Source: Chamaesiphon sp. (GTDB taxonomy: Bacteria > Cyanobacteriota > Cyanobacteriia > Cyanobacteriales > Chamaesiphonaceae). Taken from it: DNA of 64,000 bases. Below are positions 1 through 64,000 of the stretch, piece by piece. A program made the translations under genes and the position numbers. Position 1 is the first letter of the stretch. The number at the start of each line of letters is the position of its first letter. The stretch spans positions 1-64,000 of the forward strand of contig CBDFFH010000015.1 of NCBI GenBank assembly GCA_965246715.1, given 5' to 3'. The notes under the pieces were generated by a model. It saw only the letters and a list, made by a program, of their open reading frames with translations. It did not search any database and had not been told where the DNA came from.

Positions 1-353
1 CGTTGAGAACGATCTTCAGTAATATCGATCGAGACAATCTTTTTAACCCCAAATTGTTGCAGTTTAGCAATTAAATTGGTACCGACAAATCCTTGACCGC
101 CAGTGATTAAAACTACTTTATCTTTCAAACTAGCGGTAACTTTAGGAATGTCAATTTCGACCCGACGCTGATAAGATTCAGAAAATGGATCGCTACTCAA
201 TCCTTTACGACCGGAGATATCGATTAGTGCCTCAGTCAACTCACTCAATCTTGCCAAAGTCTCTGGAGCGGTTGGTTCTGATGCCCCAACTGGAACTATA
301 TCCCAGATCGATTGCAGGATATCGTTTCTAGACAATGATGATGACAATCCCAT
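1..353 (-). CDS. NAD-dependent sugar epimerase/dehydratase (CapD-like polysaccharide biosynthesis protein), N-terminal part; runs off window start
   Basis: Manual translation from ATG at 353: MGLSSSLSRNDILQSIW...KDKVVLITGGQGFVGTNLIAKL, with a Rossmann GGxGxxG motif; open to position 1; not in the ORF track. Confidence 0.75.
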   Translation of the reverse strand, partial: MGLSSSLSRNDILQSIWDIVPVGASEPTAPETLARLSELTEALIDISGRKGLSSDPFSESYQRRVEIDIPKVTASLKDKVVLITGGQGFVGTNLIAKLQQFGVKKIVSIDITEDRSQ

Positions 354-851
354 AACTACTATGCTCTCTATCAAATATTTTTGCTCGCAACATTCTTTCG
401 CCTAGACATGCTGAGGCGATCGCGGTAAATAAATAGCTTCTAATTTTATCTCTGTTGTTTTGCTAGACCGAACTAATTTAAAGCCTTACTCTATCCCGAT
501 AGCCCAATCATATTCGACGAAACTACAAGCTGAATCAGCTAATTCTCTCAACTAGAACGTGTACAAATAGCGCAACAGGTAGGTCTTCTGTCGCAAGTTA
601 CAGGTGACAGTTCGCAAGTGGAAAGATATCCAGATGGTTAAAAGAAGTCGCTAACCCTAAGTACGCCCACAAACAGGAACGAGTCTACGTAAATTATGCT
701 AGCGAAACGATTTCGAGCTTCAGCAGAATTAGCGATCTCCCCTAAAAGTTCCGATGTTACGATTGGCTTATCACTTTGTAACCTAACAGTTACGAATGCG
801 CTTAAATTTTTAAACATGGTGCAATCTTCTGAACCAATCTACATTAAATAT

Positions 852-1892
852 ATGTCAACTGCAATTTTAAAAATTACAGCAGAGCAGCCGACGCGCTCAA
901 ATCATAGAGTACACGGACTGGATACAATTCGGTTTTTTCTCGCTCTCTGGGTTGTGGCTGCTCACTTCTGGGTACCACTAGGCATCGACAAAAGTAGTAC
1001 TGTCGGTAAGTTAATCATTGGATTATACGACAATTTTATTAATGGCCCTGCCGCAGTAATCGTATTTTTCGTTATTTCTGGCTTTTGCATTCACTATCCA
1101 TATCGACACAAGCGAGAATTGGCGTTAATTCCTTACTTTTCACGCCGACATTTGCGAATCTGGGTACCGATCTTTATTACAGTTCTATGTGGTATGCCAC
1201 TTGGTGTTAAGTTTTCATTGATGGAAAGATCGATTCTCTGGAGCTTATTGGCAGAGGAAATTTATTACCTAATTTATCCAATTATTTTATGGTTGCGGAG
1301 GCAGCTCGGTTGGCGCAAACTACTAATCTTCGCTTATGCCTGTGCTAGTACGATCGTCTTGAGTAATCCAACTATCAATGATTACCCATCATACGGCCCT
1401 TATTTAACTTGGCTGCTGGGACTACCGACTTGGTTACTAGGCTGCTGTTTGGCGGAGAAGTCCGATAAGCTATGTCAGACAGTGGTAAACATCGACACGA
1501 TTCATATTTGGCGGTGGCGATTTGCCGCTTGGCTGCTGAGTTTTATTTGCAGTATTGCGAACTTTCACTCGCCGATTAAGTATCCCTTAAATCTCACACT
1601 CTTTGCGGTGTTTGCATTTTTCTGGCTGGGACAAGAAATTGCTTATCATCAATTACGTGCCCCCAATCCTCTGTTTGAAAATGCTGGTAAGGGTAGCTAC
1701 TCGATTTATCTGTTTCATTTACTAGCGCCACCGCTATATATACTACTAAAACTTCCCACCTTTAGCCCTCTGCTACAGTGGGTTGTGCAGATTGCTTTCG
1801 CCCTACCTATTTGCTATGTTTTTTACCTATTGGTAGAAAGACCATCGCATTCGCTCGCGCGCAAAGTTGCCGAAAAACTCTCGCGCAAATAG
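852..1892 (+). CDS. Acyltransferase family 3 (OafA-like) membrane O-acyltransferase
   Basis: GLDTIRFFLALWVV, FFVISGF, WSLLAEEIYYL, SYSIYLFH and VERP motifs; start likely ATG 852 (track ORF begins 696). Confidence 0.85.
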   Translation: MSTAILKITAEQPTRSNHRVHGLDTIRFFLALWVVAAHFWVPLGIDKSSTVGKLIIGLYDNFINGPAAVIVFFVISGFCIHYPYRHKRELALIPYFSRRHLRIWVPIFITVLCGMPLGVKFSLMERSILWSLLAEEIYYLIYPIILWLRRQLGWRKLLIFAYACASTIVLSNPTINDYPSYGPYLTWLLGLPTWLLGCCLAEKSDKLCQTVVNIDTIHIWRWRFAAWLLSFICSIANFHSPIKYPLNLTLFAVFAFFWLGQEIAYHQLRAPNPLFENAGKGSYSIYLFHLLAPPLYILLKLPTFSPLLQWVVQIAFALPICYVFYLLVERPSHSLARKVAEKLSRK

Positions 1893-2016
1893 GCTAAATT
1901 CGATCGCACGCCAGCTGCTCAATAGCCAGCCGACGAGCGTTAATTCGCACAATTATTTGTAAAGACGTTCCACTGGAACGTCTTCCAAACGACTCATCAG
2001 GTCGTCTCTACAAATT

Positions 2017-3003
<987 letters not shown>

Positions 3004-3072
3004 CGTCGTTGCTCCTGAAGATGAAGGGTCTATGATTTCATCCTAAACTATTTAACTGCGTGCATCGATCGG

Positions 3073-3750
3073 TTAACTTCTAAACAGGCGACTGTAGAGG
3101 GTTTCATGCTGCATACTTGCTAGCGCCAATCCCCAACTACAAGCATAGAGATTTTCATCATTAAGGGTGGGAATAGTCAATGACAGTCGATCGATCTCGG
3201 CTTGCAATTCCCACAATATCTGCTGTCCGGCTGTTTGTCCAAGGGGAATTAATTTCACACCAGCACCGATGAGATTTGTTACCCAACTGTGTAAGTAAGC
3301 CGAAATTGCTGCTGCTCGCTCGATCTGCCAATGCTGTGCCGTCATCCCAAATGCGATCGCATAACTACAGGGCAATTCTACGTTACTAATTAATTCTTTA
3401 ATCTCCGGCGTTAGTTCGATCGCCAGCTTGATCAAAGAACCACCCATTTGCCAACTTTGTTCGCGCAGTTCTTCAGTTTCGCGTGCGGCTGAAAGCCAAT
3501 GATTCCAATATTGCAATCGCTCTCCATCCGACTCAATCCCAGCCAAATAAGCTCGATCCATCACTGCTGTCTCGATCCGAATTGCACCGACGCATAATTC
3601 GCGATCGATCCAGGATTTGAATGTCGCTCGATCGCGAATGATTCCTTGGGAAACCAGACTTTCCAATCCTTCAGAATAACTATAACCGCCCACTGGCAAC
3701 AGTGGACTAGCTAATTGTAATAATCTTAATAGGTTGTTGTTATTTGTCAA
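3073..3750 (-). CDS. ureF: Urease accessory protein UreF
   Basis: LLQLASPLLPVGGYSYSEGLE N-terminus; C-terminal HETLYSRLFRS. Confidence 0.95.
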   Translation of the reverse strand: MTNNNNLLRLLQLASPLLPVGGYSYSEGLESLVSQGIIRDRATFKSWIDRELCVGAIRIETAVMDRAYLAGIESDGERLQYWNHWLSAARETEELREQSWQMGGSLIKLAIELTPEIKELISNVELPCSYAIAFGMTAQHWQIERAAAISAYLHSWVTNLIGAGVKLIPLGQTAGQQILWELQAEIDRLSLTIPTLNDENLYACSWGLALASMQHETLYSRLFRS

Positions 3751-3850
3751 TATTTTTTAATGTCGATCGATAATAAATAATAACCACATCCCCGAATTCT
3801 CGGAGAATTCGGGAATGTTACGCGATGTGGCAAGAAGTCGGGGATGTGAT

Positions 3851-5361
3851 CAGGTTAAACGCATCAAAACTTGATATGAGGCGATCGAATTCAATAATAC
3901 ATACAACTTAAGCAGTATTTATGAACTAAATACATTTACGACGAATTCAATTAGAACTGATGTATAGTATAAGGCAATATTTATTTAATTTAATGCAATA
4001 TAAAGTAGTCGATCGAAGGAATAACTTAAATCGTCGATATATTATAGAAGTAATTTGATTTCAACCAATAGTTCGTAAATTATAAAATACCTTCTAAAAT
4101 TTCAGCCAAGTATTTGTCATCTATACCTGCTAGAAATCTCTTGCTTTTCACACTTAATTTCCGACTTTTATTTTGACTAATTAAGTTAATAGCTATGTGC
4201 CGTAATACTGCAAAATTAGCTGGCGCATTATCTTTCCTAATTCGACTATAATCTTCTCTTAAAGAAACATCAAGTACCCAATGAAGTGAATTTTCTATCC
4301 CCCAATGACCTCTAATTGCTCCGGCGACTCTCTTGGCATTATTAGCTAAACTACTAATAAAATAACGAGTCTCTACGGTGGTTTTATCCCCAATAGTTCT
4401 TACTGATTCAACCATCGCAATACTAGTCAATTTCATCCAGTTATGGGATGAATCTATTCGATCGGCAACATCTGATATCATTAAATAATTACGGATTTCT
4501 TCCCTACCCCCATTAATCTCCTTAGTCCTGAAATCACTCAGATTGAAACCTGCGCCACCAGTTGCAATAGCCTGTTTAAATAGCCTTTCTACTTGGTCGT
4601 ATAAACTTGGTTGATTCTTTTTCACAGCAATTACATAATCTGCATCTTTTTCAACAATTTTTTTTACTATTTCTCTTTGACATCCCATTGCATCAATGGT
4701 AACTATACATCCGGCTAAATCTAGAACTTTAATTAATTCAGGAAGTGCTGTGATTTCATTAGATTTGCCCTCAACCATTTTCTGTCCTAATACTAATCTA
4801 TTAGTTACAGCCCATGCACTAACAGTATTTAGTACACCTTGTCCATTAGTATTATCTCCTGAATTTCGAGATTGTTTGCCGTCAAGTGCAATTATTTCTC
4901 CTGCTGTTATTTTAGATATTCCTTTAACCCAACTCAGGAAACTTTTTTGAAATTCTTCAGGATTAATTCGTGAAAATACCCTTCCAAATGTATCATGTGA
5001 TGGAATACCATGCGGCAACTCTAAAAATTTACCTAGCCATTCCTTCTTCGCCAAACCATAAATTTCTATATCTATCCATGTATCAGCTCCAGATACTACA
5101 GCACAAATGGTAATGGTGATGATATCAATTAATTTATGCTTTTTCCCGCGCTCTGTCCTGTAGTCTTCTACACTCTCGAAGTGTTCTATAATACTATATT
5201 TTGGCTTCAGCTTCATTTTAGTTAAATTAAATTTGTTAAATTCTAACATAGTTAATTAGCTCTAACTATTACCTAGCAGTAATTACAAGATTTCTAGATG
5301 CTATTTATTCATTCGATCGTCAAAGTTTTTAGTAATAACAAATTTAAGTGCGTTTAACCTG
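3851..5361 (-). mobile_element. ISAs1-family insertion sequence, copy 1 (1511 bp)
   Basis: TIR CAGGTTAAACGCA at both ends; 10-bp target duplication GGGATGTGAT at 3841-3850 and 5362-5371; AT-rich. Confidence 0.95.
4080..5249 (-). CDS. ISAs1-family DDE transposase
   Basis: GIPSHDTF, IALDGK, KSNEITA, TIDAMGCQ and HWGIENSLHW motifs. Confidence 0.95.
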   Translation of the reverse strand: MLEFNKFNLTKMKLKPKYSIIEHFESVEDYRTERGKKHKLIDIITITICAVVSGADTWIDIEIYGLAKKEWLGKFLELPHGIPSHDTFGRVFSRINPEEFQKSFLSWVKGISKITAGEIIALDGKQSRNSGDNTNGQGVLNTVSAWAVTNRLVLGQKMVEGKSNEITALPELIKVLDLAGCIVTIDAMGCQREIVKKIVEKDADYVIAVKKNQPSLYDQVERLFKQAIATGGAGFNLSDFRTKEINGGREEIRNYLMISDVADRIDSSHNWMKLTSIAMVESVRTIGDKTTVETRYFISSLANNAKRVAGAIRGHWGIENSLHWVLDVSLREDYSRIRKDNAPANFAVLRHIAINLISQNKSRKLSVKSKRFLAGIDDKYLAEILEGIL

Positions 5362-5375
5362 GGGATGTGATGACT

Positions 5376-6341
5376 CTAGCTCATTTCTAACATCCGTTGC
5401 ATCGGACGTAATGCTGCCAATCTCACCTCTTCAGGCATGGTAATTTCTGGCGATTTGTGTTTCATTGCTAGATACAACTTTTCTAATGTATTCAATCGCA
5501 TGTGCGGGCATTCATTACACGCACAATTATTCATCGGTGGCGCGGGAATGAATTCCTTGTGCATTCTAGCTCTTTGCATCTGGTGGATGATTCCTGGCTC
5601 TGTAGCGATGATAAATCGATCGAGCGAACTTTCCTGAGTATATTTCAATAACGCACTTGTCGAACCGATAAAATCGGCGTGGCGCAACACCGCTTCCTCA
5701 CACTCAGGATGCGCAATAACTTCCGCATCGGGATAGGCGATTTTTAGCTGTACCAACTTCTTCTCAGAAAAAGTTTCATGTACCATACAGCTTCCTTGCC
5801 AAAGTACCATCTCTCGCTCTGCCTGCTGCATCACATACCGACCCAAATTGCGATCGGGTGCAAAAATAATTCCCTGTTCTGGTGGGATCTGTTTGACTAT
5901 TTTCACAGCATTAGAACTCGTACAAATAATATCGCTGAGTGCCTTGATTTCTGCCGTACAGTTGATATAAGAAATGACGATATGGTCGGGATACTTCGCT
6001 TTAAATGCTGCAAACACATCCGGCGGACAACTATCGGCTAACGAACAACCTGCGGCTAAATCTGGTAATAAAACTAACTTGTTAGGATTCAAGATCTTGG
6101 CAGTTTCCGCCATAAAATGCACGCCCGCAAAAACGATGACATCGGCATCGGTACTTGCCGCTTTACGCGACAATTCTAGCGAGTCCCCGATGAAATCTGC
6201 TACATCTTGAATCTCTGAGTCTTGATAATAGTGCGCCAAAATTACAGCATTGAGCGATTTTTTCAACTCCCCGATCGCGGCTACCACATCAACAGGAATA
6301 TTATCGCGATTTGCAGCAGTCGGACGTGCGGTAACAAACAT
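5376..6341 (-). CDS. nadA: Quinolinate synthase
   Basis: [31 protein letters not shown] and CNECPHM motifs. Confidence 0.97.
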
Positions 6342-6420
6342 TTTCGGTACAGGGGATATAAGTACTTAAGCCTTGTAATTTCAATTATAGTAGATTTTAC
6401 CAAAATGCCAAGAGGGTAAT

Positions 6421-6586
6421 TTCACATCTTGCGTCGAAACAAATTTACTAGTGTTTTAGTGGCTAGTGGCTAGTGGCTAGTGACTGTTATAACAGGGCTT
6501 TTTATATTTGGGCGTTACCGTTGGCTTAGCCTAGCATCATCTGGGAGGTTTCCTCCCAACTGCGAGCCGCTGGTGCAAGATGTGAG
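6421..6586. mobile_element. MITE-like element containing (TAGTGGC)n heptamer repeats
   Basis: Imperfect TIRs TTCACATCTTGC / GCAAGATGTGAG flanked by AAT on both sides; heptamer repeats near 6457-6484. Confidence 0.55.
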
Positions 6587-6596
6587 AATTTCTAGT

Positions 6597-8009
6597 TTAT
6601 TTGCTCTGCTGCGCTAGCATTTGCTCCGCCAGTTCTTGCCATTCTTGACGGAGCTTATTATCTTCAGCTTTACTAGTAAGCGATCGACCGTTCAATTCTG
6701 GATGCTTGGCATGAAAGGCTTTATCGACTTGACGATAAAATTTGAGGGCGGGAATATTGCGTTGCTTTAACTTTTGGTTCAAATCCTGTTGCTGTTGCTG
6801 CACAGTCGGTGAGGCAGACTTAAGGGGATTGGGAATCGATTTCTCGATGCTGGATTTGGCACCATTGAGCCGATCGCTTATCATTTTGCCAGGATCGATC
6901 GACTGTACCCATTTAGCTACAGTACTAATTCCCAGACAGGCAATAAATAGCCCAGACATTAGCTTAGTTACCTGTAATGCTGGTTTTTTCCATTCATTGG
7001 GATCTCTGGCGGGTAGCTCGGTTTTTGGCGTAGTAGCGATGGGTTGGCGCGGGCTGATTTCGATGGTTTTGAGTTGAGAAATCTTATTGGCATGAGTAAT
7101 CGGTTGCGGATTGTTTGGTGCTGCGGTATTGAAACTCGCCGCCGCATAGTTGTTGCTGGCGGGGAGGATTGCCAAAACTTCTTTGGCGGTTTGATAACGA
7201 TGTTGGGGATTGTATTGCAGTAATCGATCGATTATCGCACCGAGTTCGGAACTGAGGTTGACATATTTACGCCATTCCCACTTTGCCTCAGCAGGGTTGT
7301 AAATGTCAGTGGCATCTTTTCCTGTTAGCAGGGTGAGCGCGGTGGCGGCAACGGCATAAAGATCGCTCGCTGGCGAAACTTTCCCGCGAATCATCTGCTC
7401 GTCGGGTGCATAACCTTGTTTACCAATGCGGGTGGCAATTTTGGCGGTACTATAGCGCGAAACGGCAGTGGCAGCGATTTCCTTAACGCAACCAAAATCG
7501 ATCAGTACGGGCAATCGATCGCTGTAACGATAGATAATATTATCAGGTGAGATATCGCGATGGATTACGCCTAAATTGTGAATATAATCGAGGACAGGTA
7601 GTAATTGTTGTAAAAATTGGACGACCTCATCCTCACTAAAAACTTTTCCTTGACTGACCCGTTGATTTACGCGATCGAGATAGTTCTCTCCGTCAATAAA
7701 ATCTTGAACCAAAAATAGCGACTCACTTTGCACCCCATCTACCCGCAACAGCTCTCGGAAGGCGGGGATTTGTGGATGCTTGAGTTTATATAAAATTCCA
7801 GTTTCGCGCTCGAATAATTCCTTGGCTTTTTGCAATTCCGCTTGGCCGCGAACTTGCGGTGCAAATTCTTTTAAAACGCATTTCTCGCCAAACTTATTGC
7901 GATCGATCGCTAAATAAGTCCGCCCAAATCCACCCCTACCCAGTTCGCGCACGACCTCATAACGGTTGCTTAATAAATTACCTGGAGTAAGTAACGATGA
8001 CTCTATCAT
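6597..8009 (-). CDS. Hanks-type Ser/Thr protein kinase with a single TM segment
   Basis: LGRGGFG, VLKEF, IHRDISPDN, LIDFG; hydrophobic segment near aa 350. Confidence 0.95.
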   Translation of the reverse strand: MIESSLLTPGNLLSNRYEVVRELGRGGFGRTYLAIDRNKFGEKCVLKEFAPQVRGQAELQKAKELFERETGILYKLKHPQIPAFRELLRVDGVQSESLFLVQDFIDGENYLDRVNQRVSQGKVFSEDEVVQFLQQLLPVLDYIHNLGVIHRDISPDNIIYRYSDRLPVLIDFGCVKEIAATAVSRYSTAKIATRIGKQGYAPDEQMIRGKVSPASDLYAVAATALTLLTGKDATDIYNPAEAKWEWRKYVNLSSELGAIIDRLLQYNPQHRYQTAKEVLAILPASNNYAAASFNTAAPNNPQPITHANKISQLKTIEISPRQPIATTPKTELPARDPNEWKKPALQVTKLMSGLFIACLGISTVAKWVQSIDPGKMISDRLNGAKSSIEKSIPNPLKSASPTVQQQQQDLNQKLKQRNIPALKFYRQVDKAFHAKHPELNGRSLTSKAEDNKLRQEWQELAEQMLAQQSK

Positions 8010-8196
8010 GAGCTGAATAAATTATCTGGGGTGAGTAATAATGACTCGATCGCGAGCGAATAGGTTGCTGAGGTCGCTACTGTTTATCAACGTAACCACA
8101 CTTAATGAAATATCGCTAAATATATTTTAATTTTAGCCTGAAATCCGCGCGGACTTTGCCCTGCTTACTACTCTTTCAATGGGCACTGTGCCAACC

Positions 8197-8817
8197 CTAG
8201 TTTTGCTGTTGTCCTGGCTGTGAGCGGTCGATTGACATCCACTCAGCTACATGCGATCGCAGCTCTGGAAAGAATTCCCGAAAATCCCGATCGAGTGCAT
8301 CATAGTTATCGATAATATCTGGCATTGCCAGCTCTAATGTAAAGGTGCGGTGCATGCGGTATTCCAATCGGCGCGAAATCCGCATCAGGGATGTTTCGAC
8401 ACCAGCTAAATCTCGATACGATCGCAGTAAGTCGTCTTGGATCATCCGATCTATCTGTGTTTTTGTCATCACTGGAATGGCTGAATATACACCAAAGCTC
8501 GTATAAACTTCGCTAATGAAATCATCGATCGGGATAGTACCATACAATTCCCAATTCTTGATTAATAAGTGGTCGTATAATACATCGATAATAACCCCTG
8601 CAAAGCGACGTTGAGGTGGGGTAATCCTAACTTTACTCTGCGTGACGATCGGGTGAATATCTGTAAAACAATCGATCGCGGTATGACAAGCAATTCCCCG
8701 CTGAAGTTCGGGATTGAGTTCTTTTCTGGCAGCACCTTTGACTAAATCTCCCAGGAGATTTCCCAACCGACTTTCGACATTCGGTTCGGCTAAAAAGATA
8801 TGTGCTAACCAGTTCAT
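8197..8817 (-). CDS. acpH: ACP phosphodiesterase (AcpH family)
   Basis: MNWLAH, GNLLGDLVKG, HTAIDCFTD, DVLYDH, FFPEL. Confidence 0.85.
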   Translation of the reverse strand: MNWLAHIFLAEPNVESRLGNLLGDLVKGAARKELNPELQRGIACHTAIDCFTDIHPIVTQSKVRITPPQRRFAGVIIDVLYDHLLIKNWELYGTIPIDDFISEVYTSFGVYSAIPVMTKTQIDRMIQDDLLRSYRDLAGVETSLMRISRRLEYRMHRTFTLELAMPDIIDNYDALDRDFREFFPELRSHVAEWMSIDRSQPGQQQN

Positions 8818-8854
8818 GAGGGAACAGTGAACAGTGAATAGGGGATAGTGAATA

Positions 8855-8984
8855 CAATACTTCTCGGTTAATCAAAAAACTAGTTAGTCCGCGTAGGCAG
8901 GCTTTTGCCGCGAGCGGCAACAACCGGACTTTGCTTCATTAGCGGCGACTTCAGTCGCTAGCAGTTCTTAACCGAGAAGCATTG
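8855..8984. mobile_element. 130-bp MITE carrying a REP-like palindrome
   Basis: 17-bp TIR CAATACTTCTCGGTTAA / TTAACCGAGAAGCATTG (1 mismatch); 10-bp duplication ATAGTGAATA at 8845-8854 and 8985-8994. Confidence 0.85.
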
Positions 8985-9106
8985 ATAGTGAATAGGGGAT
9001 AGTGGCAGTAAATTCCCCTCCCGGGAGGGGTGCCGCAGGTGGAGTGGGTTATGTCTCCGCATCTCACTACGATTCCCACCAAAGCACGATCGATTGCAGA
9101 CAAAGA

Positions 9107-9136
9107 AACCCTTTCTTCAATTATTGAAGAAAGGGC
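9107..9136 (-). terminator. Hairpin downstream of the aldolase gene, probable terminator
   Basis: CCCTTTCTTCAA-TTA-TTGAAGAAAGGG stem, followed by TTT on the minus strand. Confidence 0.6.
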
Positions 9137-9161
9137 TAAAATTATTAGTTAGTATTTAGGA

Positions 9162-10238
9162 CTAAACACTAACAGCAACTTTAGGCGCAGGATATACACC
9201 TTTAGCATATTTAGCTGCAAATTCTTCCAAGGATGCAGTTTTGATTTTGCTACCTTGACCAGCACACCAGAAAGCAGTGTAACGCTCGGCACATACTTTT
9301 TGCATGTACTTAATGGAGGGTTTCATGAAGTGGCGAGGATCGAATTCTTCAGGCTTAGCTGCTAAAGCTTCGCGGACTGCTGCGGTAATCGCGAGACGGT
9401 TATCGGTATCAATGTTGACTTTCCGAACGCCGCATTTGATCCCTTTTTGGATTTCTTCCAGGGGTACGCCGTAAGTTTCAGGAATTTTACCACCGTACTT
9501 GTTGATCAGCGCGAGGAGATCTTCGGGTACCGAAGAAGAACCGTGCATGACTAAGTGAGTGTTGGGCAGTCTGTTATGAATTTCTTCAATCCGGCTGATG
9601 GCGAGAATTTCACCAGTAGGTTTGCGGGTAAATTTGTACGCACCGTGGCTGGTACCGATCGCAACTGCAAGTGCATCTACACCAGTAGCTTCGACAAATT
9701 GTACCGCTTCATCAGGATCGGTGAGGAGTTGGTCGTGCGATAAAGCACCTTCAAAACCGTGTCCGTCCTCAGCTTCGCCCATCCCAGTTTCGAGGGAACC
9801 CAAACAACCGAGTTCGCCTTCGACGCTCACGCCGATCGCATGTGCTACTTCAACTACTCGACGCGTAACATTAACATTGTACTCAAAGCTTGCAGGAGTC
9901 TTCGCATCAGCTTCTAATGAGCCGTCCATCATGACGCTGGTGAAACCCTGTTTCATTGCCGAGTAACAAGTTGCTTCACTGTTACCGTGGTCTTGGTGCA
10001 TCGCAATGGGAATATTGGGGTAAGTTTCCACTGCTGCTAATACTAGGTGACGCAAGAATGCTTCGCCAGCATAGTTGCGCGCGCCGCGCGAAGCCTGGAG
10101 GATTACCGGGCTGTCAGTTTCTTGAGCAGCCAGCATGATTGCTTGGATTTGCTCCATGTTGTTAACGTTATAAGCAGGGATGCCATAGCTATTTTCAGCA
10201 GCATGATCCAGCAACAGGCGTAATGGTACGAGTGCCAT
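9162..10238 (-). CDS. fbaA: Fructose-bisphosphate aldolase class II (cyanobacterial/Calvin-cycle type)
   Basis: [36 protein letters not shown]; strong AGGAGG RBS. Confidence 0.97.
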
Positions 10239-10549
10239 TAGAAATTCCTCCTATATGTGTTGTCTTTAAAATATTCGATCGAGGGATCGATCTTCAATTT
10301 TTATGATTCTTAACTAAAGACACTTTACCAAAGATCCGTTAGCGATGAACAGTTATTTCTCGATCGGGTTTCTGCTGAGATCGATCTCCTCTCACTTAAA
10401 CTTCCTTCCTACGAGATGTGTCTTGAAAAGGTGCTTCACTTGCGGCGCACTAATCCTTACTGGAAGGCTTCGCCAACGGACGGTAAAGCCCCAACACCTA
10501 CTGCGACAAAAGGCCCTGTCCGCTGCCTATCAGGGTGGGTTTCCGGAAT

Positions 10550-10587
10550 AAAAAAAGGCAACAGTCGATCGACTGTTGCCTTTTTTT
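10550..10587. terminator. Bidirectional intrinsic terminator
   Basis: A-run + GGCAACAGTCGATCGACTGTTGCC + T-run directly downstream of tRNA-Lys. Confidence 0.8.
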
Positions 10588-10608
10588 GTTATTTCCCACT
10601 AGTTAAAG

Positions 10609-10680
10609 TGGGACGCCCGAGATTCGAACTCGGGACCAGTCGGTTAAAAGCCGAATGCTCTACCGCTGAGCTAGCGTCCC
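10609..10680 (-). tRNA. trnK: tRNA-Lys(UUU), CCA not encoded
   Basis: GGGACGCTAGCTCAGCGGTAGAGCATTCGGCTTTTAACCGACTGGTCCCGAGTTCGAATCTCGGGCGTCCCA folds into a cloverleaf with anticodon TTT. Confidence 0.97.
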
Positions 10681-10746
10681 GTTCGGCGTTACTTAATCGC
10701 GCCTTTGCAACTATAACATGAGGAATCTAGTTTTAGCAACTTTTAT

Positions 10747-11616
10747 TTAAGCGAATGTAGCTGCGAAGCTAACACTAGTCGTCAAAGTCTCGCCAGGGGC
10801 AACATGCAGGATATCGATTCCGGTATTAATGCTATTGCGCGGCCCAGTCCACGGCTCTAGACAGTAGAAATCTTTACCTGCAACCGTCCAAAATACTAAC
10901 GTATGGTAATTTGCACTCGATGTCATTTTCAGAGTCAATTTTTGGTGGGTATCGGTGACGGTAGCAATGTTACCAGTCACCTCCGTAAATGCCGCATCGA
11001 TTTCAGCTTGACTAAAATCAAACTTGCCAGCAAATTGGTGAATTTCTCCCGTCTGTTTTTCTTGATAACTAGCAGAGGGGATCTCAAAGCTGAGGCTATG
11101 TTTATCTGGAGCCTGGAAATAGGGATGCAAACCAGTGCTAAACGGCATCGGTGCTGCCGACTTGTTGGTATATGACTGATCGATAACCAATTCACCGCCA
11201 TGGACGCGATAGGTAAAGCTGACGCTAAAATCGAAGGGGTATACCGCACGTGTTGCTTCGGTACTTTTTAGCGTAATGGTCAGACTGGCATCTTTATCGG
11301 TAGATTGACTAGTGACTTGCCACGGTAAATTTCGGGCAAAACCATGTTGGACGAGCGAGTAAGACTTGTCGCCAATTTTATAGGCATTATCTGGTAAATT
11401 GCCACAAATCGGAAATAGGATCGGAAATCCCCCCCGCACACTCAACGTCGGATCGGTAAACCGTTCGGCATCTAAGTACATCAACTCGCGATCGCCCACT
11501 TTCCAGCTAGTTGCAATCCCCCCACGATCGGGATAAACCGTCAAAGAACTTTGAGCGTCCGTATCTGTCAAAAGGTAACTAGGCTCGGTTTGAGCTTGCT
11601 TGGTGATGGTAAACAT
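10747..11616 (-). CDS. Aldose 1-epimerase family protein
   Basis: RGGFPILFP, HGFARN, GLHPYF, YCLEPW; start likely MFTITKQ at 11616. Confidence 0.9.
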   Translation of the reverse strand: MFTITKQAQTEPSYLLTDTDAQSSLTVYPDRGGIATSWKVGDRELMYLDAERFTDPTLSVRGGFPILFPICGNLPDNAYKIGDKSYSLVQHGFARNLPWQVTSQSTDKDASLTITLKSTEATRAVYPFDFSVSFTYRVHGGELVIDQSYTNKSAAPMPFSTGLHPYFQAPDKHSLSFEIPSASYQEKQTGEIHQFAGKFDFSQAEIDAAFTEVTGNIATVTDTHQKLTLKMTSSANYHTLVFWTVAGKDFYCLEPWTGPRNSINTGIDILHVAPGETLTTSVSFAATFA

Positions 11617-12051
11617 GTTGGATTGGGTATTTGCTAAAGTTTTAGAGTAGATACCGTTTGCGTAGCGTACCGGAGGTAATCTCGATCCACTAAGCAAAGA
11701 GACGAGCAAACGGGTATTATAGTTATATAGGCTACACGATCGTTGCTGTATAGTTGCGCTCGAATCATTGCAGCCTATGTAATCACGCGAGCTATCGCCA
11801 ATAATAATGGCAAATTCGACGTTTATGTCAATGCAGCCTTGGGATGCCAACAATTCTCGAATTATTGAGAGTTGTCACCAATCGATCGATGTACTCCGCA
11901 AATTGTGGTTGGATGTTCACATTAAGTTCCTCAACTAAACCGATCGCTTGTAGTTAATTTTGGGAAAGTTAATCTAGCCGATTGTTTCACTAGTAATAAA
12001 GCTAGATTCCCATGTCCGCCACTAGATTTATTTGTTTAGGAGAGTTCAACC

Positions 12052-12354
12052 ATGTTACACCGCAAGCTTTATCAACTGTGTGAAGATGGTCGGGAAGTGT
12101 GCATTTTCTTGCGCGATCAACAACGGTGGATCGAACGCGCGCGCATTACAGACATCGAAGGCGATCTCGTCACTATCCGCTATGAAACCGACGAAGATGA
12201 TGAGGTTTCTGCTTGGGAAGAAATGGTGCGCTTAGAAAGTATCGCTTCGATCAGTCAGAAACTGGCCTCTGTCTACAGAGGAAATGCCGAACCGTTAGTC
12301 TCCGACGAGTGTCACGAGTTAGAACAAATTCGTCCCGCAACCCCAGAAGAATAA
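12052..12354 (+). CDS. Conserved cyanobacterial hypothetical protein (DUF6679-like)
   Basis: MLHRKLYQLC...IFLRDQQRWIE...WEEMVRLESI; AGGAG RBS upstream. Confidence 0.75.
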   Translation: MLHRKLYQLCEDGREVCIFLRDQQRWIERARITDIEGDLVTIRYETDEDDEVSAWEEMVRLESIASISQKLASVYRGNAEPLVSDECHELEQIRPATPEE

Positions 12355-12668
12355 TCCAACAACAAACAACCTCCCATCCCTCAATATTATGTCTCAAAAT
12401 GCTATTTTCCGACCTTGTAAGGAGTAATGATACCCCTTGAATCTATGGCTCTGGCCAGTTATTGGCTAATTTAGAGCTAAAGTCTACATTTCGCACTTCA
12501 ATTTTCACGACACATACTAGTCACGAAGACTCAACGGTTTGGCGAGGCTACCGATCGTAACTCGCCGATCGCCGCGACGTAAATCTAGGCTTTTTATGTG
12601 CTACTTTTCTGAAGTGCAGAATGTGGATCGAGACATTATCGCTAACGCGAATATTATAAAAAGTTTCT

Positions 12669-12781
12669 GGCGTTGCTGAATTGATGTATGAAACCATCGG
12701 TAGGGGCAATTCATGAATTGCCCCTACCGATGGTTCTAGCTATTGCACATTTCTTGAATCATCCCTGCATTGAGCAACGCC
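12669..12781. mobile_element. 113-bp MITE carrying a GTAG-type REP palindrome
   Basis: TIRs GGCGTTGCT / AGCAACGCC; 8-bp duplication AAGTTTCT at 12661-12668 and 12782-12789; internal palindrome ACCATCGGTAGGGGCAATTCATGAATTGCCCCTACCGATGGT. Confidence 0.8.
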
Positions 12782-13429
12782 AAGTTTCTAAGCAATAGGG
12801 AGTAGCCGTGGCATTATTCGTGCCTGCTTGAGTTCCACCTAGGAAAGAACGGTTGAGGGGCTGCCCAAAGAGGATGCCCAGCCGATTGCCAGGAGCAAAT
12901 GCATCTTTGAAGCTCGCACCGATCGTCCAGCCTGAAAAGTCCTAGATTTGGTAGCCTAGCGATTGTGTCTCGATCGCTTTCTACGTCGGGAAACAATGGC
13001 GTGCGCGCATCGCAAATCGCTGCTACATTTACAAAACCTGCCTCCGCAGGTTGCCGAAAACCTTAGTCTGCGGAGCGGCGAGCGCTCTGGAGGTTTCCTC
13101 CAGGTTTAGCGCGCCAAGACAGGCAGACTTTGGCGGTTTTAACCGCTAGCAGCTTTTCAGACACCCTCTGACGTAAAATAAGGTTTTCACGCTCTCGAAA
13201 AACATTCTTGAAATAGAATTCTCGATCGATGACTCCTAGCTTCATTTCTGCACCACCTTCAAATGAGTTTGCGGATGCTCTTCAGGCGAAGGTTTCCTCC
13301 GCATCTGTTGCACCAAGCAGCGGTGCGCGCTCGTCATCTCTCTGCGCCAGAGAGATGTGATTGGAGGTGCCCTCCAACCCTGATTCCGCAGGTAGGAAGG
13401 GAAAATCCTGTATCCCGAACTCACGTTAA

Positions 13430-14446
13430 TTAAATCGAATAATAGAGCGGAAAGGATTTCGCCTCTTTTGGTTTGACGTAGACAGTCTGTTGTGGCTCTA
13501 ATTTTAGCTCGTCAAATCGATCGCGGGTCAAATGCGCGGAAATTACCTGACCGTCGGCGAGTAATAATTCGGCTTGAATTTCCCAACCTAGATGAATGAT
13601 TCGATTGACTGTTGCAGTAGTCATCGTACTATCTGGCTCGATCGAAATCGAGATATCTTGTGGGCGGAGATAGACTTGGGGATGTGATGATTCAAACCCA
13701 TTATTTTGGAAGATATCCGCGCTACTAGGCAGCACATTGACAGGGCCGATAAAACTCATTACAAATGCACTCGCAGGTCGGTCATAAATCTCCGCTGCGC
13801 TGCCGACTTGCTCGATTTGACCTTTATTCATCACCACGATTTTATCGGCTACTTCCATCGCCTCCTCTTGGTCGTGGGTGACAAAGACGGTAGTAACATG
13901 AACTTCATCGTGGAGGCGGCGCAACCAGGCACGTAAATCCTTCCTAACTTTGGCATCTAGCGCGCCAAAGGGTTCGTCTAAGAGTAATACTTTGGGTTCG
14001 ACGGCGAGAGAACGCGCTAAAGCTACCCGCTGGCGTTGTCCGCCGGATAGTTGGGAGGGATATCGATCGCCCAAACCGCTTAATTGGACTAGTTCCAGCA
14101 ACTCATCGGCGCGGGCTTTGATTCTTTCGGGGCTGGCTTTGCGGAGCTTCAAACCAAAGCCGATATTTTCCCGAATTGTCATGTGCTTGAATAAGGCGTA
14201 ATGCTGGAACACAAAGCCGATATTTCGCTCTTGCACGCTTTGATGGGTGGCATCGGTGCCTGTGAGCCAGATTTTGCCACTATCGGGGGTTTCTAGTCCG
14301 GCAATCAGGCGTAACAGTGTAGATTTACCTGAGCCGGATGGCCCAAGGAGAGCGACTAGGGCACCGGATTCAATTTCGAGATCGACGCTATCGACTGCTT
14401 GAAAGCTGCCAAATCGTTTGGAGACATTTTTTACTGATATACCCAC
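13430..14446 (-). CDS. cysA: Sulfate/thiosulfate ABC transporter ATP-binding protein
   Basis: Walker [37 protein letters not shown]; next to cysW/cysT/sbp. Confidence 0.95.
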
Positions 14447-14669
14447 TCTCTGATTACCTTTAAAATAAATTTTCTGATAAAATTTCGATCGACACCTTTA
14501 GACATTCAATATAGATTGTTAGTGCTGAGTTTGACCCCACCCCGTTCGCATCGCGTCGCTCTCAGGAGAGGAGGGGAATTTTTGGGTCGATCTATAATTA
14601 TTTATTTTAAGGCAAGTACGACAGATCGAGCGGGAAACCGTGATATCTTGAAAAGAGTGTTTTCTCAAA

Positions 14670-15113
14670 TTGCTTGTGGAACTGTCCTCTCGATTGGAAT
14701 ATGCATTAGTTGCCTTGCTAGAAATAGCTAAGTATCAAGACCAAGGCAAACCCCTAAAAGTTAATGAGATTGCGGCGAGTCAGTCATTACCAGAACGCTA
14801 TCTCGACCAAATTTTTACAGCCCTCAAGCGTCAAGGGATTATTTCGAGTCAGCGGGGAATGAAGGGGGGGTATTTACTTGCCAAAGAGCTGTGGCAAATT
14901 ACCTTACTAGATGTAGTGATCGCGATCGAGGGTGGCGGCAATCAAAAGAAAGTCGATCCGACTACCTCGAATACTTTAGAAAAAACCGTCATCGTGCAAA
15001 CTTTCGACGGAATTAAAGATTCGGTTAATGAGATTTTACAAGGTTATACATTGCAGGATTTAGCCAAAACTTTAGAAACCCAAAAGCAGAGCAGTCCGAT
15101 GTATTATATTTAG
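14670..15113 (+). CDS. Rrf2-family transcriptional regulator (CymR-like; lacks the IscR Cys triad)
   Basis: YALVALLEIA, ERYLDQI, SQRGMKGGYLLA, ITLLDVV; start may be GTG at 14676. Confidence 0.9.
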   Translation: MLVELSSRLEYALVALLEIAKYQDQGKPLKVNEIAASQSLPERYLDQIFTALKRQGIISSQRGMKGGYLLAKELWQITLLDVVIAIEGGGNQKKVDPTTSNTLEKTVIVQTFDGIKDSVNEILQGYTLQDLAKTLETQKQSSPMYYI

Positions 15114-15389
15114 CTACATAGGTTGGTTAGAGCCTCTTATTGGTAACGGTTACAATTTTTATTACCCCTGGGACGCTTACTGATATAGTTATCTATGCTT
15201 CGATCGCTTAAACATTCATTATCATGTAATATTTTTTAGAACGCACTATACCTATAATGCTCTGTAGATTTATCATCCGAACAAATAAAAGATTCGTATC
15301 GATTCAATAAAAATGATTTATCAATTAAGTCATACTCCAACCATTTGACGTGGAATTTCATGTCTGTCAATGCTCGCCCGATCGATTCT

Positions 15390-15483
15390 TGCTCGAACAT
15401 CAATTTTCAACTAACTCACATTAATTAATAATCTACTGCTCGAACATCAATTTTCAACTAACTCACATTAATTAATAATCTAC
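15390..15483. repeat. Perfect 47-bp tandem duplication
   Basis: TGCTCGAACATCAATTTTCAACTAACTCACATTAATTAATAATCTAC at 15390-15436 and 15437-15483. Confidence 0.95.
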
Positions 15484-16331
15484 AATTCATCCTTAATTCG
15501 AGTTTTACTTTCTAAGATTTCTTTGATAACCAAAGTAACTGCGGCGAGTAAAGCTAATAAAACTGCGGCTGAAAAAGCGGCTTCGGTTTCGTATTGCTTG
15601 TAAGCTTCTTCCACGAATAACGGTAAACTTTGAGTCGTATTGGCGACATTTCCCGACACGACCGATACTGCGCCAAATTCGCCCATCGCTCTAGCATTTG
15701 TTAGCAATACTCCATACATCAACCCCCACCGAATATTGGGAAGTGTGACGCGCCAAAAAATCTGCCAATCGCTAGCGCCTAATGTTCTCGCCGCTTCCTC
15801 CTGATCGACCCCAGCTTCTTCTAAGACGGGAATCACCTCCCGCACCACGAATGGCATACTCACAAAAGCTGTTGCCAAAGCCATCCCCGGAAAAGCAAAA
15901 ACGATGTCGATGCCACGCTCTTGGAACCAGCCTCCAAACCAGCCTTGACGACCATAAAGTAGCATAATCATCAAACCTGCTACGACCGGAGAAATCGACA
16001 GCGGTAGATCGATAATACTCAATAATAACGTGCGACCAGGAAATTTGTGCCGCGCGATCGACCAAGCTGCACATAACCCAAAAATCGTATTAATCGGTAC
16101 GGAAATTAACGCCAATAAGATAGTTACTTTGGCAGCATTGAGAAAATCCGGTCGGGTAAGATTGGCTAGAAATGGCTCGAATCCTTTGTGAAATGCTTGA
16201 TAAAAAACATTAATTGCGGGTATATAAATAATTAGACTTATGTAAGCGATCGCAATCCCAATTAAAACGATCGGTATCCAATTAGTTGCTTTCTTTCCGG
16301 GGCCTTGTCTTACCATCGCATCATTCCTCAT
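15480..16331 (-). CDS. cysW: Sulfate ABC transporter permease CysW
   Basis: [33 protein letters not shown]. Confidence 0.95.
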
Positions 16332-17187
16332 AGCGTTGACCCCAAGCTTGTAAAATGTTGATTGCCAGGAGCAACACTAGTGAAATTAATAGCAATACTA
16401 CCCCAATCGTCGTTGCCCCAGCATAGTCGTATTGTTCCAATCTTTGGAAGACTAAAACGGGGGCAATTAAGTCTTTGAATGGCGTATTCGAGGCGATAAT
16501 TACCGTCGAGCCATATTCGCCCACCGCACGGGAGAAACCCAGTGCCATCCCTGTAAGGATCGAGGGTAATAATGGCGGTAAAATTACTTGGCGGAAAGTT
16601 TGCCAGTCCGATGCACCCAGACACCAAGCAGCTTCTTCGATATCGCGTTCCATCTCCATTAGGACAGGTTGGACGGTGCGGACGATAAATGGCAGCGAGA
16701 TAAATAACATCGCAATCGCGACACCCAACCGCGTGAAAGCGATTTTAATCCCGAATGGGGCGAAAATACTGCCAATCCAACCATTATCGCTGTAGACCGT
16801 GGCGAGAGTCAGTCCAGCAACTGAAGTCGGTAATGCAAACGGGAGATCGATCGAAGCATCGATAATCCGTTTCCCTGGGAAATCATACCGCACTAGCACC
16901 CACGCGATCGCGGTACCAAATAAGCCATTGACAAATGCGGCAATTAGCGAGGTTGTGAACGTGATGTCATATGTGGATAATGCTACCGGACTGGTGGCCA
17001 CTTCCCAAAACTTAGCCCAGCCGCCAGAACTAGCTTTGGTAAACATCGCCGCTAAGGGCAGAAATAGCATCGCCGTGAGGTAAAACCAGGTGATGCGCCA
17101 CGTCCATGTTAGAGTGCGAATACGATCGAACCACACGCGCCATGCGGGTTTGGGTTTGACGAGTTGGGCGTTGATAATATTGGACAT
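16321..17187 (-). CDS. cysT: Sulfate ABC transporter permease CysT
   Basis: [34 protein letters not shown]. Confidence 0.95.
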
Positions 17188-17237
17188 ACTTAATTGATAT
17201 CTTGCATCGATCGATCCGGAGCGCAGTGTTAGGCGAT

Positions 17238-17624
17238 CTAGCTGGATGATGTCAGCGAACAGACCTCCATGACTTGAATCAAGCCACGATCGATGGTGAA
17301 GCGATGACCAACATGCTCATCAGCAACCACGTTTCCAGCCAGATCGCGCACGACTTGGTGCACATCGACCAAAATCTGCCCGCCCTCCTCTGGGTGAAAG
17401 GCACTCGGCTCTACATGCCCATCGATCTCGCTCCATTGCTCCGTCCAGTAAGCGCGGACTTCTTCATGTCCATGGACAAAACCGCCTTTGAACGCTCGCG
17501 GCCAAACCACGTCCGCAGTCATGAGGGCGAGGGCGGCGTTGATGTCTCGGGCGTTGAAAGCAGCGTATGCCGCACGTAACAATTCAATTTCTGATGCAGG
17601 TTGATTTAACATAAAAGATCTCAA
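17238..17624 (-). CDS. SnoaL/NTF2-like domain protein
   Basis: [28 protein letters not shown]. Confidence 0.85.
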
Positions 17625-17752
17625 ATGGATTCTATCAAAACTAAAAACTATTTAAATGTAGGCATTGCCCACCACAAAGATTTGAGCTAGTTCTCATCTT
17701 AATAAATATAAGTCGATCGACTTCAGATCGATCGACTTATTTACCCACCTAA

Positions 17753-18805
17753 TTATTTCTTCCCACTTTGAATTTTGTCGTAGACCCCACCATCATCAAA
17801 GAATTTTGCCTGAAAACTAGACCAACCGCCAAATTCGGCGATCGTACCTAACTTTTTAATCTTAGGAAAACGGGGATCTGCTGGTGCTGTCGCTGCTGGA
17901 CGATAACCCAGTTTGACAAATTCGGCTTGGGATTCGGGGGTAAATAGATATTGCACAAAGGCTTCGACGACTGCGCGGTTGCCATGTTTATCGACGTTTT
18001 TATCGACGATGGCGACTGGTGTATCGATCGAGACATTTACCTCTGGCACGATATAATCAAGCGACTGTCCGCGATCTTTGGCAAACAGGATCTCATTTTC
18101 ATAATTTAGTAACGCATCGCCTTGTCCTTGTTTGACGAAAGCATCGGTAGCTTCCCGGGCATCTTTGGGCAAGACAGCAACATTTTTGAACGCAGCGGTA
18201 GCAAACTCTGTCGCTTTAGCTTCATTCGCGCCGGATTTAATCGCATCATTCCAGATCGCCAAAAAGTTCCAGCGCGCGCCGCCGGATGTTTTGGGGTTGG
18301 CGGTTACCCATTTGACATCAGGACGGGCGAGATCGGCAAACGATTTAATTTTTTTTGGATTTCCCGCACGGGTAATAATTGCCGCTACGGACTGAGCGAC
18401 GATCCCTTTATTGGGTAACTTTTTATTCCAGTCAGCAGCAACGAGCGATGATTTGACTAATTTATCGACATCGCCACTCAAAGATAAATGCACGACATCA
18501 GCAGGTAATCCATCGATGACAGCACGGGTTTGGGAGCCGGAACCCCCATAAGTTTGTTTGAAGGTGACTTTTTGGTTGTGTTCCTGCTGCCATTTAGCGG
18601 CAAACTTTTTGATAATTACATCATGGGCGGCTTTGGGCACAGCGTAGCCGACGAGTGTAATTTCGACATCTTTGGTTGATGCTGCCCCAGGCTGGTTACT
18701 AGGATTCGACCCCGAGCCGCCACCATTGCCGCAGGCAACTAGGGAAATCATACTCGCACCTAAAAATAACCTCGAGAGTAATCTTTGCACCTGTTGCCTA
18801 CCCAT
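17753..18805 (-). CDS. sbpA: Sulfate ABC transporter substrate-binding lipoprotein
   Basis: Lipobox LVAC; YGGSGSQ, NPKTSGGARW, NYENE; start likely ATG 18805. Confidence 0.93.
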   Translation of the reverse strand: MGRQQVQRLLSRLFLGASMISLVACGNGGGSGSNPSNQPGAASTKDVEITLVGYAVPKAAHDVIIKKFAAKWQQEHNQKVTFKQTYGGSGSQTRAVIDGLPADVVHLSLSGDVDKLVKSSLVAADWNKKLPNKGIVAQSVAAIITRAGNPKKIKSFADLARPDVKWVTANPKTSGGARWNFLAIWNDAIKSGANEAKATEFATAAFKNVAVLPKDAREATDAFVKQGQGDALLNYENEILFAKDRGQSLDYIVPEVNVSIDTPVAIVDKNVDKHGNRAVVEAFVQYLFTPESQAEFVKLGYRPAATAPADPRFPKIKKLGTIAEFGGWSSFQAKFFDDGGVYDKIQSGKK

Positions 18806-18986
18806 CACGATCTTGTCCTTTGTTAAATTTACGGTATTTGAATCGGAATAGTGTCTAAGTCTGTCAATTATCTTAGCAACATCCACACTGCAGGTCAACA
18901 AGTGCGCGATCGAGTATTCCCAACCCGCCTTCACCAGATTACCGTGATGGACGGATGTTGCAGTCAAAACAGCCTCTGCTGTAGAT

Positions 18987-19196
18987 AACCCAAGTTGCTA
19001 CCTATAAAAATGCCAACGATTGTGATGCAAAGTCCGGTTGTTGCCGCGAGCGGCAAAAGCCTGCCTACGCGGACTAGGAAAGTCAGTCCGCGTAGGCGGA
19101 CTTTGTATTGTTAGCCCCGATTTCAATCGGCGGCGGTGCAAGAACAAAGCCAGAAGCCATTGAGTGTAGATCCTTATCCCGAACTCAGGTTGGGTT
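18987..19196. repeat. Composite REP/MITE-like repeat with paired AGTCCGCGTAGGCGGACT palindromes
   Basis: Inverted REP pair 19029-19104; end motif TATCCCGAACTCAGGTT is related to about 13411-13427 and about 58150; related REP pairs at 8885-8933, 13033-13130 and 57995-58043. Confidence 0.6.
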
Positions 19197-19455
19197 ATAG
19201 ATATGAAGCTTCGAGCCACAGTTCTAAATCTAGCGTCTTGAGATAATTCAGTGCCAACTCGATCTCTTGACTGCTCCCTTGCAAATCGAGATCGAACCAG
19301 CCATCGCCTTTACCATTCGATCCCAACATCGCTGCTTTGATATTAATCGTCAGATGATAGTCAGAGACTAGTGTCGAAATAACTGGTTCTTGATGGTGCT
19401 TTTCGGGAATACGCACGCGAATTCGTTTGGTGGTCTGGCTTTGCAGTTGGTTCAT
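19195..19455 (-). CDS. NIL-domain small protein
   Basis: RIRVRIP...EPVISTLVSDY...GWFDLDLQG. Confidence 0.8.
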   Translation of the reverse strand: MNQLQSQTTKRIRVRIPEKHHQEPVISTLVSDYHLTINIKAAMLGSNGKGDGWFDLDLQGSSQEIELALNYLKTLDLELWLEASYL

Positions 19456-19784
19456 CGTCCTTAAACCTCAAAATCTACGGTAATTCGGTCGGGATACTTT
19501 ACTAATTCTAATTTAACAGGGTTTAGGGCATTCGAGCAAATTTAGTTTGGTGTTAAAACCGCAGCAACACAAATAAAGCCCGCAGACGCGGGCTAACTGA
19601 CTTGCTTGGCATTATTTATTTTAGGGAAGCCCCGAACTTTCGGGCAATTGCATAAATTGCCCCCACGCAAGGCAGAATTGCTGCCGCTATCGCTTGTGCA
19701 AGTTGAGAAAGCTGCATACACCATCGATCGATCGAGGAGATCTTCACTAACAATGGAAGATAAGACAAATAATAAATAATAACT

Positions 19785-20555
19785 ATGTACGGCAGTGTAG
19801 CAGCTTTTAATTCTGGCCTGATTTTCTTGGCACTATTAGCCTTTGGCTTATTAAATTGGTTTCAAATGCCAACAGGAAGTTTAATCGATTGGGCGATCGG
19901 GATTGGTATTTTTGAGTGGATAATTTTGATCGTGACGGTACCCTGGAATATTTATTTCTCAGCACGATCGACAGTTCAAACTGGTAGAGAATCTCAGGAG
20001 AATGGTATTACTGTAGACGATCGCCAAATCCGTTATGCAAGTGGTATTGCTAAGCGATCGTTGATTGTCGCAATTTCATTACATTTCATCACTGCAGCTG
20101 GACTATATTGGCTAGCAATTAGTGGCATCACTGCATTAGGTTATTTGAGTTCGGTAGGCGTATTATTGCTCACACTGCTGCGTCCGGCAATTAGTACTTA
20201 TGAGTATTTAGCCGAGCGGCTGACAGCAATGCGATCGCAATTTACCTATCCGCGTATGGATATCTTGGAATTGCGCGATCGGTTCCAACGATTGGAAGAT
20301 CGGGTGACTGAATTAGCCAGTCAATTAGATGCTAATGACGATAACTCTTGGCTGAGCGAACAAGACCGTCGGTGGGAAACCAATCGTAATGAAATCGCCA
20401 AACTTACCGCGACGATCGCCGATTTTAAAGCAAGTAACGAGTTAGACCATCAACGATTGGCTCAAGAAGCAAAACAAGCTATTTCTCAAATTACCGTTGA
20501 TGGACAATTTCTCGAACATGCCCGCGAACTCATCAGATTTTTTAAGACAGCCTGA
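19785..20555 (+). CDS. Conserved membrane protein with a C-terminal coiled coil
   Basis: Four hydrophobic segments, TVPWNIYF, then a heptad-rich tail. Confidence 0.75.
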   Translation: MYGSVAAFNSGLIFLALLAFGLLNWFQMPTGSLIDWAIGIGIFEWIILIVTVPWNIYFSARSTVQTGRESQENGITVDDRQIRYASGIAKRSLIVAISLHFITAAGLYWLAISGITALGYLSSVGVLLLTLLRPAISTYEYLAERLTAMRSQFTYPRMDILELRDRFQRLEDRVTELASQLDANDDNSWLSEQDRRWETNRNEIAKLTATIADFKASNELDHQRLAQEAKQAISQITVDGQFLEHARELIRFFKTA

Positions 20556-20590
20556 TGAATTAGGAATTATGAATTATTAGCCACTATTTA

Positions 20591-21130
20591 CTAATTCGAT
20601 GAGTTGCCAGATGCGAGTTTGACAGTTTTAGTACCGATCGCTTGTAGGCTAGCTTTGTGATAGAAACCCGGACGGCGTTTGGTAGCTGGAAACTGCCACT
20701 GATAGCCTTCAGCATCGGTATGCGCGGCCATCAACTGCGACCACCGCAGCGGATTATTAGCAGCTGCTAATAATTTATTGGGTTGCTCGATCTGCAATCG
20801 TGTCGCCAAGGCACCTAGTTCTAACTTCATGCAAGTAGCAATTTCGCCTTGACTGTCGATCGTCAGCGTTTGGGCATCTTTAGCTTGATTGAGCGCGTTC
20901 AAGACATTGTAAACTTGATAGTTAGCTTGTTGATGTCGATCCAGCAACTCAGTCAACCGCGAGATGGCGATCGAGCAGTGGCTGTCTAGCTCAGCGTCCC
21001 GCCGCGAATTTAGCAGTTGGGTGAGGCACTCAACTTGTTTCTGTTGAAGTTGCAGCAGATCGTGGTGACTAGAGAGGGTTTGCTTGAGCGAATGTTCCAA
21101 GCGATCGATTTCTTGACTGATAGTTGTCAT
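20591..21130 (-). CDS. Hypothetical coiled-coil protein
   Basis: 179-aa ORF filling the gap; Leu/Gln heptads. Confidence 0.6.
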   Translation of the reverse strand: MTTISQEIDRLEHSLKQTLSSHHDLLQLQQKQVECLTQLLNSRRDAELDSHCSIAISRLTELLDRHQQANYQVYNVLNALNQAKDAQTLTIDSQGEIATCMKLELGALATRLQIEQPNKLLAAANNPLRWSQLMAAHTDAEGYQWQFPATKRRPGFYHKASLQAIGTKTVKLASGNSSN

Positions 21131-21365
21131 AATATTTAAGTCTCACAGTAGAGCAGATGAAAGAGTCGGCGGTAGATGCAAGGCTAAATTCTGAGTCAAG
21201 GCTAAATATCGCAGCAACTTACGCCTGATACTAAAAATAGAGTTCCCAATTTAGCGCCGAGATCTTGCTAAAATTCACCTCAAATTAAAAATTTTCTCGA
21301 TCGGTGGCCTAAACCCCGTAAAATAGATCGGATTTACCCATTTTGCACTTCCCTCCTAAAACCCT

Positions 21366-24300
21366 ATGCCTCGCCGGACTGACATTCACAAAATCTTGCT
21401 CTTAGGTTCTGGGCCGATTGTCATCGGACAAGGATGCGAGTTTGACTATTCTGGTACCCAAGCTTGCAAAGCATTGCGCGAAGAAGGTTATCAGGTCATC
21501 CTGGTTAATTCCAATCCTGCGACCATTATGACCGACCCAGATACCGCCGATCGGACGTATATCGAGCCGCTCACGCCAGAGTTGGTCGAAAAGGTCATCG
21601 CCAAAGAACGTCCCGATGCCTTGCTGCCAACGATGGGCGGACAGACAGCGCTAAATCTGGCTGTCACGCTCGCCAAAACTGGAGTGTTGGAGAAATATGG
21701 GGTCGAGTTGATCGGCGCAAAATTAGCCGCGATCGAAATGGCCGAAGATCGGTTGTTATTTAAAGAGGCGATGGCGCGGATCGGGGTGCCAGTTTGTCCG
21801 TCAGGTATTGCTAAAAGCCTCGTGGAGGCAAGAGCAGTCGGAAAAGAGATTGGGACGTATCCGCTGATCGTTCGCCCTGCCTTTACCATGGGTGGAGCCG
21901 GAGGTGGGATTGCTTATAATCAGGAAGAATTTGAAGAAATCGCCCAAAGCGGGATCGATGCATCACCTGTCGATCAAATTTTGGTGGAGAAATCGCTGCT
22001 CGGCTGGAAAGAATACGAGCTGGAAGTAATGCGGGATCTAGCAGATAACGTGGTGATTATTTGTTCGATCGAAAATATCGATCCGATGGGCATTCATACT
22101 GGTGACTCGATTACGGTTGCACCAGCCCAAACACTGACAGATAAAGAGTATCAGCGGTTGCGAGATGCCTCGCTCAAAATCATCCGCGAGATTGGGGTCG
22201 AGACAGGTGGCTCGAATATTCAGTTTGCAGTCCATCCCGATACGGGCGAATTTATTGTCATCGAGATGAATCCCCGCGTGAGTCGGAGTTCCGCGCTCGC
22301 ATCCAAGGCGACGGGATTTCCGATCGCTAAATTTGCAGCTAAGTTAGCGGTGGGTTATACACTCGATGAAATTCCCAACGATATTACCAAGAAAACCCCA
22401 GCTTCATTCGAGCCGACGATCGATTACGTCGTCACCAAAATTCCTCGGTTCGCATTTGAAAAATTCCCAGGATCTCAGCCAAATTTGACGACGCAGATGA
22501 AGTCTGTTGGTGAAGCAATGGCGATCGGTCGCACATTTCAAGAATCATTTCAAAAAGCCTTACGATCGCTCGAAATCGGTCGATTTGGTTGGGGCTGCGA
22601 TCGCGATGAGTCTTTACCCTCGATCGAGCAAGTCCGTTCGCTCCTGCGGACTCCGACACCCGATCGGATTTTTAGCATCCGCCATGCGATGCAACTCAAG
22701 GTATCATCAGAAGATATCTACGATCTGACTGGAGTAGATCCGTGGTTCCTCGATAAACTACAGGGAATCTTGACTACCGAACTATTCCTGAAGACTCAGC
22801 AATTGCCAGATCTTACTAAAGAGCAATTGTGGGATGTCAAACGGCAAGGATTTAGCGATCGCCAGATTGCCTATGCTACCAAAACTACCGAAGATGAAGT
22901 CCGCAGCCATCGCAAATCGCTGGGCGTAATTCCTGCTTATAAATTAGTCGATACCTGCGCCGCTGAATTTGAAGCCGAGACACCATATTACTACTCCACC
23001 TATGAGGACGAGACCGAAGTAATTCCTTCGACGCGGCGGAAAGTCATGATTCTCGGCGGTGGGCCAAATCGGATCGGTCAAGGGATCGAATTTGACTACT
23101 GTTGCTGTCATGCTGCTTATGCCCTCAGCAAGCAGGGCTTTGAGACGATCATGGTCAACTCCAACCCCGAGACGGTTTCTACCGACTACGATACTAGCGA
23201 TCGCTTGTACTTTGAACCGCTGACCAAAGAGGATGTCCTGAATATCATCGAAGCCGAGCAACCCGAAGGCATCATCATCCAATTTGGCGGCCAAACTCCG
23301 CTTAAATTAGCGGTACCTTTACAAGCATATCTGGACGCACAGAGTACACACCGAGCGGAGCATCCAGAGAGTGCTTTATTAGAGACGAAGATTTGGGGAA
23401 CTTCGCCAGATGCGATCGACATGGCGGAAAATCGGGAAAGATTCGAGCGCGTGTTGCGGGAGTTGGGAATTCAACAGCCCGCAAATGGGATGGCGCGCAA
23501 TTATGACGACGCGCTGCATGTAGCAAATCAGATCGGCTATCCCGTTGTGGTACGTCCCTCCTATGTCTTGGGCGGACGCGCGATGGAGATCGTCTATTCC
23601 GATACCGAACTCGAACGCTACATGACCTATGCGGTACAGGTCGAGCCAGATCATCCGATTTTAATCGATCGATTCCTGGAAAATGCGATCGAGGTCGATG
23701 TCGATGCGATCGCGGATGCTACTGGCAAGGTGGTGATTGGCGGCATTCTGGAACATATCGAGCAAGCCGGGATTCACTCTGGAGACTCAGCTTGTTCGCT
23801 CCCCTATGTATCGCTCTCCGAGACCACTGTTGCCACGATTCGGCTGTGGACGACTCAACTCGCCCAAGCCTTGAAGGTGGTTGGGTTGATGAATATTCAG
23901 TTCGCCGTCCAGGGTGAGCAGGTATTTATTATCGAAGCAAATCCGCGCGCCTCGCGGACGGTGCCCTTCGTTGCGAAAACAACAGGTATCCCATTAGCGG
24001 GTTATGCCGCGCGGATTATGTCCGGTGAAACGCTGGCGCAATTGAATTACACTCAGGAAGTAATTCCCACCCATATCGCCGTTAAAGAGGCGGTGTTGCC
24101 ATTTGAGAAGTTTCCTGGTACCGATACGATTTTAGGCCCCGAGATGCGATCGACTGGCGAAGTCATGGGCATCGATGCGGGATTCGGTCGTGCTTATGCC
24201 AAAGCAGCACTCGCCGCCGGACAGCGACTACCCTTGACAGGCAAAGTATTTGTCTCGATGAACGATCGCGATAAACTGACTGTCGTACCGATCGTGCGCG

Positions 24301-24638
24301 ATTTTATCGCCCTGGGCTTTAAGATTATTGCCACATCAGGCACCCAACAGGTGTTGGCAGAACATGACTTGGTTGTCGAGTCTGTACTAAAACTGCATGA
24401 AGGTCGTCCTCATGTCGTCGATATCATCAAGAACGGCCAAATCCAACTGATTATTAATACCCCGTCGGGAGAGGAAGCTCAAGCTGATGGTAAATTAATT
24501 CGGCGCACGGCATTAGTATATAAGATTCCGATGGTCACGACGATCGCTGGTGCTAAAGCAACTGCTGCGGCAATTCGATCGCTCCAATCACAACCGTTGG
24601 AAGTCAAAGCATTGCAAGATTATCTGGCGGAATTGTAA
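21366..24638 (+). CDS. carB: Carbamoyl-phosphate synthase large subunit
   Basis: [30 protein letters not shown]; duplicated ATP-grasp domains; MGS domain. Confidence 0.99.
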
Positions 24639-24643
24639 CTCAC

Positions 24644-24677
24644 TTCGAGGACAGCAGCAGGTGCTGCTGTCCTCGAA
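24644..24677. terminator. Hairpin between convergent carB and cutA
   Basis: TTCGAGGACAGCAGCA-GG-TGCTGCTGTCCTCGAA perfect stem. Confidence 0.6.
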
Positions 24678-24725
24678 CCTAATTTGCTGTCAGTAGGATT
24701 AGCAAGACTTTTATGGCTACATGGA

Positions 24726-25052
24726 CTATAGTACCGATCGGGTTACTTCACGAATCCACTGAAGATAGTCTAATGAGCCAGCCTCGATCGGTAGTTGGAT
24801 AATTTCCGGAATTTCGTAGCTATGATTGTCTTTGATACACTGCTCGATCGCGGCAAAGTTTATCGCTGGACATTTGATAAATAGCATCTGCTCGTTATCG
24901 ACATTCACCGCTTCATTCCAAGTATAATAACTTGCAATCTGAGTGACTTGAATACACGCTGCTAATTGTTGCGATAGTAACAGCCGTGCTAACTTATCTG
25001 CTTCTTCTCTAGTCGCAGTTGTGGTGATAACTACTGAAAATTTATTTTCCAT
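24726..25052 (-). CDS. cutA: Divalent-cation tolerance protein CutA
   Basis: LAACIQ, SYYTW, HSYEIPEII, YLQWI. Confidence 0.93.
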   Translation of the reverse strand: MENKFSVVITTTATREEADKLARLLLSQQLAACIQVTQIASYYTWNEAVNVDNEQMLFIKCPAINFAAIEQCIKDNHSYEIPEIIQLPIEAGSLDYLQWIREVTRSVL

Positions 25053-25284
25053 TTGTTTGCGTAAATCTCAACACAAGACTAAGATAGAATCATAGCAATC
25101 TTTATTGAAATGTGGATGAGCGGCGATCGTTCGAGCGTCTGCGGCACTAATTATCGAGAGGTCGCCGACTTGAGACAAGCGCGAAACTCGACGATCGACA
25201 AGTAACAACAGAGAACTACCAGTAGGCGATCGCTGAGATGGATCGGCTGGGGGTCGTAAGTGATAATATGCTGAAGATCGGATA

Positions 25285-27246
25285 TTGTTGCTGACAATGA
25301 AAAATTACCTGTTACCCACTGCTCTATTTGGCATCGCTGTATTAGTTAGCAAGATCGCGCCTGCTACGGCGCTTTCCCCTGTAGAAGTCCAAAGAATTGC
25401 CAAACAAACTACCGTGCAGATTACCGGATGCGATTTCGGTTCTGGGGTTATTATCCGCAAAAATGGCAATACTTATACAGTATTAACGGTGGCGCACAAT
25501 TTCAAAAAGAGTGGTTGTGAACTGACAACACCAGATGATACTAAATATCAGGTGGTACAGGTAAAAAAATTTCCTAACCAAGTCGATCTGGCTGTATTTA
25601 CTTTTACCAGTAACAAAACCTATTCAGTCGCCAAACTAATCGATAATTCCGATCGAGTCGAAGCCCTAGAAACTATCTATGTGTCTGGGTTTCCATTATC
25701 TACTGCAATTAATTCATCAGTTTTCTCGATCGTCAAGGGGGATGTGGTCGCAAATCCAGCGACAAAGCAGCAGGGTAAAGGCTATTCGCTAATTTATAGT
25801 AATAGTACATTGCCAGGACAGAGTGGTGGCCCGGTCTGGAATGATAAGGGCGAATTAATAGCCATTCACGGGCAAGGAGATATCGAAAGCAGCTCACAAG
25901 AAACGATTAATACCGGGATCAGGGTCAAGACTGGATACAATCTGGGCATAACTATCAATACTTTTAACAAACTTGCCACCATCGCAGGGGTAAATGTCAA
26001 TACACCTACAATCGTTGCAACGAGAGAAGTATCGATCTCCAAACCCATCCCAGTTAAACCAAAACCAGTAGACGATCTGATTGCTAGCTCGCTCCAAAAA
26101 GAGTCCAAAAGTGACTATCGGGGCATGTTAACCGATATGAACCAGGCGATCTCGATCGATTCACAAAACTCTCGCTTATACTTTATCCGTGGTACTGCCA
26201 AGTATGAATTAAATGATAAAAAAGGGGCGATCGAGGACTATAATCGCGCGATTGCCATCAATCCTAATTATGCTTATGCTTATAGCAATCGGGGTAATGC
26301 TAAGGATGACTTAGGCAATAAACCAGGCGCGATTGAGGACTATAACCGCGCGCTCGCCATCGATCCTAATGATGATAATGCTTACTACAATCGTGGTATT
26401 ACCAAGTCTGCTTTAGGCGATAAACCAGGCGCGATCGAGGACTATAATCACGCGATCGCCATCAATCCTAATTATGCTAATGCTTACTACACTCGTGGTA
26501 TTGCTAAGTCTGCATTAGGCAATAAACCAGGCGCGATTGATGACTTTACTCGTGCGATTGCTATCAATCCTAATTATGCTAATGCTTACAACAATCGTGG
26601 TAATGCCAAGTCTGCATTAGGCAATAAACCAGGCGCACTCGATGACTTTACTCGTGCGATTGCCATCAATCCTAATGATACTGATGCTTACAACAATCGG
26701 GGTAATGCTAAGGATGACTTAGGCAATAAAAAAGGGGCGATCGAGGATTATAATCGTGCGATTACCATCGATCCTAATAATGCTACTGCTTACTACAATC
26801 GTGGTGTTACCAAATCTGCATTAGGCAATAAACCAGGCGCGATTGATGACTTTACTCGTGCGATCGCCATCAATCCTAATTATGCTAATGCTTACAACAA
26901 TCGTGGTAATGACAAGTCTGCATTAGGCAATAAACCAGGCGCGATTGAGGATTATAATCGTGCGATTACCATCGATCCTAATAATGCTAATGCTTACTAC
27001 AATCGTGGTATTAACAAGTTTGCCTTAGGTGACAAACCAGGTGCGCTCGAGGATTTTAATCGTGCGATTGCCATCGATCCTAATGATGCTGATACTTACT
27101 ACAATCGTGGTAATGCCAAGTCTGCATTAAGCAATAAACCAGGCGCGATCGATGATTTTAAAAGAGCAGCCCAAATCTACAAGCAACAAGGTAAAACCAC
27201 TGACTATCAAGATGCACTGAGACGGATCGAAAAGTTGGGTTTATAG
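25285..27246 (+). CDS. Secreted trypsin-like serine protease with a C-terminal TPR array
   Basis: Signal peptide; LTVAH, VDLA and PGQSGGP triad; about 10 34-aa TPR repeats; start may be ATG 25297. Confidence 0.9.
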   Translation: MLLTMKNYLLPTALFGIAVLVSKIAPATALSPVEVQRIAKQTTVQITGCDFGSGVIIRKNGNTYTVLTVAHNFKKSGCELTTPDDTKYQVVQVKKFPNQVDLAVFTFTSNKTYSVAKLIDNSDRVEALETIYVSGFPLSTAINSSVFSIVKGDVVANPATKQQGKGYSLIYSNSTLPGQSGGPVWNDKGELIAIHGQGDIESSSQETINTGIRVKTGYNLGITINTFNKLATIAGVNVNTPTIVATREVSISKPIPVKPKPVDDLIASSLQKESKSDYRGMLTDMNQAISIDSQNSRLYFIRGTAKYELNDKKGAIEDYNRAIAINPNYAYAYSNRGNAKDDLGNKPGAIEDYNRALAIDPNDDNAYYNRGITKSALGDKPGAIEDYNHAIAINPNYANAYYTRGIAKSALGNKPGAIDDFTRAIAINPNYANAYNNRGNAKSALGNKPGALDDFTRAIAINPNDTDAYNNRGNAKDDLGNKKGAIEDYNRAITIDPNNATAYYNRGVTKSALGNKPGAIDDFTRAIAINPNYANAYNNRGNDKSALGNKPGAIEDYNRAITIDPNNANAYYNRGINKFALGDKPGALEDFNRAIAIDPNDADTYYNRGNAKSALSNKPGAIDDFKRAAQIYKQQGKTTDYQDALRRIEKLGL

Positions 27247-27280
27247 ATCGACGGTTGCGATCGATTTGGCTACAACATAA

Positions 27281-27546
27281 GAGGATGTTTGGAAATACGG
27301 ACAAAATCGTTGGCTTCGCCAACCGGAGGTAATCGATTTATACCAGCATTGGTGAAAATCCCCCTAAATCCCCCTTAAAAAGGGGGACTTTGTCCGGATC
27401 TTAGCCCCCTTATTTAAGGGGGTTTGGGGGATTTAGATCTCGAAGCGAAGTCTAATAGACTTGTGTATACACGGTAGCTTTTTAAGGGGGGCTAGGGGGA
27501 TTCTCTAGGGTTTGCAAGTGCGAAACTATACTTTCTAAACATCTTC
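27281..27546. mobile_element. MITE-like composite with nested C/G-run palindromes
   Basis: TIRs GAGGATGTTTGGAAA / TTTCTAAACATCTTC flanked by TAA on both sides; a similar left end occurs near 52520. Confidence 0.65.
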
Positions 27547-27764
27547 TAAGAAGATCCTCAGTTCCTTTCATCCATTAGACGACGTTTTCGTCAGCTCAGT
27601 TGCTCCTTGGGAGAATCGCTGCAAGCATCCCGATCTCGACAATGAATTGGATCGTCATTGAACAGATAAGGATCGATTACAATTGAGATTAATAAAGATC
27701 GTTTAGTGCAATTATTTAATATTATTCCAGATCCGATCGTCACGAGTCACTTAATAACTACCTT

Positions 27765-28547
27765 ATGACTTATTGTTTGGGAATTATTTCCGCTCATGGA
27801 TTGGTAATGGCAGCCGATTCTCGAACTAATGCCGGAGTCGATTATATTTCTACCTATCGCAAAATGTTTGATTTTTCGGTAGTCGGCGATCGCACGATAT
27901 TATTATGTGCGTCGGGAAATTTATCGATTACCCAAGCTGTAATGGCGAGTATCGATCGAGATTTGGCAAGTGCAGATATCGAAAATCTCCACTCCCATCA
28001 GAGTCTCTACGAGATGGCTGGTTATATCGGTCAAAAATTACGCCAGGTACAGGCGCGGGATCGAGAATGGTTGGATAAAGATGGCATCGATGCTAGTTGT
28101 AATATCTTACTAGGCGGACAAGTTCGGGGACAAGCGACGGAGTTATATCTGCTCTATAGTCAGGGCAATTTTATTAAAGCAATGCCCGAAACACCATTTC
28201 TGCAAATCGGTGAGGTTAAATATGGCAAGCCAATTTTAGACCGAACTTTGAAATACGATACGAGTGTTGAAGATGCGGCTAAATGCGCCCTCCTATCCTT
28301 TGATTCGACGATGAAATCGAATGTTTCGGTCGGCCCGCCGATCGATCTGGTCATGTATCATCATAATAGTCTCGAAATCCGCCATCAACTCACCCTCCGG
28401 CGCGGTCATCCCTATTTATTGCAAGTCCGCAGAGAATGGGAATCTTCGCTCAAAAATGCGTTCGATCGAATGCCGTCGATCGATTGGAATCGTAGCCATA
28501 GTTTAGAATTGGAACCGACGGATATTTCAGGTTTTTTGAATTATTAA
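27765..28547 (+). CDS. Proteasome-type Ntn peptidase (Anbu)
   Basis: N-terminal (M)TYC catalytic Thr; DSRTNAGVD, QIGEVKYGKPILDR, STMKSNVSVGPP. Confidence 0.93.
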   Translation: MTYCLGIISAHGLVMAADSRTNAGVDYISTYRKMFDFSVVGDRTILLCASGNLSITQAVMASIDRDLASADIENLHSHQSLYEMAGYIGQKLRQVQARDREWLDKDGIDASCNILLGGQVRGQATELYLLYSQGNFIKAMPETPFLQIGEVKYGKPILDRTLKYDTSVEDAAKCALLSFDSTMKSNVSVGPPIDLVMYHHNSLEIRHQLTLRRGHPYLLQVRREWESSLKNAFDRMPSIDWNRSHSLELEPTDISGFLNY

Positions 28548-29384
28548 CCGATAGTTCATTTCCATGCCAATATTACCGATCGTTTGTAACTTGCCCTCAA
28601 CGGGGGTTGTCTGCGTCGGGAACGGGCTAGAGCAGATCGCAATGTGGTGGGCAGCCACCAGTAAGCCATGAGTGGGGTCATAGCCCCGCCAGCCCCCACC
28701 AGGAAGATATATTTCCGCCCAAGCATGAAGATGTCTGTCGTCGGTTTCGGCTCCCGCTTCATAGCCGCTGACAAATCGCCCCGCCAAGCCTACCGCTCGA
28801 CAAACTTCGATAAATAATACGACTAAATCTCGACAGGAACCGGAGCGATTTTGCCAGGTAATACTGGGCGGAAGTGGGGCACCAGTATCGCGGAGGATAT
28901 ATTTACAACTATGGTAGATTTGCTGATTGAGTTCGCTGGCAAAAGCGATCGAATTACCTGCGACAGTGTGCCAGATTTCTGCTGCTAATTGTGCTGCAAT
29001 TGGGTCGATCGATCGACCCAAATAGCCTGCTAGATATGGTTGCAATTGTTGGGATAACGAAACAGGATAATCGATCGGTAATTGTGTCGCCCACGGCTCT
29101 AGCAGGTAATTAAACGGATCGCTGAGATTGGTAGAAACTGTGGTTTGAGCATGAACGTGGAGGTTAGTAGCCAGATGATTATCGAACCAAGCCACAAGCT
29201 GATTATTGCCATCAAGATCTACAGTTTCAACAAGTTTTTCAGGAGTAGGCGAGATCGAGAGATCGAAGTTTAGCAACGATTGATGGACATTCGATCGCGG
29301 GCGCAATCTTAACTGGTGGGGCGCGAAATTTACTGGTTGACTGTAGGTATATTCGATCGAATGCTGAATCTGGTAAACAGTCAT
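28527..29384 (-). CDS. Transglutaminase-like protein with a Bact_transglu_N domain
   Basis: YQIQHSIEYTY, LRLRPR, GSCRD, RFVSGY, HAWAE, YDPT triad. Confidence 0.92.
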   Translation of the reverse strand: MTVYQIQHSIEYTYSQPVNFAPHQLRLRPRSNVHQSLLNFDLSISPTPEKLVETVDLDGNNQLVAWFDNHLATNLHVHAQTTVSTNLSDPFNYLLEPWATQLPIDYPVSLSQQLQPYLAGYLGRSIDPIAAQLAAEIWHTVAGNSIAFASELNQQIYHSCKYILRDTGAPLPPSITWQNRSGSCRDLVVLFIEVCRAVGLAGRFVSGYEAGAETDDRHLHAWAEIYLPGGGWRGYDPTHGLLVAAHHIAICSSPFPTQTTPVEGKLQTIGNIGMEMNYRLIIQKT

Positions 29385-29461
29385 ATAGCAACCTGCAAAA
29401 GTAAAAACACAATCTTTCCCAGTACTGGTTTCATCTAAAAATACACCCTATTCCCTATTCC

Positions 29462-30412
29462 CTATAGTGCCACCTGTGGATCGAGCGTCAAAAAAGTATC
29501 ACTGATTTCTTGGGAAACACTATTGAGCCGACTTTGGGTGCGATCGAGAAATTCATGTAAGCCAATTTCAATGATTTCTTCGATCGACATAAAATCTAGT
29601 TCCGATCGCAGTTTACCTAATTGATGCTCGGCAGAATTGCACCAAGTATTGCTACGACTACCACTAATTAGATGCAGACATTTTTCAGCAGAGTTGAGAC
29701 AATATTGAATCGATCTGGGGAACTCGCGATCGAATATTAAAAACCGTGCGATATCTGATGGGCTAATTCGACGGTAAGTTTTGCGGTACATTTCATAAGC
29801 ACTCGCCGACTTTAATAACGAGATCCACTGCAATTCATCTAATGCTGAACCGACACCATTAGGTAAGATAATAAAATACTTGACATCCAAAATCCGCGCC
29901 GTTTTATCAGCCCGTTCGATCGATCGTCCGATCTGTCCAAAATGCCACGCCTCATTGTGAGACATCGTTGCATCCATCACGCCCGCAAACTGGTGACTAG
30001 CCATTTTTACCGCTGCAAAAAAACCTGGTAAATCTGGCTTAACTTTAGCTTCTGCGGCTTCTTTTACCATAAAGTAAAAACTGTTTACCTGCTCCCATGT
30101 CTCCGATGAAATAATTTCCCGCACCGATCGAGCGTTGTGTCGCGCAGATTGGAGACAGGATAAAATTGAGTTGGGATACTTCTCATCATAAGTAAGAAAC
30201 TGCACCACATTTTGCGCCGTAGCCGCTCCATAACGACTGCGAAAAATATCTAAATCGCCAGTAGTAATTACAATCGGTTCCCACTGTCGATCGTCTACTA
30301 CCACACTATCGAGTAATAAGTTAAGGTTGACATCAACAAATCGAGCGATATTTTCGGCACGTTCGATATAACGATTGAGCCAGTAGATTGAGTTAGCAAC
30401 GCGACTTAGCAT
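29462..30412 (-). CDS. Alpha-E domain protein (DUF403)
   Basis: MLSRVANSIYWLNRYIERAEN, ARHNARSVRE, IERADKTAR, FPRS. Confidence 0.93.
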   Translation of the reverse strand: MLSRVANSIYWLNRYIERAENIARFVDVNLNLLLDSVVVDDRQWEPIVITTGDLDIFRSRYGAATAQNVVQFLTYDEKYPNSILSCLQSARHNARSVREIISSETWEQVNSFYFMVKEAAEAKVKPDLPGFFAAVKMASHQFAGVMDATMSHNEAWHFGQIGRSIERADKTARILDVKYFIILPNGVGSALDELQWISLLKSASAYEMYRKTYRRISPSDIARFLIFDREFPRSIQYCLNSAEKCLHLISGSRSNTWCNSAEHQLGKLRSELDFMSIEEIIEIGLHEFLDRTQSRLNSVSQEISDTFLTLDPQVAL

Positions 30413-30437
30413 GGAATTAGGGGATAGGGGATAGGGG

Positions 30438-31915
30438 TACCCCTGTTAAGGTGAGCTGTTGTACTAGTGCAGCCTCAAAGGGCATAAAAGCGGAGTATAA
30501 TCCGACTTGAAAGCCAAAAACCGAACCAGAGAGGGAATTGAAGATGATTAGTAACATCTTTGAGAGATTTGTAGAGCAGACACCCTTGACAGTGATGGTC
30601 AGAGCAATCATGGAAAAAATCTTTGCCACAGAGCAACTAGAACAGTTGTTTGAGGACACAGCAGAGCGGCAGTACACCAGAGAACTCCTATTCTCAAGTG
30701 TAGTCGGAATCATGAGCTTAGTCGTCTGCGGAATTTATCCATCAGTTGGCGCAGCCTACAAAGCATTCGAGAAAGTGGTGGGGGTATCAAAAGTATCATT
30801 GTACGCAAAAATCAATGGACTGGAACCAAAGCTATCACAGGCATTGGTGCGGTACAGCAGCGAACAACTCTCATCAGTGGTGGCAGAATTTACTCAAGCA
30901 AGCAAGATTATCTTGCCGGGATATGAAGTCAGAATCATTGATGGGAATCACATCGGGGGGACAGAACATCGAATCAAGGTGTTACGACTGCAAGCAGCAG
31001 GGGCACTACCAGGACAAGCAATCGCAGTGCTAGACCCGCAGCGAGAAATGGTTGTGGATGTATTTCCCGAAGAAGATGCTCACGCACAAGAACGGTCATT
31101 GTTGCCATCCGTGCTGGAAACGGTTACAGCAGGGCAAGTCTGGATTGCTGACCGAAATTTTTGTACCAAAGACTTTTTGACTGGCATTAGTACCCGGGAA
31201 GCCAGTTTCGTGATTCGAGAACACCTCGGTTTGAAATGGACAGAAATCACCCCCAGAGTAGAAATAGGTCAAAACGATAGTGGCACTATCTTCGAGCAAC
31301 AGGTGCAGCTTGATAGTGGCATTTGTGTCCGCCGAATTACGATTCAACTCAAACAACCAACTCGTCATGGCGATGCTCAAGTGACAGTGTTAACTAATTT
31401 GCCTGACACCGATGTGACAGCCTTGATTGTGGCAGATCTCTACCTCAAGCGGTGGCAAATCGAACAGATGTTCCAAGTGATTACGGATATATTTAATTGC
31501 GAACTCCAGACCTTGGGTTATCCCAAAGCGGCATTATTCGTGTTTTGGATGGCACTGATGGCTTTCAACATTCTATCTACGGTCAAAGCTGCGCTCAAAG
31601 ATGTTCATGGTGCCGGAAAAATTGAGTCGGGCTTGTCCAATTATTATGTGGTTGAAGAAGTCCAGTCAACTTTTAGAGGGATGGAGATTGCAATTGTTGC
31701 TGAGGATTGGAAACCTTTTGCACTGATGAGCGTGGCGTTATTGGCGGAATTTTTACGAGACTGTGCTAGTCATGTCAATCTCAACCGCTTCTTGTCTTCT
31801 CCACGAGGAGCGAAAAAGCCGACTAACAAGAAGAAGTATGACCCCAAACGTCCGCATGTTGCTACTTTTCGGCTTCTCACTACTTAGTAGTTTAACTGTC
31901 ACCTTAACAGGGGTA
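30438..31915 (+). mobile_element. IS4-family insertion sequence (1478 bp)
   Basis: Perfect 17-bp TIR TACCCCTGTTAAGGTGA; flanked by GGGATAGGGG on both sides, within an (ATAGGGG)n tract. Confidence 0.92.
30538..31887 (+). CDS. IS4-family DDE transposase
   Basis: IIDGN, WIADRNF, LYLKRWQIEQMF (YREK-type motif). Confidence 0.92.
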   Translation: MKMISNIFERFVEQTPLTVMVRAIMEKIFATEQLEQLFEDTAERQYTRELLFSSVVGIMSLVVCGIYPSVGAAYKAFEKVVGVSKVSLYAKINGLEPKLSQALVRYSSEQLSSVVAEFTQASKIILPGYEVRIIDGNHIGGTEHRIKVLRLQAAGALPGQAIAVLDPQREMVVDVFPEEDAHAQERSLLPSVLETVTAGQVWIADRNFCTKDFLTGISTREASFVIREHLGLKWTEITPRVEIGQNDSGTIFEQQVQLDSGICVRRITIQLKQPTRHGDAQVTVLTNLPDTDVTALIVADLYLKRWQIEQMFQVITDIFNCELQTLGYPKAALFVFWMALMAFNILSTVKAALKDVHGAGKIESGLSNYYVVEEVQSTFRGMEIAIVAEDWKPFALMSVALLAEFLRDCASHVNLNRFLSSPRGAKKPTNKKKYDPKRPHVATFRLLTT

Positions 31916-32116
31916 GGGATAGGGGATAGGGGATAAGGCTTTGTTTTGGGTTGGCTGGAGTGCAAAATTCTCCCTTATAAAGGGTTAGCTCTTCCGGCTC
32001 CCTCCCCTTTATAAGGGGAGGGTTGGGGTGGGGTAAAGGACTACGCAGCAATCCAAGCTACAGATTTATATTTAATGCTTGAATGTATAATATTTGGGTC
32101 GATATTCGATCGCTCA

Positions 32117-32608
32117 ATGAAAGTCAGAGTTGCTACTCCCAACGATGTATCGCTAATTGTCTCATTCATCCACAAGAAATCTGAATTTGTTGGCGTAGCC
32201 TCTCGGAACGAGAATCGAAACATTGGTGCTTTCTCCGGTATGTTGCAGGTATCTGAAGATAAAGTAAGTAAAACACTTTTCGGTACAATCCCGTTTGCTT
32301 ACGTTTTGTTTGCAGAATCTTTAGATATTGAAATTGGCTTTGCACTCTATGAATTTAGATATTCATCATTTATCTGTCAGCCAAGTATCTGGCTTGACGA
32401 TCTATATGTAGATGCAGAAATGAGAAGTCAGAGGGCTGGTGCAATATTAATGGATGAACTAGCTAGAATTGCTAAGGTGAATGATTGTAGTCATCTGGCG
32501 TGGAATGCTGATGCTCGAAATGTTCGTGGAATCAGTTTTTATCATCGGTTAGGTGCAGAAATTATAGAGCAACATGGCAATCGATGTTTTTTCAAATGGA
32601 TTCCGTAG
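32117..32608 (+). CDS. GNAT-family N-acetyltransferase with an 8-aa in-frame repeat insertion
   Basis: VRVATPND, IWLDDLYV, FYHRLGA; start likely ATG 32117. Confidence 0.85.
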   Translation: MKVRVATPNDVSLIVSFIHKKSEFVGVASRNENRNIGAFSGMLQVSEDKVSKTLFGTIPFAYVLFAESLDIEIGFALYEFRYSSFICQPSIWLDDLYVDAEMRSQRAGAILMDELARIAKVNDCSHLAWNADARNVRGISFYHRLGAEIIEQHGNRCFFKWIP

Positions 32609-32609
32609 T

Positions 32610-32695
32610 TGTAGGTTGGGTAAAGCGAAAGCGAAACCCAACACTCACAAATAGCTGGCTGAGACAGTTGGGTTGAAGAATGAAACCCAACCTAC
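32610..32695. repeat. GTAG-type REP doublet
   Basis: GTAGGTTGGGT...AACCCAAC...GTTGGGTT...AACCCAACCTAC; other GTAG palindromes near 12700 and 53874. Confidence 0.7.
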
Positions 32696-32844
32696 AGATT
32701 TACTGGGGTGCTTCGTTTCGGGAAGCCTAGGGTGCAGAATCCCCTCCTCGGAGGGGTGCCCGTAGGGCGGAGTGGGTAGATCTCCGCATCAATCGAGTCA
32801 TTCTAAATCTGGTGCGTCACGCTTCGCGATAACACACCCTACGA

Positions 32845-34277
32845 TTAACAAACCACCCATGTATCTTTGGTACCACCACCTTGAGAGGAATTGACAACCA
32901 GAGAATCTTTTTTCAAAGCTACTCGCGTCAATCCGCCGGGATTGATATAGATATCCTTACCATTGAGAATGTAGGGGCGCAAATCGACGTGTCTACCATC
33001 AATACCGTCGGGAAGGAGGGTGGGTACCCGCGATAGACATAGAGTCGGTTGAGCGATGTAATTGCGGGGATTGGCGGTGATTTTGGTAGCGAATTCGCTC
33101 CGCTCTTCAGGGGTGGAGCAAGTACCGATTAACATGCCATAACCGCCTGATTCGCCTGCGGCTTTGACGACTAATTTGTCTAAATTTGCAAGTACATGCT
33201 CGCGTTGCCCATCGTGCCAACATTCATAGGTAGGCACATTGGGGATGATTTGATCTTCGTCGAGATAGTATTTGACGATCGCGGGTAGATAAGCATACAC
33301 CACTTTATCATCGGCTACTCCCGTCCCTGGCGCATTGGCGATCGCGACTTTTCCCGCTCGATAAACATCCATCAATCCGGGTACTCCCAAGGTAGAATCA
33401 GCCCTAAAAGTCAGCGGATCGATAAAGTCATCATCGATCCGCCGATAGACGACATCGACTTGCTGTAAGCCTTTAGTCGTACGCATTTGCAAGAAACCAT
33501 TCGCGATCGTCAGATCTCTGGCTTCTACCAATTGCACGCCCATTTGCTGTGCCAGAAAGGAATGCTCGAAATAAGCGGAGTTATAAATACCTGGAGTCAA
33601 TACTACCACCGTCGGCTCGAGGCTAGATTCTGGGGCTAAATACATCAAAGTTCCAGCAGCCGACTCGCATAATCTTCGACAGGGCGGATCTGCATCTTCT
33701 CAAATAGGCGCGGAAATGTAGACTTCATCACCCGCCGATTTTTCTAGTACATAAGAAACTCCAGAAGGGCACCGGAGATTATCTTCTAAGACATACCAGC
33801 TCCCATCACGATCGCGAATCAGATCCGTACCAGTAATATGACACCAAATCCCCTGTGGCGGTTTTAAGCCCATACACGGCTTGAGAAATCCACTCGCTGA
33901 ATAAATCAACTCTTGGGGAATAACGCCATCGGCGATAATTCTTTCGATCCCCATAAATATCGCTCAAAAACAAGTTGAGTGCGTGGGTACGTTGCTTTAA
34001 ACCGCGCTCTTAACTGCGTCCATTCGCGATCGCAAATTGTGCGCGGAATGATATCAAACGGCAGAATTTTTTCAGTACCAAGATCGTCGCTATACACGTT
34101 GAAAGTTGCACCGATCCTCAACAAGGTACTTTGCGCTAACTGTTGATACTGTTGCAACTCACTCAATGACAAACTACCGATCTTCTCGATGAGCGTCGCC
34201 GCAATCGATCGGGGACTACCATCGGGTAAAAATAATTCATCATAAAATTCACCAGGCTGGTAACTACCTATTTCCAT
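32845..34277 (-). pseudogene. Circularly permuted type-2 ATP-grasp protein, split by four single-base indels (pseudogene or sequencing error)
   Basis: Three track ORFs join into one 476-aa frame ([44 protein letters not shown]) after correcting indels at about 34010, 33943, 33741 and 33651. Confidence 0.88.
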
Positions 34278-34548
34278 ATCATTACACCAGACTAGACAAC
34301 TATTCGGTACCTTCTATCAATTAACTTTTCTCACATAAATTAACTGTATAAGGATATACCACAGCCACCATTAGTACAATTAGCACAGGTGCGAAAATCC
34401 CTGCTACTGAAGAATTAGATAGCAATCGAGCGTCGTGGATAGTAAATAAGTCCTCGCCGGAATAGACTAGCTGATTGGAGCTAGACACCTCGATCGATAG
34501 TAGTTTATTTCTGGAGCGTGGTAAAACCTCCGCTATCCAAGAGACTTT

Positions 34549-35545
34549 ATGCGAAAACCTCCGATTTCTCTTACCAGGGACTACCAAGAAATTTCACTGC
34601 GGGGGCTTGTTTGCTGAGCTAAAAACTGCCGAACTCGCCAAACAGATCTGTCCGATCGAAATCGTCACCTATCGCCAGCGCGAGCCGGATAAGCCCTTTC
34701 TCGACGATCTGTTAAAACAGCCCCCACAACCGGATGCGATCTTCGTAGTGAGTTGGGGGTTTGATGTCCCCAAACTAGTGGCTCGACTCAAGGGGCATCC
34801 GACGATTTACCATGCCCATAGTGCCGAGTATGGCTTTCGACTCCCGGCGGGAATTCCGATCGTCACTGTCAGTCGCAATACGCTAGGTTATTGGGGACAA
34901 CGAGCGCCACACTCATTACTATACTATTTGCCAAATCAAATTTCGGATGAATTTGTCAATCGCCATGAAGATCGATCGATCGATGTCTTGGTTCATGCGC
35001 GCAAGTCTTCTAAATATTTATTAAACCAATTAATTCCCGCACTCGAAACCCATTGTCGAGTCGAAGTTATCGATGGGTTTGTCGATAGTTTGGCAGACTT
35101 ATTTAATCGATCGCGAGTTTATTTATATGACTCTGCCGAGTACTGGGCGACGCAAGGAGTAACCGAAGGATTTGGCTTACAACCTTTAGAAGCGATCGCT
35201 TGTGGGTGTCAAGTATTTTCGAGTATCAATCATGGATTGTCGGATTATTTAGATCCGGGATTTAACTGTCATAAAATTGCTGGTTTTAGTACTGCCTATG
35301 ATGTCGAACGGATCTTAGCAGTGGTTAAATCTTACTCGCCAGTCAATAATATCGAATCGCTGGTTGCTGAATATCGAACAGAGAATATCCGCTCGCGACT
35401 GAATATTATTCTGGCTGAATTAAATAGTTTCTTCGATCGGGTAAATCCAGCTAGTTCTGATATTCCAGAATTGAGCGAGCGGCGCATTACACAGTTAAAG
35501 GTGGCTAAGGTAATTAAGATTATTCAAAAGAAACTCAATCGTTAG
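34549..35545 (+). CDS. Glycosyltransferase (GT4-like) with an apparent +1 frameshift just after the probable ATG
   Basis: EGFGLQPLEAIACG motif; ATG CGA AAA C CTC CGA TTT is one base out of frame with LRFLLPGT. Confidence 0.75.
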
Positions 35546-35873
35546 CTGATACCAGATTTTGGCAAGGGAGCATCTCACTTTTTATTATTTTTATGGATAA
35601 TAAAATTCTCGCGAGCCAGAGATGAGGGACTGTGGCGATCGAGATTATTTTATCTTTAGGGATTTTAAAAAGTGGCATGCTCCCTTTTGGCAATGACACA
35701 GGGCAAAGGGTACTCTGAAGAATACAGTCGGGAAGATTGGTTGAGCTAGAATCGATCGGAGCGAACATTAAGGTTGCGGATTGATATTGCCTAGTGCAAT
35801 ATCAATCGTGATGTCGCTCGATTAGAAATTTAAGGTACGATCGAGAGGTATTTATTCCCTACATTACCAGATT

Positions 35874-36158
35874 ATGGCCGACCCCATCACCCCCGCAATT
35901 AGCGATCGTATCTGTAAGCATATGAACGACGATCATGCTGAAGCAGTTCTCACCTATGCTAAGGTCTATGGTAAATCTCCCACCGCCGAAACAGCAGCCA
36001 TGAGCGCGATCGATCCGCTCGGGATGGATTTGACTGCTAGCATCGCTGGTGAAACAGTCAATCTGAGAATACCATTCGATCGGGAGCTGACGGATTCTGA
36101 AGATGCCCACCAAACTCTGATCGGCATGATTAAGGAAGCTAGAAAAATGGCTGGTTAG
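35874..36158 (+). CDS. DUF2470 domain protein
   Basis: SDRICKHMNDDH, IDPLGMDL, RIPFD. Confidence 0.9.
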   Translation: MADPITPAISDRICKHMNDDHAEAVLTYAKVYGKSPTAETAAMSAIDPLGMDLTASIAGETVNLRIPFDRELTDSEDAHQTLIGMIKEARKMAG

Positions 36159-36982
36159 TTATAGAACCCATTTGAGATCTTCTAGTGGTGAGGGTGGGTT
36201 TGTTCGATATCGAACAGTAAATTCGATGTTGGCTAGCATAAACCCACCCCTACAGATCCATAAATTCGGATATCATACATTTTACAGATCGACCGTAGAT
36301 ACTGTCTTGAATGTCAAGGGGTGGCGAGCGAATAATTAGGGTCAAAGGGCTGTTGAGACTTTAAAATGCCAAAAGCCAAATGGACTAATTTACGCATGAT
36401 GGCACCAATCGCCTGCATTTTAGCCTTGCCACGATCGAGTAATCGTTCGCTGAAAGTTTTGAGCAGAGGATTATGACGCATCGAGACTACCGCAGGCATA
36501 TAAAGAGCTTTGCGGAGTCGAGAATTACCAGTACAAGACAACCGAGTTTTGCCATGAACGCTGGTGCCACTAGAGCGCTCAGATGGAGTTAAACCCGCAT
36601 GGGCAGCTAATTGACGAGCATTCTGGTAATCTTCGATCCGACCGATTTCTGCCAACAAGACAGCCGCAGTCTGTGCGCCAATTCCAGGAATTGAGACCAA
36701 CAGATCTCGCTGTTGTTTTAACTCTGGATGTTTGTCGAAATGGTCGCTAATTAATTGTTTAATTAGGGCTTGCTGTTCCTGGAGATAGGTCAGATGAGAT
36801 TGAGTGAGTTCAGCTACTTTGGTGGTGGCTGTTTCCAAGCGATTGTGTTCGGCTGTGACCATTTCCTGAAGAGAATCTAATCGCCGGACCAGGGCTTGTA
36901 GTTCTTTGATTTCAGGGGCTGTTGGTTTCCACAGTTCTGGTTTAATTGCTGCACAAAAACGGGCAATCAATGCTGCATCAAC

Positions 36983-38550
36983 GTAGAAGTTCAGGGGGTA
37001 GTAAAAAGCAGAGAAATCTGATAGGGTAGGGCACATGGAAAAGACAGTGCCAGAACTAATAGCGGCAATCAGCCCAGAAGAGTGGGCACAAGTACCAGTA
37101 AGCGTCCTGAAGCTAATCGAAGAATTAGTGCGCTGGATGGATCGTATTGAGCAAGAAGTGGCAGCATTGCAAATAGAAAATGAGTTGCTCAAAGAACAAC
37201 TAGCCAGAACATCAGCAAATTCATCACAACCACCATCAAAGAATCCTCAAGGGTTTAAACCAAATCGAAAAGAACCGACGGGTCAAAAGCGCGGTGGGCA
37301 AATCGGACATATCGGACACGAGCGAAAACTGTATCCACTAGAAATGTGTCAAGAAGTAATCGACTACTACCCACCGCAATGTGGGAAGTGTGGAGGGTCC
37401 GTTAATGACAGTTTGCGGACTCAAATATATCGACATCAAGTAGTTGAAGTCCTACCAGTACAACCAATTGTTATCGAGCATCGATTTCATCAGATGACCT
37501 GCACTTGTTGTGGGGCAGAAAATCAAGCACCAGAAATGTCTGAAATTATTGGTAAAGGTGGATATGGCGCAAGAGTAGCAGCTTACGTGGGTTTGTTTAG
37601 TAGTCAGTACCGACAATCCTATCGGCAGATCCAAAACATCATGCTGGCGGTGTTTGGGATTGAGATGTCATTAGGTACGATTAATAACCTGCGCACAGAA
37701 GTAAGTGAAGCTGTTAGTGCTGCGGTGACGCAGGCACAAGGTTACGTTCAGCAACAGCCAACAGTAGGAGTGGATGAGACTGGCTTCAAGCAACGCAATG
37801 GAGATGGTCAAAACGCCGCCAAGACTAGTGGCTGGCTATGGGTAGCCGTAACGCCATTGGTCATTTGTTTTCAGGTGATTCTCAGTAGAGCTAGTACTGC
37901 TGCTCAAACTGTTTTGGGTTCAGCTTTTGCCGGATTTATCACCAGTGACCGTTGCCCTGCTTATAACTGGGTGGATGTGGCGAACAGACAACTCTGCTGG
38001 GCACATCTCAAGCGAGACTTCATTCAAATTTCGGAACGAGTAGGAGCCTCCGCTGAGATTGGTGAATCTCTATTAGCTCAAGAAAAGCTCCTGTTCAATC
38101 TGTGGCATCAATTTAGAAATGACCAACTCACTCGCATAGAGTTAGCACAAGCGGTTGAACCAATTCAAGCTCAATTTTCCACCATTTTGATGGAAGCAGC
38201 CGAATTCCAGATTGGTGAACATGAAAAGACCCCACTAGCTAAAACTGTGCGGACGTGCCGTAATCTGTTGAAGCTGTTCGATTCTTTCTGGCTATTTGTG
38301 CGTGAAGAAGGAGTAGAGCCGACTAATAATGCGGCGGAAAGAGCCATTCGTCCGGCTGTAATTTGGCGGCGGACTAGCTTTGGCTCGGATTCTGTTGCTG
38401 GCAGCGAGTTTGTGTCTCGTTTGCTCACTGTTGTCTCTTCCCTTCAGTTGCAAGAGCGCAATATTCTTGATTTTTTGGTTGAATCTATCTCTGCTGCTCG
38501 TTCTGGTACAGTTCCACCTTCTCTTCTGCCTTAGCCCTGTGAACTTCTAC
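36983..38550 (+). mobile_element. IS66-family element, single-ORF type (1568 bp)
   Basis: TIR GTAGAAGTTCA / TGAACTTCTAC; 8-bp duplication GCATCAAC at 36975-36982 and 38551-38558. Confidence 0.95.
37035..38534 (+). CDS. IS66-family transposase
   Basis: NSSQPPS, GGQIGH, CxxC zinc finger, VDETG, QLCWAHLKR, PTNNAAERAIR. Confidence 0.95.
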   Translation: MEKTVPELIAAISPEEWAQVPVSVLKLIEELVRWMDRIEQEVAALQIENELLKEQLARTSANSSQPPSKNPQGFKPNRKEPTGQKRGGQIGHIGHERKLYPLEMCQEVIDYYPPQCGKCGGSVNDSLRTQIYRHQVVEVLPVQPIVIEHRFHQMTCTCCGAENQAPEMSEIIGKGGYGARVAAYVGLFSSQYRQSYRQIQNIMLAVFGIEMSLGTINNLRTEVSEAVSAAVTQAQGYVQQQPTVGVDETGFKQRNGDGQNAAKTSGWLWVAVTPLVICFQVILSRASTAAQTVLGSAFAGFITSDRCPAYNWVDVANRQLCWAHLKRDFIQISERVGASAEIGESLLAQEKLLFNLWHQFRNDQLTRIELAQAVEPIQAQFSTILMEAAEFQIGEHEKTPLAKTVRTCRNLLKLFDSFWLFVREEGVEPTNNAAERAIRPAVIWRRTSFGSDSVAGSEFVSRLLTVVSSLQLQERNILDFLVESISAARSGTVPPSLLP

Positions 38551-38869
38551 GCATCAACTGAATCAGTTTTCGTCCGTAATAGTTCGCCCTTGGCAAACCC
38601 TTGAATTCGGGCTGGATTGACGACACTAACGGCAAAGCTGGCTGAGTAGAGGAATTCGGCTAAAGCGTCTCCATAGATGCTGGTCGCTTCCAGACAGGCG
38701 TGCATTTGGTCGATCCCTTTTTGTTTGAGCCACTGCTGCAAACTCTCAAACCCTTGCAGATCGTTGGTGAATTTTTTGGATTTTGTTCTCGTCTCTCCCA
38801 TGATTAGTACTACATGAAAGTCTTTTTTGCTGATGTCTATCCCTAAAAAATTAACTGTCATTAACTGCT

Positions 38870-39220
38870 TACTCCACTCCTAACTATGCTCAAAGAACTT
38901 GACAGACTGTTTAACTAACCTTGTGATTGCAGGCTTTTCGGTAAATCGATTGCCTAAGATACTGTCCAGCTTTAGGTGTGTCTGTCATCAGTTGTGGGAG
39001 CTTATCTACGCAGCAGACTAACAATGTTGTCTAAGGGGCGGGCCAGCTTCACCGATTACTGATGTCCTCACTCTCACTTTCTCGCATCTGGCGATCGCGC
39101 TCTGAAACTGTTATGGTTTCTTTACGCCGATCGATTTATTCCTCTGACTCCCTTGGTTTGTGTCGATCTCTTTGAACTACGTTTGTTCTAAGCATTGTCT
39201 ATATCGATCGATTACCTACC
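38870..39220 (-). ncRNA. Predicted IS110 bridge RNA (ends approximate)
   Basis: Target guides CCCGCCCCT (39042-39034) and CGTAG (39010-39006) and donor guides ACAGTATCT (38965-38957) and ACAAG (38924-38920) match the flanks and the element ends, in the IS621 order. Confidence 0.85.
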
Positions 39221-39373
39221 TCTCTTTAAGATACAAGGGGCGGGTTTATGCTAGAAATTCTTGCTTAAGACAGTCATCTATCGATCGAACCCGCCCGTCC
39301 CAGCAATATCTGTTAGATCGCTCAATTGCCGCGACAGTAAATCATCCATAAATTCAGCAATACGAAAAATCCC

Positions 39374-40171
39374 TCAATGCCGATCGAACAGCGCTACATC
39401 TCGATCGTAACTAAGATCGTTAGTATCTAATAACCGATCCCAGAATGTAAAATATAGCCCGTAATGTCGCCGATAACGATGGTGATGGATCGAGTGGTGT
39501 GCTGGGCCGATAAACCACTTACCCAGCCAGTGGTGAGGAAATGATGGGGACAATAGATTGAGACCCAGGTGATTGACTACCGCCCAGACTGTCATCGTCA
39601 TCAGTATGGCAATCGCGGTAATAAAGTGCAACGGGATGACAAAGACGATCGCGATCAGAAACAGTGACTGAACCAGTGCTTCCGGCGGATCGAAAGCAAA
39701 AGATGTCCAGGGAGTCGGTGCGATCGAGCGATGGTGCCCCTGATGAAACCACTTGAATAATTTGGGATGATGAAACAAGCGATGGATAAAATAAAAATAT
39801 GTGTCTTGGAGGATTAAAACTAAGGCATAACTTACGCCTAAATACCAAATTCCATAAGCATGAATATCGCTATATAAACTGGTAATACCACGATCGTAAG
39901 CAGACACGATCGTCGCCGCAGACAGGGCAAAAACCACAGCAGAGCAGAGTGAGAGCCGAATATCGTGCCAAATTGCCTTGTTTGATGGTGGCTCGATGCG
40001 CACCGCTCGCTGGGACAAAAAATTACCACCAGCCGAGTAGAAGTATAGGTGCAAACCACCTGCGATTGTAAAATATCGCGCGAGGATAATGCCGAGAAAA
40101 GCTAATCCGTAAAATATAAATCTATGCCACGCAAATAAATAGTCGATAAATTCCATTTCTGTCGATCGCAT
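39374..40171 (-). CDS. Sterol desaturase / fatty-acid hydroxylase family protein
   Basis: His boxes HRLFH, HQGHH, NHLG, HHSIHH; YFTFWDRL. Confidence 0.9.
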   Translation of the reverse strand: MRSTEMEFIDYLFAWHRFIFYGLAFLGIILARYFTIAGGLHLYFYSAGGNFLSQRAVRIEPPSNKAIWHDIRLSLCSAVVFALSAATIVSAYDRGITSLYSDIHAYGIWYLGVSYALVLILQDTYFYFIHRLFHHPKLFKWFHQGHHRSIAPTPWTSFAFDPPEALVQSLFLIAIVFVIPLHFITAIAILMTMTVWAVVNHLGLNLLSPSFPHHWLGKWFIGPAHHSIHHHRYRRHYGLYFTFWDRLLDTNDLSYDRDVALFDRH

Positions 40172-40292
40172 TGGCGATCGGATAATTTACGCGAACGGAC
40201 AAGACAACTAAGGATGAGATCCGCTGGGATCTCATCCTCCGTTAGCGAGCGACTTGGAGAGTCACCCAACATGAGACTGGAGTGCGATCGAG

Positions 40293-41762
40293 CTAGGCAA
40301 CACCTTTGGCACTAACCGACACATTTGCTTCGTAGAGCGCGACACTGCGAACGCTAGCGGGAGTCGGTTGAGGCGCTACAGCGATATTGGAGCTGGCGCG
40401 GTGACGCACCACAGTCGATCGGGGATCGAGCAGAGACTGCGCGAGCAGACGACGATAGAGATCGCTGAGTTGGATGGCAACCCCACCCCAACTAAAATGT
40501 TCGCGAACCCTTACTGAGGCTTGATGGCGAATTTTTTGCACCCAGCTATCATCATCGGTCAAAATCCGCCCGATCGCGTTAGCAAAGCCATCGACATCTT
40601 GAGCTGGTGCTAATAATCCAGTTTCTTCAGGAATCACTGTGAATTTCAATCCACCGACAGCCGAGGCTACTACTGGGGTACCGCACGCCATGGCTTCGAT
40701 CGCCACCAAGCCAAATGGTTCGTAGTGGCTGGGAATGACGCAAACATCGGCGGCTGTGTAGTATAACGGTAAGCGGTCGTGCCCGACCATCCCCACAAAT
40801 TCAGTTAGATCGGCCAGATCCAGATCGTTAACGATCTCCTCAATCCGTGCGCGCTCCACACCATCGGCTTCATTGGGGTCGCTACCACCGACTACCACCA
40901 GGCGGAATTTTGGCGACTCGGACTGGTCTGCGAACCGCTCGCGTAAGCGAGCACAGGCACGCACTAGAGTTTCAATCCCTTTCCGAGGGTCGAAACGACC
41001 GACATACAGCACGATCCGTTCGTCTCGATCGAGTCCTAGTTGGTAACGCGCTTCACCTTTAGAAAGGGGGTGAAAATTCTCAACGTCCGTCCCGCAGGGG
41101 ACGATTTCAACTCGACCGGACTGCGATACTAATTGTCGTAAGTCGTCGCATTCTTGAGGACTGGTCGCGACAACACAGTGGGATTGTTCGAGAATATCGC
41201 ATTCCACATTCAACCGTGTTTTGGCGATCGTGGGAATATCTGCAACGGAGCGATATTTGACGGCACCGAGTGAATGATAGGTGTGAATCAGCTGGGCATT
41301 TTGGAGCTGTTTGAGTTGCAACCCGATCCAACCGGACATCCAATAGTGAGTATGGACGAGGGGGTAACTAGTCCCTTCTTTTTGTTGAAATTTCTGAAAT
41401 GCCTCGACGAATGCGGGCATGTATTGAAATAATTCGTCACGCGGGACATAAGTTTCGGGGCCTGCTACCAAGCGGATCGTCCGACAATGAGGCGCGTGAT
41501 GAACGATCGGGGCATCCTCCGGACTACTTTTACGGGTAAACATATCTACTTGCCACCCTAACTTTGCCAGTGCTTCGCCGACTTGACGCACGTAGACATT
41601 TTGACCACCCGCGGCATCTTTCCCGATTTCAGCCGCCGGATCGCCATGTTCGGAGATCAAGGCAATTGCTTGGCGAGCGGGAATTTTGGGTGCAGAAATC
41701 GGGAATGGTTGATGCAGTTGCTTGACGATGTGGGGAGTAAATTGTTTGGTTGGATTAGACAT
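40293..41762 (-). CDS. GT4 glycosyltransferase, sucrose-phosphate-synthase/MshA-like
   Basis: ALISEHGDP...AGGQNVYV, HTHYWMSG, HTYHSLG, GRFDPRKG, YEPFGLVAIEAMACG. Confidence 0.85.
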   Translation of the reverse strand: MSNPTKQFTPHIVKQLHQPFPISAPKIPARQAIALISEHGDPAAEIGKDAAGGQNVYVRQVGEALAKLGWQVDMFTRKSSPEDAPIVHHAPHCRTIRLVAGPETYVPRDELFQYMPAFVEAFQKFQQKEGTSYPLVHTHYWMSGWIGLQLKQLQNAQLIHTYHSLGAVKYRSVADIPTIAKTRLNVECDILEQSHCVVATSPQECDDLRQLVSQSGRVEIVPCGTDVENFHPLSKGEARYQLGLDRDERIVLYVGRFDPRKGIETLVRACARLRERFADQSESPKFRLVVVGGSDPNEADGVERARIEEIVNDLDLADLTEFVGMVGHDRLPLYYTAADVCVIPSHYEPFGLVAIEAMACGTPVVASAVGGLKFTVIPEETGLLAPAQDVDGFANAIGRILTDDDSWVQKIRHQASVRVREHFSWGGVAIQLSDLYRRLLAQSLLDPRSTVVRHRASSNIAVAPQPTPASVRSVALYEANVSVSAKGVA

Positions 41763-41863
41763 AGTTGCGTCCGATCGAAAATGATATTTGTTATAAATTG
41801 AAGATATAAATCGCAGTAGGGAGTGGGTAGATGCGAGCTGTCTCCACTAACTGCGATCGTCGC

Positions 41864-42961
41864 TTAACTCAACATGGTTAACTGGACTTGACCAGTTTTT
41901 TTGGAGATCGGGAGGTGACCGTTAGTGGAGAATTTTTTGGCTAAAAGTTCGCGGTAGACGGATTCATACCCATTTACCATCCGATCGATCCCAAAGTGCT
42001 TGCAAACATAGTCCCGCGTGCCATACCGCGAAACCGAGGCGATCTTGTGGACTGCTTCGATACACCCGGCGATATCGTTGGCCACAAATCCACTTCTACC
42101 GTGAGCGATCACTTCAGGCACCGCACCCAGATTCATCCCAATTGCTGGGGTACCCGCAGCCATAGATTCCACCATGACAAGACCGAAAGGTTCGCGCCAG
42201 GTAATCGGAAATAAAGTCGCGATCGCTCTGCCCATGAGATTATTTTTCATGTGATGATCCGCCTCACCCAAAAATTGGATGAACTCGCCATCGACTTGGG
42301 GCTTAATTTCACGCTCGAAGTATTCGACATCGACAGGATCGACCTTACCAGCCATTTTGAGCGGGATGCCAGTTGCTCTAGCAATCTCGATCGCGTGATG
42401 CGGCCCTTTTTCCGGAGAAATCCGACCTAAAAACGCTAGATAAGCTGGGGCATCGGGTTCGGGGAAAAATTTATGACTGGCAACATCGATGCTGTTATAT
42501 ACGGTTGCGACGCAATTTAGCCCCAACCGTGGTTCCCGCTGTGAATGCGAAATACTCACGTAAGGCTGAGCTTTGGCATAGGTAAACATCTTTTCATTGT
42601 CTCTACTGAAAGTTCCGTGCAGGGTATGCACTGTCGGAGTCTTGCTCATCATGGCGTAGGGCAGAGTCGCACAACCCATGTGCGAGTGAATCAGGTCGAA
42701 TTCTGCTGCTCGAGAGTAGACTTGTGCCAGTTGGAGCTGTTCGTAGATCGTACATTCTTTAACTTGTGGATCTAAGCGTAATGCTTGGGAGTGAACTGAT
42801 TCTAATTTCGCTAAAGAGATCGAGTCTCCCGATGCAAATAAAGTCACTTCATGGCCGCGTCTGACTAATTCATCCGTGAGGAGACCAACCACTAGCTCGA
42901 TGCCCCCATACGCTGGTGGGGGAACTCGCTCCCATAATGGTGCAATCTGTGCAATTCGCAT
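41864..42961 (-). CDS. GT4 glycosyltransferase
   Basis: MRIAQIAPLWERVPPPAYGG, GRISPEKG, EPFGLVMVES. Confidence 0.92.
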   Translation of the reverse strand: MRIAQIAPLWERVPPPAYGGIELVVGLLTDELVRRGHEVTLFASGDSISLAKLESVHSQALRLDPQVKECTIYEQLQLAQVYSRAAEFDLIHSHMGCATLPYAMMSKTPTVHTLHGTFSRDNEKMFTYAKAQPYVSISHSQREPRLGLNCVATVYNSIDVASHKFFPEPDAPAYLAFLGRISPEKGPHHAIEIARATGIPLKMAGKVDPVDVEYFEREIKPQVDGEFIQFLGEADHHMKNNLMGRAIATLFPITWREPFGLVMVESMAAGTPAIGMNLGAVPEVIAHGRSGFVANDIAGCIEAVHKIASVSRYGTRDYVCKHFGIDRMVNGYESVYRELLAKKFSTNGHLPISKKTGQVQLTMLS

Positions 42962-43095
42962 TGGAGTTTTTCCTTAACGATCGAGTAAATTTAAATTTTA
43001 AAAGTTGCGAACAGTTATTTAATCGATATAAAACTTATAAGCGATCGATCTAGCTGATAACTGTTCGCAGCTAACTAATTGTTAACTATCCAATC

Positions 43096-43635
43096 CTACG
43101 CACCAACAGCTGCCATTTCGTTGACGCTGGGTTGACCGCCGTTTGCCGTAAATACTTCGCCTTCCATGAAGGAGCGTAACATCCAGGCCATTTTCTCGTG
43201 CTGTTCCATCAAGCCAGTTAAGAAATCCGCCGTTCCTTGATCCTTGTATTTATCGCTACAAGCGTCGATATGCTCGCGTAAATTCCGGATGATTTGTTCG
43301 TGATCTTCAACTAGTCGTGCCACCATCCCATTCGCAGTCGGAACATCGCCTGGATGCTCTTTAATCGAAGCTAGTTCCAAGCAACCAGCCATCGTCCCAA
43401 CTGGATAACCGCCCAGCGTCCGCACGCGTTCGGCAATCAGGTCGAGATTTTCCGATAGAGCGGTATATTGCTCTTCCCAGAGGAGATGTAAAGTGCGAAA
43501 TTGCGGGCCGACGACATCCCAATGATGTTTCTTAGTTTTTACTACTAACAAATAAGTATCTGCTACATCATGATTGAGTAAATCCACAACGCCCATCCGT
43601 TGATCGTGTGTTAAACCGATGTTAATGCTTTGCAT
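43096..43635 (-). CDS. dps: DNA starvation/stationary-phase protection protein Dps
   Basis: KTKKHHWDVVGPQFRTLH, IAERVRTLG, HEKMAWML; start likely MQSINIG at 43635. Confidence 0.93.
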   Translation of the reverse strand: MQSINIGLTHDQRMGVVDLLNHDVADTYLLVVKTKKHHWDVVGPQFRTLHLLWEEQYTALSENLDLIAERVRTLGGYPVGTMAGCLELASIKEHPGDVPTANGMVARLVEDHEQIIRNLREHIDACSDKYKDQGTADFLTGLMEQHEKMAWMLRSFMEGEVFTANGGQPSVNEMAAVGA

Positions 43636-44253
43636 TTTTTTAATTCCTATAGCGATCTTTACACTGCTACCTAGTATCAAACCAAAAATTATAGTTAACT
43701 GCATCACTCTAAAGCATGAGGCGGCAGATCTACCTTTTGGGAGAAGAGCCGATCTGCTAATATCCCATATATTGCTTAGTCTCAGTAAAATATTTATGCT
43801 TTGAGTACTGAGAAAGTATCGATGATAGCCATCGATATTGTTTGGATGTGTAAGCTAAGTATGAATGTGTTCGGTTTGGATCTAACTGGGTGTCCGAGCA
43901 TCATCGCCGCTGCAAGCGACCGATTTTTAACTCACGTATCTCTCTAGCGCTCGGTTGAAGCTGTGGCAACTTTAGTATGAGAATTACTCGGATTGTCAAC
44001 TTAAAATGTGGATGATTGCGATTGAGTTTTAAATTTTTTAAGATCTTTCGATAAAATTTGGATCGGTACTCGATCGGCCATTTTTTATTAGTAATAGTTG
44101 GTAATTCATACTTCAAGTAAAACTGAAGATGACTACCGATCGACTATTCACTTTGACAGATCGGCTAAACGTGACAATCTTTCGATCGAGTGATGCGATC
44201 TTTAGGCTACTTGATGGACGATGACAAGGTAGTTAATTTGAGACGAAAAACAC

Positions 44254-44403
44254 ATGAAAGTCAATACATCACCCCAAACATCAGAACTAACTCCACCTAA
44301 AAATATCACCCCATCTTCACAAACAGTAATTAGTGGCATCTTGATTTTGCTACCGCTGACTTCACTAATTATCGCTCTTTATAGTGGAGCGATTCGTCCC
44401 TAG
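44254..44403 (+). CDS. Putative 49-aa single-TM small protein (not in the ORF track)
   Basis: MKVNTSPQTSELTPPKNITPSSQTVISGILILLPLTSLIIALYSGAIRP: polar N-tail plus one hydrophobic helix. Confidence 0.5.
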   Translation: MKVNTSPQTSELTPPKNITPSSQTVISGILILLPLTSLIIALYSGAIRP

Positions 44404-44526
44404 GTGGGGGGTGTCCAAATAACCTTTAGCAATGCTCGATCGATTACTACTCAGCATTTTAGAGAATAGCAATCGACCGTCAATCTAAATCTCTAAAAGC
44501 AACCGAGCGTAGGCTCAGGGGAAATC

Positions 44527-47500
44527 ATGTTTGAAGATCTTGCCAGAATTCTAAATTATAGTAATCTTCCGAGCGCGCTATTTAACAAAGCGCCAGCAGC
44601 GCCGCTACCGCCAGCGCACCCCCAAATCATCGATATTGAGGTGCCACTGGGATTCTCTGGTTCGCAGTTTTTAGTCGCATTGGGATCGGGCTTATTAATT
44701 GCTTTTGCCTTCCAATTTTTATTAACCAATCTTTCGGTTGCGTTGGTTGCCACTCCGGGAGTTGCTGATACTGAGGGCGATGCAGATAGCCTCGGCGATG
44801 TGATTCGCGGGATCGAAACCAAAGTTGGTTTCTTTATTCTATCGACAGTGACGATCGCGTTAGCAATCGCGACATTTTTAGCAGTCAAACTCAGCATGGT
44901 TAACAATGCTATGCTAGGTGCGATCGTCGGTGTCACTATTTGGGCGGCGTACTTTTCACTAATTGTCTGGTTGGGTTCGGGCGCAGTCGGCTCGCTCGTG
45001 GGTTCGCTCATCGGCACGGTAACGTCTGGTTTGCAAGGCATCATGGGTACCGCAACAGCAGCTATTGGTGCCAATGTCGCCAAAAACCAAGTAGTTGCTA
45101 CCGCAGAAGATATTACTGCGGCGGTACGGCGCGAGTTGACGGCTGGTTTCAATCCTGACGTTATTCAAAAGACGCTGCAAAGCTCGCTCGGGAAATTAGA
45201 ATTACCAAAATTAGATGTCGATAGTATCGGCAACCAGCTTGAGAAATTATTGAAAGACTCGGATCTCAAGGATCTTAAAGATAGCGATCTACTCAAGAAT
45301 GTCAATCGGCAAACCTTTGTCGATCTAGTTAGCAGTCGCACGGACTTTTCCCAACAAGATGTCAACAAAATTGCCGATCGATTAGAATCGGTGTGGCAGA
45401 AATTTAGTAAGTCCGATAATATCGACGATGCGAAAGGTCAATTGAGCGAATTACTCAAGTCGGTCGATCCCAAAGATCTGGGTTCCGATCGAGTCACTAG
45501 TAAACTCGGTCAACTTATCAAGCAAGCTTCCAGTCAAGGATCTGGCGATGATAGTCTGACTACCCAAGCATTGCGATTGGGCTTTACGGCATTAATGGGT
45601 AAAGTATTGCAGCGTACCGACCTTTCAGATTTGCATATCGAGAAGATTTTCGGTCAGTTGCAAAACTTGAAACAAGACTTACCGGAAACAGCTAAAAAAG
45701 CGATCGAGCAAGTTGCTGGTGGTAAAGACAAACAACAGTTTAATGTCATCAAAGCCGACCTGCAAAACTACTTAGTATCGTCTCCGCCGTGGAAACTCAA
45801 CCGCGAAACCATCAAGCAAGAATTTAAGGATGTCATCTACGATCCTCAAGCTGCACCTGGTAAAGTTCGCCAGCAATTGGAGTCGATCGATCGCAATTAT
45901 TTGGTCGATACACTCTCACAACGTCAAGATTTTACCCCAGAACGCGCGCAAGAACTTGCCGAACAATTAGACGCAATTCGATCGGAAGTTTACGAGACTG
46001 TCAAAACGGCTGAGTCCGAATCGAGTACACAGGAACTCCGAGGCAAGGTCGAAAATTATCTGAAATCCACGGGTAAAGAAGAACTCAATCCTGAGGCGAT
46101 CGAGCGCGAGTTCAAACTACTCTTAGAAGACCCTGCCGCAGGCGTAGACGCACTCGGAAACCGATTGAGTCAATTCGATCGGGATACGCTTACCCAACTG
46201 CTGAACCAGCGTCAGGATGTCGATGCCGACCAGGTAAATGGGATCGTCGATCGACTCGAAAGCACTCGCGATCGGGTATTATCCGAAGCCCAAGATCTCC
46301 AAGCACAAGCGAAAACTAAAACACAGGAACTACGTCAGAAAGTCGAAGAATATCTGCGCAATACCAACAAGGAAGAACTCAATCCTGAAGGGATCCAGCG
46401 CGATTTCCAAACACTACTTGAAGATCCGCAAGCAGGTGCGAACGTGCTCAAAGAACGGTTCTCGCAATTCGATCGGGATACTCTAGTTCAACTGTTGAGC
46501 CAGCGTCAAGATCTCAGCGAGGAACAAGTCAACCAAACGCTCGACCAAATCGAATCAGTGCGCGATCGAGTACTCAATGCGCCCAAGGAAGTTGCCGATA
46601 AAGCCAAAGAGCAATACGAGCAAACCACTACCAAAATCGCCGAGTACCTGCGCAAGACCAATCTGGAAGAACTCGACCCTAAAGGGATCCAAACAGATCT
46701 CACCACCTTGTTCGACGATCCCAAAGCTGGTGCTACCGCACTCCAAGAACGGCTCGGACAAGTCGATCGAGAAACGTTAGTCAAACTCCTTTCTCAAGGA
46801 GATCTGTCGGAAGATCAAGTAAATAACGCGATCGATAAAGTGCAAACCGCGATCGGGAATACGGTAAAAGCACCGCGTCGGTTAGCCAGTCGCGTACAAA
46901 AGCAAGCTGTAGATTTTAAAACCAATCTCGAAGAGTACTTGCGCAATACTAATAAAGAAGAACTCAACCCCGAGGGGGTCGAACGCGACCTGCAACTGTT
47001 GTTACAACATCCACAAGCCGGATTGATGAGTTTGGGCGATCGGGCCTCAGAATTCGATCGGGATACCTTTGTCGCACTATTATCCCAACGTGACGATATC
47101 AGCGAAGCAGAAGCAAATGAAATTGCCGATCGGATCGCATCGACCTACACATCGCTCGTCGAGCAGTTCCAAAAAGTCCAACAGGCCCTACAATCGGCGC
47201 TCGATGGCGTTTTTGGTAAGGTTCGGGATTACCTTAACTCTCTGGACGTACCTGAGCTAAATTACGAAGGGATCCAACAGGATTTCAGCCAGCTCTTTGA
47301 CGATCCGCAAGCCGGATTTGAAGCACTGCGCCACCGTTTGGGTGAATTCGATCGGGATACGCTCGTGGCGGTAATTAGCTCTCGCGACGATCTCTCCACT
47401 ACCGATGCGAACAAAATCGTCGATCGGATCGAAGCTACTCGCGATCGTGTCCTCCATCAAGCCGAACGCATCCAGTCCGAAACTCAAAAGCGGATCGATG

Positions 47501-47646
47501 CGGTCAAAGAGCAAGCCCAAAAACGCGCGATGGCGACGCAAAAGATCGCTGCAGGTGCCGCTTGGTGGCTGTTTGGGACAGGTGTAACTTCCCTGGCTGT
47601 ATCCGCAGCAATCGGCTTTATCGCCGTCGGTAAAGACATCTTCTAA
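44527..47646 (+). CDS. Large membrane-anchored protein with about 100-aa helical repeats
   Basis: N-terminal and C-terminal TM helices; repeated YLRNTNKEELNPEGI..D...L.EDPQAG...R..QFDRDTL units. Confidence 0.85.
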   Translation: MFEDLARILNYSNLPSALFNKAPAAPLPPAHPQIIDIEVPLGFSGSQFLVALGSGLLIAFAFQFLLTNLSVALVATPGVADTEGDADSLGDVIRGIETKVGFFILSTVTIALAIATFLAVKLSMVNNAMLGAIVGVTIWAAYFSLIVWLGSGAVGSLVGSLIGTVTSGLQGIMGTATAAIGANVAKNQVVATAEDITAAVRRELTAGFNPDVIQKTLQSSLGKLELPKLDVDSIGNQLEKLLKDSDLKDLKDSDLLKNVNRQTFVDLVSSRTDFSQQDVNKIADRLESVWQKFSKSDNIDDAKGQLSELLKSVDPKDLGSDRVTSKLGQLIKQASSQGSGDDSLTTQALRLGFTALMGKVLQRTDLSDLHIEKIFGQLQNLKQDLPETAKKAIEQVAGGKDKQQFNVIKADLQNYLVSSPPWKLNRETIKQEFKDVIYDPQAAPGKVRQQLESIDRNYLVDTLSQRQDFTPERAQELAEQLDAIRSEVYETVKTAESESSTQELRGKVENYLKSTGKEELNPEAIEREFKLLLEDPAAGVDALGNRLSQFDRDTLTQLLNQRQDVDADQVNGIVDRLESTRDRVLSEAQDLQAQAKTKTQELRQKVEEYLRNTNKEELNPEGIQRDFQTLLEDPQAGANVLKERFSQFDRDTLVQLLSQRQDLSEEQVNQTLDQIESVRDRVLNAPKEVADKAKEQYEQTTTKIAEYLRKTNLEELDPKGIQTDLTTLFDDPKAGATALQERLGQVDRETLVKLLSQGDLSEDQVNNAIDKVQTAIGNTVKAPRRLASRVQKQAVDFKTNLEEYLRNTNKEELNPEGVERDLQLLLQHPQAGLMSLGDRASEFDRDTFVALLSQRDDISEAEANEIADRIASTYTSLVEQFQKVQQALQSALDGVFGKVRDYLNSLDVPELNYEGIQQDFSQLFDDPQAGFEALRHRLGEFDRDTLVAVISSRDDLSTTDANKIVDRIEATRDRVLHQAERIQSETQKRIDAVKEQAQKRAMATQKIAAGAAWWLFGTGVTSLAVSAAIGFIAVGKDIF

Positions 47647-47961
47647 ATCGATGACTCGCTGTTTATAGAGGCGTGCAGTAGCACGCCTCTATTTATTTTC
47701 TAACTTAACAATCGACCCGCTGTTTTTTTATAAATCATTACAGATGAAACTTCATCGACTTCACCGAAATTCTCAACCGCAACCTCCAAAAAATTCACCA
47801 ACCGATCGCCAAGCAGGATCGCCACCAGAGCGGATCGCCTTAGAAAATATCTGTATAAAGACATATATCGATCGACGATTTTTTCCTGCTAAGTGTGGAT
47901 TGAGAACGCGAAAAAATCAGCGAAGCTAATTAAATTAACTAACCAAATTATTGAAAACTCT

Positions 47962-48840
47962 ATGACACAATCCACCGAATTTCGTCCCGGCCCAGAAGAG
48001 ATCCCGGCACTTCAGTTAGAGTATCCCGCCAGCCAGCGCGAGATGACTCCCCAACCCGACACTGACATGTCCAACTATCAACCCGCAGGTAAACTGGTCG
48101 GCAAGGTTGCATTGATTACTGGGGGTGATTCGGGCATTGGGCGGGCGGTCGCGATCGCTTATGCGATGGAGGGTGCCAAAGTCGCTATTCTGTACAATGT
48201 CAACGATGATGATGCCTACGATACGCGCGCGATGGTCGAACAACATGGTGGCGAATGTCTGATCGTCAAATCCGATGTGCGCGACCCTGAAGCCTGTCGG
48301 TTGGCGGTGGTCTCTACGGTGGCGGAATTCGGCGGCTTGGATATCTTGGTAAATAATGCTGCTTATCAGATGTATCAAGAAAAATTTGAGGATCTCAGCG
48401 AAGAGCAATTCCGGCGGACGATGGAAACAAATGTCTTTGGTTATTTTTATATGGTCAAAGCGGCAATCCCCTATCTTGAGGCTCACAGCGCGATTATCAA
48501 TACTGGCAGTATCGTGGGCAAGATCGGTAAGGAGTTTTTAATCGATTATGCGGCTAGTAAGGGTGCGGTGCATTCTTTTACGAAAGCTCTGGCGCTAAAT
48601 TTGGCAGAACGCAAAATTCGGGTGAATGCAGTGGTACCTGGGCCTGTCTGGACACCGAATATTCCGGCGACAATGCCTGCGGATAAGGTGGATAGCTATG
48701 ATACGGATTCGGCGATGAAGCGTGCGGCGCAACCGGAGGAGTTGGCTCCAGCTTATGTGTTTTTAGCTTCGCAGGATAGCAGTTTTATTACTGGTGCTTT
48801 GTTGGATGTCACTGGGGGTCAGTTGTCTTCGGGTGATTAG
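47962..48840 (+). CDS. SDR oxidoreductase (YhdF/general-stress type)
   Basis: ALITGGDSGIG, LVNNAA, YAASK, VVPGPVWTP; start likely ATG 47962. Confidence 0.92.
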   Translation: MTQSTEFRPGPEEIPALQLEYPASQREMTPQPDTDMSNYQPAGKLVGKVALITGGDSGIGRAVAIAYAMEGAKVAILYNVNDDDAYDTRAMVEQHGGECLIVKSDVRDPEACRLAVVSTVAEFGGLDILVNNAAYQMYQEKFEDLSEEQFRRTMETNVFGYFYMVKAAIPYLEAHSAIINTGSIVGKIGKEFLIDYAASKGAVHSFTKALALNLAERKIRVNAVVPGPVWTPNIPATMPADKVDSYDTDSAMKRAAQPEELAPAYVFLASQDSSFITGALLDVTGGQLSSGD

Positions 48841-49328
48841 GTTGAGGTCTTGGTTGTTGCGTTTGAGACCTGAATTCCTTACCCACAGATTTTGGATTGG
48901 TGCTTTCATGAAAATTGCTGGTGGGTGGAACCCGGATCTGGGGGTCAGAACCCCAGACCCCCCACCGAGGGGCGGGACGCACCCCCTCGGACTCCCCATC
49001 GTATGTTTCAATCGCTGACGCGATTGCCGATCGATCTAGCAGCTATAACTGTGTCTGGAAGGGCTTTGTATTGCTGACCGATCTAGCTACAAATAGGTCT
49101 GGAGATGATTTATATGGATCTAATTTAGGGGGTTTAACAAAGTGTATTTAACTGCCACGATCGGGTCGATCGAAGCTGGTAGCAAATCTCTAAAATGACT
49201 CTATCTGCACGGTTTGGTGCCAATAAATCTGAATCTCGATCGCATCTCTGGCACTTAAGGACAATCAGTTATGATATTTTCGATTACTAGATTCCTGACT
49301 ACCTCGAAAATTCAAGTTCGGCGACTGG

Positions 49329-50153
49329 TTGGTGCGATTCGCTATGGGTTGCAGCGCGATCGATTGGAAACTGTTTTTGCGGTGGTTTCAATTGGCTTGT
49401 TTTCTCCCATTTTGTCGGACACATGCCAATAAACGGAGTGCGCCTAGACTCCCGTGGGCGTTTGGCGATCGAGTCTTAGACGGGATCCGCGCGGCACTCG
49501 ATTTGCGATCGGCACTCCTGCCCTACTTTTATACCCTTGCTTGGGAAGCCAACCACAGCGGTGCGCCCTTAGTCCGCCCCCTGTTTTGGACGGCGACAGA
49601 TCGAGTCGATTTGTGGAATGTCGAGGATACCTTTTTATTGGGCGATGCGTTGCTGGTCGCGCCGATCGTGGTTAAGGAGCAACAGGAACGCCAGATTCCG
49701 CTCCCACAGGGAGATTGGTACGACTTCTGGAGCGATCTTAGTTGGCGCGGACAGCCCCAGATTACTTTGCCAGTTACGCTCAATCGTATTCCAGTTTTAG
49801 TCAAAGCTGGCAGCATCTTACCAATGGAAACAGCCCAACGGTCGATCCTCCACTGTTATCCCGATCGCGCTGGCAATTGCAGCAGCACGGTTTACGCCGA
49901 TGCTCTCGATGGCTATACTCCAGGCCGAATCGATCGATTCGAGCTGGTGCATGATAACAGGAAATGGCAGCTAAATTGGGAAGCTACGGGCGATTATCCG
50001 TTTCCTTATGATGCGGTGCGGTTCACTATATATGGGGTGCAGTTAGAGGAAGTCCGTGCCGATAAATGTGCGATCGATTTCACCGAAGGAATTTTCACGA
50101 TCGCACCCTTTCAGTCTGTAACTTTTACTGGTTCGTTGCAGTCGTTGGGATAG
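49329..50153 (+). pseudogene. GH31 alpha-glucosidase C-terminal fragment
   Basis: LFLRWFQLACFLPFCRTH, LLPYFYTL, PLVRPLFW, FLLGDALLVAP, LPQGDWYDFW; the N-terminal catalytic region is absent. Confidence 0.75.
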
Positions 50154-50218
50154 CTCCCCCTACCCAAAGTGGTGGCGGCGATGCCAAAAATCTCCATCCA
50201 AACTTTCTTCTCCTCACG

Positions 50219-51727
50219 ATGAATCAACCCTACGACTACATTATTATCGGCACAGGCGCAGGCGGTGGCACCCTCGCCTACGCCCTCGCCCCCACTGGCG
50301 CAAACATCCTGTTGCTCGATCGCGGCACCTCCATCCCCAGAGAACCCAACAACTGGAACCCCAAAAAAATCTACCAACAAGGACTCTACCAAACCGACGA
50401 AATTTGGTACGACGATCGCGACAAACCGATTTACCCCAACGCCTACCATCGGGTTGGCGGGAACACCAAAGTCTACGGTGGCGCACTCCTCCGGATGCGA
50501 TCCCAAGATTTTACAGCCAGATCGTACTCAACTGGTAGCACCCCCGCCTGGTCGATCGACTACGAAACTCTCGCTCCCTACTACCTCCAAGCCGAGAAAC
50601 TCTATCAAGTCCACGGTAGACGCGGCACCGACCCCTCCGAACCCCCGGAGTCAGCAGATTTTGATTTCCCCCCGTTACCCCACTCACCGCAAATTCAACA
50701 AGTAGCCGACAAGCTCACAGCGGCCGGATTATGGCCATTTCCCCTGCCGATGTCCCTCGACTATCGCGAACCGATGACTGAGACATCATGTATCTTGTGC
50801 AAAACCTGCGACGGTTATCCCTGCAAAATTTGGGCGAAAGCCGATGCCGAAACCTGCTGCGTCCAACCCGCTTTACAGTACCCAAATGTTAGCTTAATCA
50901 CAGGGGCAAAAGTCGATCGATTGGTGACTAGTGCAGATGGTAGCCGGGTAACTGGAGTTATGGCCGAGATCGACGGCGCGCTGCAAACATTTACAGCCGC
51001 TCGCGTCATTGTCTCCTGTGGTGCGGTGAATTCGGCAGCGTTATTGCTCCGATCGGCAACAGATCGCCATCCCGATGGCTTAGCCAATAGTTCGGGGCTG
51101 GTAGGGCGTAATTTGATGAAGCACAATACCAGCAAACTGTATGCGATCGTGCCGGAAGCGCAAACTACCGTCTTCCAAAAAACGCTGGCGATTAATGACT
51201 TCTACTTTGGAGTTGAGGGCGATCCGCGTCCGCTCGGACACATCCACTTAATGGGCAAACACACTGGCGACATGATGCGATCGGATTTTCCCCGCTGGGT
51301 AATTCCCCCAGTTCTAGAATTGCTGTCGCGGCATTCGATCGATTGGTGGACGCAGACGGAAGATTTCCCCGATCCTGACAACCGCGTCACGCTAGATCGA
51401 TCGGGTCAGATCCAGATTCACTATACCGCCAACAATCAATCCGCCCATCAGGATCTCAAAACTAAATTCAAGGCAATTCTGCGTCAGATCGGTTGTCCGG
51501 TAGTATTTGATGTCCCCGTCCCCTTGAAAATTGTCAACCATCAATGCGGTACTTGCCGGATGGGAGACGACCCGAAAACTAGCGTGCTAAATAACGATTG
51601 TCGCGCCCACGATGTCGATAATTTATATGTTGTCGATGCTAGCTTTTTCGCTGCTAGTGCGGCAGTAAATCCCACTCTGACGATCGCTGCTAACGCCTTG
51701 AGAGTAGCCGATCGATTGCAAAATTAG
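50219..51727 (+). CDS. GMC-family oxidoreductase
   Basis: YDYIIIGTGAGGG, VGGNT, HQCGTCRMG, NPTLTIAANALR; start likely ATG 50219. Confidence 0.92.
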   Translation: MNQPYDYIIIGTGAGGGTLAYALAPTGANILLLDRGTSIPREPNNWNPKKIYQQGLYQTDEIWYDDRDKPIYPNAYHRVGGNTKVYGGALLRMRSQDFTARSYSTGSTPAWSIDYETLAPYYLQAEKLYQVHGRRGTDPSEPPESADFDFPPLPHSPQIQQVADKLTAAGLWPFPLPMSLDYREPMTETSCILCKTCDGYPCKIWAKADAETCCVQPALQYPNVSLITGAKVDRLVTSADGSRVTGVMAEIDGALQTFTAARVIVSCGAVNSAALLLRSATDRHPDGLANSSGLVGRNLMKHNTSKLYAIVPEAQTTVFQKTLAINDFYFGVEGDPRPLGHIHLMGKHTGDMMRSDFPRWVIPPVLELLSRHSIDWWTQTEDFPDPDNRVTLDRSGQIQIHYTANNQSAHQDLKTKFKAILRQIGCPVVFDVPVPLKIVNHQCGTCRMGDDPKTSVLNNDCRAHDVDNLYVVDASFFAASAAVNPTLTIAANALRVADRLQN

Positions 51728-51745
51728 ACTATAAATTAGATCTTT

Positions 51746-52519
51746 ATGACACCCAACACTTCCACCCCCCACAAATCGAGTTGGCAGATTGCGACGCTTG
51801 CTGCGATCGGGTTTGCGATTATTTGGAACTTTGTCACCAATATCTTTCCGCCGACGGGAGTGTCGATCGGCGAATTATCCAATACTGTATTTGCTGATGT
51901 CAAAATTATTCCGGCGAATTATGCCTTTGCAATTTGGGGATTGATTTATACGGGTCTAGTTGCATTTGGTTTTTATCAATTAGACCATCGTCGTGCTGAT
52001 AATATTGCCTTACAAAATACTCGCCGCTGGATCGTGCTGGCGAGCGTACTGCAATGTGCTTGGATATTGTTGTTTTTATATCAACAAATGTTCCTATCTA
52101 CCTTATTTATGTTTGGTATTCTGTGGGGATTGATTAACTGTTATCGCAGTCTTCATACCCCGCAAAAAACTGCTCGTCCATTGTCTACGAATAATTGGGT
52201 ACCGAGTGTCTTTAGTTTATACCTAGGTTGGATTAGCGTTGCCACGATCGTCAATATCGCTGCCACACTCTATCTTTGGGGTTGGAATGGTAGCCCTTTA
52301 TCTCCAGAAATTTGGACGCTATCGCTGATAGCGATTAGTGTCGGTTTGGCTGTCATCTTATGGAAAATTTATGCCGATCGGGTATTTGGCGGGGTAATTA
52401 TTTGGTCGATCGTCGGAATTATTATGGCTAATTTAGACTCGCCGGTAATCGGTATCGGTGGGTTAATTGCGCTGGTAATTTTGGCATTATTGCTGTTACC
52501 CCGATCGATCTCCTTGTGA
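51746..52519 (+). CDS. Multi-pass membrane protein (tryptophan-rich sensory/TspO-like)
   Basis: PANYAFAIWGLIY, SLYLGWISVATIVN; about 8 TM helices. Confidence 0.75.
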   Translation: MTPNTSTPHKSSWQIATLAAIGFAIIWNFVTNIFPPTGVSIGELSNTVFADVKIIPANYAFAIWGLIYTGLVAFGFYQLDHRRADNIALQNTRRWIVLASVLQCAWILLFLYQQMFLSTLFMFGILWGLINCYRSLHTPQKTARPLSTNNWVPSVFSLYLGWISVATIVNIAATLYLWGWNGSPLSPEIWTLSLIAISVGLAVILWKIYADRVFGGVIIWSIVGIIMANLDSPVIGIGGLIALVILALLLLPRSISL

Positions 52520-52958
52520 GAGGATGTTTGAAAAGGGTTTTTGATGTGGCTCCACGCTCCACATCCCCCTAAATTCCCTTAAAAAGGCTACCGGGCGTTG
52601 CTGGATTGGGGTATGACTTACCGACCGCCGCTAAGGCGGCGCGCAAGCTTCGAGTGATATTTTCATCGATCGATTATCGCGAGCGATTGAATATGAAATT
52701 GGCAGTTAATTAAATTTCAGATAATCAAGGAGTAATCTAATAGTCCAATCGATCGAAAATTATCAAAACGAGGCTATAGGGATCGAAGGCTATAGTCTGA
52801 AAAAATCATGAATAACGTCCTCAGATCGCGATCGATTGTTATATTCGGTCAGATCTGGCACTCGATCGGGAATACTCACAGCAACCGATCGTTCGCCCAA
52901 ATGGTAGATTTATCCGGTTTAGATGAGAGCCACCGCAATTTACGCCCCCGATCGATCG

Positions 52959-52978
52959 TATAATGAGAATCATTCCCA
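52959..52978 (+). promoter_or_regulatory. -10 box overlapped by a Zur/Fur-type 7-1-7 box
   Basis: TATAAT (52959-52964) overlaps TGAGAAT-C-ATTCCCA, 13 bp before the metal ABC ATPase; resembles the cyanobacterial Zur consensus TGATAATnATTATCA. Confidence 0.65.
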
Positions 52979-52991
52979 TACTTAGTCTTTC

Positions 52992-53738
52992 ATGTTAGAG
53001 GTTCAGCAATTAGCTGTCAATTACCGTGGGGTCCAAGGGTTAGACCATGTGAGCTTCAAAGTCGAGCCAGGTCAACTAGTTGGCTTGATCGGCCCGAATG
53101 GAGCGGGTAAAAGTACGCTGCTCAAAGCGATGCTGGGGCTAGTTCCGACGGCTAACGGCACAGTCAAATATTGCACCTGTCCGCTCTGTCAGCACCTCGA
53201 ACGCGTGGCATACGTCCCCCAGAGATCGCAAATCGACTGGGATTATCCGATTACCGTGTGGAATGTGGTGATGATGGCGCGAACGCGGCAACTGGGATGG
53301 TTTCGTCGTCCGGGCACAGCAGCAAAAGCGACCGTCAATGCCGCACTCGATCGGGTGGGGATGTTAGAACTCAAGGATAGGAGAATTGGCGAACTCTCAG
53401 GCGGACAGCAACAGCGGGTATTTTTAGCCCGCGCGCTCGCGCAACAAGCAGATTTATTTCTCTTTGACGAACCCTTTACTGGAGTGGATAAGAAAACTGA
53501 AGGGGTGCTGATTGAAGTCTTCAATGAATTGCGTTCGGCTGGTAAAATTCTGTTAGTCAGTACTCATGAATGGGGTCAGTCGTTGGATCGACTCGATCGA
53601 ATTTTGCTCCTCAATCAACGCTTAATCGCCGATGGCTCGCCCCAACAGGTGATGACCGCGCAAAACATCCAAGCGGCTTATGGAACTGCACTACACTACC
53701 ATAAGCATCAAGATCTGAGTGCAGAATTATTTTGCTAA
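52992..53738 (+). CDS. Zn/Mn ABC transporter ATP-binding protein (ZnuC/MntA-like)
   Basis: GPNGAGKST, AYVPQRSQIDWDYP, LSGGQQQRVFLARA, DEPFTGVD. Confidence 0.93.
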   Translation: MLEVQQLAVNYRGVQGLDHVSFKVEPGQLVGLIGPNGAGKSTLLKAMLGLVPTANGTVKYCTCPLCQHLERVAYVPQRSQIDWDYPITVWNVVMMARTRQLGWFRRPGTAAKATVNAALDRVGMLELKDRRIGELSGGQQQRVFLARALAQQADLFLFDEPFTGVDKKTEGVLIEVFNELRSAGKILLVSTHEWGQSLDRLDRILLLNQRLIADGSPQQVMTAQNIQAAYGTALHYHKHQDLSAELFC

Positions 53739-54042
53739 TAAATTATTGCCATTAATTTAAATAATACATAACAATTTTAAACAAAGGTATCAAAAGATAT
53801 TACCTAAATACACCATGTCTAGAAAAATAGAGAGCTGTAGGATATAAATTTTTTTGATTAGTCTCAAAGCCTGTAGGGTGGGCATTGCCCACCCTACTCA
53901 TTAGAATACTTTATTGTGGCAGCGCTAACCATACAGTAAATATTTACAACTTATGCTCTCAGGGATTTTCTATAACGACATACAATTTTTCCGATTCTAC
54001 AGAGATGGTGTTTTTCTAGATTGCTTAATTAAAGGGGGCGAG

Positions 54043-55553
54043 CAGGTTAAACGCACTTAAATTTGTTATTACTAAAAACTTTGACGATCGAATGAATAAA
54101 TAGCATCTAGAAATCTTGTAATTACTGCTAGGTAATAGTTAGAGCTAATTAACTATGTTAGAATTTAACAAATTTAATTTAACTAAAATGAAGCTGAAGC
54201 CAAAATATAGTATTATAGAACACTTCGAGAGTGTAGAAGACTACAGGACAGAGCGCGGGAAAAAGCATAAATTAATTGATATCATCACCATTACCATTTG
54301 TGCTGTAGTATCTGGAGCTGATACATGGATAGATATAGAAATTTATGGTTTGGCGAAGAAGGAATGGCTAGGTAAATTTTTAGAGTTGCCGCATGGTATT
54401 CCATCACATGATACATTTGGAAGGGTATTTTCACGAATTAATCCTGAAGAATTTCAAAAAAGTTTCCTGAGTTGGGTTAAAGGAATATCTAAAATAACAG
54501 CAGGAGAAATAATTGCACTTGACGGCAAACAATCTCGAAATTCAGGAGATAATACTAATGGACAAGGTGTACTAAATACTGTTAGTGCATGGGCTGTAAC
54601 TAATAGATTAGTATTAGGACAGAAAATGGTTGAGGGCAAATCTAATGAAATCACAGCACTTCCTGAATTAATTAAAGTTCTAGATTTAGCCGGATGTATA
54701 GTTACCATTGATGCAATGGGATGTCAAAGAGAAATAGTAAAAAAAATTGTTGAAAAAGATGCAGATTATGTAATTGCTGTGAAAAAGAATCAACCAAGTT
54801 TATACGACCAAGTAGAAAGGCTATTTAAACAGGCTATTGCAACTGGTGGCGCAGGTTTCAATCTGAGTGATTTCAGGACTAAGGAGATTAATGGGGGTAG
54901 GGAAGAAATCCGTAATTATTTAATGATATCAGATGTTGCCGATCGAATAGATTCATCCCATAACTGGATGAAATTGACTAGTATTGCGATGGTTGAATCA
55001 GTAAGAACTATTGGGGATAAAACCACCATAGAGACTCGTTATTTTATTAGTAGTTTAGCTAATAATGCCAAGAGAGTCGCCGGAGCAATTAGAGGTCATT
55101 GGGGGATAGAAAATTCACTTCATTGGGTACTTGATGTTTCTTTAAGAGAAGATTATAGTCGAATTAGGAAAGATAATGCGCCAGCTAATTTTGCAGTATT
55201 ACGGCACATAGCTATTAACTTAATTAGTCAAAATAAAAGTCGGAAATTAAGTGTGAAAAGCAAGAGATTTCTAGCAGGTATAGATGACAAATACTTGGCT
55301 GAAATTTTAGAAGGTATTTTATAATTTACGAACTATTGGTTGAAATCAAATTACTTCTATAATATATCGACGATTTAAGTTATTCCTTCGATCGACTACT
55401 TTATATTGCATTAAATTAAATAAATATTGCCTTATACTATACATCAGTTCTAATTGAATTCGTCGTAAATGTATTTAGTTCATAAATACTGCTTAAGTTG
55501 TATGTATTATTGAATTCGATCGCCTCATATCAAGTTTTGATGCGTTTAACCTG
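54043..55553 (+). mobile_element. ISAs1-family insertion sequence, copy 2 (1511 bp)
   Basis: Same TIR as copy 1; 10-bp duplication AGGGGGCGAG at 54033-54042 and 55554-55563. Confidence 0.95.
54155..55324 (+). CDS. ISAs1-family DDE transposase
   Basis: Matches 4080-5249 apart from KTTIETR vs KTTVETR. Confidence 0.95.
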   Translation: MLEFNKFNLTKMKLKPKYSIIEHFESVEDYRTERGKKHKLIDIITITICAVVSGADTWIDIEIYGLAKKEWLGKFLELPHGIPSHDTFGRVFSRINPEEFQKSFLSWVKGISKITAGEIIALDGKQSRNSGDNTNGQGVLNTVSAWAVTNRLVLGQKMVEGKSNEITALPELIKVLDLAGCIVTIDAMGCQREIVKKIVEKDADYVIAVKKNQPSLYDQVERLFKQAIATGGAGFNLSDFRTKEINGGREEIRNYLMISDVADRIDSSHNWMKLTSIAMVESVRTIGDKTTIETRYFISSLANNAKRVAGAIRGHWGIENSLHWVLDVSLREDYSRIRKDNAPANFAVLRHIAINLISQNKSRKLSVKSKRFLAGIDDKYLAEILEGIL

Positions 55554-55847
55554 AGGGGGCGAGGGAGGACTAATCGATCGACAACAAATCCAAGCATGGT
55601 TTTGCAAAGAGGAATTAAAAAAAGGTATTTTACAAGGAACTATAGTCACAAAGGTGAAATAGTTACATTCATGACACCAGGACATTTTGGGAATGGTTCC
55701 TCGATCGACTATGAGGGTAGGTATAAAAATGATTATTTAAGATTAAACTCTTTAGATCACAATACGGGGCGCAACATAAAAGATAAAATATTTGTAATAT
55801 TAATATAATTGACCAACTTCAATAATCCAAAATTCAAAATCGATTTG

Positions 55848-56714
55848 ATGTTAGAAATAATTACCACACCTTGGCATTATGAATTCATGCGCCACGCGAT
55901 CGCAATCGGCATTTTAGTCGGGATTTTATGTCCGGTGGTGGGGAGTTATTTGATCGTGCAACGAATGGCGTTATTTGGCGATGTCATCGCGCATTGTGTA
56001 TTGCCAGGATTGTCACTGTCCTTCTTTTTGGGGATAGATATTCTTATCGGTGCGTTTATTTCGGGGATTTTGGGTGCGGGGGCGATTTCGTGGATTCGAT
56101 CGCAAGCACGGGTGAAGGTAGATGCCGCGATGGCGCTGACGTTTTCGAGCTTTTTTGCAATGGGAGTATTGCTGATTAGTCTGCTGAAAAATAATGTGGA
56201 TCTAGATAGTTTTCTATTTGGCGATATTTTGGGTGTGAGATTGACAGATGTTTATCGAACATCGATTGTCACGATCGGGATTTTAGCAGTAGTGTGGTTA
56301 TTCTATAAGGAATTATTGTTTTATACATTCGATCGAACTGGGGCGACAGCGATGGGGTTGCCTGTAAATGCGATTAATTTGGGGTTTATGGCGGCGGTGA
56401 CGCTGACGATTATCGCTAGTATGAAGGCAGTAGGGGTGATTTTGGTAATTGCGCTATTGGTTGGCCCTGCTTTGACAGCATACTTACTGGTGAAGGAGTT
56501 GCATCAGATGATGCTGGTGGGGGCAATTATCGGCTCGATCGCGAGTATCGGTGGCGTGTATATTAGTTTCTATGTCAAACACGTACCATCTGGCCCCGCG
56601 ATCGTCTTGGTGTCTTCGAGTTTATTTGTGTTGGCGTTATTATTTAGTCCATCTCAGGGGATTTTGACTCGGAACCGCTCGTCCAGTCCGGCGCCGATGC
56701 AGAGCGGGGAGTAA
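55848..56714 (+). CDS. Zn/Mn ABC transporter permease (ZnuB/MntB-like)
   Basis: RMALFGDVIAH, FLFGDIL, VGVILVIALL, PSGPAIV; start likely ATG 55848. Confidence 0.92.
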   Translation: MLEIITTPWHYEFMRHAIAIGILVGILCPVVGSYLIVQRMALFGDVIAHCVLPGLSLSFFLGIDILIGAFISGILGAGAISWIRSQARVKVDAAMALTFSSFFAMGVLLISLLKNNVDLDSFLFGDILGVRLTDVYRTSIVTIGILAVVWLFYKELLFYTFDRTGATAMGLPVNAINLGFMAAVTLTIIASMKAVGVILVIALLVGPALTAYLLVKELHQMMLVGAIIGSIASIGGVYISFYVKHVPSGPAIVLVSSSLFVLALLFSPSQGILTRNRSSSPAPMQSGE

Positions 56715-56719
56715 GAGAT

Positions 56720-57934
56720 ATGGAGGCGAGCGAGAAATGGTTATCGGTAATTGGGGTTGGGGAATCGGGGTTGGGGGAGCTGAGCCAAGTCGCGCGGGGA
56801 TTGGTAGATCGCGCCAAAATTCTCATTGGTGGCAAGCGGCATTTAGCGATGTTAGATCTCAGCGATCCTCGCGATTGTATCGTTTGGACATCGCCGATTG
56901 AAGATTCGATCGAAATAATCCTCAAATATCGCGGTGCTCCAGTCTGTATCCTGGCTAGCGGCGATCCATTGTGTTATGGAGTCGGGGTGACGTTATTGCG
57001 CTATATCTCGATCGAGGAAATGACAATTATTCCCGCACCGTCTACATTTAGCCTGATTTGTGCCAGGTTGGGTTGGTCGCTGGCGGCGGTCGAAACCTTG
57101 AGTCTGTGCGGACGTTCGCCAGACTTTTTGACAGGGATGCTAGCACCAGGCGCAAAGTTATTAGTTTTGAGTGCGGATGCCAGTACGCCGCAAATCGTGT
57201 CAGATTTACTCGAAAAACGGGGGTATGGGGACAGTCAGCTGACAGTATTAGAACATTTGGGTGGCGAACGCGAACGATCGATTACCGGAATCGCGAGATC
57301 TTGGTCTAAATCGGATGTAGCGGCATTAAATGCGATTGCGATCGCATGTGTCATTCAGAACGATACCACCCCCTTAAATCGCCTGGCGGGATTGCCTGAC
57401 AGCGCATATCATCACGATGGACAACTGACTAAGCGGGAAGTCCGCGCGATTACCTTAGCGGCCCTTGCGCCGATGCCAGGAGAATTACTGTGGGATGTGG
57501 GTGCGGGGTGCGGTTCGATCGGGATTGAGTGGTTGCGAAGTCATCCTCGGTGCCGCGCGATCGCGATCGAACAACACGATCGACGCTTACAATTTATTAC
57601 TGATAATATGGCTGCTTTGGGTACGCCGCACTTGCAATTAGTGCAGGGTAAGGCACCCGCAGCCTTACAAGCTTTACCGACTCCGGATGCGATTTTTATC
57701 GGCGGTGGTACGACTTCTGAGGGGTTATTAGATACCTGCTGGACGGCATTGCGATCGGGTGGTCGGTTGGTCGTGAACGCGGTAACGATAGAAAGCGAGT
57801 TGCAGCTGTTACAATGGCACCAACAAGTAGGTGGCGAATTAACTCGCATCGCGATTCAACGCACTTATCCCATCGGTAGCTTTCTCGGCTGGAAACCGCT
57901 AATTCCAGTTACCCAACTGGTAGCAATCAAATAG
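56720..57934 (+). CDS. cbiET: Precorrin-6Y C5,15-methyltransferase (decarboxylating), fused CbiE-CbiT
   Basis: VIGVGESG, LASGDPLCYG, GQLTKREVR, LWDVGAGCGSIGIEW. Confidence 0.95.
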   Translation: MEASEKWLSVIGVGESGLGELSQVARGLVDRAKILIGGKRHLAMLDLSDPRDCIVWTSPIEDSIEIILKYRGAPVCILASGDPLCYGVGVTLLRYISIEEMTIIPAPSTFSLICARLGWSLAAVETLSLCGRSPDFLTGMLAPGAKLLVLSADASTPQIVSDLLEKRGYGDSQLTVLEHLGGERERSITGIARSWSKSDVAALNAIAIACVIQNDTTPLNRLAGLPDSAYHHDGQLTKREVRAITLAALAPMPGELLWDVGAGCGSIGIEWLRSHPRCRAIAIEQHDRRLQFITDNMAALGTPHLQLVQGKAPAALQALPTPDAIFIGGGTTSEGLLDTCWTALRSGGRLVVNAVTIESELQLLQWHQQVGGELTRIAIQRTYPIGSFLGWKPLIPVTQLVAIK

Positions 57935-57994
57935 CGATCGGCGTTAGCTTGGGATAAGCGGAGTCTGGAGACTAAAGTCTCAGCTCATAATGCG

Positions 57995-58165
57995 AAGTCC
58001 GCCTACGCGGACTAGGATATTTAGTCCGCGTAGGCGGACTTTGTAACGTTAGCCCCGATTTGCGGAAAGTGCGATCTTGGGGAAACCCCAAGTAGAGCAC
58101 CTTTTCAAGACACAATCGAGGGCGGTACTGGAACGAAGCAAATATCTTTAACCCGAACTGTTGTT
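57995..58165. repeat. REP doublet with a nested 51-nt hairpin insert
   Basis: AAGTCCGCCTACGCGGACTA / TAGTCCGCGTAGGCGGACTT, then CCCCGATTT[GCGG...CAAGACA]CAATCG. Confidence 0.7.
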
Positions 58166-58228
58166 GAATCGGCCAACAACCAATCTAATTTCCTAGTATC
58201 CTAATAGATACAACTTATGTAAACTTTC

Positions 58229-59101
58229 ATGAAATGTATTATCAACCGTCGCGCCTTATTTTCGGCAAGCCACCGCTACTGGCTGCCGGAGATGAGCGAA
58301 GCGGAGAACCAAGCAGCATTTGGACTGTGCGCGCAACCATACGGACACGGACATAATTATGTCCTATATATCTCGCTATATGGGGATATCGACGACTATG
58401 GGATGGTATTGAATCTCTCCGATGTCAAGCACGTCATCAAAAAAGAAGTTACTGGACAACTCGACTATAGTTTTCTCAACGAAATCTGGCCGGAATTTAA
58501 ACAAACGCTACCCACTACTGAAAATATCACACGGGTAATTTGGCAAAGACTAGCGTCGCATTTACCCCTCGTCCGCATTCAGTTATACGAACATCCCGAA
58601 CTCTTCGCAGAATATACAGGAAAAGACATGGAAGCATCATTGACGATCGGTACTCATTTTAGCGCGGCGCATCGGTTGGCGTTGGACAGCTTGACGCTAG
58701 AGCAAAATAGCGAAATTTATGGCAAATGCGCGCGGGTTAATGGCCACGGGCACAATTATCATCTCGAAGTGACCGTTACAGGCGAGATCGACGCTCGCAC
58801 GGGGATGATTGTAGATTTAGTTAAATTACACGAATTGGTATCAGAATATGCAGTAGATCCGTTAGATCATACATTCTTAAATAAAGATATTCCCCACTTT
58901 GCTAAAGTCGTTCCGACTGCGGAAAATATTGCTGTCTATATCGGACATCTGCTCGAACAGCCGATCGCAAAAATCGGGGCACAATTACACAAAATCAAAC
59001 TAGTCGAGAGTCCAAACAACTCCTGCGAACTACTTTGGAGTCAAGATTTTAGTACCTTAGCAACTCGTCAAATGGCTACAGTTGCGCTAGCTGGTGTCTA
59101 A
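58229..59101 (+). CDS. queD: 6-carboxytetrahydropterin synthase / PTPS with tandem domains
   Basis: Two copies of FSAxHR...C...GHGHNY...PTxENI. Confidence 0.88.
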   Translation: MKCIINRRALFSASHRYWLPEMSEAENQAAFGLCAQPYGHGHNYVLYISLYGDIDDYGMVLNLSDVKHVIKKEVTGQLDYSFLNEIWPEFKQTLPTTENITRVIWQRLASHLPLVRIQLYEHPELFAEYTGKDMEASLTIGTHFSAAHRLALDSLTLEQNSEIYGKCARVNGHGHNYHLEVTVTGEIDARTGMIVDLVKLHELVSEYAVDPLDHTFLNKDIPHFAKVVPTAENIAVYIGHLLEQPIAKIGAQLHKIKLVESPNNSCELLWSQDFSTLATRQMATVALAGV

Positions 59102-59403
59102 AACTGTTGCGATAAGTTACAAATTTGGCGTTCGGATAAGCGAACACAAGATTTGGAGGCGGTCGTTTATAATCAGGTAAGGATGGCAGTCGATCGCCTG
59201 GTATCAGGCTACTGCGAACGGTATCGATAGTATCGCTGACAACTATCTTTTGGTGTAAATAATCCTACCTCACGCTTTGCCAAGCTACGATTATTTAGCG
59301 ACAACTGATAAAATCGGCAATAGTGTTTGTGGTAAATATAATTTTCACCACACGACAAGCGCAATCTGCTAGCCCTGTTCATTTGCAATAAGGATAAAAA
59401 AAC

Positions 59404-59853
59404 ATGAGCGATACACTAGAATCTACTCAATCCGCAGACACGACCACGATGGAAATTCCAGCAAATCCCCTCGGAATGAATGCTGGTGGAAGTGCGCCGA
59501 TTACTAAAGTTTCTCCCGACCTCTCTTCCGCTAATTTGCCAGACTGGATGAAACAGTCTGCTGACATTCTGGCCGAAGTTCCAGCTTACTTAGGACAAAT
59601 CTACCAAAACAACAAGAGTGCCGTCACGACACTAGGTTTATTTTTTGGTGTAATTGTCGGTATCAAGCTGACCCTTGCAATCCTTTCGGCAGTTAACGAA
59701 ATTCCATTGCTCGCACCAACTTTTGAATTGGTTGGTATCGGCTATACCTTCTGGTTCGTATGGCGCTATTTGCTCCAAGCTTCTACCAGAAGTGAATTGA
59801 CTAGCGAGATCGATGGTTTAAAATCAGAAATTTTCGGTAACCATAAAAAATAA
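59404..59853 (+). CDS. CAAD-domain thylakoid membrane protein (CurT-like)
   Basis: AVNEIPLLAPTFELVGIGYTFWFVWRYLL. Confidence 0.88.
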   Translation: MSDTLESTQSADTTTMEIPANPLGMNAGGSAPITKVSPDLSSANLPDWMKQSADILAEVPAYLGQIYQNNKSAVTTLGLFFGVIVGIKLTLAILSAVNEIPLLAPTFELVGIGYTFWFVWRYLLQASTRSELTSEIDGLKSEIFGNHKK

Positions 59854-59986
59854 TTAAATTTATCGATTGAATCCAATCGGTTTTTACCCACCTATCGATC
59901 GATAGGTGGTTTTTCAATAAAATCGAGTTACTAAAAAATGTCGAGTGGGCAACAATCGCCCGCCGGAAATTCGAGCTAAAATTGAG

Positions 59987-60505
59987 TTACTTTGAGAGCG
60001 TCCACCAACCGAATAAGCCAACGATCGTCAGAGCTAAGGCGATCGCGATAAAATTATTATCTTGAGTATCTACTTGGCTCAGATCTATAGGCGCATAGCG
60101 TTCTTCTAACGACTTTTCCTTTTTTGGTTGTGGTGCGATTGGGGGACTAGTCCCACCAGCTTTCCCCTCACGATCTTCTAGATGGGACAAATCGGGAATT
60201 TTAGTCAACCATTCATCTGGACGAACTAATTCAGGCGCTTGCATGATGTACAACATCCGCTTACTCGCTTGACGAGTATCGAGACTGGGATGATTTGTGA
60301 GCTGCTGACATAGTGCCTTTGCTTCCGATCCTTGTCCAGCCGCTTCATATGCCATTGCCAACCAAATTTGGATTTCCCCACCAATCTTTGTACTTGGCTG
60401 TACACGCGCGATCGCACTTAGTAAGTAACTTACTGCTTGGCGATAGTCTCCGCGTTCGAAGGCAATTCGTCCGGCTTGGTAATCGGGATCGAAAGAAGTC
60501 GTCAT
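59987..60505 (-). CDS. TPR-containing protein with a C-terminal TM segment
   Basis: YQAGRIAFERGDYRQA, QIWLAMAYEAAG, APELVRPDEW; start likely MTTSFD at 60505. Confidence 0.8.
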   Translation of the reverse strand: MTTSFDPDYQAGRIAFERGDYRQAVSYLLSAIARVQPSTKIGGEIQIWLAMAYEAAGQGSEAKALCQQLTNHPSLDTRQASKRMLYIMQAPELVRPDEWLTKIPDLSHLEDREGKAGGTSPPIAPQPKKEKSLEERYAPIDLSQVDTQDNNFIAIALALTIVGLFGWWTLSK

Positions 60506-60773
60506 GGCGCAATGCGGTGGAGTAAGATGTGTCAGTTTGAGGATGCCTATTATTAGGGTAACGCTGCTGTGAGGAGATTGAAACCTTGTCAGCACAGATA
60601 ATCCTACAAAATAACTTGTAGTTCTAAGATTTCAGATATGCTAGAACTCGAGGGTGCAGTTAGTCGATCGCGCCGATTCCTTCGGCTACCGCTGGTTATT
60701 GCATAATTACCGATCGCTCGAATGAGCGACCTTGGCAATTGATAATTTATAATTCATAATTCCTAATTTATTC

Positions 60774-61346
60774 GTGACTAAGCCAGAATCAACCGCCCCA
60801 ACTCCGCTACTGGTTCAATTATGGCAAAAGTGGGGTGAAACCATCCAGATCTTAGTTCTGGCACTAGCACTCGCTTTCTTCATTCGGACGTTTGTGGCCG
60901 AGCCGCGTTATATTCCGTCAGAGTCGATGTTACCGACTTTAGAGATCGGAGATCGATTGATCGTTGAGAAGCTCTCATACTACTCTCACCCACCCCATCG
61001 TGGGGACATTATCGTCTTCGCGCCACCCCCACAGTTGCAAGAGCAAGGTTATCTGGAAGACCAAGCTTTTATCAAGCGTGTTATCGGCTTACCTGGCGAT
61101 ACTGTCGCCGTGACAAAGGGTCGTGTTTCGATCGATCGGCAAGAACTCACCGAAACTTATATCGCCGAACCACCCAACTATGGGATGTCGCCAATGATCG
61201 TTCCGCCAGGACAACTGTTTGTGATGGGTGATAACCGCAACAATAGCAACGATTCGCATGTGTGGGGATTTTTACCCCAACGGAATATCGTCGGTCGTGC
61301 TTGTTTTCGATTTTGGCCGCTAGAACGCTTTGGTGGTGTTAACTAA
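60774..61346 (+). CDS. lepB: Signal peptidase I
   Basis: IPSESMLPTL, FIKRVIGLPGD, GDNRNNSNDS. Confidence 0.95.
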   Translation: MTKPESTAPTPLLVQLWQKWGETIQILVLALALAFFIRTFVAEPRYIPSESMLPTLEIGDRLIVEKLSYYSHPPHRGDIIVFAPPPQLQEQGYLEDQAFIKRVIGLPGDTVAVTKGRVSIDRQELTETYIAEPPNYGMSPMIVPPGQLFVMGDNRNNSNDSHVWGFLPQRNIVGRACFRFWPLERFGGVN

Positions 61347-61569
61347 ATCTACATTCCCAACAAAAAGATCGACCTCTAGTTAGCTGAAGATCGATCGAAT
61401 ATGCTATAACCCGGATTTCCCTATCAAGGTGCGGTGATGCGCCCCTGTAAAAAGATATGTTGAATTTTGGCTGCTTAATTGATTAACCTAGATAAGCACG
61501 ACCATCATTCTGCAACCAATTTAACTCGCCTGCGATCGCTCGGGCATCATCCAATTTAAGGAGTTTCGC

Positions 61570-61947
61570 TTGTATTACTTTTCTCAAGATCCGCCATATT
61601 TCATTTTATTTGCTGGGCTATTTGCGGGGATTACCTGTGGTGCTGCTTTTGATGGCGCACTCCGGCAAAATGTCAAGGCATGGAGAGTCGATCGCGCAAA
61701 TATCAGTCTCGCTGAAAGCGACGATATGCCGATTAAATTGCCTTTTCTCGGTATTTGCGTTGGGATTATTTTCTTTCTTTCGGCTGGATTGGAGATTTTT
61801 GGATTCCCGACATTACTGGCTTATGGGATCTCCCTGCCACTGACACTATTTCTAGCCATCTTATTGTGGTTCCAATTGCGGGTCGTATTCAAGCAACTCG
61901 ATCGGGGCGGTTCGCCAGCGCTAGACTTGGATTCCTGGGAAGAGTAA
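61570..61947 (+). CDS. Conserved cyanobacterial membrane protein
   Basis: PPYFILFAGL, GLEIFGF, GGSPALDLD; 3 TM helices. Confidence 0.75.
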   Translation: MYYFSQDPPYFILFAGLFAGITCGAAFDGALRQNVKAWRVDRANISLAESDDMPIKLPFLGICVGIIFFLSAGLEIFGFPTLLAYGISLPLTLFLAILLWFQLRVVFKQLDRGGSPALDLDSWEE

Positions 61948-62059
61948 CGATCGATGCGGGTTAAATAAACTTCGGCTGGAGATCTAAATCCCCCAACCCC
62001 CAGGGCTGTTTCATTGCTAGCATCCTAGCATGGAATAGCCCCAATATCTCTCTGCATTA

Positions 62060-62743
62060 CTATTCTTGCTCGTCCGACTTGCGTTCGCGCTGCTTCAATA
62101 AATCCACCCCCCACGAAGTACCGATTCTCGTCGCGCCAGCCATAATCATTTCTACCGCTCGATCGTGAGTCCGAATACCACCCGCAGCTTTAATTCCGAT
62201 TTGGTCTTTGGTCAAATCTTTCAGTAACCGCACATCTTCTACAGTGGCAGCACCACTCCAGCCAGTACCAGTTTTTAGCATCCGCGCCCCTGCTTCCATA
62301 CAGATCTGTGCGGCGATGATGCGTTCGGGTTGAGTCAGCAGCGACATTTCTAAAATTGCCTTAACTCCTTGTCCAGTAGATTCGCAGATTTCGGCAATTT
62401 CACGATGCACGTCATCGATCAGCCCTGCTTTCAACCAGCCGATATTGATGACAACATCTAATTCTTGGGCACCATTATCTACCGCCTCCTGAGCCTCATA
62501 CAGCTTGCTAGCCGTAGTCGTGGCTCCCGTCGGGAAACCGATGACAGTACAAATCTGGGGACGTTTATGATGCAATAGCGTCGTAACTTGCCGCACGTAG
62601 CAGGGATTGACACAAACAGCTGCAAAGCCATAGCGATCGGCTTCTTCACACCATTGTTCTACCATCATCGGGGTAGCTGCGGCACTGAGTAAGGAATGGT
62701 CGATAAATGGTGCTATATCTAAATTAGACTCTTCGGTTCGCAT
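62060..62743 (-). CDS. deoC: Deoxyribose-phosphate aldolase
   Basis: [34 protein letters not shown]. Confidence 0.95.
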
Positions 62744-62768
62744 ATATTCACATCGATCGATACAACCA

Positions 62769-63239
62769 CTAGGTTAACCTACCGCCCAACAATCGATCTT
62801 CGATAATGAATACGATTAACTCGCGTGTAGGCTCGGTAACGAGCGCGACATGGCTGGCAATCCCGAGGGGACTAGTGGTACGAATATCTTGTGGGAGCTG
62901 GCGAATGCGATCGATCGGGACGACAACGAGAGTCGGTACCGGATCGGCTGGGATGCCATATAAAGTGCCAACAGCATCTTTAAAAATCGTCCATGCTGTC
63001 GGCACTAATAAACTACTGCCGAAGACCCAGTCGTGAAGATCGAGCAACTCGACATTTGCGAGCGCGCTAAAATCATTACGAGTGTTGGTAATATCGACGA
63101 TCCGTTCGACTCTGCCGAGCGGGAGACCAAACCAGACTTCCTCGATAGTAAACACCAGCAACTCGATCGCTGGGTCGCTTGTGCTAGTCAGATCTGGACT
63201 AGAGTGGTGGATGGAATTGGCATAAAGATGCTCGTTCAC
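62769..63239 (-). CDS. CheW-like chemotaxis protein
   Basis: LLVFTI...[20 protein letters not shown]; overlaps the stop codon of the cheA-like gene. Confidence 0.75.
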
Positions 63240-64000
63240 GATTGCTGCCTCATTAGTTCGCCGATAGCTGCTATAAAATCTCGCTCGATGTAAGGTTTAA
63301 TAAAATAATCGCTCGCCCCCAAGTGGGCGGCAAATTGCCGATGTTTGGCACTGCTGCGCGATGTCAGCATCACCACGGGAATATGCGCCAGCGTTGGTTC
63401 TTGCCGCCAGATGCTCAAGAATTCAAATCCGTTCATATTTGGCATCTCGACATCGCAGATTGCCAGCTTTAACTCGCTTGCCTTTTGACGCATCAGCTGG
63501 AGTGCTTCTTGGCCATCCTTAGCCTGGATCGTCCGATAGCCAAATTTTTCTAGAGACAGACACAGGCTCTGCCGCGTAGTTACCGAATCATCGATTACCA
63601 GGATCGACGCGCTAGCGATCGGCTGTTGTAGTGGCTGCGAGATCGGGCGTTTGAGCATACAATGGGGGCGATCGATCGTGACTCGAATTAAGGTATGCAG
63701 ATCGATGACTGGTAGAATCGCCCCATCGCCCAAAATCGTACAGCCATAACTGTAACTAGGGGGGGTAATCCCTTTACTAAACGGAACGATCGTGAGTTCT
63801 TGCTCGGAGATCGAGCGATCGATTTGGAGGGCAAAGTACCGCTCGCCACTCCGAATCATGAGTAGCGGTGCCAGCCAATCTGGTGGGTTATCGATCGTCG
63901 CTTTGAGTGTATGAGAAATAGTGCGTTCGGGAATCGGCACTGAATAGCTGAGCAGATCGCTAAGGTTGTAAATCGCGATGCTAGTACCCTGCCAGTGTAA
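63236..64000 (-). CDS. CheA-like hybrid kinase, C-terminal CheW and receiver domains; continues beyond the window
   Basis: GCTILGDG, ILVIDDS, ICDVEMPNMNG, MLTSR, YFIKP; frame open to 64000. Confidence 0.9.
   Translation of the reverse strand, partial: LHWQGTSIAIYNLSDLLSYSVPIPERTISHTLKATIDNPPDWLAPLLMIRSGERYFALQIDRSISEQELTIVPFSKGITPPSYSYGCTILGDGAILPVIDLHTLIRVTIDRPHCMLKRPISQPLQQPIASASILVIDDSVTTRQSLCLSLEKFGYRTIQAKDGQEALQLMRQKASELKLAICDVEMPNMNGFEFLSIWRQEPTLAHIPVVMLTSRSSAKHRQFAAHLGASDYFIKPYIERDFIAAIGELMRQQS

Follow-up and report, generated by a model that had tools for sequence, protein, structure and literature searches.

The window, i.e. the whole 64,000-nt stretch of a Chamaesiphon sp. contig that was analysed, contains an IS110 element with a long non-coding left end. 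An earlier note had read in this end a bridge RNA with four guides that match the element's own target and donor, and had suspected extra 5′ structure in front of them. The locus thus raises two questions, namely whether the left end is the source of an RNA that selects the insertion site, and what the long stretch ahead of the guides represents. Our analyses make it highly probable that the element is an IS621-type IS110, the left end of which encodes a two-loop bridge RNA that guides the recombinase to put the circular form into a cyanobacterial REP-like repeat. The anatomy, the five CT-core copies, the recombinase gene, the complementarity, and the covariation were read from the sequence, and the steps of the mechanism were transferred from IS621.

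The genome (G000) contains five copies of the element (one each in C5, C14, and C34, and two in C15), which have identical ends and differing flanks, so that the ends of the copy in the window are set independently by the four further copies. All five copies have a CT core, a 374-nt left end, and a 15-nt right end. The left CT core is located at 39236–39237 (minus strand), exactly where the five copies diverge. It is followed by the left non-coding end (38862–39235, minus strand), which was defined by copy comparison and the homolog survey and starts with the right donor half TGTAT. The long non-coding end described in the earlier note is therefore present, and its length from the core to the ATG (39235–38862) is 374 nt instead of 375 bp. 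At the other side, sequence and copy comparison revealed a right non-coding end at 36299–36313 (minus strand), finishing in the left donor half ACAGTAT, and the right CT core with the right target half ACGGT at 36292–36298 (minus strand). This layout, in which both ends have a short core, terminal inverted repeats are lacking, and a long left end is combined with a short right end, is that of the IS110 group. The IS1111 group was also considered and was rejected, as the right end has only 15 nt and the guides are in the left end; IS1111 elements are described as having the RNA in a long right end and subterminal inverted repeats of 7–17 bp.

The element is flanked by convergent genes for a DUF2470 protein (35874–36158, plus strand) and a fatty acid hydroxylase family protein (39374–40171, minus strand). 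The nearest named relatives are in one Cyanobacteriota MAG and two Chamaesiphon MAGs, with 89–93% identity in the best segment. A metagenome scan yielded 15 loci and no close full-length relatives, and an Rfam scan of 38800–39400 yielded no match at E values up to 1. The joint of right end to left end that is expected for a circle was absent from the contigs of 4 of the 24 runs, in which the element itself is present; contigs drop rare forms. One RNA run (X24) yielded only four contigs, with depths of 2–4 and mostly of relatives, a yield that does not indicate transcription.

The four intact copies are each 1,365 bp long with both CT cores counted, and encode a protein of 323 aa. The copy in the window is 1,576 bases longer, and its recombinase gene is split by an IS66-family element of 1,568 bp (36983–38550, plus strand; identified by sequence, domains, and copy comparison) with terminal inverted repeats, an 8-bp target duplication, and an ORF for a 499-aa transposase (37035–38534). 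The N-terminal part of the IS110 recombinase is encoded at 38551–38861 (minus strand) and contains the DEDD RuvC-like domain with D9, E58, D100, and D103 (PF01548, E value 1.3e-18). The C-terminal part at 36314–36982 (minus strand) contains S239 (PF02371, E value 1.7e-29), and its stop codon overlaps a −35 box, TTGACA, at 36317–36312. The intact DEDD/Ser protein, found in four of the five copies, contains both Pfam domains and matches NF033542 with 244 bits (cut-off 140). Its residues 3–317 align with IS621 (E value 1.2e-75), and D9, E58, D100, D103, S239, Y262, M263, and V266 correspond to the catalytic and wedge residues of IS621. The protein also aligns with ISCro4, which we take to be another name of IS622. 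Rebuilding the transposase without IS66, as had been proposed, is unneeded because four intact copies exist in the same genome, among them C5:190403–191371.

Guides for target and donor can be read in the left end. On the minus strand, the flank CCCGCCCCT at 39244–39236 is identical to 39042–39034, CGTAG is present at 39010–39006, ACAGTATCT at 38965–38957 is identical to 36305–36297, and ACAAG is present at 38924–38920. All six stretches named in the earlier note are thus found at their positions, and the coordinates confirm its order of left target, right target, left donor, and right donor guide (LTG/RTG/LDG/RDG), as in IS621. The left target guide (39034–39042) and the left donor guide (38957–38965) are backed by sequence, shuffles, and homologs, with covariation in the homologs for the former, and the right donor guide ACAAG (38920–38924) by sequence. 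AT at 38927–38926 might extend the latter to seven pairs over a 1-nt bulge. The right target guide had been proposed to be CGTAG; the 4-nt GTAG (39006–39009; sequence and homologs) is reliable, but the fifth pair, which C39010 contributes at some sites, is found in only three of the five copies and 18 of the 33 homolog guide sets. The two handshake dinucleotides (minus strand) have the same letters as in IS621 and are complementary to the non-cognate DNA, i.e. AU at 39004–39005 (IS621 A81/U82) to T7 and A6 of the donor, and G of GU at 38918–38919 (IS621 G166/U167) to C7 of the target. The donor, which had been likened to the IS621 motif, is identical to the IS621 donor in 14 of 14 letters (Durrant et al., Supplementary Table 2). 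In IS621 numbering, all eight conserved A/G residues of the loops are at the IS621 distance from the guides (A39049, G39044, A39019, G39014, A38972, G38967, A38935, and G38930).

The rejoined ends, i.e. the computed circle junction, read TTGACA, 17 nt, and TATCTT, a predicted promoter. The predicted −10 box TATCTT (39228–39233, minus strand; spacing tallied across homologs) is paired with the −35 box in the circle junction only. In the linear left end, scans for promoters and terminators found neither, and no sigma-70 site was present in 38800–39420.

Matches as short as these could be due to chance, or could be passive remnants in an element whose protein alone picks the site. For the chance test, 20,000 dinucleotide shuffles of 39222–38862 were used. 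One shuffle contained the target 9-mer and 60 contained the donor 9-mer; none contained both, and none had all four guides in order. The two 5-mers are singly at chance level (7,680 and 12,255 of the 20,000 shuffles) and, being so frequent, carry weight through their position alone.

Searches of the genome, the order, and the class led to 74 protein matches that were examined. Thirteen were dropped due to the lack of a motif-defined guide or left end, 10 more were duplicates, and 51 distinct insertions were kept. One of these (L035) was left out of the right-target-guide tally and tree and of the core-to-guide spacing tally. Outside the core, the 30 distinct left target guides agree with the flanks at 175 of 210 positions. 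Permuted guides gave a mean of 74.2 and a maximum of 110, and 0 of 100,000 permutations reached the observed value; these and the following permutation counts overstate the significance because the homologs are kin. Four of the 30 guide–flank pairs are poor, with 1 to 3 of 7 positions matching (L056, L048, L042, and L035), and the value for L035 is a mis-extraction owing to an insertion. For the right target guide, position 10 is matched in 31 and position 11 in all 33 guide sets; both are matched in 31, a value reached by 0 of 100,000 permutations, and in five of the seven sets that have a non-AC guide or site. Position 12 is matched in just 18 sets. The left donor guide agrees with the donor in 29 of 29 sets, including four variants, although this conservation is partly built in because the ends were located by donor motifs. 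Target–guide covariation, proposed as a check in the earlier note, is thus found for the left target guides and for positions 10 and 11 of the right target guide.

The predicted target-binding loop module is located at 38986–39064 and the predicted donor-binding loop module at 38902–38985 (both minus strand; folding and comparative folding). The expectation that the guides lie in two internal loops was supported by comparative folding but not by single-sequence folding, which was no better than shuffles (z-scores of 0.26 and −0.33). The mean unpaired probability of the left target guide was 0.65 in the short fold and 0.27 in the fold of the whole left end, and the target guides were partly paired. 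For the comparative fold, 15 of 40 distinct sequences were picked from the nearest clades. In the consensus fold, both target guides and the right donor guide are unpaired, and the left donor guide has a 3-bp helix over its first bases. This helix was swapped by hand for a 4-bp stem closing the donor loop before the pairs were counted. In the edited fold, 94% of 398 cells are paired, and 20 of the 27 pairs have changed on both sides. None of 500 shuffles reached the observed value, and slid controls gave 47.7% at most, a comparison that favours the fold because the structure was derived from the same alignment. Support for the predicted two-loop fold therefore comes from compensatory changes, and single-sequence folding gives none.

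Taken together, these results make a site choice by the protein alone, with guide-like matches that are chance or remnants, extremely improbable. It would be compatible with the chance-level frequency of the two short guides and with the unremarkable single-sequence folds, but both 9-mers never occurred together in the shuffles, the compensatory stems speak against it, and the covariation over 30 guides largely refutes it. In addition, programmability has been published for IS621 (Durrant et al. 2024, PMC11208160). The left end is thus likely to be the source of a bridge RNA.

Some individual insertions had additional features. Two close copies in one genome (L057 and L061) differ at guide position 6; the flank of L061 follows its own guide at 7 of 7 positions, and the flank of L057 agrees with its own guide at position 6 and has a wobble at position 3. 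L080 and L083, from two genomes that belong to different families, have ACTCTC in place of ACAAG as right donor guide, which mismatches the donor; the transposase frame is open in L080 and contains a stop in L083. In L085, the left end apparently has the opposite orientation to the transposase and is truncated inside the target loop.

The target turned out to be one of the arms of a dispersed inverted repeat that ends in GTAG, a point absent from the earlier note. The left target half CCCGCCC (39238–39244, minus strand; sequence and copy comparison) belongs to a host REP-like arm. The inverted arm of the host repeat unit, GGGCGGGTT, is complementary to the left target and located upstream at 39288–39296 (minus strand), and a second inverted repeat arm, CCCACCCCTAC (36243–36253, plus strand), is unoccupied and has one mismatch to the guide; both were identified from the sequence. 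Four of the five copies are inserted in AAACCCGCCC-CT-AC. The C14 copy is in CCCACCC-CT-AC of another repeat, with a G:T wobble at position 4 and a mismatch at position 12. Copies with the same guides at unrelated sites would have spoken against guiding; the copies showed four exact targets and one with the position-4 wobble. Also as proposed, the target CCCGCCC-CT-AC is unlike ATCAGGC-CT-AC of IS621. The genome contains 5 exact and 8 wobble sites that are vacant, and the occupancies of exact (4 of 9) and wobble sites (1 of 9) do not differ significantly (p = 0.29). Paired-arm units number 46 in the genome and 20 in the reversed genome. Two repeat arms flank a Y1 transposase gene at one locus (L093), and its RAYT-like protein has a score of 77.1 bits, just below the NF047646 cut-off of 80. 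GTAG REPs have been described in cyanobacteria (Di Nocera et al. 2013, PMC3733652).

A short-ended insertion of another clade (L043) carries an identical CCCGCCCCT guide and targets the same repeat, which suggests that targeting has converged. At C34:103863, 450 bp from the RAYT-like gene, a repeat arm precedes a short stretch that resembles an element end but has no element after it, and C39:58900–59090 is a remnant that fuses leader-like letters to C-terminal codons of the transposase.

The upstream arm could indicate that target choice needs a hairpin of the target DNA with GGGCGGGTT besides guide pairing, as in ISPpu10, in whose targets the left target is reported to have its complement on the 5′ side (10.64898/2026.03.19.712850). 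Of the 12 insertions of the clade, 9 have a complementary upstream arm no more than 60 nt away. However, three have no match in the scanned stretch, the C14 copy included (L001 is at a contig end), and the arm is about 40–45 nt off, compared to a 4-nt loop in ISPpu10. Moreover, an arm is expected under either view, and its presence is uninformative because it belongs to the host repeat. A requirement for such a hairpin thus appears quite unlikely, and target choice by guide pairing with the REP-like arm is the preferred reading.

The second question concerns the 5′ leader of about 160 nt (39065–39223, minus strand), which comparison of homolog leaders characterized as clade-specific and variable, with the conserved proximal motifs TAAAGAAAC and AGAAAGTG. 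The distance from the core to the left target guide is 151–247 nt in 12 of 50 insertions (193 nt in the element studied here), compared to 46–89 nt in the other 38; it is 336 nt in one insertion outside this count (L082). The long-leader insertions form one clade (FastTree support 0.981), all have CCCGCCC-like guides, and their proteins are 65–100% identical to P0001, whereas the sister pair of the clade has short ends and other targets. The profile of the leader matches just the five copies in the genome.

Based on this distribution, the long leader might be functional within the same bridge mechanism. Its proximal motifs might be an internal promoter, a processing signal, a protein-binding site, or a hairpin that substitutes for the 5′ stem-loop of IS621, and might thereby control the RNA supply. 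We regard this as unlikely, albeit with an appreciable residual chance. Apart from the restriction to one clade, it would be consistent with the proximal motifs TAAAGAAA and AGAAAG, which are kept while the surrounding spacing shifts, and with a GAAAC-N7-GTTTY palindrome that was read in 6 of 10 distinct leaders. In contrast, the leader part of an 8-sequence alignment contains no consensus pairs, and the fold z-scores of the eight leaders range from +0.29 to −2.2 (−0.98 for the family of this element). Small hairpins occur ahead of the target loop in single folds, but the alignment of the long-leader clade has no consensus 5′ hairpin. A degenerate second loop was searched for in 12 leaders with nhmmer and yielded no hit at E values up to 10, the leaders share no small ORF, and the sigma-70 scan mentioned above was negative. 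The core-to-guide distance varies from 151 to 336 nt, and 4 of 13 leaders contain tandem repeats of 18–23 nt, which the leader of this element lacks. The proposal of extra 5′ structure is therefore unsupported, because there is no conserved fold, the length is variable, and tandem repeats are frequent. Most likely, the extra leader is a tolerated spacer between the promoter and the loops, which fits the dispensability of the 5′ stem-loop of IS622, whose loops are reported to function without it. A specific evolutionary version of a functional leader has a comparably small probability. The cyanobacterial clade, all members of which are directed to one REP-like repeat, would have gained a 5′ extension of 100–290 nt, in which the conserved proximal motifs are a control module absent from IS621, i.e. 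an internal promoter, a processing site, or a site for a host factor, and tandem repeats let the distal part grow without constraint.

The IS621 mechanism can be transferred to the element as follows. Weak read-through transcription would supply some of the enzyme and RNA. Excision would yield a circle, the joined ends of which would make the TTGACA-17-TATCTT promoter. Base pairing would join the target loop to CCCGCCC-CT-AC, and the donor loop to ACAGTAT-CT-TG. A tetramer of the recombinase would cleave beside the CT core via S239, forming phosphoserine links, and the handshake pairs would favour strand exchange. The copy in the window cannot produce a full enzyme of its own; it could be mobilised in trans by the enzyme of another copy, because its RNA and ends are intact.

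The genome also contains a second IS621-like family with 56% protein identity and four copies, at C15:206108, C22:94054, C43:136547, and C47:100227 (L033, L036, L035, and L037, respectively). It has the same donor, except that G replaces T within the right donor half of two copies. Its guides point to ATTGCCC-CT-AC, which is an arm of a different GTAG repeat, and 76 exact sites are vacant. Cross-mobilisation between the two families is possible because the donor is shared. The C43 copy contains a 220-bp insertion between the target and donor loops. A 110-bp miniature at C54:20247–20138 has both ends of the second family and contains neither loops nor a transposase, and is a candidate non-autonomous element. 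Finally, C41:88626–88455 and C22:145071–145243 contain left ends that are 95% identical and have full bridge loops; in both, the transposase breaks off at the same point, about 20 codons in.

The closest well-characterized system is IS621, an E. coli element that targets REPs and tolerates G:T at target position 4. The IS621 recombinase (Durrant et al. 2024, PMC11208160; Hiraizumi et al. 2024, PMC11208158) is about 43% identical to that of the present element, and both have DEDD plus Ser. Further shared features are the CT core, the identical 14-nt donor, the guide order, the AU and GU handshakes, the A/G residues of the loops, the layout of the predicted junction promoter, a REP-type target ending in CTAC, and the tolerance of G:T at position 4. 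The element differs in its target (CCCGCCC-CT-AC versus ATCAGGC-CT-AC), its 15-nt right end, and its cyanobacterial host, and it is known from sequence alone. In addition, the IS621 loop starts at nt 34, whereas a leader of about 160 nt precedes the target loop here. ISCro4/IS622 has been tested in human cells and has a different target (Perry et al., 10.1101/2025.05.14.653916; PDB 9t56). ISPpu10 (10.64898/2026.03.19.712850) is likewise an IS110 with REP insertion, a CT core, and an upstream sequence complementary to the left target. Its compact target hairpin, with a stem of about 5 bp and a 4-nt loop, was tested, whereas the arms found here are about 45 nt apart and were read from the sequence. 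The GTAG-tagged REPs and RAYTs (PMC3733652) share GTAG-ended inverted arms in a cyanobacterium and arms that flank a Y1 gene.

Natural retargeting is the published norm and was the basis of the discovery of bridge RNAs (PMC11208160); Durrant et al. used 5,511 target–RNA pairs, and their predictions gave bridge RNAs for 85.7% of the catalogued IS110s. Their target list already has a site with AAACCCGCCCCTAC, paired with a different RNA. Four strings of the element and one of the second family gave no match in the searchable part of their supplements, and may be present in the full dataset. No paper on this element was found in the literature searched, with ISfinder and bioRxiv supplements outside the scope, and a search of titles found no description of bridge recombinase systems in cyanobacterial hosts. 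The element is thus unexceptional among the RNA-guided IS110 bridge elements already known, the mechanism of which is published. With its several copies, readable guides, and the IS621 donor, this cyanobacterial bridge recombinase is a candidate tool for such hosts. Compared with IS621, it also illustrates that IS621-like lineages with one donor parasitise different REP-like repeats, and two such lineages are present in this genome.
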